In this document: piece after piece, positions 1 through 64,000 of the stretch
Numbering within the stretch: position 1 is the stretch's first letter
How the letters are laid out: each line of letters begins with the position of its first letter
DNA from: Mytilus edulis
Lineage: Eukaryota
DNA: 64,000 nucleotides
Direction of reading: 5' to 3'
Assembly: GCF_963676685.1 (NCBI RefSeq)
Contig: NC_092344.1
Span: 56,792,001-56,856,000 of the forward strand
The notes under the pieces: model-generated
Seen by the model: the letters and a program-made list of their open reading frames with translations, nothing else
Told to the model about the DNA's origin: nothing
Databases searched by the model: none
Translations under genes and position numbers: made by a program

Positions 1-3000
1 TGCTTACAGTCAGCTTTTTATGGTAGGATAATATGCACGTCTTAAGTATTATTAGTGTATACAAATGTAAAATAAATCAATGCATACACACCTTTTATCA
101 ATTAATAATTTGTTCATTCATTTTCCCATATTTTGATAAATTACATTGCACATAATTTAAATAAATTATCACATATTAAAGTAAACAATAAGTATATCCA
201 ATTGGACGAATATAAGTTTCAAGTAGACAATTATTCTATAATATTACAAAAGTGGCGGATGACCTGTAGTTGTTAATTTCTGTATCATTTGGCCTCTTGT
301 AAAGAGTTGTCTCATAGGCAAATACATTTACAATCTGTTAGGGAGCTGATTTTACTGATTCAGACAATTTATTTCATTCTATCTTGATTGATTATGTAAC
401 ACTAAACAATTGTCACAAGCAAACAAGTATTTGAATTTCAAGTTATTATTTTAAAAAATTGAGGCTTTATTATTTCAGTGAATTAAAGAATGAAGAGAAA
501 TCAACTTATTTATACCCAAGCTGACCAACTGTCAAGAAAAAGAAGACAAAGCAACTCCATCTGAAGGAAATTAAAAGAAAAGATTTTATCATTACAACAA
601 TAGATGTGAAAATGTTATTTTTTCAATCTAAAACACACATAACAAAAAATACACTTAAGAAATACTGTTCAAGCTTGATTCTTAAAATATCAGTCTTACT
701 TTTTTTATATTCTTGAAGATGTATTGTAAAAGTAAATTTGTTAGATTAAAGTTTTTCAAGGCTTGAATTATCTCCCCTTATTAATCTCCAAAAAACTTTA
801 TGCAAGACTGTTTGTTTTCCAACTCCTAGAATTCTAAATGTTTAAAGTTGAAAATATGTGTCAAAATTTGTTTCTTCTTTGTTTACAGTTTTATGATTGG
901 AGTTCAACCTTTAATCTCAAGAACAAAATAAAGGAAATCTACTGTGCACAAAAGTCTTCTTCTTTTTTTTTATGAATTGTAAAGATAATTTTTGAAGACT
1001 GACAATTTAACACTGTATTAGAGAAATTTAGTTTGCAGAAATTCAAGATACATTTTGTAAAACCAAACAATATGATTTTTTTACTTAAATTAGTTCTTAT
1101 TTCAAAATCAAATGACTAAGGCAGATAACTCTACTTCTAAATTATTTATCTGAAATAGTAAATTAAAGTGGCTCATTTTAGTATTATCACTGACTGATAG
1201 ATTTGTCCCTTAATAGAGATTAATGTTCCTAACAATTGATGCTAACTTATATTTGCTGATGCAAATTATCCCTTAATTTTAGATTATTACTTTTAAATTA
1301 AATATATGTTGTTTTTAGGAGTTGTGTCCCTTTAATATTTTTTTATTTATCAGAATATGTTTGGTATATATGTAATCAAGGCAGTATTTTATGCTGATTA
1401 CATTATCTTTATTTACATTCAAGGTTGTCAAACAATCCTGTAGTTGTAGTATTTTTGAATTTAGCGATGATCTGTATAAATATGTATTAAAATTAATTGT
1501 TTCTTTTGCACGCCCCCTCAATTACATAGTAATGGCTTATTTTTTTTATACCAACCTTAATGGTGAAAGTATTCAGAATTTGATGAATTCTGAAATTCTG
1601 CATTTTAGATCTGTGGTAATAAATAAGTTATTTGAATTTGAAACATCATTTAAGTTGACATGTTACATTTTCAAACATTTACAAATGAACCCACATTTTT
1701 ATTTTATTTGAAAAGATAATAAATTGAAAAACTTATTACATTTTAAATTAATGTATCTCCTACCTACTGATACTTCTAAGAATTCTGTATGCAAATAAAA
1801 ATGTTCATAGGTATTAAATTTATAGAAAATCAAACTTGAAAAGAAACTGGGGTTGATGTGCATAATTTATGTTTAATTTGAAATTGTAACAAATTATAAA
1901 CTTTTATTTGATTGTACATTGTGCTGAATGTTGATTGAAGTCCATCTGTATAGATGAAACTTATGTTTTGAATATTCATTGATTAATAAACTTAATAAAA
2001 GTATAATGCAATACCCGTCTTTGTATGTTTTATGAATCAATTCAGAGCTACCACAATTTATATCACATTTTCTTGATTACTGAATGATCAAATCAATAGA
2101 ATATAAATCATATGTCCCATAATGCAAGAAATAGGATGCTGGTCTCAACTTTTTTCATTTCAGAAGGTAGAAGAGTTTTATAAATTATATTTGGATGTCT
2201 GGCTTGTGTCTGGTGTCATTGATCTCAGTGTTTTTATCACCTGATTTTGTCAGTTATCATGAGTAAAAGGACAATTATATTTGGTATTAAGTCTGCACAA
2301 GAGGTATACATTTCTGTATGAAGGAGTTCATCTTCTTTTTAATTATTGATTAGTAAGACACTATAGTAATTATGTGTTGAGTATGAAATGATGATAAGAT
2401 CTACTAGTATGTGTCGGTTTGGCAGGACTCATCTGACTTTTATTTGAATTTTATGATTTCAAACATAAACACTACTTTTACTGTTCTTGTCGATGTATGT
2501 TTGTTTATAGCATTTTATGCAAGCAGGGGCATTATCTGTGTCCTATGGACACATTCCCAATTTTTTTTTTTACATTGTAGCTATTATCTTGAAAACTATA
2601 TTAGATAGATAGAAACTTAATTGATAAAAATGTTCAACAATGCAACATCTACAATTAAGACAAAATGGAAGAAATCAACCAAAGACTCCTTGTTGGAGTA
2701 ATTGCCCTTAAATGACAATTTTTAACTTCTTTCTTGTTTGTATATATGTTTGCCTTCAAATGATAAGAATTGTAATAAATAGAAAATTAAAATCTTAATG
2801 GTTTACTTTTATAAACTGTTACATGGATGGAGAGTAATCTCATTGGCACTCATACCACATCTTCCTTTATCTAAGATCTACTAACAAATCAAATTTTGAG
2901 TACATAGTAGACTGTCGCCCTTTTACGGAGTGCTTGTCTTTAAATGAGGATTTATTTACCCTCATTTGTGTCTTGAGCAAAACAGAAGAAGATAAAAAAG

Positions 3001-3319
3001 AAACTAAACACACTAAATGATAATCAATGAAGATTAACAAAACAGAGGTATTTAAATGAGAATTTTATTCCCATTTATAATGTTTAAGAGTGTACTTTGT
3101 TGAATAAGAACACAGGCCAAGCTAAAGGTGAGCGACACAAGCTCTTTAGAGCCTCCAGTTCTGTAACACTTGTGCAAGTGTTCAGTCCAGCTTTGTTTCA
3201 TTAACGTAGTTGTAAATATCTTGTGGGAAGGAATTCATCATTCTTTCTTAATAAATCCCTGATTTAAACATTAAGGTCACCGAAATTGACATCATTAGAA
3301 TGATAAATTGAAAAAAAAA

Positions 3320-4200
3320 ACTTTTTAAGTTTGAGGACTATGTTTTTCAACAGACAATTAACATTCTTTTAAAAGCCTCTTTTAGTCCATCGTTTCTTCG
3401 TTGAAATAAGACCTTCATAATATTGGAGCTTCTCAAGAAGATATCTTAAAAGCTAGACTAACCCTTGTACTTCCCCTTTCCAAATGGAAAGGATGTTCTA
3501 TTTAATAATTACGTTTGGTGACAATGTTAATACCAGTCATCCCTTCCGATCTTGAAATAAAGGATACCATCAGTACAGCCAAGTCTACATATTGACTTTC
3601 ATCTAGCAATAACCAATTAGGGTGGTTTTGCACTAAACATAAAGACAAAGAAAATTATTTCAGCTTTCCTATCTTGAACTTTCCATTTCTATGTAATAAC
3701 GTCTTAGCAGGACCATCAAATGCACTTATTCCAGTTGATACGATATTTCATAGTTTGCATACACTAACATGATTACTATGCAAGAGGCTGTTGCTTACAA
3801 GGAATATTTGGAATCAGAGATCAGATATTTCAATTCCTAAATTTAAGTTAGCCCTTAAAACGGTTTACGGAAGCTGATATGATTTGGGTGACCGTTTTAG
3901 AATATCTGTGTGACAGATGACCACAGGTATATTCCAAATTGTGAAAGCCATATATATTCCTTTTTTCTTTTCCTTGACTGAAAAATCGGCTTATCACCAG
4001 ATTTGTTATCGCCTTGAGCTTCTCGATGGATACCTCTAGTGGACCAAGATATGATTATCGTTCAAGAGCTTCTGATATAATCACAGGTATTTGGTGGGTC
4101 TTTCGTTGCTATAAGACATATGTTTCTATGTGGTGTTTTGTAAAGTATTTCTCAATAGGTAATCTTCTAATTATATTCGTTGGATGCCAAACTTTTTCCC
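3320..4200 (+). mobile_element. Highly decayed Penelope-like retroelement fragment
   Basis: Collinear decayed similarity to 40960-41800 (ttttcaacagacaatt; aactttccatttctatgtaataac; tcccagttgatacgatat) with many stops. Confidence 0.6.
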
Positions 4201-5630
4201 GTTTTCAAAGGATGAATGGTATGTTTCGCAACTAACATTAAGATGAACTATGTTTTTATTTTTATTTTTTAAGATTCAGTAACTCTAACCTGCATGGCAT
4301 TTTGTTCATTGACTTGGACAAATTCTTCTTCAAAATTAATAAAGGTTTCTTAAAACGCATTTGGTATTTACTGCTAAAAGGGCCTTTGATTTTTGCGTTT
4401 AGATAAAGTGTAGAGATCAATAACTTAGTTCAAACCTTAATGGAATTTCATAAAACATTTGCAAAAAGCTTTCAATTTCAAGACATATAAGGGAGTAATA
4501 AACTCTAAATCTGAGCGCCATAGATGGACATTCCAGCATTGAAGATATTAAAACTAGCGATATAAAAATCAAGCGATGCTGGTACAGACGAGATAAATGA
4601 GAAAAAAATATGTGACTGAAAATGTATAGTTTAGCGCTGTAGACATAGAGTTATGCGCTGTAGATATAAAGATCAACACACGGGATTTAACTTCTATAGC
4701 GCTTTTAAATATGTCAAGTCCAGCGACAGAAGCTACATCTTCAGATCTTCCACGCTAGACCTTGTATTTTTTGCGGTAGACTTGACATATTCGGCTTTAA
4801 TTCTGGATTTTGTGTCTCCAGATCCAGAACTTGTCATGAGAAGGGGGCGCTGACTGATTAAAGGGAGGCCCCAGTCATGCTTCAGTGACCCCTATATAAT
4901 CAACCAAATTTTTCACACGAAAGCCCCCCCCTCTCCAAGCCCCCTGGATCCGCCTATAATACCATTCACATAACATTTGAGCCTAATGCTTAGGACACCG
5001 GTGGTTTGTCTCTGACAAAGCGAACAAAAAGTAAAGTTCTTGTATATAATGTCTTGCGAATTCAGCACTGTAGATGTGAATATTAGCGACAGAATAAAAA
5101 AAAATGCAAAAGAGCAGATATTAAGTTAATATAAAAGGAAAATATGTCTTGCATTGGATATCCAATCACTGTCAGAGGTTATGTATTTCTTTGTATCATT
5201 AGGTTTTATTCTTTACATCGCAAGCCCAAAGACAGTACTTCTTCAAAAGACAAGTTTGCAGTTGCATTGCAAGATTTAGATGAATTTGGCTAATCGTTTA
5301 TCTTAATACCTTCTGGTTTTGCTTAACATCCGAATTGATACATGACTATAGGTAAAGATGTAAGACTTCAAATTTCTAGCGCACAACTATACATCTCAGT
5401 CATCTTAAGATTTGACATATATTGCGCTAGACATTGCTACTACAGGACCTTACGCATCCAGTAAAGGATTTATGCAGTGCGACCAGCGCCAATCAGACTA
5501 CGGCTATCTATATATAATTTTCACAGAGTTATGTCAGCCTCATACTAATGTTGAGTTATGATAAAGCACTAGAGAAGTAAAATTGAACGATGCAGATCTA
5601 TACTCTACTAATTATGTATTTAAGTAATCA

Positions 5631-5757
5631 GGGTTAGGGTTAGGGTTACATGTCATAACCCTAACCCTAACCCTTACCCTAACCCTAACTCTTACCCTAA
5701 CCCTAACCCTAACCCTAACCCTTACTACAACCCTAATCCTGACCCTAACCCTTACTA
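5631..5757. repeat. Inverted telomeric repeat junction: (GGGTTA)3-catgtca-(TAACCC)~15, running into an N gap
   Basis: Read directly at 5631-5648 and 5656-5757, with some variant units (TTACCC, TAACTC, TGACCC). Confidence 0.92.
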
Positions 5758-5915
5758 NNNNNNNNNNNNNNNNNNNNNNNNNNNNNNNNNNNNNNNNNNN
5801 NNNNNNNNNNNNNNNNNNNNNNNNNNNNNNNNNNNNNNNNNNNNNNNNNNNNNNNNNNNNNNNNNNNNNNNNNNNNNNNNNNNNNNNNNNNNNNNNNNNN
5901 NNNNNNNNNNNNNNN
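5758..5915. other. Assembly gap (158 N)
   Basis: Run of N. Confidence 1.
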
Positions 5916-6389
5916 GTGAAAAATTTCTCATTAGCACACAGAGTTTACAGTTCAACACTGCATTTTGTATTTTAGCGCTGGTAGTGAGATAACATGCATT
6001 GCAAAACACTTTCAGCGCTAATCCATGCATTTTTAGCATCAGACTTGAAATCTTGAAACTTAACTCTTAAAGTCTTTAATATACAGGGTTACTTCAATTT
6101 CTGTGCGAGTAACAATTATATATAGTTTGCAATACTTGTGTGAATATATCACAAAAGAACATCGTATTAGATAATACTTCGATGAATTGAAATAGACTCT
6201 GGACCTTGCTTATTAGACATAATGAATGATAGTTCAGCCCCTGGTGCCAAATACAAAAAAAAAAAAAAAGAAATGTGATATGATTGCCAATTAGACCACC
6301 ATCAAAAAGAGACCAAACGACAGAGAAATTAATAGCTATAGGTCCCCATACGGGTTTTAACAATGAGCAATGTCCATAGGACTGGACAT

Positions 6390-9300
6390 TGTAGACCGGC
6401 CCACTAAGTCTGGTGGACCAATAGACCACAGAAACCACATTAGAACCCTCAGAGTAATTTAGACCCTGTATATTGCCTGTTGGACCTAATGGATGATAGC
6501 TACAGCCATTGATGCTTAGTTCATTTGTTGTGGTGCTAATATATATGCACTATGTAAGAATTTGACATCTTGGTCTAGTACACCAAAACCACTAAGTTTG
6601 ATGGTCTAATAGGCCATAGAAGCCAGATATGACTTCACCAGATTGATTAAAACCATACACCTAGTTTATAGACATTAAGGAGCTTAGCTGCTGTCCACGG
6701 TGCTAATTTATTTTTGGTGGTACTTATAAATATTTTAGACAGGTAGACATCTTCAACTTGCGGACGATTTAAGCAAGTCTGGTGGACCTATATGGTGTGT
6801 TTATCAGATTAGTCCCAAACTGATCGCTTAAGACCATTGACATTGAGGCGTAGACCTATTGGAGGCTAGCTCCTAACCATGGTGCTTATTTCCTTTTGGT
6901 GGTGCTTATAAATAGATGAGATGGGTGGATTTCTTTAACTTGTAGACTATTCTAGAAAAGCTGGTGGACCCTGCTTGAGTGATTTAGACCCTGGGCCTAT
7001 TATCTTATATCAATTAAAGGATAACTTCTTCCTGTGGTGCTAAATTCGTTTTTGGTGGTGCTTTTCTACTCTTCCATGAAATATACCATAAAAGACTTAT
7101 AGATTGAATCACATGTGCATATGGACCAAGGGGCCTTACAAACCAAGTTAGACCCCAAAGATTATTTTAAAACCTTTAATCTGTTTATTGGACCACTGGG
7201 AGGGAAGCTACCCCCGTGGTGCTAAGTCCATTTTCGGTGATGCTTATATTTTTCTTTTTTGAAATATACCAAAAAGGACCCCATGGACATGTAGAGTGGA
7301 CCCCAGGTGCATGTGGACCAATGAGCCTTACAAACCAAGTTATACCCCAGAAGAATAGTTTAGACCTTTTTACCCGTTTGTTGGACCAATGGGAGGCCAG
7401 CCACCTCCCGTGGTGCTTAGTTCGTTTTTTATGGTGCTTATGTCTGTATTTAATGTAATATATCCTAAAGCACCATAATGAGTTGGAAGTTGAACCACAA
7501 GTGTATGTGGACCAATGATCCATACAAACCAACTTGGACTCACAATGAGTTTTATAAACCCATATACTAGTCTATTGGACAAATAGGAGGGATGCCACCT
7601 CCTGTGGTGCTAAGTCCATTTTCGGTGGTGCTTATATTTTCTTTAATGAAATATACCCTTAATGACCCCATGGACATGTAGAGTGAACCCAAGGTGCATG
7701 TGGACCAATGAGACTTACAAACAAAGTTAGACCCCATAAGAGTATTTTAGAACCTTTTACTCGTTTGTTGGACCAATGGGAGGGAAGCCACCTCCCGTGG
7801 TGCTTAGTCCGTTTTCGCTGGTGCTTACATTTTCTTTGATGAAATATACCCTAAAATAACCCCATGGATTTATAGATTGAACCCAAGGTGCATATGGACC
7901 AATGACCTTACAAACCAAGTTAGACCCCCAAAGAGCACTATAGATCCTTTTACCCGTTTGTTGGACCAATGGGTGGTAAACCACCTCCCGTGGTGCTAAG
8001 TTCATTTTCGGTGGTGCTTATATTTTTCTTAAATGATTTATACACCAAAGGACCCCAGGACTTGTGTAGATTGGACCATATGTGCCTGTAGACTAATGAG
8101 CTTAACAAATCATCGTAGACCCCAATAGAGTGCCTTAGACCTCTCGATTGGACCAATTGGAGGGAGCTACCTCCCGTGGTGCTAAGTTTTTGTTCTGTGG
8201 TGCTTATATTTTTCTTAAATGATATATACACCAAAAGACCCCAGGACTTGTGTAGATTGGACCATATGTGCCTGCGGACTAATGAGCTTAACAAACCATC
8301 TTAGACCCCAATAGACTGCTTAAGACCTCTATACGCGTCGTTTGGACCAATGGCAGGGAAGCTACCTCCCGTGGTGCTAAGTTTTTTTTCGGTGGTGCTT
8401 ATATTTTTATTAAATGATATATACACCAAAAGACCCCGGGACTTGAGTAGATTGGACCATATGTGCCTGTGGACTAATGAGCATAACAAACCATCTTAGA
8501 TCCCAATAGAGTGCTTTAGACCTCTATACACGTCGATTGGACCAATTGGAGGGAGCTACCTCCCGTGGTGCTAAGTTTTTGTTCTGTGGTGCTTATATTT
8601 TTCTTAAATGATATATACACCAAAAGACCCCAGGACTTGTGTAGATTGGACCATATGTGCCTGCGGACTAATGAGCTTAACAAACCATCTTAGACCCCAA
8701 TAGACTGCTTAAGACCTCTATACGCGTCGTTTGGACCAATGGCAGGGAAGCTACCTCCCGTGGTGCTAAGTTTTTTTTCGGTGGTGCTTATATTTTTATT
8801 AAATGATATATACACCAAAAGACCCCGGGACTTGAGTAGATTGGACCATATGTGCCTGTGGACTAATGAGCATAACAAACCATCTTAGATCCCAATAGAG
8901 TGCTTTAGACCTCTATACACGTCGATTGGACCAATTGGAGGGAGCTACCTCCCGTGGTGCTAAGTTTTTGTTCTGTGGTGCTTATATTTTTCTTAAATGA
9001 TATATACACCAAAAGACCCCAGGACTTGTGTAGATTGGACCATATGTGCCTGCGGACTAATGAGCTTAACAAACCATCTTAGACCCCAATAGACTGCTTA
9101 AGACCTCTATACGCGTCGTTTGGACCAATGGGAGGGAAGCTACCTCCCGTGGTGCTAAGTTTTTTTTCGGTGGTGCTTATATTTTTATTAAATGATATAT
9201 ACACCAAAAGACCCCGGGACTTGAGTAGATTGGACCATATGTGCCTGTGGACTAATGAGCATAACAAACCATCTTAGATCCCAATAGAGTGCTTTAGACC

Positions 9301-12097
9301 TCTATACACGTCGATTGGACCAATTGGAGGGAGCTACCTCCCGTGGTGCTAAGTTTTTGTTCTGTGGTGCTTATATTTTTCTTAAATGATATATACACCA
9401 AAAGACCCCAGGACTTGTGTAGATTGGACCATATGTGCCTGCGGACTAATGAGCTTAACAAACCATCTTAGACCCCAATAGACTGCTTAAGACCTCTATA
9501 CGCGTCGTTTGGACCAATGGGAGGGAAGCTACCTCCCGTGGTGCTAAGTTTTTTTTTCGGTGGTGCTTATATTTTTATTAAATGATATATACACCAAAAG
9601 ACCCCGGGACTTGAGTAGATTGGACCATATGTGCCTGTGGACTAATGAGCATAACAAACCATCTTAGATCCCAATAGAGTGCTTTAGACCTCTATACACG
9701 TCGGTTGGACCAATGGCAGGGAAGCTACCTCCCGTGGTGCTAAGTTTTTTTTTCGGTGGTGCTTATATTTTTATTAAATGATATATACACCAAAAGACCC
9801 CGGGACTTGAGTAGATTGGACCCTATGTGCCTGTGGACTAATGAGCATAACAAACCATCTTAGACCCCAATAGAGTGCTTTAGACCTCTATACACGTCGG
9901 TTGGACCAATGGCAGGGAAGCTACCTCCCGTGGTGCTAAGTTTTTGTTCTGTGGTGCTTATATTTTTCTTAAATGATATATACACCAAAAGACCCCAGGA
10001 CTTGTGTAGATTGGACCATAAGTGCCTGCGGACTAATGAGCTTAACACACCATCTTAGACCCCAATAGAGTGCTTAAGACCTCTACACGCGTCGTTTGGA
10101 CCAATGGGAGGGAAGCTACCTCCCGTGGTGCTAAGTTTTTTTTCGGTGGTGCTTATATTTTTATTAAATGATATATACACCAAAAAACCCCAGGACTTGT
10201 GTAGATTGGACCATATGTGCCTGTAGACTAATGAGCTTAACAAACCATCTTAGTCCCCAATAGAGTGCTTAAGACCTTTATACGCGTCGTTTGGACCATT
10301 GGGAGGGAAGCTACCTCCCGTGGTGCTAAGTTTTTTTCGGTGGTGCTTATATTTTTATTAAATGATATATACACCAAATGACCCCAGGACTTGTGAAGAT
10401 TGGACCATATGTGTCTGTAGACTATTGAGCTTAACCAACAATCTTAGACCCCAATAGAGTGCTTAAGACCTCTATACACGTCGGTTGGACCAATTGGAGG
10501 AAAGCTACCTCCCGTGGTGCTAAGTTTTTGTTCTGTGGTGCTTATATTTTTTTAAATGATATATACACCAAAGGACCCCAGGACTTGTGAAGATTGGACC
10601 ATATGTGCTTGTAGACTATTGAGCTTAACCAACCGGTTTAGACCCCAATAGAGTGCTTAAGACCTCTTTACGCGTCGTTTGGGCCAATGGGAGGGAAGAT
10701 ACCTCCCGTGGTGCTAAGTTTTATTTCGGTGGTGCTTATATTTTTATTAAATGATATATACACCAAAGGACCCCAGGACTTGTGTAGATTGGACCATATG
10801 TGCCTGTAAACTAATGAGCTCAACAAACCATCGTAGACCCCAATAGAATGCTTTAGACCCCATTACACGTCAGTTGGACCAATTGGAGGGAAGCTACCTC
10901 CCGTAGTGCTAAGGTTTTTTTCGGTGATGCTTATATTTTTCTTTTATGATATATACACCAAAAGACCACAGGACTTGTGTAGATTGGACCATATGTGCCT
11001 GTGGACTAATGAGCTTAACAAACCATCTTAGACCCCAATAGAGTGCTTTAGACCTCTATACACGTCGGTTGGACCAATGGCAGGGAAGCTACCTCCCGTG
11101 GTGCTAAGTTTTTTTTCGGTGGTGCTTATATTTTTATTAAATGATATATACACCAAAAGACCCCGGGACTTGAGTAGATTGGACCATATGTGCCTGTGGA
11201 CTAATGAGCATAACAAACCATCTTAGATCCCAATAGAGTGCTTTAGACCTCTATACACGTCGGTTGGACCAATGGCAGGGAAGCTACCTCCCGTGGTGCT
11301 AAGTTTTTTTTCGGTGGTGCTTATATTTTTATTAAATGATATAAACACCAAAAGACCCCGGGACTTGAGTAGATTGGACCCTATGTGCCTGTGGACTAAT
11401 GAGCATAACAAACCATCTTAGACCCCAATAGAGTGCTTTAGACCTCTATACACGTCGGTTGGACCAATGGCAGGGAAGCTACCTCCCGTGGTGCTAAGTT
11501 TTTTTTCGGTGGTGCTTATATTTTTATTAAATGATATATTCACCAAAAGACCCCAGGACTTGTGTAGATTGGACCATATGTGCCTGTAGACTTATGAGCT
11601 TAACAAACCATCTTAGACCCTAATAGAGTGCTTTAGACCCCTAACCACGTCAGTTGGACCAATTGGAGGGAAGCTACCGCCCGTGGTGCTAAGTTTTTTA
11701 TTTCGGTGGTGCTTTTATTTTTCTTAAACAGATATACCCTAAAGGACCCCATGGACTTGTAGATTGGAACCAAGGTGCATGTGGACCAATGATCCATACA
11801 AACCAACTAGGACTCAGAAAGAGTGTTATATACCCATATACTTGTCTGTTGGACCAATGGGAGGGAAGCTATCTCCCGTGGTGCTAAGTCCGTTTTCGGT
11901 GGTGCTTATATTTTTCTTTAATGAAATATACCCTAAAAGACCCCATAGACTTATAAATTGAACCGCAGTTGCATATGGACCAATGCAAACCAAGTTAGAC
12001 CCCAAAGAGTATTTTAGACTCGTTTACCCGTCTGTTGGACCATTGGGAGGGAAATTACGTCCCGTGGTGTTCAGTTTGTTTTTTGGTGGTGCTTAAT
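6390..12097. repeat. ~195-bp satellite array, ~30 monomers, with a 389-bp dimeric higher-order repeat in the core
   Basis: The motif cccgtggtgctaag..gtggtgcttata recurs about every 195 bp from ~6510 to 12064. Near-identical 62-aa pseudo-ORFs recur at 8301/8690/9079 (389-bp spacing), 9860/10055 and 11028/11223 (195-bp spacing). Confidence 0.95.
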
Positions 12098-12408
12098 TAC
12101 TGCAAGGATTTGTATAGTTAGACTATACAAATACTTGATTAATGTAGTCCATATTAAAAAAAAAAAAATTATTTTAACTTTTCATTCAATGATTATTTGA
12201 TGTATCTTAATATCTACGTATACATTAAATAACTCATAGTTGCCCAAATGTATTTATTTTACTGATAAAGTCCGTGGTGCTTATTGTGGTTCTTCGTGGT
12301 AGAATCGGGGGATATTCTAACTCGATCTTCGCTTCGAAAAAATAAACAGATATTACAGCTGTATATTGACATTTGTTTAGAGCAATTACAAATTCAAGAA
12401 GAAGAAAA

Positions 12409-21900
<9,492 letters not shown>

Positions 21901-24900
21901 ATAAGCTGGTTTTAGTCATTTTTACAAACATTACAAGAACAGTTAATTAATCTGTGGATTTTCATCTTCTTCCACTTGTAATTTTTTGTTTTAATATTCT
22001 TGAAAAGAATTCTTCTCTATGCATTTAACTTTTCAAAGAATGGGATAAAAGTTTTTAAAAATATGTTGACGCTTATATTATTTTTGGTGATTATTGATTA
22101 TGAATTCAATACTTTTTTGGGTACATTCTATTAAAGTTAAAAATTAGTATTTGCTATGTTGAGTAAAAGTGTTTTTTTTTTTTTAAATTTCTATAGAAAT
22201 ATCATTTCCTCTTGGTTTAAAAGCTTGAAAAATCACTTGGAGTTTTTTTTTAACTTGATATATCTAGAAATCAATGAACAAATGTATATATTATTGTTTG
22301 GGATAGTTTATAATAGAACATTGATTGGAGTTTAAAACTTGAATAACTTCCAGTTCTAAAAGTTTGTTTTTCATAAAAAGTATGTGCTTTTCTTATAAAG
22401 TATGTATGTTTAACATGTATTTCATAAAAAAATGTTAAAAAATTTAGTTGTTTTTCACTTTATATATAGACAAATCAATATTTTATTTAAGTCTCACTTC
22501 TTACAAAACATTTACACATTATTGCAACTTCACATATAAGTCAAGAGCCACTCTAAAAAGAGTTATGAGAGATTACATGTATTTTAATACCACCATTTAA
22601 AATAATGAGAGGTGGTACTATTGCAAATTATACAAATATTTGAATTGGAGTTATCTTCCTTTGTACATTTACTACATTATTGTAGTTGAACCAGTTGAAT
22701 AATCATTGTATACTGTGTATTTATTTTCTTGTGTATCAATTTTGTGGATTGAGGAAAATTGCATTTTCATGGATATTTGAAATTGTGATTTTGCCAATCT
22801 TTGCATACAAACCCACTATAAAGATTGTTACTCGTAGAACATATAAATTCATGGTTTACCTGTACCCCTGAAGTCAACAGAAAGTAATATCCAACCAATA
22901 ATAATGAATCCAAAAAAGAACATATAAAACAGAAGAAAAATAAGAATTTGATCCTATACATGACCTGTATAAAGTTTATATGATTTAAGTGTTCCTGTGG
23001 AATACTATTTCAGCTTTATAGACTTATTTGTATTAATAATGGTTAATACTAAGCAAAAATTTAATGTCATAAGGGTCTAGGTTTTGCACTGAGTACGTCC
23101 ATCAGTCCAGCAAATGAGTTTTCCAAACTTTTTTTCTTCTTGCGTGAAGATATTGTTTTTATATTTGGTGTATTGATTTATAATGACAAGTGATAGATCA
23201 ATTTTTAATTCTGTTTCGGTCTGTTGATTTTGTGCAGAGTTATGGTCCTTGGACTTGGATAATTCACTTAAATAATCAATGTTCTGCTCTCTTTTTTGTC
23301 ATGCTTGAAGATATTGACTTGATATTTGTTATATAGTTTACACTATGACAAGTTATAGATCAAGTTAGCTTTTTGTTTCAGTACAGTGAATTTCTAACCA
23401 GTATGGTACTACATATTGCCATGAAATACTTTCAGAATGCTTGTTTTATTTGGAGATGTCATCCTTCGAAGAAGCATTATTCTGATTGATAAGAATCTCA
23501 CACAGTTTCTAAAAAGTTCCATAATACCAACTTTTGCACCAGAGTTCATTTTTTGACAGGTTCCTTGATCTGTGGTAGGACATCTTGGTACTCAGTCAAG
23601 TAAGAACATTGTATAATAGAAAAATAAAGCTTTACATCATGATCTGTTTTATGCTGTTTTACACTACAAAAGCATTGGTAAGCAGTAAACTTTCACCAAA
23701 ATTTGCCCTGATTATATTTTTGAATTTTTTTGTTGTTGTTGCCCTTATTTAATTTGTTGCCCTTATTTAATGACTTGACCAATTAACAGGATGTCCAAGC
23801 ACAGAGAAAGTAACCTGTTGAAAAATAATATAATCCAAAGTCAAAAGTCAGTTGTATGAAATAGTCCATTTATAGTATTAGAAAACAGGAAATTCAATGT
23901 AAGTAAAGCTCTCATACATTACAAATTATCAATGCTAAGAGACTGATAAAATATAACCCCATTCTGTTCAGTTATAACTGTAATACTGTGATGAAAATAT
24001 TTACTTCATTTAACACATTTTAAATTCAAAAGCATCAGCAAACAAGAATTAGGTATCTGACAAATCCTAAAAGCATACACACATTATGTAAGCCAAAAAA
24101 GTGTCCCATGAAATTGTGTCTTCTTAAACTATATTTCACAGATCATCTGTAGATCATCAATAGAATTTGAGAAAAAATGACAAACAAAAAGTTAATATAA
24201 AAAAGAAGATGTGGTATGATTGCCAATGAGACAACTATCCACAAAAGACCAAAATTACACAGACATTAACAACTATAGGTCACCGTAAGTTCATTCAATA
24301 TATTGAAAAGATCACAGTATCGGTAATCAGGCATTTAATGGCTGATGTATGTTATACAACAAGAAAAGTCTTAAAATATGTATTATCTGAACTTTATACA
24401 TTTTGTACCTTCAAACATATTATTTTCTGCAATAATTTGACAGGAAATTGTGTCCTATTTTACCAATCACATTCAAGCACAAGATTCAGTTCTATATACC
24501 GGTAATGTGTTTAGGTTTTACCACTCCCTATGGCTCAATGATAAGGTGAAATTACACTTCAATGAAGTACATTTCATGCGACTGTACATGTTGTGCAAGT
24601 GTGAGATTTAGCTAGCTATAAAACAAGGTTTAATCCACCAAATTCTACACAAGAAATTGCCTGTGACAAGTCAGGAATATGACTGTTGTATTCCATTCTT
24701 TTGATGTGTTGGAGCTTTAAATATTGCCATTTTATAAAGGAAACTTTTTTCTGTTTTGAATTTTCCTTGGAGTTTGGTAATTTTTTTACTTTTTCATTGT
24801 AACATCATATCATCTGGGTTGATTCTTCAATAGAAAGACCTATCATTCTGAAAGAACACTTACAGCACAAATTTTCTGCACCAGGTGCACATTTTTTCAA

Positions 24901-24902
24901 TT

Positions 24903-25247
24903 AATAGATGTAAGAAGATGTGATATAAGTGCCAATGAGATAACTCTCTATCCAAGTCACAATTTGTAAAACTAAACCATTATTGGTTAAAGTACTGTCC
25001 TAACAGGATGCCTTGCCTCACACCAAACAGCAAGCTATAAAGGCCCCCAAAGTGACCAGTGTAAAACCATTCATACAGGAAAAACAGGGGTCTAATCTAT
25101 AAAAAAAAAAACAACAAGAAACACTTATGAACCACATCAACAAACAGCAACCACTAATCATCAGGTTCCTGCACAAATGCAGCATGTTTAAACTTTTTAT
25201 AGATACCAACCATCACCCTTACCTGAAATAATAGTGTAACATCACAA
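24903..25247 (-). repeat. Second abundant dispersed repeat family (aagaagatgtggtatgattgccaatgagacaact end); further copies near 2800, 6270, 18520, 24200, 27590, 57935
   Basis: Repeated motif seen directly; this copy interrupts a hammerhead-carrying repeat. Confidence 0.7.
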
Positions 25248-26316
25248 TGTCTCTTTTTATTGATGCTCGTGGTCAAAATATTTGCACATCAAAAACAGAT
25301 AGAAAACAACTCCATATATAGAAGTAGATTTTATTTAAAATGTTACATTTTTAATAAAGGTTATGTATTTTATAGAATAACCTGCATTTATATGCATTTG
25401 AAAGACATACATTTGTAATTGCACAGAACTTTTGTATAATTACTTCTTAATGTATATTCAATAACAGTCATTCACATTTTGTTTATCAATACCGGTACAT
25501 ACATAATTCCAGCACTGTTGTTTGAAAATGAAAAAAAAATTGAACCAAAAACTTAATCTTTAAAAAATTATACCAGTACATGAATTTTTTTTACATCGGA
25601 ATATTAAAGAACTGATTATGTTATATAATAGGTGTGTAAAATGAGTATTTGGGCCTCAGTAACCAAGGGGTATTAGTAGTTCATCTACATTTATCCCTTG
25701 CTTGTAAAAGCTAAGGTTGTGAGTCGGACCACACTCATGGCTCTAGTCTTACTTGTTTTCCTGTTTGTTAATGATGATGAAGTAAAGTTATCTCCCCTTT
25801 ATTAATATAATATTCAGTTGACTTGTTTTGTTACATAATTCCTGTTGAAGTGGTGGTTCTCTACAGGTACTCAAGCTTCATCCACTAATAAAAGTAGGCC
25901 ATTGAGATATAGCCAATCAATCAATGAAATGGATATTCTAACACAAGATTCCAATAGCTAAGAGTTAATTAATTTAAATTCCTGCTTGGTTACCAGATTT
26001 CTGTGATGACTCTTTTTTTATAATATTTACAAGATTTTGATCTGTTATTCATTTTCTAACATTTCATCATATTGTAAGAACGACTGGTTCATTAAATTGG
26101 TTTAGCAAATTTCTCAGACGGTATTTGTTCATTAAATAGTTTTTGGAGGTTCTATCATATAAATCAAACAAGTACAATGCACACACCATAATAAAGAAAC
26201 AAAGCTGATAAGCATAAAACTACTGAAGTTAAGATTTATTGAATGAATGGCTGTTTCTATGTGTCCTACGATGAATAAGTACTACGATTGGATTTCTTAA
26301 CTTAAGCGGTTGAAAG

Positions 26317-26446
26317 NNNNNNNNNNNNNNNNNNNNNNNNNNNNNNNNNNNNNNNNNNNNNNNNNNNNNNNNNNNNNNNNNNNNNNNNNNNNNNNNNNNN
26401 NNNNNNNNNNNNNNNNNNNNNNNNNNNNNNNNNNNNNNNNNNNNNN
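26317..26446. other. Assembly gap (130 N) in the CLN3 3' UTR region
   Basis: Run of N. Confidence 1.
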
Positions 26447-26480
26447 TAATCTCATAAAAGTATCACAGTTATCTATAATG

Positions 26481-29400
26481 TTACATAACTTTTAAATGTA
26501 AAGAACAAATATGATTATGTGAAGGTATTGACACTGCTCCTGCTACAGATATACCAAAGGAATCTGCAATGGTTGCTGCTCCTAAACTGTATTCTCTATA
26601 TTCTGCTCTAATCTGTAAAGATAAAAGTACATGTGTTTAAGCCTTATCAGCAAACTTAATCAAATATAGGTGACCGTCAAAAAGTATTAATATTATAGTT
26701 GTCAGCTACTATATGTCAGTTGGTCTCAGGTGGAGAGTTATTAGCAATCATACCAAATCTTATTTCTACTCTATATAAAATACTTATACATAAATCTACA
26801 TTCAAAACTATTATATCTTTCAACAACATTGAAAAATGCATAAGGTGACACTAGGGGTAGTGGTGAACTTCATGTAAGATAGTGTAAACATGTCTTTAAA
26901 TTCAATGCTTGTGAATTTCATGGATATAGGTGATCCAAAACAAAAGAAACGATGAACAACAAATTTCCTAAAGGCAGGTATGCAGAATTGGTAAAATCAA
27001 ATCCATAAAAATACAATTTTTCCTTGCTCCACAGGAAAAAAGGATCACATTATATACAACATTTAGAAATACTACCTACCTCTTTTGAAATTTGATAAAA
27101 TGTGTTGACAAAAGCTGCCCCTCCTAACAATCCTTCAAAGAATATGATCACAAATATTATGGCTATACTAGGTATATATCTGTAGAATACTTGTGTTAAC
27201 AGTATTCCTAGATTGATAAACTGAAAAAGAAGAAAATGTATTAATTACACATATATACACATTATTATTTTATCATTGTCTTGTAATTTTGCAGTCAAAC
27301 ATTGAAACCCTTTGTGTAATAGTTTTAGATAAATATGTCTTGAAACTGTTAACAAATGAGAAAGCATGTCAACATCACCTTTTTCGTTTGAAGATACTGT
27401 CAGAACAGGTTTAGTACTAAGTTCAAAATAGTTTGCTTCAAGATTTCTTCTTTTTTATGATAACAACTTTAACATCCAAATTCCAGAAAATATTTCAAAG
27501 TAACTTATTTTTATGAGAAAAAAAAATAAATAGATAATCATAAAAAAATTGTATAAAAACTAAGGTTATGATCATGAAACATAAGCATTCCTTGTCGTTT
27601 GTTGATGTGGTTCATAAGTGTTTCTCATATTTATATAGATTGGACCATTGTTTTTTTCCTAGTTGCTGGTTTAACGCTAGTCTTTTTTGTGGCCTATTAT
27701 AGCTTGCAGTTCAGTGTGAGCCAAGGCTCTATGTTGAAGGCCATACTTTGAACTATAATGGTTTACCTTTTACAAATTGTTTCTTTGAAGGAGAGTTGTC
27801 TCATTGGTACTCACACCATATTTTCTTATATCTACTTATCTAATTTCAGCATCTATTTTAATATGTATGTAGGATTTATTGCTCCTTTACATCATGCTTT
27901 TGGATTTTATACATAAGGCTTTCAGCACCACTAACATGAAATATATTTTTGAAATGTGCACATCAGACTCTGACTTCTCTTGAACTGAATTTTAATGTGC
28001 GTATTGTTATGCATTTACTTTTCTACATTGGTTAGAGGTATAGGGGGAGGGTTGAGATCTCACAAACATGTTTAACCCCGCCGCATTTTTGCGCCTGTCC
28101 CAAGTCAGGAGCCTCTGGCCTTTGTTAGTCTTGTATTATTTTAATTTTAGTTTCTTGTGTACAATTTGAAAATTAGTATGGCGTTCATTATCACTGGACT
28201 AGTATATATTTGTTAAGGGGCCAGCTGAAGGACGCCTCCGGGTTCGGGAATTTCTCGCTACATCGAAGACCTGTTGGTGACCCTCTGCTGTTGTTTTTTA
28301 TTTGGTCGGGTTGTTGTCTCTTTGACACATTCCCCATTTCCGTTCTCAATTTTATATAGTGTATGAATTAATTTTCTGCATATTGTAATTTTGATTTTAC
28401 AACAAACATCCAGATCCAGTGCTTAAAAGTCTCAAATTTTATTTTCCACTATAATTTTACTATTTCAGAATCTAGAACGGACCTGATATATTCCAGAAAG
28501 ATAATTATTTGTGATAAAATATCCTCTGGAAATGTTTGAACCATATTAGGGATATGAAGGCATCTCCAATGGTGAAGTAGACTGTGATTACATTTACTGA
28601 TTTTCATGGCACAATCAGACTTTTTTAGGTACTGTTGGAATGTAGTATTGGTATTTTGCTGATAACTTACCTGAATAATAGGAAGCACCCACAATCTTTT
28701 CACTTCAAAAAAATTGACAGAAGACCTGGATATAAAAACTCCCAGCTGGTAGTCTACTTGATACCTAAACCAGAAAGATAATAAACTGCAAATGTGTTAA
28801 TAAATTTTCTTGAACAAAGTTCAATACTTGTTACAAATAAAAGGAAATGTTGTGTAGACATCAACAAGACAGCAACCATGGCCATATAAGTAATAAAACC
28901 AGGCAACACATCCAGATACACATATTTGAATTGGAAGAGCTCTTTTTTCTTAAATTCTTAGCTATGAAAAAAATATGCTCAAATGGTGGAACTATGTAAA
29001 TTTATGGTAATGTGACCTGAATCAAAATGCACAACTTCAGCAGTGTGATTTGACTAAAAACATCTTTGTAATATTCCAGAAGAAAATATTACATGCAAAT
29101 TTAAGACAAAAAGGTTTAAAAAAAAAGTAAATAGACTTCCAACAATTCAGAGTAACCAAAGTTTGAAATAAATTCAAAGATTTATGATTTGCTTTTACAA
29201 ATAGCAAATATTTTATGAACAATTGCATTAAATCATCTTGCTGTTAGTCTTATTTGTTTTCCTTAATTGCTGAAGCTCATACAATGACTATTGGTCATCC
29301 TACATCCACATTATTTGGACTCTGGTAGATAGTTATCTCATTGGCAATCATACCACTTCTCCTTATTTTTATATTGTTCATTTTACTTACCATCTATATT

Positions 29401-32400
29401 GTTCTGAGATAGACCATGATACATTGTTAAAATACAATATTTCCATCTGAAAAGAACAAGCAACAAAAATACAATGTATATACATGTAGTACGAAGAATG
29501 TTAGTCAGATATATTAAAAGCTCAATTGTGTCCTGTATTGTTCACCCTATATGTAGTTTTATACTTGCAACCATTGGTGTTGTCTTATATAATAATAATA
29601 TTTCATTATATAGCTGTTTAACCTTTCCCTCTATGATAAGAGAGTACCGTATTTGGGCATGTATAGTCCGCACTTTTTTCCTTAAATATGTAGTTTGTAC
29701 ATGGGGTGCAGACTATACACAACTATAGACGGTTTTTGAAATTTATAAAAAAAAAAAAAAGTTTATTTCTGCATTAATAATGTATATGGAGACGTTTATT
29801 ATATTTATTTCATTTGATTCTTATTATTTGATTCTTTTTTAACTTTTCTCTTCAAAATTGATTATTCAAAGTAAAGGTGTGACATCCTGCATAGGTAATC
29901 AAGAGGGGTAATTAAGGATTAAGTATGGGTGTGTTGCAATTAATTAATGATGTCAAGTATCCTTTCTTTCTAGAAATGGTTAATGATTGTGAATTCATGT
30001 AATTTCTCACTGTGTTGAAGAGCCATTGGTGGCCTTTGGCTGTGTTTTGCTCTTTGGCCAGGTTGTTGCCTCTTTGACACATAACCTGTTTCCATTTTAA
30101 ATTTATTTATGAAAAACAAAAAATGTGTGTAAAAATTTAAATATAATCATTAAGTTATCAACTTACCAATCCCTGATTTATAAAATATTCAGCAAAATAT
30201 ACCAGTATTAGTGGAATCATATACTTTAATAATGGCTGAAAATATAAACATACAACTTATAAAATAAATGACTCATATCAAACAGGAAATATAAATGGGT
30301 CAGTTCTAAAGATTATCCTCCCCCCTTTGCACCCCCTATTCTGATTCCAATGACATTTATTCCCTGTTCATAACTCTTAAATCTTAATTGCTGAATCACT
30401 TACTTTAAACTACTTCATCTACCCAACCATATCACATAGAAATGAGAAGATGAGAACAATGCTTAGTAGGCAGTTATGATTTAAATACTATGACAAAAAC
30501 AAGATCTGTGTTTACTGGTGTTCAAAGGAAAATACATGGTACTGTCTTTCCCTAATAGGACTAAATCGAAATATCATGTACATAAATAAATAATGATGAT
30601 TGCATATTATTTGGTTCATATGTAACAGCTCTATATCTGCATGGTATTGTTTGTATAAATTCTTTCACTCAGTGTTTGTCAATCCATTCATACTTACACG
30701 TAAAAGTCTGAATCTGTCTTTTAATGATAAATCTATTTTTGTAGAGACTGTAATAAAAATTTAAATTTTTTTTATACAGCTATTATTATGTTATATTAAG
30801 TATACAAATTAAAAAGGATGAAGATATCAATAATATGTTTCGGTTAACCTTTATATCTAAATTTGGCTTACACTATATAGCTACTAAGTGTGATTTAAAT
30901 GCAGGGACTTTATCGATAACAATAATTTAATTAATAGTATTTGTGTTTAACAACCAATAAACAGTGGTGGATCCAGAAATTTTCATAAGTAGGGGCCCAC
31001 TGACTGGCTAAGAAGGGGTCCGTTCCAGTCATGCTTCAGTGATTCCCTATATAAGCAACCAAATTTTTTCCTAAAAAGGGGGGCTCAGGCTCCTTGGCCC
31101 CCCCCCCCTAAATCCGCCTCTGATAAATGAAGAACAACAAAGTACACAAGGTTCCTTTATTAAGATCAGCATTTCATTTTCCCCAAGGCAAGATAAGAAA
31201 AGGAAAATAAATAATTTTAGATACAATTCCTAACTAATTTACTTTAAATGGTTATTACTATCATTAAGGGCAAATTATTGTATCTCTCTCACACTAATTG
31301 TCTTATTGCGTGTATTTTTTATTGCTATTTTGTCATTTTGGACTAAAATACAATTTTATTTATTGCTATATGTTGCCTGTTTTATTCACATAAAAAATGT
31401 AAAATACGAGTTTAAATTATTGTGATTATATATAACCCTGGCATATTTTTGCAATAATAAAAACATTACAACAACTTCTGAATATACAAAAACTGAGGTA
31501 CCAGAGGGAGAGATACTTACCTTCTTTGCTATCATCTAACAAAGCTGTTGTATCATCTGTTGTCTCATCTGTTACTGTTTTTGTGTACATGTTATCAGGC
31601 TTTTTTAAAATTCCAAAATAACTAAAAAGTACACACAAATAAGTGTCAAAATAAGTCTGAAGCCTCACTTCTGCATAATAGTGTTTAGTATTTTTATTTA
31701 TATAAAGTACAGGGTGAAAGCATTTTTAAACAAAAAGTTGATCAATAAAACAAGTTAAAAATATTTGAAAATTTAATTTATATTTAAATGTGTATGAAAT
31801 ATCACACACATATCATTTCACAAACATCAATATACTTCGTTCTGAAGGCTTGGCTTAATTTCTAAATGCAGGTCTCAATAATTCTTTGAAATTTTATGAT
31901 TATGTTTATTTGAAAATACTGGTAAATAAATCATCATTATTGAAATTGAAGACAATCATGAGTATCCTATATTTTCAAAGCTTCCTTTCCAGTTTATAAC
32001 TTGGATTTATCCTTTTTATAAATACAAAAAAAAAAAAGAGTGCACACGCTGAAATGTCTCGCCTTCTATACTAATCATTGATATTATGTTGATAGTCCTA
32101 AGTATAAAGCTAAGCTTTAATACAACAGTCACATAAACTTAACATTAACCAAGTCCAAGATAACTAAACAAAGACCAATGAACCTTGAAAATGAGGTCAA
32201 GGTCAGATGAACCATGCCAGGCAGACATGTACAGCTAACAATGCTTCTATACAATATATATAGTTGACCTATTACTTATAGTTTAAGAAAAATAGACCAA
32301 AACACAAAAACTTAACACTGTGCAATGAACCGTGAAAATGAGGTCATGGTCAAATAAAACCTGCGCGACTGACATAATGATTCTAAAATATTTCCATACA

Positions 32401-35400
32401 CCAAATATAGATGACCTATGGCATATAGTATTAGATAAAAAGGCCAAAACTCAAAAACTTAACTTCGACCACTGAACCATGAAAATGAGGTCAAGGTCAC
32501 ATGACATCTGCCCGCTAGATAGGTACACCTTACAATCATACCATACAACAAATATAGTAGACCTATTGCATATAGTATGAGAAAAACAGACCAAAACACA
32601 AAAATTTAACTATAACCACTGAACCATGAAAATGAGGTCAAGGTCAGATGACACCTGCCAGTTGGACATGTACACCTTACAGTCCTTCCATACACCGAAT
32701 ATACTAGCCCTATTGCTTGTAGTATCTGAGATATGGACTTGACCACCAAAACTTAACCTTGTTCACTGATCCATGAAATGAGGTCGAGGTCAAGTGAAAA
32801 CTGTCTGACAGACATGAGGACCTTTCAATGTACGCACATATCAAATATAGTTATCCTATTACTTATAATATGAGAGAATTCAACATTACAAAAAATCTGA
32901 ACTTTTTTTTCAAGTGGTCACTGAACCATGAAAATGAGGTCAAGGACATTGGACATGTGACTGACGGAAACTTCGTAACATGAGGCATCTATATACAAAG
33001 TATGAAGCATCAAGGTCTTCCACCTTCTAAAATATAAAGCTTTTAAGAAGTTAGCTAACACCGCCGCTGCCGCCGCCGTAGCCACCGCCGCCATAGCCGC
33101 CGCCATAGCCGCCGCCATATCACTATCCCTATGTCAAGCTTTCTGCATCAAAAGTTGCAGGTTAGTTTTCACTTTCAGTTATATGAAAACAAAAAGATTC
33201 AGAAACATTTACCTTATTGCCATGGTTACAGGAATGATGGTCATGACAAACAATGTGTTACGAGGAGAAAGACCTGCTGATGTCAAACCCGCGTAAGATA
33301 AGGCACCAAATACACCAGCTCCCCCTGTTCCTGAGGAATATGTTGATATAACATTTCTGTAAAAAAAAAAAAAAAAAAGAGTTGTGGTCAGTATCAGAAG
33401 AGCAATCTGTTCCATAAATTATGCAATATCTACAAAACTTAAGGCATGAAATCCCAATGGTAAATCTGACTTTAAAAATTTTATCATTTTATTTGTACAT
33501 CTGTTGGTCTTTAAGCTCCTGATGTATTGATGAGTCTTTGATTTCCAATAGTTTTGCTCCTTAGTGTTAGCTGCTTATATAATAAGTGCTCCTAATGAAA
33601 GTTAAGAGTAGAAAAATGCTTGAAAAAAATCATGATAATTCTTATTTCAATGCATTTATTAGTTTTATTCCATTTTGGTATGATAAATAGAAGTTTAAAA
33701 AAAAATGTTACCTTCCACAGCATTCATTGATATTGCAAATCAAGCATGTTTGTACCATTCAAAAATTAAGAATGTTAATACAGACAACATCTATCAACGC
33801 CACTGCCATAGAAACAAGAAATACAACCCCTCTTAGATATCTTGATATTCAATGTCACATAGATAATAAATAAATTAACACTCTTGCAAGGAAATAGTAG
33901 TTAAACACAAAACATACCTATCAAAAAAAGCTGAAAGACTCATATAAGTTACTTCTCCTAAACCACCACATATACTGGCACAAACAACTCCTGAAAAACA
34001 AATGTAAATGGTCATTATGTATTGATTTTGCTCTTTGTTAAAGGCTGTATGGTGACCTTCAATTGCTTAGATTCACATCATTTGGTCTCTGATAGTTTTC
34101 CCAATGGAAATCAGCTCTCAATGAGTCAATCAAGCAAATCTTTCCAAACTATTCCTCTGAAATGTATCTTACTAATGTTTTGATATACTGATACATTGCA
34201 TATCAGATTGACAAGCATTTTGGTTGTTCAAACACATAACTAAATCTTTATCAGATATCTGAAGCAAAAGATAGCAAATGAATAAAAAACTTACTTACTT
34301 CAAAAACAGAAACTAAATCAAGACATTTCAATGTAACAAAACATTTACCGGTAGTTTTTATAGAGAATTCTCGATAGTTCGAAATTCACAAACGCAACGT
34401 TTAAAATCTTATTTAAAACATAAAAAGTGTGATTCAAGACTGATCAATCAATTTTCTGGTGTGAATCAAGTTCAACCAACACAACATTCATTTCCTAAGG
34501 CAAAAGTTGTAGCCAAGTTTGCTTTTAAAGTATAATTTTAATAACTATGTTGTGTTTTTCTCTCTAATATCGCAATTTTAAAAATGATGAAAGAGTATGT
34601 TGAAAAAGAATGTTGCCATAGAAAGTATTAAACTTACCTAATATACTCATCCATATACCAACAGAAAATCCAACCAATAGAAAACTGGACAGGTTAAACA
34701 ACACAACTATAGCAACTCTAACTCTGTAATGAAAGGGAATTTGCTCCATAAGTATATTTTGATTGTCTTACATTTTTTAGAACCTGAATTCATTATTGCA
34801 AATAGAAATGAAGCTTTTCCTCAGAATCACTTTCTCTTTGTCAAGGTATCATCGGTAAAAGTTTTATCAATTCTTTTGGCCAATTGATTAAAAACAATAG
34901 CTATTGTTCTTTGTGTAGTTTATTCCCTGAGACCTTTGAATTTCTTCTAAGAGAAATCACTCACTCATTGATTAGTTTACTTGGAAGAAAAACATTATCT
35001 TCTAAAAGTAGATGAAAATACATGTATCAACTCACAAAACTGTATTTGATGCTGTATTTAATCAATATCTATTTTCAACATATAAATATAAACAGTGATT
35101 TAATCATCAAAAGTTTTAGACTCTGAACTATTTTCTAGATAGTCTAGGTTGGTTTCCTCTGTAAAATATTCAAAATGCCCTCAGAATATACAAATGTCAA
35201 ACCTCTTAAATAACTGACAGGTACCAGTCTATAGACATTGATACTTGACTAGATTTTAAAGATGTCTTTACAAGAAAGGTATTACATAAAGATCATCTCC
35301 TACTCACAAATTATTTTGAAGATAAATCTTGAACAAAAATTTACAATTTGTATGAACTAGTGGCTTCAAAGAGCCTTTGTCGCTCACCTCATATTTTTGT

Positions 35401-38400
35401 TGAATGATTAATGCAACCATTATACTTTTGCTTATGTTTTAGAGATATAAGCCAAACCTGAATTTTACCCTTATGTCCTATTTTTAGCCATGTCAGTCAT
35501 TTTGGTTGGCAAGCAGGGTCATTAGACACATTTTTTAATAGGTTATGGCCAAGTTTGGTTTACTTTGTCTCATTAGTCTCAGAGGAGAAACTTTTTGTAA
35601 AGATTACAAAACTTTACACAAAAATCTTCAAATTTGACCATAAAGGGCAGTAACTCCTTTAGGGGTCAATTGACCATTAGGTAATATTGACTTATTTGTA
35701 GATATTACTTTGCTGAACATTATTTCTGTTTACAGATTATCTCTGTCTATAATAATATTGAAGATGGTTTCTGAGAAATAAGCAAAAATCTACATTTTAC
35801 CCCTATGTTCTATTTTTAGCCATGGCGAACATCTTGGTAGGCAGGACGGGTCATCAACACATTTTTTAAACAAGATACACTAATGATGATTGTGGCCAAG
35901 GGTGGTTGAATTTGGTCCAGTAGTTTCAGAGGAGAAGATTTTTTATAAAGTTAAATGCATATATATATGATGACGAAGGACGCCAAGTGATGAGTAAAGC
36001 TCACTTAGCCCTTTGGGCTAGTTTAGCTAATAAAAGGAGCAAATTAGAATGTATTAAAAATGTCGTCAGTAAAAATATCAAATTTTTTAGCTTTCTTGAA
36101 TTACATACCTGTAACTAATATGATGGATGTAGAATGGTGCTGTCAGTTTGATGATCAGCGTAGGTAATATATCTGCCAGCAGAATAGCCTGTTAAAAGGA
36201 TGTAAAATCATAAGTAAATGGACAGATGAATTTATATCTAGACTGATACAATGAAATGAATCAAATATAATACTTTATTAATAATCAATATTGAGTATCA
36301 TATTGCCTTAAACAGAAAAGATAATATTCTTTAGATTTCTGTCCATTATTCTCTGTTCGTTATATTTTAACACTCCATTATTCTTTATTTTTTGGATAAC
36401 TTTTTCTTAATTATATTTTGGCCCGTTTTTCTTTAGTATCGGTCTATTTTTCTCCTTTCTCTTAGTCCCATCCAGACCCTTATTAAGAGGGTTTAAATAC
36501 ATCACTTTCTTATAACTAATTTAACATATGAATTGGTCCTCTACTCATCAATAAGTATAGGTTTGTAACTTTGAATTCATCTACTTACTCCTGTGGATAT
36601 TTCATTGCACTGCATGTAATGCTCATCGACTGGTTCAGTTGTAGTTGTCTCCTAAAATATTAAAAATTATTTGATTATTCAACAACAGTTGTAATGATAA
36701 AGATAGATTGATGCACTTTTTAGTCCTGTTTTTATCTGAGACTCCCATATCTGCTCAATCCCTACCCTTAATTTCACAAAAAAAATTAAAAAAGAAACAT
36801 TTATGATGAATAATTCATTTGCAAGTGAATAGTTCAACCTAATTGAATCTGTATTCATGTGAACTTCAATTAAGCCCTTAGCAAGATATGGATACCGCAT
36901 GCATTGTGAGTGTTCAGTGGTTTAAAAGAAAAGAATGTCAGCATTGAAAGTGAAACAAAGGTTTTAATCATTTAATTGACTAATTCGATCCAAAAAAAGC
37001 ATTCTTATACACGTAAAAGGATGATTAACATATATTTTTAATCTGTCATATAAAATTAATCAGACCTAGAAAAATCCAAATGCACAGTCTTAAATCTATC
37101 TATATCTATACTATATTTATGTTTATATCCCTTAAATGGCAATCAATTACGAAACGTTCTGGATCCGCCACTGTAAGCTAAATACTTTTGACATCCGAAA
37201 TTATTTTTCCTGAAACATTAGTTAAACCGCCGATACATCACTTTGAATTCATCATGCTTTGCATTGCCAAAAGCCAATTTTGTCCGGTATGGAACCAGTC
37301 CATGATTGACAAAGGGAATTAATTTGTTTAAAAAGTGTGTAATAACAGAATCAAATTGGTAATTGGCAAATGGATTATTAGATTGTGTCTAGACTAAAAT
37401 ACAGTACAAGGAATGAAGCTACATATTTTTGTGCCCATGTACAGTATATTGTTTATTTTAGACTTTGTATAAATTTAATAAATGTTTTACATTGTTATAA
37501 ACCAAACATTTTGTCAAATAAGAGAACTTGAGTCAGATTGGTGAACATTAATTTGACAACTAGTGCCCCTTTAAACTGTAAAATTGGATTTTTCTTAATT
37601 ATTGGAAGGTAATTTTAACTTCCCAACACTTAAATTACAACCTATTAAAATATCTATGTTTAAACATTTTCTGGCATAAATTTTAGATTTGAATATACCT
37701 CATCCTAGACAGTTTCTTAAATGATATACATCTACTTACATTATGATGAACTTCAGCACCTTTTTCTTGTTCTTTCAGTATATCATGAGCTGCACTCAAC
37801 ATTATCACATAGGCAAAATTATTACATAATCCAAGTATCCTATCAAAAATGTGGAGCAAAATCAGTCATTTGTTAGAAGAATGTTTACATTGATAAAGTT
37901 ACATGTAAATCAAGGCCTAATTGTTTTGTTTATTAATACATGTCATGGGACTTGAGAATACATGTATGTGGAGCTCTATTTTCAAATGGACTAGGTTCGA
38001 CTTTTCTAACTAAGACTCTGATTACAAGAATTTTTATGAAGGAAAATAACTACTTAAATTATAAATGAGACTTTTTATTAATTGCCAACCTGATATGGTC
38101 ATGTCCCATTCATAAAAACATCGCAATAATTTTTGAATTTACAGTATATATTCATTTACCTAGTCATCAGTATAAGAATATTGATCAATTCATAAAAAAA
38201 TACATGTGTGTCTTGGTATAATACAATATATATATTCTGAATACTTTTGTATAAAACATACAATTATATAAATAAAATTAACGGTACCAATTTTCTTGCA
38301 CCAGATGCGCATTTCGACAATACATGTCTCTTCAGTGATGCTCGTGGCCAAAATATTTGAAATCCAAAGCTTATATAAAAGATGAAGAGCTATAATCCAA

Positions 38401-41400
38401 AAGGTCAAAAAAGTATAGCCAAATCTGTGAAAGGAATTAGAGCTTTGCATGAGGGAGATAAATTCCTTAATTTATAAATAATTCTATAATAATTTCTATC
38501 ATAAAAATATACATATAAATTACAATGTAATATTTTATGTGTATACTTACCAGAAACCAATCAAGTTTCTTTTCTTATCAAATGAAGACAATACATTGCC
38601 TGTGGCATCTGTGAAAAAAAGATTTCAAAATATGAAATGTTGGACATCTGATATTATTTGCTTCACTAAGTTAACTGGAAGGAAATGGATGGCCAGGATC
38701 CAATGCAAATCACTGATATTTGTACAAGAAAATAGACCCTGCTTGCAATTTCGTCTACATTTTTAAATAAAATTTTTGAAATCTTGAGATCAATAATTGT
38801 ATATTAAGTTGTGTAATGAGCTGTATAATAAGGTAAACAGACAGAAGGTCCGAGACCACAAGACGAATATAGTCCCTAGTGTTGACAGTGGGTTACTGAA
38901 ATTACACTGTAAAAAAATTTGGGTCCAGAATTTTAAAGGAAAGTAGTGATTTGGTCCAGATGAAAAAGGTTGAAAATTAGCACTTCGGAAGCTGTCAAAA
39001 GATTTCAAGACGCCCTAAACATAAAATTGTCCATATTTTGAGTTAGAGCCGATGAAGTTTTCTATAATTTTGATATAATTTTGTCCCAAAAGTAGTACAA
39101 CACACTGTAAAAGTTTCTTTGAGAAAGTGCAGGTGGGATTTTTTTAATTTTCATTTATGTTCTAAAAGAAATGCACTACGAAATAATTGTGGTCTCGGAC
39201 CAAAAAGTCACAGGACAAAAAGTTACCGGACATAAAGTCACAAATTTGATAGGACAAAAAGTCACAGGACAAAAAAGGACAAAAAGTCACAAATAATTTT
39301 GTGACAATTGTTTTAATATACATGTATATATATATATTTTTTTTACATATTCATTTTTAAGTTAAGGAAATTGCTCATAAACCTTGATAAATGAAAATGT
39401 ATTAAATTTTAATCATGTAAAATATATATTTATTGGCAAAATAAAGCCATTTAAGTACCAAGCCACTTTGACATTTTGTTTTCATAACAATTATTTGATC
39501 ATTATTGATATTTATTGAATAAATTTTAATAACAAAGGGCTTTATATATAAAAATATCAAGAAAAATGCAAAAAAAATATTTTCAAAATAAGTGTTTTCT
39601 TGTTCAAAGAAAAATAATCTCAAATCTGAATTGTTACTTTTTGTTTGTGACTTTTTGTCTGTGACTTTTGTCCTTTGAGCTTCTGTCCTACATTCATGTC
39701 AAGTGTCTATTCAATTATGTAATACCGGGTACAACATATTGTCAAATTAGATTGGCATCAGCATGATCAGAGTGGAAGTATTCCAATAAATAATCACACA
39801 TAAATTGTTATTTGTAAATTAACATGATTAAGACAGTTGTCAATCATACTTGTACTGTTGTATCAGTAATAATACTATTTGAAAGGAAAAAATATGTTGA
39901 ATGATTCAGACAACTACATTGCAATTCATGCCTAATCAATAATGAATAAAGAAAAGGATCTTTGAGTTACTTTTGAGTCAAATTGAAGTATTAAAAAAAA
40001 TTATAAGTAGTATTGTTAATTAAACACAGAGGAAATTTCTCAATGCATCATTCTTTTGACTATACATGTACAAATGTACATGCTATATGGACATGATGGA
40101 TCAGGATATGTTTCTTACTTTTTAAAAGTCAATTGTTTGTCAACTGTTTAAAAAAGGGGGTCTCATTGGGGGGGGGGGGGTTCTGATCCTGCTTACTGTT
40201 TTGTCAGATTCCTGTATCCCGCTTACACTATGTACGTAAGCAATTCTCAGTATTTTGTAATTTCCTGTGTACCGCTAAACTTCATTTCCTGTTTTCACGG
40301 CACAATAATTTTACTTTCATGTGTCACCCTTACAAAAAATCGACAATCCCGCGTCACGCTTAGACCCCAATGAGACCCACAAATAGTGTTACATGTGTTT
40401 GATCTTTTAAAAGATATTTGTAATTTGATATCTGTTCAAGGAAGGGTCACAAAACTTGTTTCAGATATAAAAAAAATAAGTTATGAAGATTTATAACTTT
40501 CATTGTGATTACCAAAGTTGGAAAAAACATCATGAACATGATTCACAGTTGGTCTACACTAAAGAGCTTTACATGTATGGTTTTGAGGATATTACAATTT
40601 AACTGGATGTACAATGTATCTTTATACTTTAGCACCATTTTATTCAAATAAACTAGAGGTCACTCTTTAAAACTTTTGAAGAAACATTGTAAAATTGTAG
40701 GATGAGACATAGATTAATAAATCCTTTTCAATACACCTTATTGCTATTCGGTAATCTGTTCCCCTTGACCAGAAAATCTACCCTGCTTGAACTATTGACG
40801 CATACAACAATCACTTTTCCATTGTGGCATCAGATATTTTGTATTATAATGCCAAAATTTTACAGGAACCTTGATAATGTTCAGCAATGCCAGACAAATA
40901 GAGACAAGGTCTATTTAGAGTGATAGATCAGTGGAATGACCTGTCAGGTTTTTTTAAAGGCCTTTGAATGATTTGGTTGAATTTGGAGTTTTGGTCTTCC
41001 AACAGACTATTGGAATCCCAATGGGTACCAATTGTGCTCCTCTACTTGCAGATTTGTTTTTGCATTCCTATGAAGCAGAATTTATCCAAGGGCTTGTACA
41101 GAAAGGAGAAAAGAAATTAGCCCAGTCTTTTAATTTCACCTAAAGTTCGGTATATTGATGATGTACTCTCTCTTAATAATAATAGATTCAGTGATCACTT
41201 ACATTTAATATATCCAAGTGAACTTGATATTAAAGATACTACAGACACAGATAAATCTGCTTCATATTTAGACCTCTTTTCTCGAAATGACTACTGTTGG
41301 TAGGTTAAATACCAAAATTTATGACAAACGCGATGATTTTAATTTTCCTATAGTTAACTTTCCATTTCTGTGTAGCAATATCCCAGCAACACCAGCAAAT

Positions 41401-43182
41401 GGAGTATATGTGTCTCAATTGAAACGTTACTCTAAAGCTAGCTCAAAGTACATTGATTTTGTTGAACGAGGAATACTGCTTTCTCAAAAGTTGCTAAGAC
41501 AGGGCTATGAATCTATCAAATTAAGGTCATCACTCAAGAAATTTAATGGTTGCCATCATGAGCAGGTTGACCATTATGTCAAAAGTGTGTCAGAAATCAT
41601 ATCTGATATTCTTCCTCAGGCATAATAACCTGCCATCATTACCGAACTGAACAAAGAAATAACATGATGGGTGCCATATAGGGTGCAGCAAATGCTTACC
41701 CTTCCGGAGCACCTGATTTCACTCCAATTTTTTTAGTGGAGTTCGTGTTGTTTCTTATTTATTAATTGTAACTGTTGATGTAAATGTCTTTTGGTTTTAT
41801 GAGTCTTTGTTTACTCCTTGGTTTTGATTGTTATTGTTTATACCGTAATAAAGTTAGCTTTAAATGATGAAAACAGGAACCTGTATAAGATTATAAATTC
41901 AAGTTCACTGCAAATACCTATAAAAAGAAGTGTTACTTCAATATCATTACTTGAGCATGTTGAGTAGAAATTCTCACTACAACATTTCCAAGATAATATT
42001 CTATATTATCTACAGTGAATGAAGAAAAGGATCTGGGAGAAACTTTCGAGTCTAATTTTAAAATTTGAGAAACATATATGTGATATATATACATGTAACA
42101 AAGCGCAGAGAGTGTTATCATGGTTATCTCTTATTCATCATTCTTTTGATTACATAGATCAAGATATGTTTCTTACTATTTATAAATCAATAGTGCATCT
42201 GTTGTAAGAATATATGCGACATGTGTCTGGTCACCGTACCTTAAAAGACATAGATATGCAAACTGAAATCTGTACAAAGAAGGGCCACGTCTGAAACTTG
42301 TAAAAAATATATACAATGTATCATCTTAATTTTGAAGATAGACTACGTTCATTGGGTTTGACAACCTTGGAATATCGTAGGGATAGGAATGATATGATAC
42401 AAATCTACAAGGCTTTGCATGGTATAAATGACATCAACTGGATGAGCCTATTTACTTTAGCCCCATCTAATAATACTATATAGGTCTCTCAATAAAACTT
42501 TTTAAAAAACAGTGCAAGACGACACTCAGACTAAATACTTTTTCAATTAGAGTAGTGGATCAGTGGAATAACCTGTCAGATTTAACTGTGACGGCAAAGA
42601 CCTAGAATAATTTTAAGTCTGCATTAAATGGTGAAAATTGGAACCCGTATAAATTCATATGTTCGTGTTAAGTGTTCAGCTGTGCACACCTAAATAAGTT
42701 TTTTAATAAGTCTATATATATAAATATATTATTATGAGATGAAAAATCATATTTCGACAATCCAAGATGAGGGGTCAGTCTAGTAGAAGTGGTTTGACTT
42801 ATGTAACAACCCGAAGATAAAGGTATAACATATATAACATGTATAATTGAGCCAGCGATTTTATTTTTTTTTTATCTGAAAAGAATATCAAAGACACATA
42901 AATATGACTATCAAACCATTGTTTACACCAAGGATTTATGATATTTTTTTTAGTGAGTCAATACAAATCTTTGTTTACAAATTATACATCCAAATGCAAA
43001 GAAAAAGGTCAGAGAATGGAAACAGACTTTTTTTTTTTGGTCATATGACATGTATGATAGACATAGAAAACTTCAAAATATATTTGTGTATGTGTCATTG
43101 AATTAAACAAAATTATAAATATACTTTGCATGTTTTCTCTAAAACTAAGCTCATCTTTTGAACGTGTTTCATTTTCATTCAT
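26481..43182 (-). CDS. CLN3: Battenin / CLN3 lysosomal transmembrane protein, 15 coding exons, 434 aa
   Basis: Minus-strand exons 43182-43125 ([19 protein letters not shown]), 38608-38551 (..KRNLIGFW), 37839-37740 ([21 protein letters not shown]..), 36651-36589 (..CNEISTG), 36188-36109 ([19 protein letters not shown]..), 34723-34638, 33990-33918 (..[15 protein letters not shown]), 33356-33213 (..[18 protein letters not shown]..), 31621-31521, 30747-30698, 30235-30167 (..[12 protein letters not shown]), 29446-29391 (..QYRW), 28764-28671 ([15 protein letters not shown]..), 27220-27080 (..[14 protein letters not shown]..), 26612-26481 (..[12 protein letters not shown]). All GT-AG, phases consistent, 1305 nt. 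Exon 1 is inferred from phase and position (~0.75); the rest carry CLN3 family motifs. Confidence 0.95.
27966..28355 (+). repeat. Abundant dispersed SINE-like repeat; partial copies at 17936-18120 (-), 18850-18975, 30000-30105, 47340-47405
   Basis: Shared ..gaagacctgttggtgacc..gggttgttgtctctttgacacattccccatttccattctcaattttat end. Confidence 0.8.
30962..31122. mobile_element. Short MITE, CAGTGG..CCTCTG termini, 5-bp TSD (ATAAA)
   Basis: cagtggtggatccag..aaatccgcctctg; ATAAA at 30957-30961 and 31123-31127. Related fragment at ~4818-4957. Confidence 0.78.
32035..33162 (-). mobile_element. HINE-like element (family C) with ~147-bp tandem repeats and GCC microsatellite, CLN3 intron 8
   Basis: gaaccatgaaaatgaggtcaaggtca at ~32180, 32327, 32474, 32621, 32770, 32922. 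(GCC)n at 33061-33117; terminal hairpin ctgcatcaaaagttgcag. Confidence 0.8.
35355..36030 (-). mobile_element. Older HINE family B copy in CLN3 intron 5
   Basis: Same termini (aactag..gtcgctcacct; gctcacttagccctttgggc..agctaa) and about one unit of the 502-bp repeat. Confidence 0.78.
38272..38482 (-). mobile_element. Dispersed repeat carrying the hammerhead (possibly Penelope pLTR- or retrozyme-derived)
   Basis: Decayed relatives at 24870-24902 plus 25248-25300 and ~27895-27965. Origin is inferred. Confidence 0.6.
38298..38341 (-). ncRNA. Minimal type I hammerhead ribozyme (CLN3 intron 2, sense strand)
   Basis: Minus strand: GCAUCA-CUGAAGA-GACA ugua u UGUC-GAAA-UGCGCA-UC^-UGGUGC. All core nucleotides present; stem I 6 bp, stem II 4 bp, palindromic stem III (AUGCGCAU). 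Confidence 0.85.
38847..39201. mobile_element. MITE with perfect 15-bp TIRs (GGTCCGAGACCACAA), nested in the end of a foldback element
   Basis: ggtccgagaccacaa at 38847 and ttgtggtctcggacc ending at 39201. Confidence 0.82.
39202..39696. mobile_element. Foldback-type element with inverted arrays of ggacaaaaagtcaca
   Basis: Direct repeats at 39202-39290, reverse-complement repeats at 39632-39690. Confidence 0.7.
40156..40380. mobile_element. MITE with GGGTCTCATTGGGG TIRs
   Basis: gggggtctcattgggg .. ccccaatgagacccac. Confidence 0.75.
40940..41840 (+). mobile_element. Penelope-like retroelement 3' fragment (RT palm and thumb, 3' tail)
   Basis: [27 protein letters not shown], then ORF 41287-41625 ([40 protein letters not shown]). 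One stop and frameshifts. Confidence 0.88.
41870..42670 (+). mobile_element. Decayed CR1-type LINE 3' fragment; a second older fragment at ~40380-40720
   Basis: [46 protein letters not shown] across broken frames. Confidence 0.8.
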
Positions 43183-43274
43183 TTCAATATAGACTGACAG
43201 CTGACATGTAGAACTCTTTCATAAAGAAGATATGAAAACTAGAAAATGTAAACACCCGAAGCGTTCCGAAAAGA
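43183..43274. promoter_or_regulatory. Putative bidirectional promoter / 5' UTR region shared by CLN3 and HAUS7
   Basis: 92 bp between divergent ATGs. Local CpG cluster (cccgaagcgttccgaa). YY1-like AGAATGGCGGC overlaps the HAUS7 start; TGACAGCTGACA near 43195. Confidence 0.6.
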
Positions 43275-46200
43275 ATGGCGGCATCTTTCAAAGGGAATAC
43301 AAAAAGCCAAAAACTTTCAAAATCTTTTAAAGACAGACTAGATGTACAAGTTTATAGTTTATTATAAGAGCCTCCATTTGCATAACACTGTTCTGTGTTA
43401 AGATAGAGCAGAAATTAATATGTTATTTTTGTGTAATGATATTCGTCAAAGACAAAGTTATTCACTTGTCCAAACTTGTTGTTATGCTAGAAATTGTGTG
43501 AACATTTCAATCACTTGTTTCTAAGTAAAATATTCCCACATTTTTAGAAAACGTTAATCTTACCAACCTTAATATTTACTGGCAATAAATAAAACCTAAT
43601 TCTAAGCAGCAAGGTACCTCAGTTTTCAAATCTACATGTACATACTCATCATGTTACATGTAGCTGCGGAACCGTAGGCGTAGCTCTTAAGTCCTAATGA
43701 TTTTATTAACTTATGTTATTTTTATAGTATTTGCGGGACGGTCTGCAAAATAAAAAGAATATAAAAAGGACCATAAGAGTTACGGTTATGCAGCTATCTT
43801 CAATCATGCTTAAATAAATATATATATACATGTATACAAGTTGGGTGCAAGACAACCCCAGTCATGATTCATCTACAAATAAGAAAAAATTTGGACTGTC
43901 TATAAAGTCACACAATGTCACCTCAAACACAGTATTAAAGGCAGTTTTGACTTTGTAAAGGATTAAATGAGTGTCTTAGTCTATGACGAAAAAACCCAAC
44001 ATATTCAGACATAAAGAAGAGAATTAAGTCTTATAGACATCATCTAAGTAACTCAGACAACCTGATCATCATCATCTCTAATGCCAACTCAGATATTCAT
44101 GTAGTATAAAGGGAGATTTTATTATCATTTCGACGATATAAATAATTGAATAAGACAGTGTCTACGACAAAAAAGACCATTGAGGACTGTATATAAATTG
44201 TCTCTCAATAGTCTTTATTATAACTAAGACAATTCAGTTCACAACAAAATGCACTTAAACAAACTGTCTTTAAATGTGTGAGCACACTTTTTAAGGAGGT
44301 GACTGAGTGTTTTGTCCTTCCTGGCATACTGACAATCTGATTTGACTTAATCATGTTAATACAGGACTTTAAACAAATTCAATCTCAACTTTTTTGGCTT
44401 ATTATTTCAGTTTTAGGGCTTTAAACAAATTCAATCTCAACTTTTTTGGCTTATTATTTCAGTTTTAGGGCTTTAAACAAATTCAATCTCAACTTTTTTG
44501 GCTTATTATTTCAGTTTTAGGCGCTAGGACTTTAAACAAATTCAATCTCAACTTTTTTGGCTTATTATTTCAGTTTTAGGCGCTAGGACTTTAAACAAAT
44601 TCAATCTCAACTTTTTTGGCTTATTATTTCAGTTTTAGGCGCTAGGACTTTAAACAAATTCAATCTCCACTTTTTTGGCTTATAATTTCAGTTTTATAAT
44701 CTTTTAATTGCCTGCAGAGTTAAACCAGTGACTTGAAATTTTAATTTACTGCATCTCCACTAAGCATGTAGCATTTATACCAGCAAGAATTACAATAAAG
44801 AAAACAAAATGTTCTAAATGCCAAAAGTAAGGTTGCTAACTGAAGTTTTTGCCCTTTTAATTTTCCTATTAAAATTATATTTTTTGTCTAAAATTTAGAT
44901 TTTTGACATACCTGTGAGGGATTCAAGCTCTAAGGAAACTCTTGTTTTTTTCCTTTTTATGCCCCACCTACGATAGTAGAGAGGCATTATATTTTCTGGT
45001 ATGTGCGTCTGTTCATTCGTCCGTCTGTTAGTTCGTTTGTCTGTCCGTCTGTCTCGCTTCAGGTTAAAGTTTTTGGTCAAGGTACTTTTTGATGAAGTTG
45101 ACAATGAGCATGAGTTGAAGTCCAATCAACTTGAAACTTAGTACACATGTTCCTTATGATATGATATTTCTAATTTTAATGCCAAATTAGAGTTTTTATC
45201 CCACTTTCACGGTCCACTGAACATAGAAAATGATAGTGCGAGTGGGGCATTCGTGTACTGGGGACACATTCTTGTTTTTTTATCTTTTAATCACAATTTT
45301 ATGTAAAGCATGTACAGTGCCAGATATAATTGTTATTTCCTGACATATGAAAAAAGGTTATTCCTGACAGATGGAAAAAAATATATAATCTGTTAATAGT
45401 GTAACTATAAATAACCATTTAAGACCTAGAAATGAATTGAAACAACTGATATTATATTCTCAAGCATGAAATAAAATTTTATTTGTACAAGATAACAAAG
45501 AAATTGATAAAATAGATACACATGACAAGATATATCATTATAATAACAAAACATTGTAGCACTGGGAGTAAACTAGGACTTCTCTTTTTAACATTCATCA
45601 AACCTTGTAGATAGATACCTACCATGCTCAGGGTTCTCACTATCAAAGGATTTTTTTTAGACAATTCAGCATGTTCAGTGACTCATCATTTTTGGCCATT
45701 ATGTGTGCAAAAACATGAACAGTGGGGAATGAAATTTTACTGCTTTACAGTTCAGTAACTCAATTTCCATGCATATGTTAAAATATAGCCATGACAGCAT
45801 GGAAATGGCATCAAAATTTTATTGTTTTAACATGTTTAAAAACTTTTGTAATGAAATGATGCTATGCATACATGTATGTATGAGATCAGTTAATCATGTT
45901 AATTCAACATTATACATTTTTTATGCATTTTCAGACTTCTCTTTTTTATGATAATAAAATGAAAGTTTACTAATACTTTAAAAATATCTCTGGTAATAAT
46001 ATAAAACAGAAACCTCGAACATGAAACCTACAAATCTCTCTTTTACTACAATATCATGAAGAAAAAGTCTGCTTATTTGTCCATGATACATCTGTAATTG
46101 TTAATATTTCTTCCTTTCAGAAAATCGGCTGCCCTTACACAGAAGGTGTTGATGATTCATGGATAACTGAGCTTATCTTCAAACCAGGAGAACCTCGGAT

Positions 46201-49200
46201 TAGATTGTTACAATGGTTATTTTCAAAGTAGGAGTTTTACAGTAGAATTTTTTTTTTTTTTTTTTACTTTTTTTTTTATAGTTTTCATGGAACTTAAGAA
46301 ATTAAATGATGAAAGTTTTGTACACCAATATGGATTTAAGGTGGTACCCAACACTTTCACTAAAATTAATTTGACTCGTTTAATTTTCATAAAATTTTGA
46401 CAATGTCATTTGAATGTATTTACTTTGACCCTTTAACAAAAATATAAAAATTTCAAAAATTTTGAACCAACCGTTTTGTCAGAAAAATTACACTGGTTAT
46501 AAAGTAGTTTGACAAACACCAATTTTGATCATTGAGAAGCTTTTAAATATTCCCTTTACAACAAAATGTACATGTAATTAAAATGTTTAGCTGACTTTAC
46601 AGAGTTATCTCCCTGTAGTGTTAGGTACCACCTTAACTTGAGTTTTGTTTAGTATTTATTGACCTTTTCAAACCACTAATTAAATTTAAAAAAGGGCTAT
46701 TGATGAAAAAAAATATGCTTGTTAAACATAACTCAGCAGTGCACTGTATGTTTATCCTGTTCAAATGCCTATCCCAAGTCAGTAACTTTAGCGGTTTATT
46801 TCGTCATATTGTTGATGGATGATTTGTTATAGCCCTTCTTATCTAGACAGGACAGTTTGGAGTTTTTGGGTAAAGATTGCACAAATTGCAATCAAAACCG
46901 TACAGTAATGACCTGATAAATAAATATTAAAAGGTTTGTCACTTTACTCATACATTGTACACGAAATATACCAGTAGTGCATTCATTGATCATAACATTC
47001 TAAACAACCTACCCATGAATATTTCCAAAAATTTATCCATGAAATATATATATGCTCAGATATTCAAGTTATTAAATGATGTTATAATTGCCAAGACAAG
47101 AAAATTACATAACAGGTGCAAGGTGCAGGAATCTAATACAGTTCTGGTCTAAAAATATTAATAATGTCATTGTCAGTAATCTTTAAAATTTGAGTTATCT
47201 ACCTTTGTCCATAATTGTAGTTGAATCAACCATAATAAATGAATGTCACCAATAAATTTGAGCAATCGTTACCCTGAACTAGAGTGAGTGCTTACAAGCA
47301 CTGATTTGTATTGTAATGATACTTGTCTATTATCACCGGGCTGTGTTCTGCTCTTTTGTCGGGTTGTTGTTTTTTAGACAATTCCTAATTTTAATTCTAA
47401 ATTGTATCGTGATTGTTGAAGACCAAAATGACTTATTATGTTAAGTATGGTTATAATTCTGACAGGACTCATTTGCTTTTTCCCTTTTGAATACTTTTGA
47501 GGTAAAGAATGTTTATATTAACACAAACTTACACAAATTCCAATTTATTATTGAATTTGATGATAATAACGGAATACATGTAGTATAATATTTTTTTTTT
47601 TTTTTATATAGATTTGACAGCCAGCTAAATGACCTATTAGATCCTCAGTATGCCTCTGTGGAGTCCAAAATGGATAGCAGATTGCAAAGTAAGTAAAATG
47701 TTATAAGAAATGTTGTTTACACAGGAGTTAAAAAAAATCTACCAGCCCAACGCCTGGGACTATCAAAATGTTGTGATCTAATATGCCAGACGAATTAGTA
47801 ACAGACAATTGTTGACATTTTCAAAATAGAAAGTGGATAATCCCTTTATCATTAATCTATCTTAGCCAATCAGATTCAATTATGTCATTCCAGAGTCTGT
47901 TTAACTTTCAGTAAATAGGATCAAGGTCACAATGTCATCATGGTCATCTCATCAGGAATTTTTTCAACTTTTGGGAATATATTTTTTTTTATACCTAATG
48001 GTATTTTTGTCATATTTTATTCACTTGTTGATATACATGTACTGCAAAATTATGTTGCTATAAATATAACTAATGTGGATGTGAACTTTCATAATTATTT
48101 TTAATTTTAGGATTACTGTTTGTGGGGTCTACCCTTGGCCTCTGTAGATATGATGATGTTGATCTTATAAGAGTAAGTGTTTTTTTGTCAATGTAACTTT
48201 CAGTAAAACAAGTTAAAAGAACATTTATACAGCTTGCCACAAGAAAATTAATTTGGTAAAAGGAAAATACAAGGTGAAAGAATTGATTGAAGACATACAA
48301 TACAGGGATCTCCATGGCCTGTTTTACGATGGCGGCCCGCCATCGTTCAAATGTCTTGCGCCATCGTCAAATGACTCGCGCCATCATAAAATTGTCTTGC
48401 CCCATCGTTAAATTGTCTTCCGCCATCGTTCAAAACTTCATCGTTTTTTTTTTAGCCCGACGCCATTTTTTTATCACTTATAATCAAATGCATGTAATTG
48501 CATAACCCTTAGGCTTTTTATGTTATAATCCAATACAGTTCTAACGCCTGAGGGATATCTGGATTAAGATCGCTAATCACTTGTACCTGAGCTTGTACAG
48601 GTAGATCAACAAACCAGACAGGAGAATTATCTGAGGATAGACGATCCATTTGTCGAATTTATCAACTAAGTTTCAGCAAATGATTATGATAATTTAGATT
48701 AAATAAATAAATTAAAAATCCAGTTACAAAGAAAACAGTTTAACAAGTCGAACACGTGCTTTATTTTGTCTTACGCAATCAGCATCCCCATTTTTTTAAG
48801 AAGTACAAAATAAGACGCAAAACAGTAAATATTATTTCATCGCAAATAACTCGAGTACTGCTGTAACGATAATTTAGAATTAATTTAAAAGTTTAAAAGT
48901 AAAAACTTAAATATTTCCTGTAAAGAAATATCGTATCGTAATTCCGAATTCATTTCGTATATATTACAATCAAATTGATACATCCGCGTTTCCGGTTTCT
49001 GTTCAGACTCGAAAGATGCATGTTGCACAGCATCAATTTGCCAGATAAAGTCATTAAAAACCTTTTCATTTGTCAACGTTTGCTTTACAAATCTCTTTAA
49101 CCTTTTACATAACCCGTACAAATCGTTTTGTTGTTGCTGCAAATCAGCCATACCGGTAATGGGTTCTGAATTTGACAGTGTCCATGAAAAACAAGCTCCA

Positions 49201-52200
49201 CATCATATGATTTTTAACCCCCATAACAATTACCAAAAATACAAGAAGTCTACATGGGGACCTTCATGACAGCTTTTGGTCATTCTAGACTAAGGGGGGA
49301 CCATGTAGACTTGGCATTTGAATGGTTAAAAACGGCAATAATTGAAAATATTGATACTTCTATTCTATAATGAAAATTCAAATAAATACAATTTAAATAA
49401 GCAATGAATTAGCATGTTCACCATTCCTTGTATGGAGGGATAAAATACTTCCGATCGCCCTACACTGTACAGCGTAGACATGGTTTGTAATGGTGAAAGT
49501 TCCTCCATGGTTCAATTGTCATCCATGGAGATCCCTGCAATATCAATTAATTTTACTGTCAAATGTTAAGAGATAGGCTCTAAGCTTAGCAATGCTTAGT
49601 TGAACATGTTGAATATTAATTTGTAAAATTTGTATTAGTTTAATCAGCTTAACCAAATTCCTAGAAATGTTTTATAAAATACTTTATATTTCTCAAACAA
49701 TGACATGAAACTTCTATTAAAATGATAAATTTGAATCATTTCAGCTAACAATTTAAAATCTGATATCTAGTAAAAATTCATTTGTTGAAAAAAGTATATT
49801 ATGATAACATCTCTGAATTTTCAGGGAATCACAACAGGATCCAAACAAGCAGCTTTTATGGATAATTTAATTGACCTTGTATGCATAATGGACACGGCTG
49901 AAGACCCACAGAATAAGGCATTAAGGAGTCCAGGTGTTGTCAGGTTAATAAACAAAGAAATAGTTATATATTATAAATGAAAACAAGATGTAATAAAAAT
50001 AAAAATTAGAACATAACATAAATGAAACCCAGGATGTAATATATCTACAAACAAGGATGTTACATAAATAAATACTAGGATTGATTTTACTCCCACATGC
50101 TGAATGCTCATATGCGGTACTTAAATCAAAAAGGATGTTAGACTGTGTGTTAATACATATACTGTTGATGATGCTGTAATGCATGCTTCAAACAGAAACA
50201 AGAGTAAAAACATGTATATTTCATGCATACATATTCATATGATTACCGTAGAACAAATTTACATTCTCAACAAAAAATCACTTTTAGTTTTATACATTTT
50301 ATAACTAAATTTTTGCTTATAACTTATAACTCATAATATTTTATTTTTTGTTGAAAGCTAGATCATTTTTTTTAATATGAGTCTATGACTAAGAGTTATC
50401 ATTTATAAAAAAAACCACTTGTGTTGCTATATTCAAAAGGGTTAACTTATTAATAAGCTCTACTATTCCACTTATTCAAAGTTCAGTTTCTATCAAGTTT
50501 ATGAAATGTATGATACAAAATGAAAGCAAGATCTTTAATTTTGATCTTTCTATGTGCATAAAATATAGAAAAAACATATGTAAGGGGTGGCAAAAAAAAT
50601 TAAATTTTACTAAGCATTGGAAGTGCATAAGATATTCTATGTCTCACTGGTAGCACAGCTTATTAAAAACCTATTTAAATTTGAAACTCAAATTTGATTT
50701 TTTTTTTTTATCAAAAACCAATAAAAACAATTTATATTTGTGTAGATTACAACTAAGTTACCTTAGTCTCAAAGTAGAGAGAGATTGTTAAAAAAGAATT
50801 ATAAATAGTCTAGGAAAATTGGTCTTATAACAAGCACAATAGAATAAACAAGTTTGCTTGCTCAACATGGTTGAAGATAAAGTTCATATTCTGTTTCTAA
50901 CATGCCCTCTATATAATACATCAGAGAACCATATTTTTCATTTTTCACCACTTTTTGGAAAATTGCATAAAGTTGATATTTAATCTGGATAATTTCAAAT
51001 GTTGACATGCAATTTATATCTGAATTCTTAATTTGAAACAAGGAGGGCAAAATATCTGTAATCAAGTATTCTATCTTGGAGGGGGGGATGTAATTACCGG
51101 TAGCTGTTTACGAATATTTGATGTGGTCAAGGAGGTTTCCTCCTTTGAACATGTATACTGTGTCGACTGACTTCCTTTTTATTATTTAACAATTATTGTT
51201 TGTTATGTATTGATAATCATATTATATTTTATATTGTATTGTATCTTTAACTTGATTTAAATGCTTGTAACATTGTGTAATAAGCCCTATGATTAGGAAA
51301 ATATATTAGTATTAGTACAGAAAAAGACTGCAATAAACACAAATACAACACAAAGACAGAATTGTAGTCATTCATTTTCAACAAAAGCCACTTATTTAAA
51401 GATTATGTAGGTTTGGCTATCACAAACGTAGTTTTGGCCAGGATATTCACATCTGACCACCTTTCTTGAGCTTGGATTTTTCCTCTGGTCTCTGGATCTC
51501 GCTTAATATAAGCCAGTACCCCTCTCTCGATTCTGAATTTTACTCCCAAACTTCTGACTTATAAGCGAGTACCTACAGTAGGCTTTTGTGGTTAAAGCAC
51601 TTTAAAAGTCCAGAAGTTGGCAGAAAATTTCTCTATATAGTCTATCAAAAATATTTAAAAAAAAAAACAAAAATGAAATATCTTTACCTACATGTACCCT
51701 ATTTTTTCTAAGCGACAGGAATCAAATATATATGTTATATATTTTTTGCCTTAAGATAGTATGAACTTTTAAAGTTATACACTATTTTTATGTAGAATTT
51801 TATCTGTTTTCAGTGATGAAATGAGTTTATATGAACAGTTTACGAGTGACTGTAACTATATGGATACACTAATGAACCAAGAGAAAATAGGATCCATTTT
51901 CAATTCAAGATTGACTCTGTTACCAGCAGATTTACAGAGACAAGTAGAGGCATCATGGGCTGATCAAGGACATACAAGAGAAAAGTAATAATCCTGATTT
52001 AGAGTAATTTCCCACAATTTGATTGGCTGATATTGTCCTAATAAAATTCAGGGCAATTGTTTTTATTAAGTAAATTGGAATTATCTCCCTTATACCATTG
52101 ACCAAAAATAAAATAAAGATTTTTTAGTTGTTTTATAGTCCTTATATTTTTCATTTTTCATAGTTTTAGATAAAATATCTATTTGTTTATTTATTTATTA

Positions 52201-55200
52201 GATATTGTCTTAAAAATTGAATTTTAATATGATAAGTTGTGATATCTTTTAACAAAATTAGGAGAAATTTGTGTGCAATAATCCTAATGGAAATTATGGG
52301 ATCAATAAAATTCATATCGAGTTTGGCTTTGCCTCTTCCAGTATGAATTTTATTGACCTATAAATTATTGTAATAGGACAATTGCACACGTGTAACTAAT
52401 AGTATTGATTTGATTTTTTTTTAGAAAGTATAGAATAACTACTGTTTTAATATTATTTAAAAAAAACTAGTTCACATATTGCCCAGTCTTGACAGGAAGT
52501 GGATTCATTATTATTCGTTGGAAATCAATTTTCATGGGTTTTGTTGGTACAGTTAAACCACAAATTCAAATGTTCAACAAAATGAAATTTTTCCATAGGT
52601 TTTGCATGTAGAGATAGGCATAACCACGAAATTAAATATCCACGAAAATGCAGGTTTTCTCAATCTACGGAAATTGATACCCACGAAAATAATTAAATCC
52701 ACAGTATTTCACAAGTTGCAATGAATCTTCATTCTAGCTCATGTGGTTTTTTTCTTTTCACCCATTCTTTCCAACTTTTTCACCCTACTCTTCCAATAGA
52801 GTAACTGAGTTGGCATGCAGTTTTATCAAATCAGTAACATGTATCCATACAATCTATTTATATAATCAAATGAGATATTAATTTCATTGGATGTTTTATT
52901 TAATAGTTATGTATAGATCATCGTTGATCATCTTAACAAGATTGATTTTCTTGCTTGACCCGGTACGACAAAAGTAAGAAAAGCAATGAAATTAAAATGA
53001 ACAGTGATAATCTAGCTATCACTATTTAACCTATGTAGATGTTGTTAATTTCAGTGACAACTGACACATGCGCCCTTAGTGTCTAGAGATAATTTTTCAT
53101 ACCACTCTTCTGTACTGAGAAAGGAAATCACAGTAAGATGAAAGGAAAATTTTGTAAAATAGCGATAATAACAGATATATCATTTCTGGGAATTATTTAG
53201 CTTACCATGCTGTATGGGTTTTGCTCATTGTTGATGGATAATTTTTTTAATTTCACACACAATGTGATTTTGTCATAAATATTTGTACACAACATCAGTT
53301 TAAATTCCATAGAATTCATATATTAAATGTATATGCATTCACATGTGTCAGAATTAAGCCAGAAACATTGCACTGAAATCATATGCAAATGATAAAGGTT
53401 CACAATACACAAGATTGAACTTCTGATGCTTGACAAGTTAAAAGCTGGGGGTTCAGCAGGTTTAAGAGAGTTACCACAGTTTATTGATATGCATTGTGTT
53501 TACAGTTTTGTGCAATAAAAGATATGAATTTACTTATTGTATTTTAGTCCTCCAAAAGTAAATGTACAAAATCTGATAGATTCAGCAGAAAATTTGGCTA
53601 AAGACATACAGAGACAGAAAGAAATTTTAGAGGAACTTCAAAAGAAAGTAAGTCAGTAGTTTTGCTAATTCATATATATAAAGATGTATATGGTACCTTA
53701 TAATTTGATATTACTATAAAGTTGTGATTATTTTCATATGGTGACTAAACTTCAAAGGAAACAAACAAAGATAATCAATTGATATCTACCGATAGTTTCA
53801 AATGGAAATAACCGTTAGTAGGATGCAAATTTAAACTATCAATATCCAATTATTGCCAGGTTTTTGTCTTCCTTGAAATGAAAGATTTCTAAAATAAGAC
53901 TTTAGTAATTTCCAGTGATGGGGTTAGCTTGAATAATTGTAAATACTTTGATATATATCTGACATGAAAAAAATGATGTGGAGTACATGTCAATGAAACA
54001 GCAGAACAACAACAAAAGTAATCCAAAATATATCTAGAGGGCAATATGCATTTCAAAGATGGTTTAATTATATTTATTTATAGTGGATTGGGAAACAAAT
54101 TTTTGCAACTTATATTAATCCCTTTCCACTTTGCGGGTGTGAGTGCTGCCTTGTATCGGCATTAGCCTACTCTTTTTCGAAATCTACAAGGATTTCTTTA
54201 AGGTGCAAGAGATATAGCTCTCTCTTAACACGGGCCAGCCATTTATCGTCCCCTTCTGACAGACTATCGTCGCTTCCTCAAGACCATACTCGCAAATGGT
54301 GTCAAGGGAGAGCCGAAAAATTGAGTTCCTGAAATTTTCATCCCAAATGGGAATCGAACCAGGAACCTTTGTGTTAGTAGTCCGATGCACTAACCACTAC
54401 ACCACGGCAGCTCTCAATTTCAAAGATGGAATTGACCCTTGTAATTTTTCCTATCAAGTTTGATAAAATTTGATTTGTGAAAAAGTACAATATTTGTATT
54501 TATCATTTATACTTTTTTATAAGGATATCTTGAAAATCCTAACAAACATGTCAGTTGTATACATACTCATAGAGGGGCCTCTGTGGCCGAGTGGTCTAGG
54601 TAGTTACTACTGTAATCACTAGCCAGTCAACACTGAGGTTATGAGTTCGAACCCTGCTTGTGCGCGGTGGTTTTCTCTAGGCACTCCAAGTTTCCTCCAC
54701 CAATAAAAACTTGGCACCTGGAAATAGCCTAAATGTGGTGCATCAAAAGAAAGAAGCATAATTTATCAATTCCATGTAATTCCAAGTAATTAACATAACC
54801 GTTAGTTGATTGTAAGATTTCAAGTGGCTAACTTCAATTATAAAATGTTGGATGAAATTTGAATTTTGAACAACTCTCAAAAATGAACATTCTGATAACT
54901 TTTAAAAATATGGGATAATCTTTAAGCTCAAAAGTGTTTATCAGTTAACTCATTGTTTTATTTTTTTGACAGTATGAATATGAAGAAGAGGAAATTTCTG
55001 AAAAAGAGCGGGTAAAGAAGACACTGCAGCTTGTGTTAACTGAACTGACACATCTTGTTACCAATTTCTCATATTTATATGAAAATGAAATGTGTCTCTG
55101 GTGTAATAAATCTCCACCTTTTCTATCAGATCTTGGAACAGCTTTTAAAAGAGTACACAATCTACTTCAACAGTTTGTGGCTGTAAGTACACAAAAGTTA

Positions 55201-58200
55201 ATCATATTTGTATGTTGGCAATTGGTTGCACAAATGGTTCATGGTAAATTTCCATTTTTATGCCCCACCTACGATAGTAGAGGGGCATTATGTTTTCTGG
55301 TCTGTGCGTCCGTTCGTCCGTCCGTCTGTCCCGCTTCAGGTTAAAGTTTTTGGTCAAGGTAGTTTTTGATGAAGTTGAAGTCCAATCAACTTCAAACTTA
55401 GTACACATGTTCCCTATGATATGATCTTTCTAATTTTAAAGCCAAATTAGAGTTTTTATCCCAATGTCACGGTCCACTGAACATAAACTAGAGGGTCCAA
55501 GGACCCTGTGTCGCTCACCTGATATTTTTATTTACAATTGTTGCATGATAAATGCAACTGTTGTACTGTCGTTTAGTTTCAGAGATATAATACTAAAAAG
55601 TGCATTTGAAACCTATGTTTAATTTCAGCCATGTGGGCAGGCAGGGTCATCATACACAGTGGTCCCTGGATATCCTAGTGGTGATTTAAACCAAGTTTGT
55701 TTAAATTCAACAGTTGTTTCAGGGGAGAATTTTTGTAAAATTTATCTAACAAGAAATGCAAAGTAATGAGAAAGTTGTGAAGTAGTTTTGTTGTTGCGCA
55801 ACCCCCCCCCCCCCTTCCCCACTTTGCCAAAAAAACCAAAAAGGTAATAAAAAATTATCATATAAGGGCAATCTATCCTATTAATGATTTCTGCAAAATT
55901 CAGTTGATTGTGCAAGGGTTGTATAGCCAGCTGAGGTCGTTAAAAACTCTCTTTCTTTTGTTGTTGCAGATAGATCTTGACCTGATAAGCAATTCTACCA
56001 CTTGTCAGATTTGCTCTAAATGCTTTGGTTTTTGAGTGATAAGCCAAAAACTGCATTTTACCCCTATGTTCTATTTTTAGCCATGGCGGCCATCTTGATT
56101 GGTTGGCCGGGTCACCGGACACAATTTTTAAACTAGATACCCCAATGATGATTGTGGCCAAGTTTGGTTTAATTTGGTCCAGTAGTTTCAGAGGAGAAGA
56201 TTTTTGTAAAAGATAACTAAGATTTACGAAAAATGGTTAAAAATTGACTATAAAGGGCAATAACTCCTAAAGGGGTCAACAGACCATTTTGGTCATGTTG
56301 ACTTATTTGTAGATCTTACTTAGCTGAACATTTTTGCTGTTTACAGTTTATCTCTATCTATAATAATATTCAAGATAATAATCAAAAACAGCAAAATTTC
56401 CTTAAAATTACCAATTCAGGGGCAGCAACCTATCAACGAGTTGTCCGATTCATCTCAAAATTTCAGGGCAGATAGATCTTGACCTGATAAACAATTTTAC
56501 TACATGTCAGATTTGCTCTAAATGCTTCGGTTTTTGAGTGATAAGCCAAAAACTGCATTTTACCCCTATGTTCTATTTTTAGCCATGGCGGCCATCTTGG
56601 TTGGTTGGCCGGATCACCGGACACAATTTTTAAACTAGATACCCCAATGATGATTGTGGCCAAGTTTGGTTTAATTTGGTCCAGTAGTTTCAGAGGAGAA
56701 GATTTTTGTAAAAGATAACTAAGATTTACGAAAAATGGTTAAAAATTGACTATAAAGGGCAATAACTCCTAAAGGGGTCAACAGACCATTTTGGTCATGT
56801 TGACTTATTTGTAGATCTTACTTAGCTGAACATTTTTGCTGTTTACAGTTTATCTCTATCTATAATAATATTCAAGATAATAATCAAAAACAGCAAAATT
56901 TCCTTAAAATTACCAATTCAGGGGCAGCAACCTATCAACGAGTTGTCCGATTCATCTCAAAATTTCAGGGCAGATAGATCTTGACCTGATAAACAATTTT
57001 ACTACATGTCAGATTTGCTCTAAATGCTTCGGTTTTTGAGTGATAAGCCAAAAACTGCATTTTACCCCTATGTTCTATTTTTAGCCATGGCGGCCATCTT
57101 GGTTGGTTGGCCGGATCACCGGACACAATTTTTAAACTAGATACCCCAATGATGATTGTGGCCAAGTTTGGTTTAATTTGGTCCAGTAGTTTCAGAGGAG
57201 AAGATTTTTGTAAAAGATAACTAAGATTTACGAAAAATGGTTAAAAATTGACTATAAAGGGCAATAACTTCTAAAGGGGTCAACAGACCATTTTGGTCAT
57301 GTTGACTTATTTGTAGATCTTACTTTGTTGAACATTTTTGTTGTTCACAGTTTATCTCTATCTATAATAATATTCAAGATAATAACCAAAAACAGCAAAA
57401 TTTTCTCAAAATTACCAATTCAGGGGCAGCAACCTATCAACGGGTTGTCCGATTCATCTGAAAATTTCAGGGCAGATAGATCTTGACCTGATAAACAATT
57501 TTACCCCATGTCAGATTTGCTCTAAATGCTTTGGTTTTTTAGTTATAAGCCAAAAACTGCATTTTACCCCTATGTTCTATTTTTAGCCATGGCGGCCATC
57601 TTGGTTGGTTGGGCGGGTCACCGGACACAATTTTTAAACTAGATACCCCAATGATGATTGTGGCCAAGTTTGGTTTAATTTGGTCCAGTAGTTTCAGAGG
57701 AGAAGATTTTTGTAAAAGTTAACGACGGACGACGACGACGGACGACGACGACGGACGACGGACGCCAAGTGATGAGAAAAGCTCACTTGGCCCTTCGGGC
57801 CAGGTGAGCTAAAAATGAAAGTGCGAGTGGGGCATTCGTGTACTGAGGACACATTCTTGTTTTTGTCAATTTCCTTTTATCCTTTTTAAAAATATAGTCT
57901 CAGTTCTTTTTAAGAAAGTGAACTATAAAGGTTAGAAAATGTGGTATGATTGATTGCCAAAGAGTCAACTCTTCACTATCATGACTAGAGATCAAATGAA
58001 ACAAAAGTAAACAACTATAGGTCAACATATGACCTTCAAGAATTAGCAAATCCTGGAGCGCTAAGTAAGTTAGCAAAGTCTAGAAATGACAACTGAAAAT
58101 AATTCAAATGAGAAAACTTGTGGCCTGATTTATGTACCGGTACATGGCATTAAATGAATACACAGCAACAAAACAATGTTAAATTTGTATGTTAGCTGTT

Positions 58201-60427
58201 GATGAGGTCTGCTGTCCCATCCCATATTTTTGGCAATTTCCTATTATATTTTTTACATATGATAGATTAATATAAAGGGGTGTTTTAATTTGAAATATTT
58301 TGTTACAACTATTGAAGAGCAACTATTGAAGAGAAACAGTACTAATTTATTTCCAAATTGCAAAACTGGGAATTTTTGTTTTACAAAGCTTCAAATACTT
58401 ATAATTTTATTAATATGCATTAATTTTCTGTTTGAAAGTTTTTGCATTTGGTCAATATTTGTCTTGCTTAACATACTACTGGCTTATTTTTGGCAGTGGC
58501 AGTATTTGAAAGAATACTAGCCTAGTAAGCCCTAGTTTTTATAAACAATAATTGTGACAGTATTTTAAACACTTGTATTTTCTTCCTTTCCTTTCCATAC
58601 ATTCATTTTTATTTTTAGCTGTTGAAAGGTTTCCAGTCAATCAGAAATTCCTATTCAAATCTTAGCCAGGAAGCATCAATGAAGTTAAAAAGATCTGGAA
58701 TGAAATCACAGAAGGATACAAGTCTTGGTAAGAATTCTTCTTTGAAAATAACAATTAGCTTGATCACTTGTGAATAATTAAAGAACAAATTAATATCAAG
58801 CTTGTTTAATACCTGAATTATATACTGTGGATTCATTATAATTCTAGTGGAGCACCAATTTGTGAATTTCATTAGGATAGGTGAACCAAAAATTTCAGTT
58901 TTCATTGAAGCACTAATTCCATCATTCCATATAGGCAGATAGGTATGAAAATTTTGACAAAACCATGAAAACCAAATATTCTTGAAAAAAATACCACCTT
59001 TCATTAACATGATTAATCAATGAAAAATGGTTCCCATAAAAAAAATGCATCCACAGTGTTCTGTTCGGTTTTTACGTTGTTAAAATATAAAACAATACAA
59101 ATAATAGAAGTTTCATAATTGGCTTTAACATACAGGAGAGTTATATCTCTGTGTAAAGGATGTTCGTTCCTCCAGGAATTTAAAATTTTATCATGTTTTG
59201 GAATACTCTGGTTTTATCCATGTTGTGCCAATCCTTTCTTTTCATAATTTTATAACATATATTTTAAAATCATTATATAAAATCCTTGTTATTTTTCATA
59301 GAAAAACAGATGTCATTAAATCATAAAAAATTTAAAGACTCATTTTCTGCCAAATTTTCAATGACTTTAAATCTGACTTGAAAACAAACACAAGGATCCT
59401 TCATTTTTTCTGCTTTTTCAGTTTTTATTTATATTCTTTCAATTTATAAGTCTTTTAAAAAGCTTGTAATTTTGAAACAGAGGAGCGAACAAACTCAAAA
59501 GTATTTTTCAGATATGTCTATAAATTAACTTAGATTAAATAAAGAAAACAAAACAATTCTTGAATTTTTATTCAAATAACAATATGCATTAATATTGAGC
59601 ATATGAGAATGCAATTGTCCACTGTGCTGAGGTAGTACATTGATGACAGCTATTCAATTAAGATCGCCATTTTCTCTTCAGTACCATGTCTGTGATCTGC
59701 ATCTCTGATAGTTGACAGTGGAGTGTTCTAAACAAGGAATCATTTCTCAATGATGGATTTATTATCATGCAGAGAGAAACAATAACCTCAATTTGAATCC
59801 CCATTTGAAATCTTACACAATCCCACGATCTACAAAAGACTTTACACACGAGTACATTCAAATACCACCAGCTGTTTAATATTTTCTATAATACATGAAT
59901 GAGCTTTTAAAAAAAATATCAATTGATTTTTCACGATGAACTGGGATATTATACTAATGAAATGGCCAGTAGCAAGCTGTTACCTTAATAATATTGATTT
60001 CACTACCTACCTACCACAAAGTCTACATAGCTCTAAAGGTCAAAATACAAATTAAACTGCCTACACAGAAGTACTAAGATAAATGATTTTATTATCAAGT
60101 CTTGCGTTAAGTTACATTCTGTTGCTAGGATTCTGGTTGATTGGGTGAAGAAGCCATTACATGTTCTATATACTGTACACCTTGAATTGATATTTTAAAA
60201 TGATACCAAAAATAAAGAAAGATCTACTACATATTTAAGTTTTTGATTAGGTTATACAGTCAGGACTATGTCGACAGTTTCTATTATCTTTTTCAGCATC
60301 AGCAGGTCAGGCAGCTTTAGAAAGTTTCCAAGAATGTGTCAGTGTTTTGGACGAATCGATTCAACGTCATGATATGGTAGACGAAAGTACAAACATTTCC
60401 TTTCGATCCTCCATTCTCAAAGTGTGA
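43275..60427 (+). CDS. HAUS7: HAUS augmin-like complex subunit 7, 10 coding exons, 384 aa
   Basis: Exons 43275-43343 (MAASFKG..KDRLD), 46121-46227 (KIGCPYTEGVDDSWITELIFKPGEPRIRLLQWLFS), 47612-47688, 48111-48172 (..LGLCRYDDVDLIR), 49825-49943 (GITTGSKQAAFMDNLIDLV..), 51814-51984 (..LLPADL..), 53548-53647 (coiled coil), 54973-55182 (..LQLVLTELTHLVTNFSYLYENEMCLWCNKSPPFLSDLG..), 58619-58727, 60297-60427 (TGA). All GT-AG, phase-consistent, 1155 nt. Motifs parallel recalled human HAUS7 ([49 protein letters not shown]). Confidence 0.88.
43661..43796. mobile_element. Small MITE with imperfect TIRs (TAGCTGC..AACCGTA..CTCTTA..GTCC)
   Basis: tagctgcggaaccgta..gctcttaagtcc versus ggaccataagagttacggttatgcagcta. 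Confidence 0.6.
44364..44696 (+). repeat. Minisatellite, 6 copies of a 52/59-bp unit, HAUS7 intron 1
   Basis: ctttaaacaaattcaatctcaacttttttggcttattatttcagttttagg units start at 44364, 44416, 44468, 44527, 44586, 44645. Confidence 0.95.
44954..45276 (+). mobile_element. HINE family A copy in HAUS7 intron 1
   Basis: Same termini and microsatellite as 16244-16544. Confidence 0.85.
46340..46632. mobile_element. MITE with TTAA TSD and GG termini (Kolobok-like)
   Basis: ttaa|ggtggtacccaacact .. agtgttaggtaccacc|ttaa. Confidence 0.85.
48303..49537. mobile_element. Non-autonomous DNA transposon, perfect 15-bp TIRs, 5-bp TSD (CAATA), HAUS7 intron 4
   Basis: caata|CAGGGATCTCCATGG .. CCATGGAGATCCCTG|caata; subterminal cgccatcgt repeats at 48335-48465. 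Confidence 0.9.
52270..52390. repeat. Long imperfect palindrome (probably a non-autonomous Crypton-like remnant)
   Basis: gtgtgcaat..tcct..tcaataaaattcata / tatgaattttattga..agga..attgcacac around a GC-richer loop. Superfamily is inferred. Confidence 0.55.
54072..54411 (-). mobile_element. tRNA-derived SINE, probably with a Meta-type core
   Basis: Minus-strand head gctgccgtggtgtagtggttagtgcatcggac..ggttcctggttcgattccc (A and B boxes), central ggggacgataaatggctggcccgtg..gcaccttaaaga, (ATAA)n tail. Core assignment is from recall. Confidence 0.8.
54574..54745 (+). mobile_element. tRNA-derived SINE with V-like domain
   Basis: A box tggccgagtgg, B box gagttcgaacc, then ggtggttttctctaggcactccaagtttcctccaccaataaaa. 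Decayed relative at ~25710-25920. Confidence 0.72.
55256..57862 (+). mobile_element. HINE family A copy split by a nested family B element
   Basis: 5' part 55256-55485 (..ccactgaacata) resumes at ~57812 (aaaatgaaagtgcgagtggggcattcgtgtactgaggacacattcttgt). Confidence 0.85.
55486..57812 (-). mobile_element. HINE family B with internal ~502-bp tandem repeats (~4 units)
   Basis: Minus-strand 5' hairpin tagctcacctggcccgaagggccaagtgagct, (GTC/GTCC)n tract, 3' caggtgagcgac plus hairpin agggtccttggaccct. Identical pseudo-ORFs 502 bp apart (56463, 56965). Confidence 0.88.
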
Positions 60428-61759
60428 CAAAAATATACATCTATTATTTAACAAATGTGTACATAAGGACTCGTAAATCATTAAAACTTGAATATAAATA
60501 ATTATGGTTTATAATTTAATTTATAAATTTCAGATTATATAAATTCTACCACTGAATCAAGTGTGATACAATATTTATCCACTTGAGACAGTTAAATCTT
60601 AAAATTTAACTGTGGATAAATATTGTATTGCACTAGATTGGATGGAGGAATGTTTCTCTGATTGTTAGACAATATGCAACCATCTAATATTTTTTTTTAA
60701 CAACCCACAAAAAAGAAGTGTTCTTTCATCAGACATAGTCACCTTTATCATGTCATCAGTCACGTCACAATAGGAAATTTGGAGGAAAGAAAATCTGGTG
60801 TCATAAATGGATTTTGACCAATGAAGAAATGAGACCAAACAAACGACTCATCGATTTAAAAATAATAATCAACTGGCCAGGAAAGAGATTAATCAAGTAG
60901 GAGTTAGAGAAACTGCATAATCTGATCTATTATTGAGTGGTGAGTGGGAGACCCACATAGAAATACCAGGAACTAACAAAAATAAAAATAACTTTATGAT
61001 CCAAAAAAAAAAAAAAAGATTAGATTAAGACTAAACAGTATATTACACTAGCTTCATGTGACCATACAATGTGATAACTCCCAACTCCCACCTACAGTCT
61101 TTTTTTCATGATTTTATCATTTCTGAGAAAGTATAGGAAAAAGATAGAAAAGTTAATATGATTGTTGCTTGCCAAGAGGCAATCAATAAGAAAGGTATAT
61201 ACTTCAAACCTTAACATATATGGAAATTGAAACCAGAACAATTCTAGAGCTTTCCTAAATATTATGTAAATGTGAAGTGATCAAAAGGATGTAGATACAT
61301 GTACTTGCAAATGAGACTTAATTCAAATCTAGTCACTGTTAAAAATTTAGGATTGAAACACCTCATATTTTTTAATTGTTTAAATTAGTCTTACAATAGA
61401 CTTTAAAACCCAGCCAGTACAAAATGCAGTATAAGCTTCCTTTAATTTTGAAGGCTTTAATGTGACCTATATTTGATAATAATCTTGTCCTATATCTTAA
61501 GTGGATAGTTGTCTTGTGGTACTTGTGAGTATATACATGTATAAAAGCTTATCTTTAACCATGTGACTCATGAATTGAAACATCTAACTCCATAGGTCAC
61601 TTGTTGTTTCTTATACCTTGCATCTGAATCAGCAACACAAGATCCGGTATCATAATTTAGGAAAGGTCAAGGACTACTTGAATTTCAAGTGAGATGTCTT
61701 ACTTATATAAAAGGTCAATGGTCCTGTATACAATGTCATGAATGTGATTTGGCCAGAAA

Positions 61760-61940
61760 CTGTAAACCAACTAATTTTCGCGAGTAGATAAATAACATGA
61801 ATATAAATTGTCGTGAAAATTGATTTCCAGATCTTACTACATAAAGAGAATTAGAAAATCGTGAAATAAATCGCCTTGAAGTGGGCTAGAAAGGGCTGTA
61901 CGCAAAATAAAAGTATCCGCAAAAATAAGTTGGTTTACAG
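61760..61940. mobile_element. Tc1/mariner-type MITE (CTGTAAACCAACT TIRs); related tactgtg..cacagta MITEs near 20078, 22710, 52497-52706, 58822-59056
   Basis: ctgtaaaccaactaatttt .. aaaataagttggtttacag|ta. Confidence 0.72.
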
Positions 61941-62039
61941 TATCTTTTTAGATAAAACTTAAATCTTGATCTTAGATGTATATTTGATCTTTTGTCCAAT
62001 GGCCATGGGTTGCTGTCATATTGTGTGCCTTGGATCCCT

Positions 62040-62840
62040 TAAGCCAATAAAGGGCTGCGCTTTAGCGCATGATACGCCCGTTGCTCTTTTAACTTGTCTT
62101 TTATGCTTTAAATGAATTTATATGATCAACTAGAAATATATATACAAATCAAAAGGGATGTTACATTAATATATTCACCAAAGTTTCATAAAATCCCCCT
62201 TTTTTAAGTATAAAAATTCTTTACTTAAGAAAACGTAAAATCTAAAATTTATCAAAATGGAAAGGGAGATTATGTCAAAAGATATAAACAATTTATCAAA
62301 GTTGCATAAAATTTTGTGAAAGTGTTAGTTATTGTCCCAAAATTGGAAAATCCCCCCTTTTTTAAGCATAAAAATTCATAATACGGAAATGTAAAATCTG
62401 AAATTTATAAAAATTGAAAGGGAGCTTACATCAATAGATATAAACAATTCACCAAAGTTTCATGGACATTGGTGAAAGCCTTTTTGAGTTATTGTCCGAA
62501 GTGTTGAAAATCCCCTTTTTTTTATGAATAAAGCCCCATAAATCCAAAACTTAACATCTGAAATTTATAAAAATTGAAAGGGAGCTTACATCAATAGATA
62601 TAAACAATTCACCAAAGTTTCATGGACATTGGTGAAAGCCTTTTTGAGTTATTGTCCGAAGTGTTGAAAATCCCCCTTTTTTTTAAGAATAAAGCCCCAT
62701 AAATCCAAAACTTAAAATCTGAAATTTATAAAAATTGAAAGGGAGCTTACATAAATAGATATAAACAATTCACCAAAGTTTCATGGACATTGGTGAAAGC
62801 CTTTTTGAGTTATTGTCCGAAGTGTTGAAAATCCCCCTTT
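62040..62840. repeat. ~160-bp tandem repeat (3 near-identical plus 2 decayed units) within a HINE-like element
   Basis: aaatttataaaaattgaaagggagcttac at 62401, 62561, 62722. Terminal hairpin gggctgcgctttagcgc..gccc at ~62051. Confidence 0.85.
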
Positions 62841-64000
62841 TTTAGCTCACCTGACCTGAAAGGTCAAGTGAGCTTTTCTCATCACTTGGCGTCCGTTGTC
62901 CGTCGTCCTGCGTCCGTAAACTTTTACAAAAATCTTCTCCTCTGAAACTACTGGGCCAAATTCTACCAAACTTGGCCACAATCATCCTTTGGGTATCTAG
63001 TTTAAAAAATGTGTGGCGTGACCCGTCAAACCAACAAAGATGGCCGCCATGGCTAAAAATAGAACATAGGGGTAAAATGCAGTTTTTGGCTTATAACTCA
63101 AAAACCAAAGCATTTAGAGCAAATCTGACATGGGGTAAAATTGTTTATCAGGTCAAGATCTATCTGCCCTGAAATTTTCAGATGAATCTGACAACCGGTT
63201 GTTGGGTTGCTGCCCCTGAATTGGTAATTTTAGGGCAATTTTGCTGTTTTTGGTTATTATCTTGAATATTATTATAGATAGAGATAAACTGTAAACAGCA
63301 ATAATGTTCAGCAAAGTAAGATCTACAAATAAGTCAACATATTTAAAATGGTCAGTTGACCCCTTTAGGAGTTATTGGCCTTTATAGTCAATTTTTAACC
63401 ATTTTTCGTAAATCTTAGTAATCTTTTACAAAAATCTTCTCATCTGAAACTACCATGCCAAACTAAACCAAACTTGGCCACAATCATCATTGGGATATCT
63501 AGTTTAAAAAATGTGTGGCGTGACCCGGCCAACCAACCAAGATGGCCGCCATGGCTAAAAATAGAACATAGGGGTAAAATGCAGTTTTTGGCTTATAACT
63601 CAAAAACCAAAGCATTTAGAGCAAATCTGACATGGGGTAAAATTGTTCATCAGGTTAAGATCTATCTGCCCTGAAATTTTCAGATGAATCGGACAACCCA
63701 TTGTCGGGTTGCTGCCCCTGAATTGGTAATTTTAGGAAAATTTTGCTGTTTTTGGTTATTATCTTGAATATTATTATAGATAGAGATAAACTGTAAACAG
63801 CAATAATGTTTAGCAAGGTAAGACCTACAAATAAGTCAACATGACCAAAATTGTCAGTTGACCCCTTAAGGAGTTATTGCCCTTTATAGTAAATTTTTAA
63901 CAACTTTTCGTCATTTTTTGTAACTTTTCTAAAAATCTTCTTCTCCAAAACTACTTTGCCAAATTTAACCAATCTTGGCCACAATTATCATTGTGGTTTA
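62841..64000 (+). mobile_element. HINE family B copy with 502-bp tandem units, runs off the window
   Basis: tttagctcacctgacctgaaaggtcaagtgagct start; pseudo-ORFs at 62972 and 63474 are 502 bp apart. Confidence 0.88.

Follow-up and report, generated by a model that had tools for sequence, protein, structure and literature searches.

A 5′-truncated retrozyme copy carrying a type I hammerhead motif in an intron of mussel CLN3

An intron of CLN3 carries a 5′-truncated retrozyme copy with one hammerhead ribozyme in sense orientation. Our preferred reading, to which we give a probability of about 0.84, is that this copy very likely belongs to the non-LTR retrozymes of mussels, that it was probably inserted by a Penelope-type reverse transcriptase and occurs on some chromosomes only, and that CLN3 mRNA is likely affected little or not at all. 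The element class is already known from mussels, and we found no published account of a hammerhead at the CLN3 locus. In itself the locus adds a further copy to a repeat that has been described before and is of little import. The window referred to below is the whole 64-kb stretch of DNA that was analysed.

The hammerhead lies at 38298–38341 on the minus strand and was identified by reading the motif, by a descriptor scan and by compensatory changes in a sister family. From 38341 to 38298 the letters are GCAUCA CUGAAGA GACA uguau UGUC GAA AUGCGCAU C UGGUGC. Helix I has 6 bp, helix II has 4 bp with a 5-nt loop, and helix III consists of A-U and U-A pairs with a GCGC tetraloop on top, which makes an 8-nt palindrome. 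The triplet is AUC with C17 at 38304, and the cut is predicted between 38304 and 38303. All features of the class are present, namely the CUGANGA and GAAA core, three helices, an NUH triplet and an open helix I, and every element listed for this site by the sequence-only reading was recovered. A candidate distal extension of helix I (38286–38348, minus strand) is predicted from the pairing of GCCA (38348–38345) with UGGU (38289–38286) beyond an internal loop; the pairing is possible in 73, 56, 65 and 72 of 81 copies, counted without indel correction.

A descriptor scan gave a single match in the 64-kb window, which was unchanged at four stringencies. When the window was shuffled 300 times by blocks, with dinucleotides preserved, these stringencies gave 0.013, 0.007, 0 and 0 matches per shuffle, with zero matches in shuffled windows at the stringency reached by the motif. 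An Rfam scan, which had been proposed as a check, gave no hammerhead at the gathering score (0 matches in the 64-kb window) and none at E ≤ 10 on 1.1 kb, where only two unrelated matches were seen. In this the motif differs from other canonical metazoan type I hammerheads. As the consensus features are all present, we ascribe the missing match to the models, whose reach does not extend to this variant. Folding of the 44-mer was no better than that of shuffles (z 0.55), and the same was true for 61- and 101-mers. For the bare 44-mer this need not surprise, given that it is a small three-way junction.

Related copies give further evidence on the structure. The core, helices and triplet of the CLN3 copy are those of the commonest family core. 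Among 36 variant-core copies, which are not mutually independent, loop II varies at 0.228 per site compared to 0.049 for stem II. A sister family in the same genome has GUCU/AGAC as helix II, GCGUCA/UGGCGU as helix I and the palindrome ACGCGCGU. Relative to the CLN3 motif it shows four compensatory pairs and one wobble across helices I–III (7 matches at 4 loci), and the helix III palindrome is kept through compensatory change. This covariation backs the predicted hammerhead structure. Judged by its sequence, the motif in the CLN3 intron is a real type I hammerhead, for which self-cleavage is predicted.

The motif is not special to CLN3 but one copy of a high-copy hammerhead repeat. It occupies the 3′ part of a 231-nt element (38271–38501, minus strand) that corresponds to monomer positions ~122–350 of a non-LTR retrozyme unit and is 96% identical to one natural tandem unit. 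The 5′ end is ragged and partly duplicated (38501–38478). A DNA search of the genome gave 459 candidates, and the 40 that were scored are 94–100% identical. Many family matches are found in head-to-tail arrays with periods of 350, 352 and 339 bp, the shortest having 2 units and the longest more than 20. In the genome (1.37 Gb) the 32-nt core occurs 3,336 times in exact form and 5,348 times under a relaxed pattern, which amounts to roughly one core per 260 kb; a reversed-pattern control gave 0. The earlier proposal that the motif belongs to a retrozyme repeat is borne out, as the 231 nt align to the ~350-bp tandem unit and the copy-number check returned thousands. At the family level, this fits the definition of a metazoan non-LTR retrozyme, namely a type I hammerhead in tandem repeats of 150–450 bp with a GC content below 50% and in many dispersed copies.

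The sister retrozyme families (L138, L151, L161 and L137; G000:C1) have a spacing of 354–356 bp in arrays, and they share with the family of the CLN3 copy a ~60-nt hairpin after the ribozyme tail. The hairpin pattern has 7,222 genomic matches, and all 30 loci examined belong either to the CLN3-copy family (9) or to sister families (21). The window also holds a decayed retrozyme piece at 25247–25306 (80% over 60 nt, core broken), which has the orientation of the main copy and sits ~1.2 kb past the last CLN3 coding exon.

Retrozymes have been described in Mytilus galloprovincialis (Cervera and de la Pena, 2020; PMC7229834), where ~5,000 type I hammerheads of two similar families sit in 350–390-bp repeats. 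Abundant retrozyme circles and both linear and circular RNA were reported, the RNA being plentiful in gonad and mantle, and a cloned repeat cleaved in cis during transcription with a kobs of ~0.1/min (PMC7229834). According to the same source, mussel ribozymes are without most of the nucleotides of the loop 1–loop 2 contact. The family described here shares with these non-LTR retrozymes the ~350-bp low-GC tandem repeats, ~5,000 ribozymes, the presence of two families and the lack of LTR structure. It is most likely the published mussel retrozyme family, judged by unit length, copy number and the two families and not by the letters of a clone; the assayed clone (353 nt) may represent the sister family and not that of the CLN3 copy. 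Unlike the M. galloprovincialis retrozymes, the CLN3 copy is lone, 231 nt long and 5′-truncated, with one ribozyme. The fixed end at +33 that characterizes the copies here goes without mention in the passages on M. galloprovincialis retrozymes cited above. Two tandem ribozymes are present in the arrays, while the 64-kb window has one. As it has only this one ribozyme, the CLN3 copy cannot release a circle and is a dead-end member of its family.

The copies have a common 3′ end. From the cut site to this end there are 33 nt (38271–38303, minus strand), ending in ...AAUUUUAUU, and the end is the putative start of reverse transcription. We compared 41 copies, the window copy and 40 apparently non-array copies on one contig that were hand-picked from the first 100 core matches listed; two pairs of these share flanks. 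The 3′ ends were taken from the BLAST end column together with the flanking letters. In 39 of the 41 copies the match to the monomer ends at +32 to +42 past the cut site, with unrelated flanks behind AAUUUUAUU, and the remaining two continue into a following unit. On the 5′ side the copies extend over anything between 42 and 667 nt. A common 3′ end combined with ragged 5′ ends is a mark of target-primed reverse transcription, and 39 of the 41 copies show this signature of retroposition at the family level. Loose contig ends at 38271 are seen in 143–180 contigs per DNA run. At CLN3 the insertion site is AT-rich, the element is sense to the gene, and the trinucleotide ATA (plus strand) is found on both sides (38268–38270 and 38501–38503), probably representing a short target-site duplication or microhomology.

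We suggest the following route for the insertion. The ~350-bp tandem units each bear the hammerhead, and in the published accounts of such elements arrays are transcribed, self-cleaved into monomers and ligated to circles, as the transcripts of the arrays here would be. Reverse transcription would start 33 nt past the cut site on an intact circle or an uncut multimer. Because copying that starts 33 nt inside the unit crosses the cut site, the template would have to be uncut at the ribozyme, which fits the circle model. Copying would then go back through the ribozyme and halt at a variable point, which at CLN3 would have been reached after 231 nt. The product landed on the sense strand in the AT-rich intron site with its 3-nt flanking repeat. 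In the pre-mRNA a single ribozyme would be slow, often misfolded and incapable of circle release, and co-transcriptional exon pairing would absorb most of any cutting. Because of the fixed 3′ end, any insertion longer than ~75 nt would carry the whole ribozyme, and most insertions would have an intact ribozyme without selection. Intactness would therefore reflect youth and not function, and a fixed end 33 nt past the cut would explain intact ribozymes across the genome. Seen from the family alignment, the intactness of the ribozyme in CLN3 needs no functional explanation.

CLN3 is on the minus strand, with eight exon-sized matches to PF02487 in the window between 37838 and 26502; the 33-aa exon matches with an E-value of 3.5e-10. 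The insertion is located in a GT-AG intron of 711 nt (37840–38550), probably the second coding intron, between an upstream exon of 58 nt (38551–38608) and a downstream exon of 100 nt (37740–37839; PF02487 positions 5–31). One RNA contig from run X16 (other species label), which is not tied to the filled or the empty allele, joins 38608–38551 exactly to 37839–37740. The candidate first coding exon (43182–43125) is one of 20 candidates and was chosen by eye, and "intron 2" is a plausible name for the host intron. The predicted cut site comes 247 nt past the donor, which leaves 464 nt up to the acceptor, in good agreement with the earlier placement of a sense hammerhead ~250 nt past the donor. 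A second, weaker CLN3-family locus (G000:C7:19114854-19121207) has three PF02487 pieces, the best with an E-value of 8.4e-5, and is a possible paralogue.

We compared five DNA runs at the insertion site (X4, X8, X7, X2 and X9), of which four were informative; X9 gave no cover of the junction. The insertion junction was seen in two of the four, X4 and X8. In X4 a contig across the 5′ junction has a depth of 30.5, and the shared flank contig, which starts exactly at 38501, has a depth of 58. X4 is heterozygous for the insertion. In X8 (other species label) a 444-nt contig spans the junction. No contig of X7 covers the junction. A flank contig from this run goes left of 38501 with AATTAT, corresponding to 38262–38267, and then into the end of a different repeat, and a second flank contig departs from the window after 38263. 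We read X7 as a site without the retrozyme, with the 3-nt flanking repeat and with an independent insertion 6 bp away, a reading that leans on both contigs and on a 6-letter AT-rich match. In X2 a contig breaks from the window at 38501 and goes on for 42 letters that differ from it, and the depth (16.4) is equal at 38229; this is indirect evidence and would fit an empty allele. Presence is more readily shown by contigs than absence is, but the branch points speak positively for the existence of other alleles.

Taken together, the insertion is polymorphic and apparently missing in some animals. The claim that every CLN3 pre-mRNA carries the ribozyme does not hold, given a junction in two of four informative runs, one of them heterozygous. 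Absence from most individuals with unchanged CLN3 output had been named as evidence against a regulatory role, and the polymorphism is one part of that condition. The insertion is not fixed and conserved at an orthologous site, as a domesticated regulatory ribozyme would be. Being sense, intact and segregating, it makes heterozygotes an internal control for the question of whether intronic retrozyme hammerheads, which number in the thousands in animals, ever cut the host pre-mRNA.

The repeat seen in X7 is itself of high copy number (38261–38267 at this site), and it and the retrozyme appear to have inserted independently of each other in a single AT-rich spot. The X7 repeat ends in ...CTCAATTTTA and the retrozyme in ...TTAATTTTATT, a resemblance which hints at a common endonuclease or primer preference. 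The 3′ end of the X7 repeat has three copies in the window, at 17938–17957 (minus strand), 18953–18972 (plus) and 28334–28353 (plus), one of them within the CLN3 span.

How much of the CLN3 pre-mRNA a single ribozyme could cut was estimated from a rate of 0.1/min, which is borrowed from a 37°C assay of possibly a different family. At a transcription speed of 1–4 kb/min, 1–5% of transcripts would be cut by the time the acceptor emerges, and if splicing were delayed by 5 min ~40% could be cut first. Intronic hammerheads of amniotes also lie on the sense strand, and they differ from the CLN3 copy in being single-copy and conserved. It is unlikely that the single ribozyme cuts in cis, with no trans partner, to an extent that lowers the output of the filled allele and makes it a mildly harmful or neutral regulatory allele. 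Such an effect would be consistent with the commonest family core, the sense orientation, cis cleavage of the mussel monomer (PMC7229834) and the figure of up to 40% under delayed splicing. There is also a precedent in the HDV-like ribozyme of Cpeb3, which modulates Cpeb3 mRNA and, like the CLN3 copy with its predicted activity, is an intronic self-cleaving motif in sense orientation (PMC10919898). The Cpeb3 ribozyme, however, has a half-life of 2–3 min, lies 9,931 nt ahead of its next exon and is single-copy and conserved (PMC10919898), whereas the CLN3 copy is polymorphic, one of thousands, and has 464 nt to its acceptor. Furthermore, splicing is reported to survive when a slow hammerhead cuts the intron and to be aborted when a fast ribozyme does so (PMC2995048, on Dye 2006 and Fong 2009). 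The filled allele has not been quickly purged, since it occurs in runs that carry two different species labels. In Xenopus, 42–44% of retrozyme copies are intronic, yet there is some depletion in introns (10.64898/2026.07.22.740005), which by analogy may be a hint of harm from such insertions.

Folding in context was considered as an argument for inactivity and rejected. The predicted probability of helix I in the intron context is 0.02 or less. The natural monomer, linear or circular, scores as low (0.01 or less), so context folding does not discriminate; four other control stretches gave no matching core.

A broader possibility, which we consider quite doubtful, is that mussels have natural ribozyme alleles in the form of polymorphic retrozyme insertions on the sense strand of genes. 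Transcripts of the filled CLN3 allele would then be cut as they are made, and more so where family RNA is abundant and completes a double hammerhead in trans. If this were true, the tuning of CLN3 expression by the repeat would be a segregating trait in mussels, and many other genes would be affected likewise.

The regulatory model of the sequence-only reading is very improbable. In that model family RNA would pair with the CLN3 pre-mRNA through the AUGCGCAU palindrome, and the resulting double hammerhead would cut in trans and couple CLN3 to repeat expression. Folding of the bare motif is in agreement with the pairing step, as two 44-mers are predicted to cofold into an exact double hammerhead (-27.3 kcal/mol versus -7.8 for one copy), with -10.5 for the palindrome duplex and +4.7 for the 2-bp hairpin. 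Conservation of the palindrome in the sister family, the abundance of family RNA in mussel gonad and mantle (PMC7229834) and the general rule that a short helix III favors dimer activity (PMC4209133) point in the same direction, and the dimer idea appears physically sound for the bare motif. The cofold was, however, computed on bare 44-mers, and helix I is predicted to be sequestered in both the natural circle and the intron. Dimer activation has been described for tandem copies on one RNA, whereas a bimolecular encounter would have only seconds to minutes. The polymorphism of the insertion argues against a fixed circuit, and nothing in the model is specific to CLN3. Thus, of the dimer claim, the predicted double hammerhead stands; activation in trans is not known to be needed, as the cloned mussel repeat cleaves in cis at ~0.1/min (PMC7229834). 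Most invertebrate hammerheads with such a helix III cleave as monomers (PMC7761336).

The motif had also been called minimal, a term that does not apply. Canonical metazoan type I hammerheads have 6 bp in helix I, 4 bp in helix II, 1–2 bp in helix III and a small palindromic loop, while minimal ones are without a helix III beyond the conserved nucleotides and have 7–8 bp in helix II and 4–5 bp in helix I (PMC4209133). With helices of 6, 4 and 2 bp, a 4-nt palindromic loop and the capacity to form dimers, the CLN3 motif is of the canonical class as defined there. The minimal hammerheads of Penelope-like elements (PMC4209133; PAc, PMC11167929) share with the mussel element a palindromic helix III, dimer capacity, a fixed 3′ end near the ribozyme and an AT-rich target. 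They differ in helix sizes, with no helix III, a helix II of 7–8 bp and a shorter helix I, and they flank an RT/GIY-YIG ORF, which the mussel element does not have.

Insertion by a Penelope-type reverse transcriptase is probable. A Penelope-like enzyme initiates internally at fixed sites and uses AT-rich targets (PMC11167929), and animal retrozymes have been described as derived from Penelope-like elements (10.64898/2026.07.22.740005). All 18 junction loci examined (of 30; the rest are one array) are retrozyme junctions. Two have a reverse transcriptase fragment nearby and none has an ORF starting from the unit. At 20 loci bearing a reverse transcriptase, all are 5′-truncated and the 3′ end differs from that of the retrozyme. 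A helper enzyme was not found among these 18 junction, 30 hairpin and 20 reverse transcriptase-bearing loci. That the motif instead remains from the pseudo-LTR of an autonomous Penelope-like element whose hammerhead was minimal is hardly credible and largely refuted, since, despite the Penelope-like fixed 3′ end and 5′ truncation and the very common Penelope-like reverse transcriptase fragments in the genome, the whole 231 nt including the hammerhead align to a non-coding 350-bp tandem unit with no RT/GIY-YIG element, the helix sizes are canonical (PMC4209133), and the junction loci are those of retrozymes.

The window has traces of other elements. A C-terminal reverse transcriptase fragment at 41272–41625 (plus strand) lies antisense in the putative first CLN3 intron, and from its motifs we take it to be of the Penelope/Naiad type. 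The reverse transcriptase is very abundant in the genome (37,535 first-look candidates), and a longer relative gives only a weak RVT_1 match. LINE-type RVT_1 fragments are present at 15582–16245 (minus strand; E 2.4e-15). A degenerate run of telomere-like hexamers, which reads as NP/VR dipeptide repeats, is found beside an N stretch at 5624–5757.
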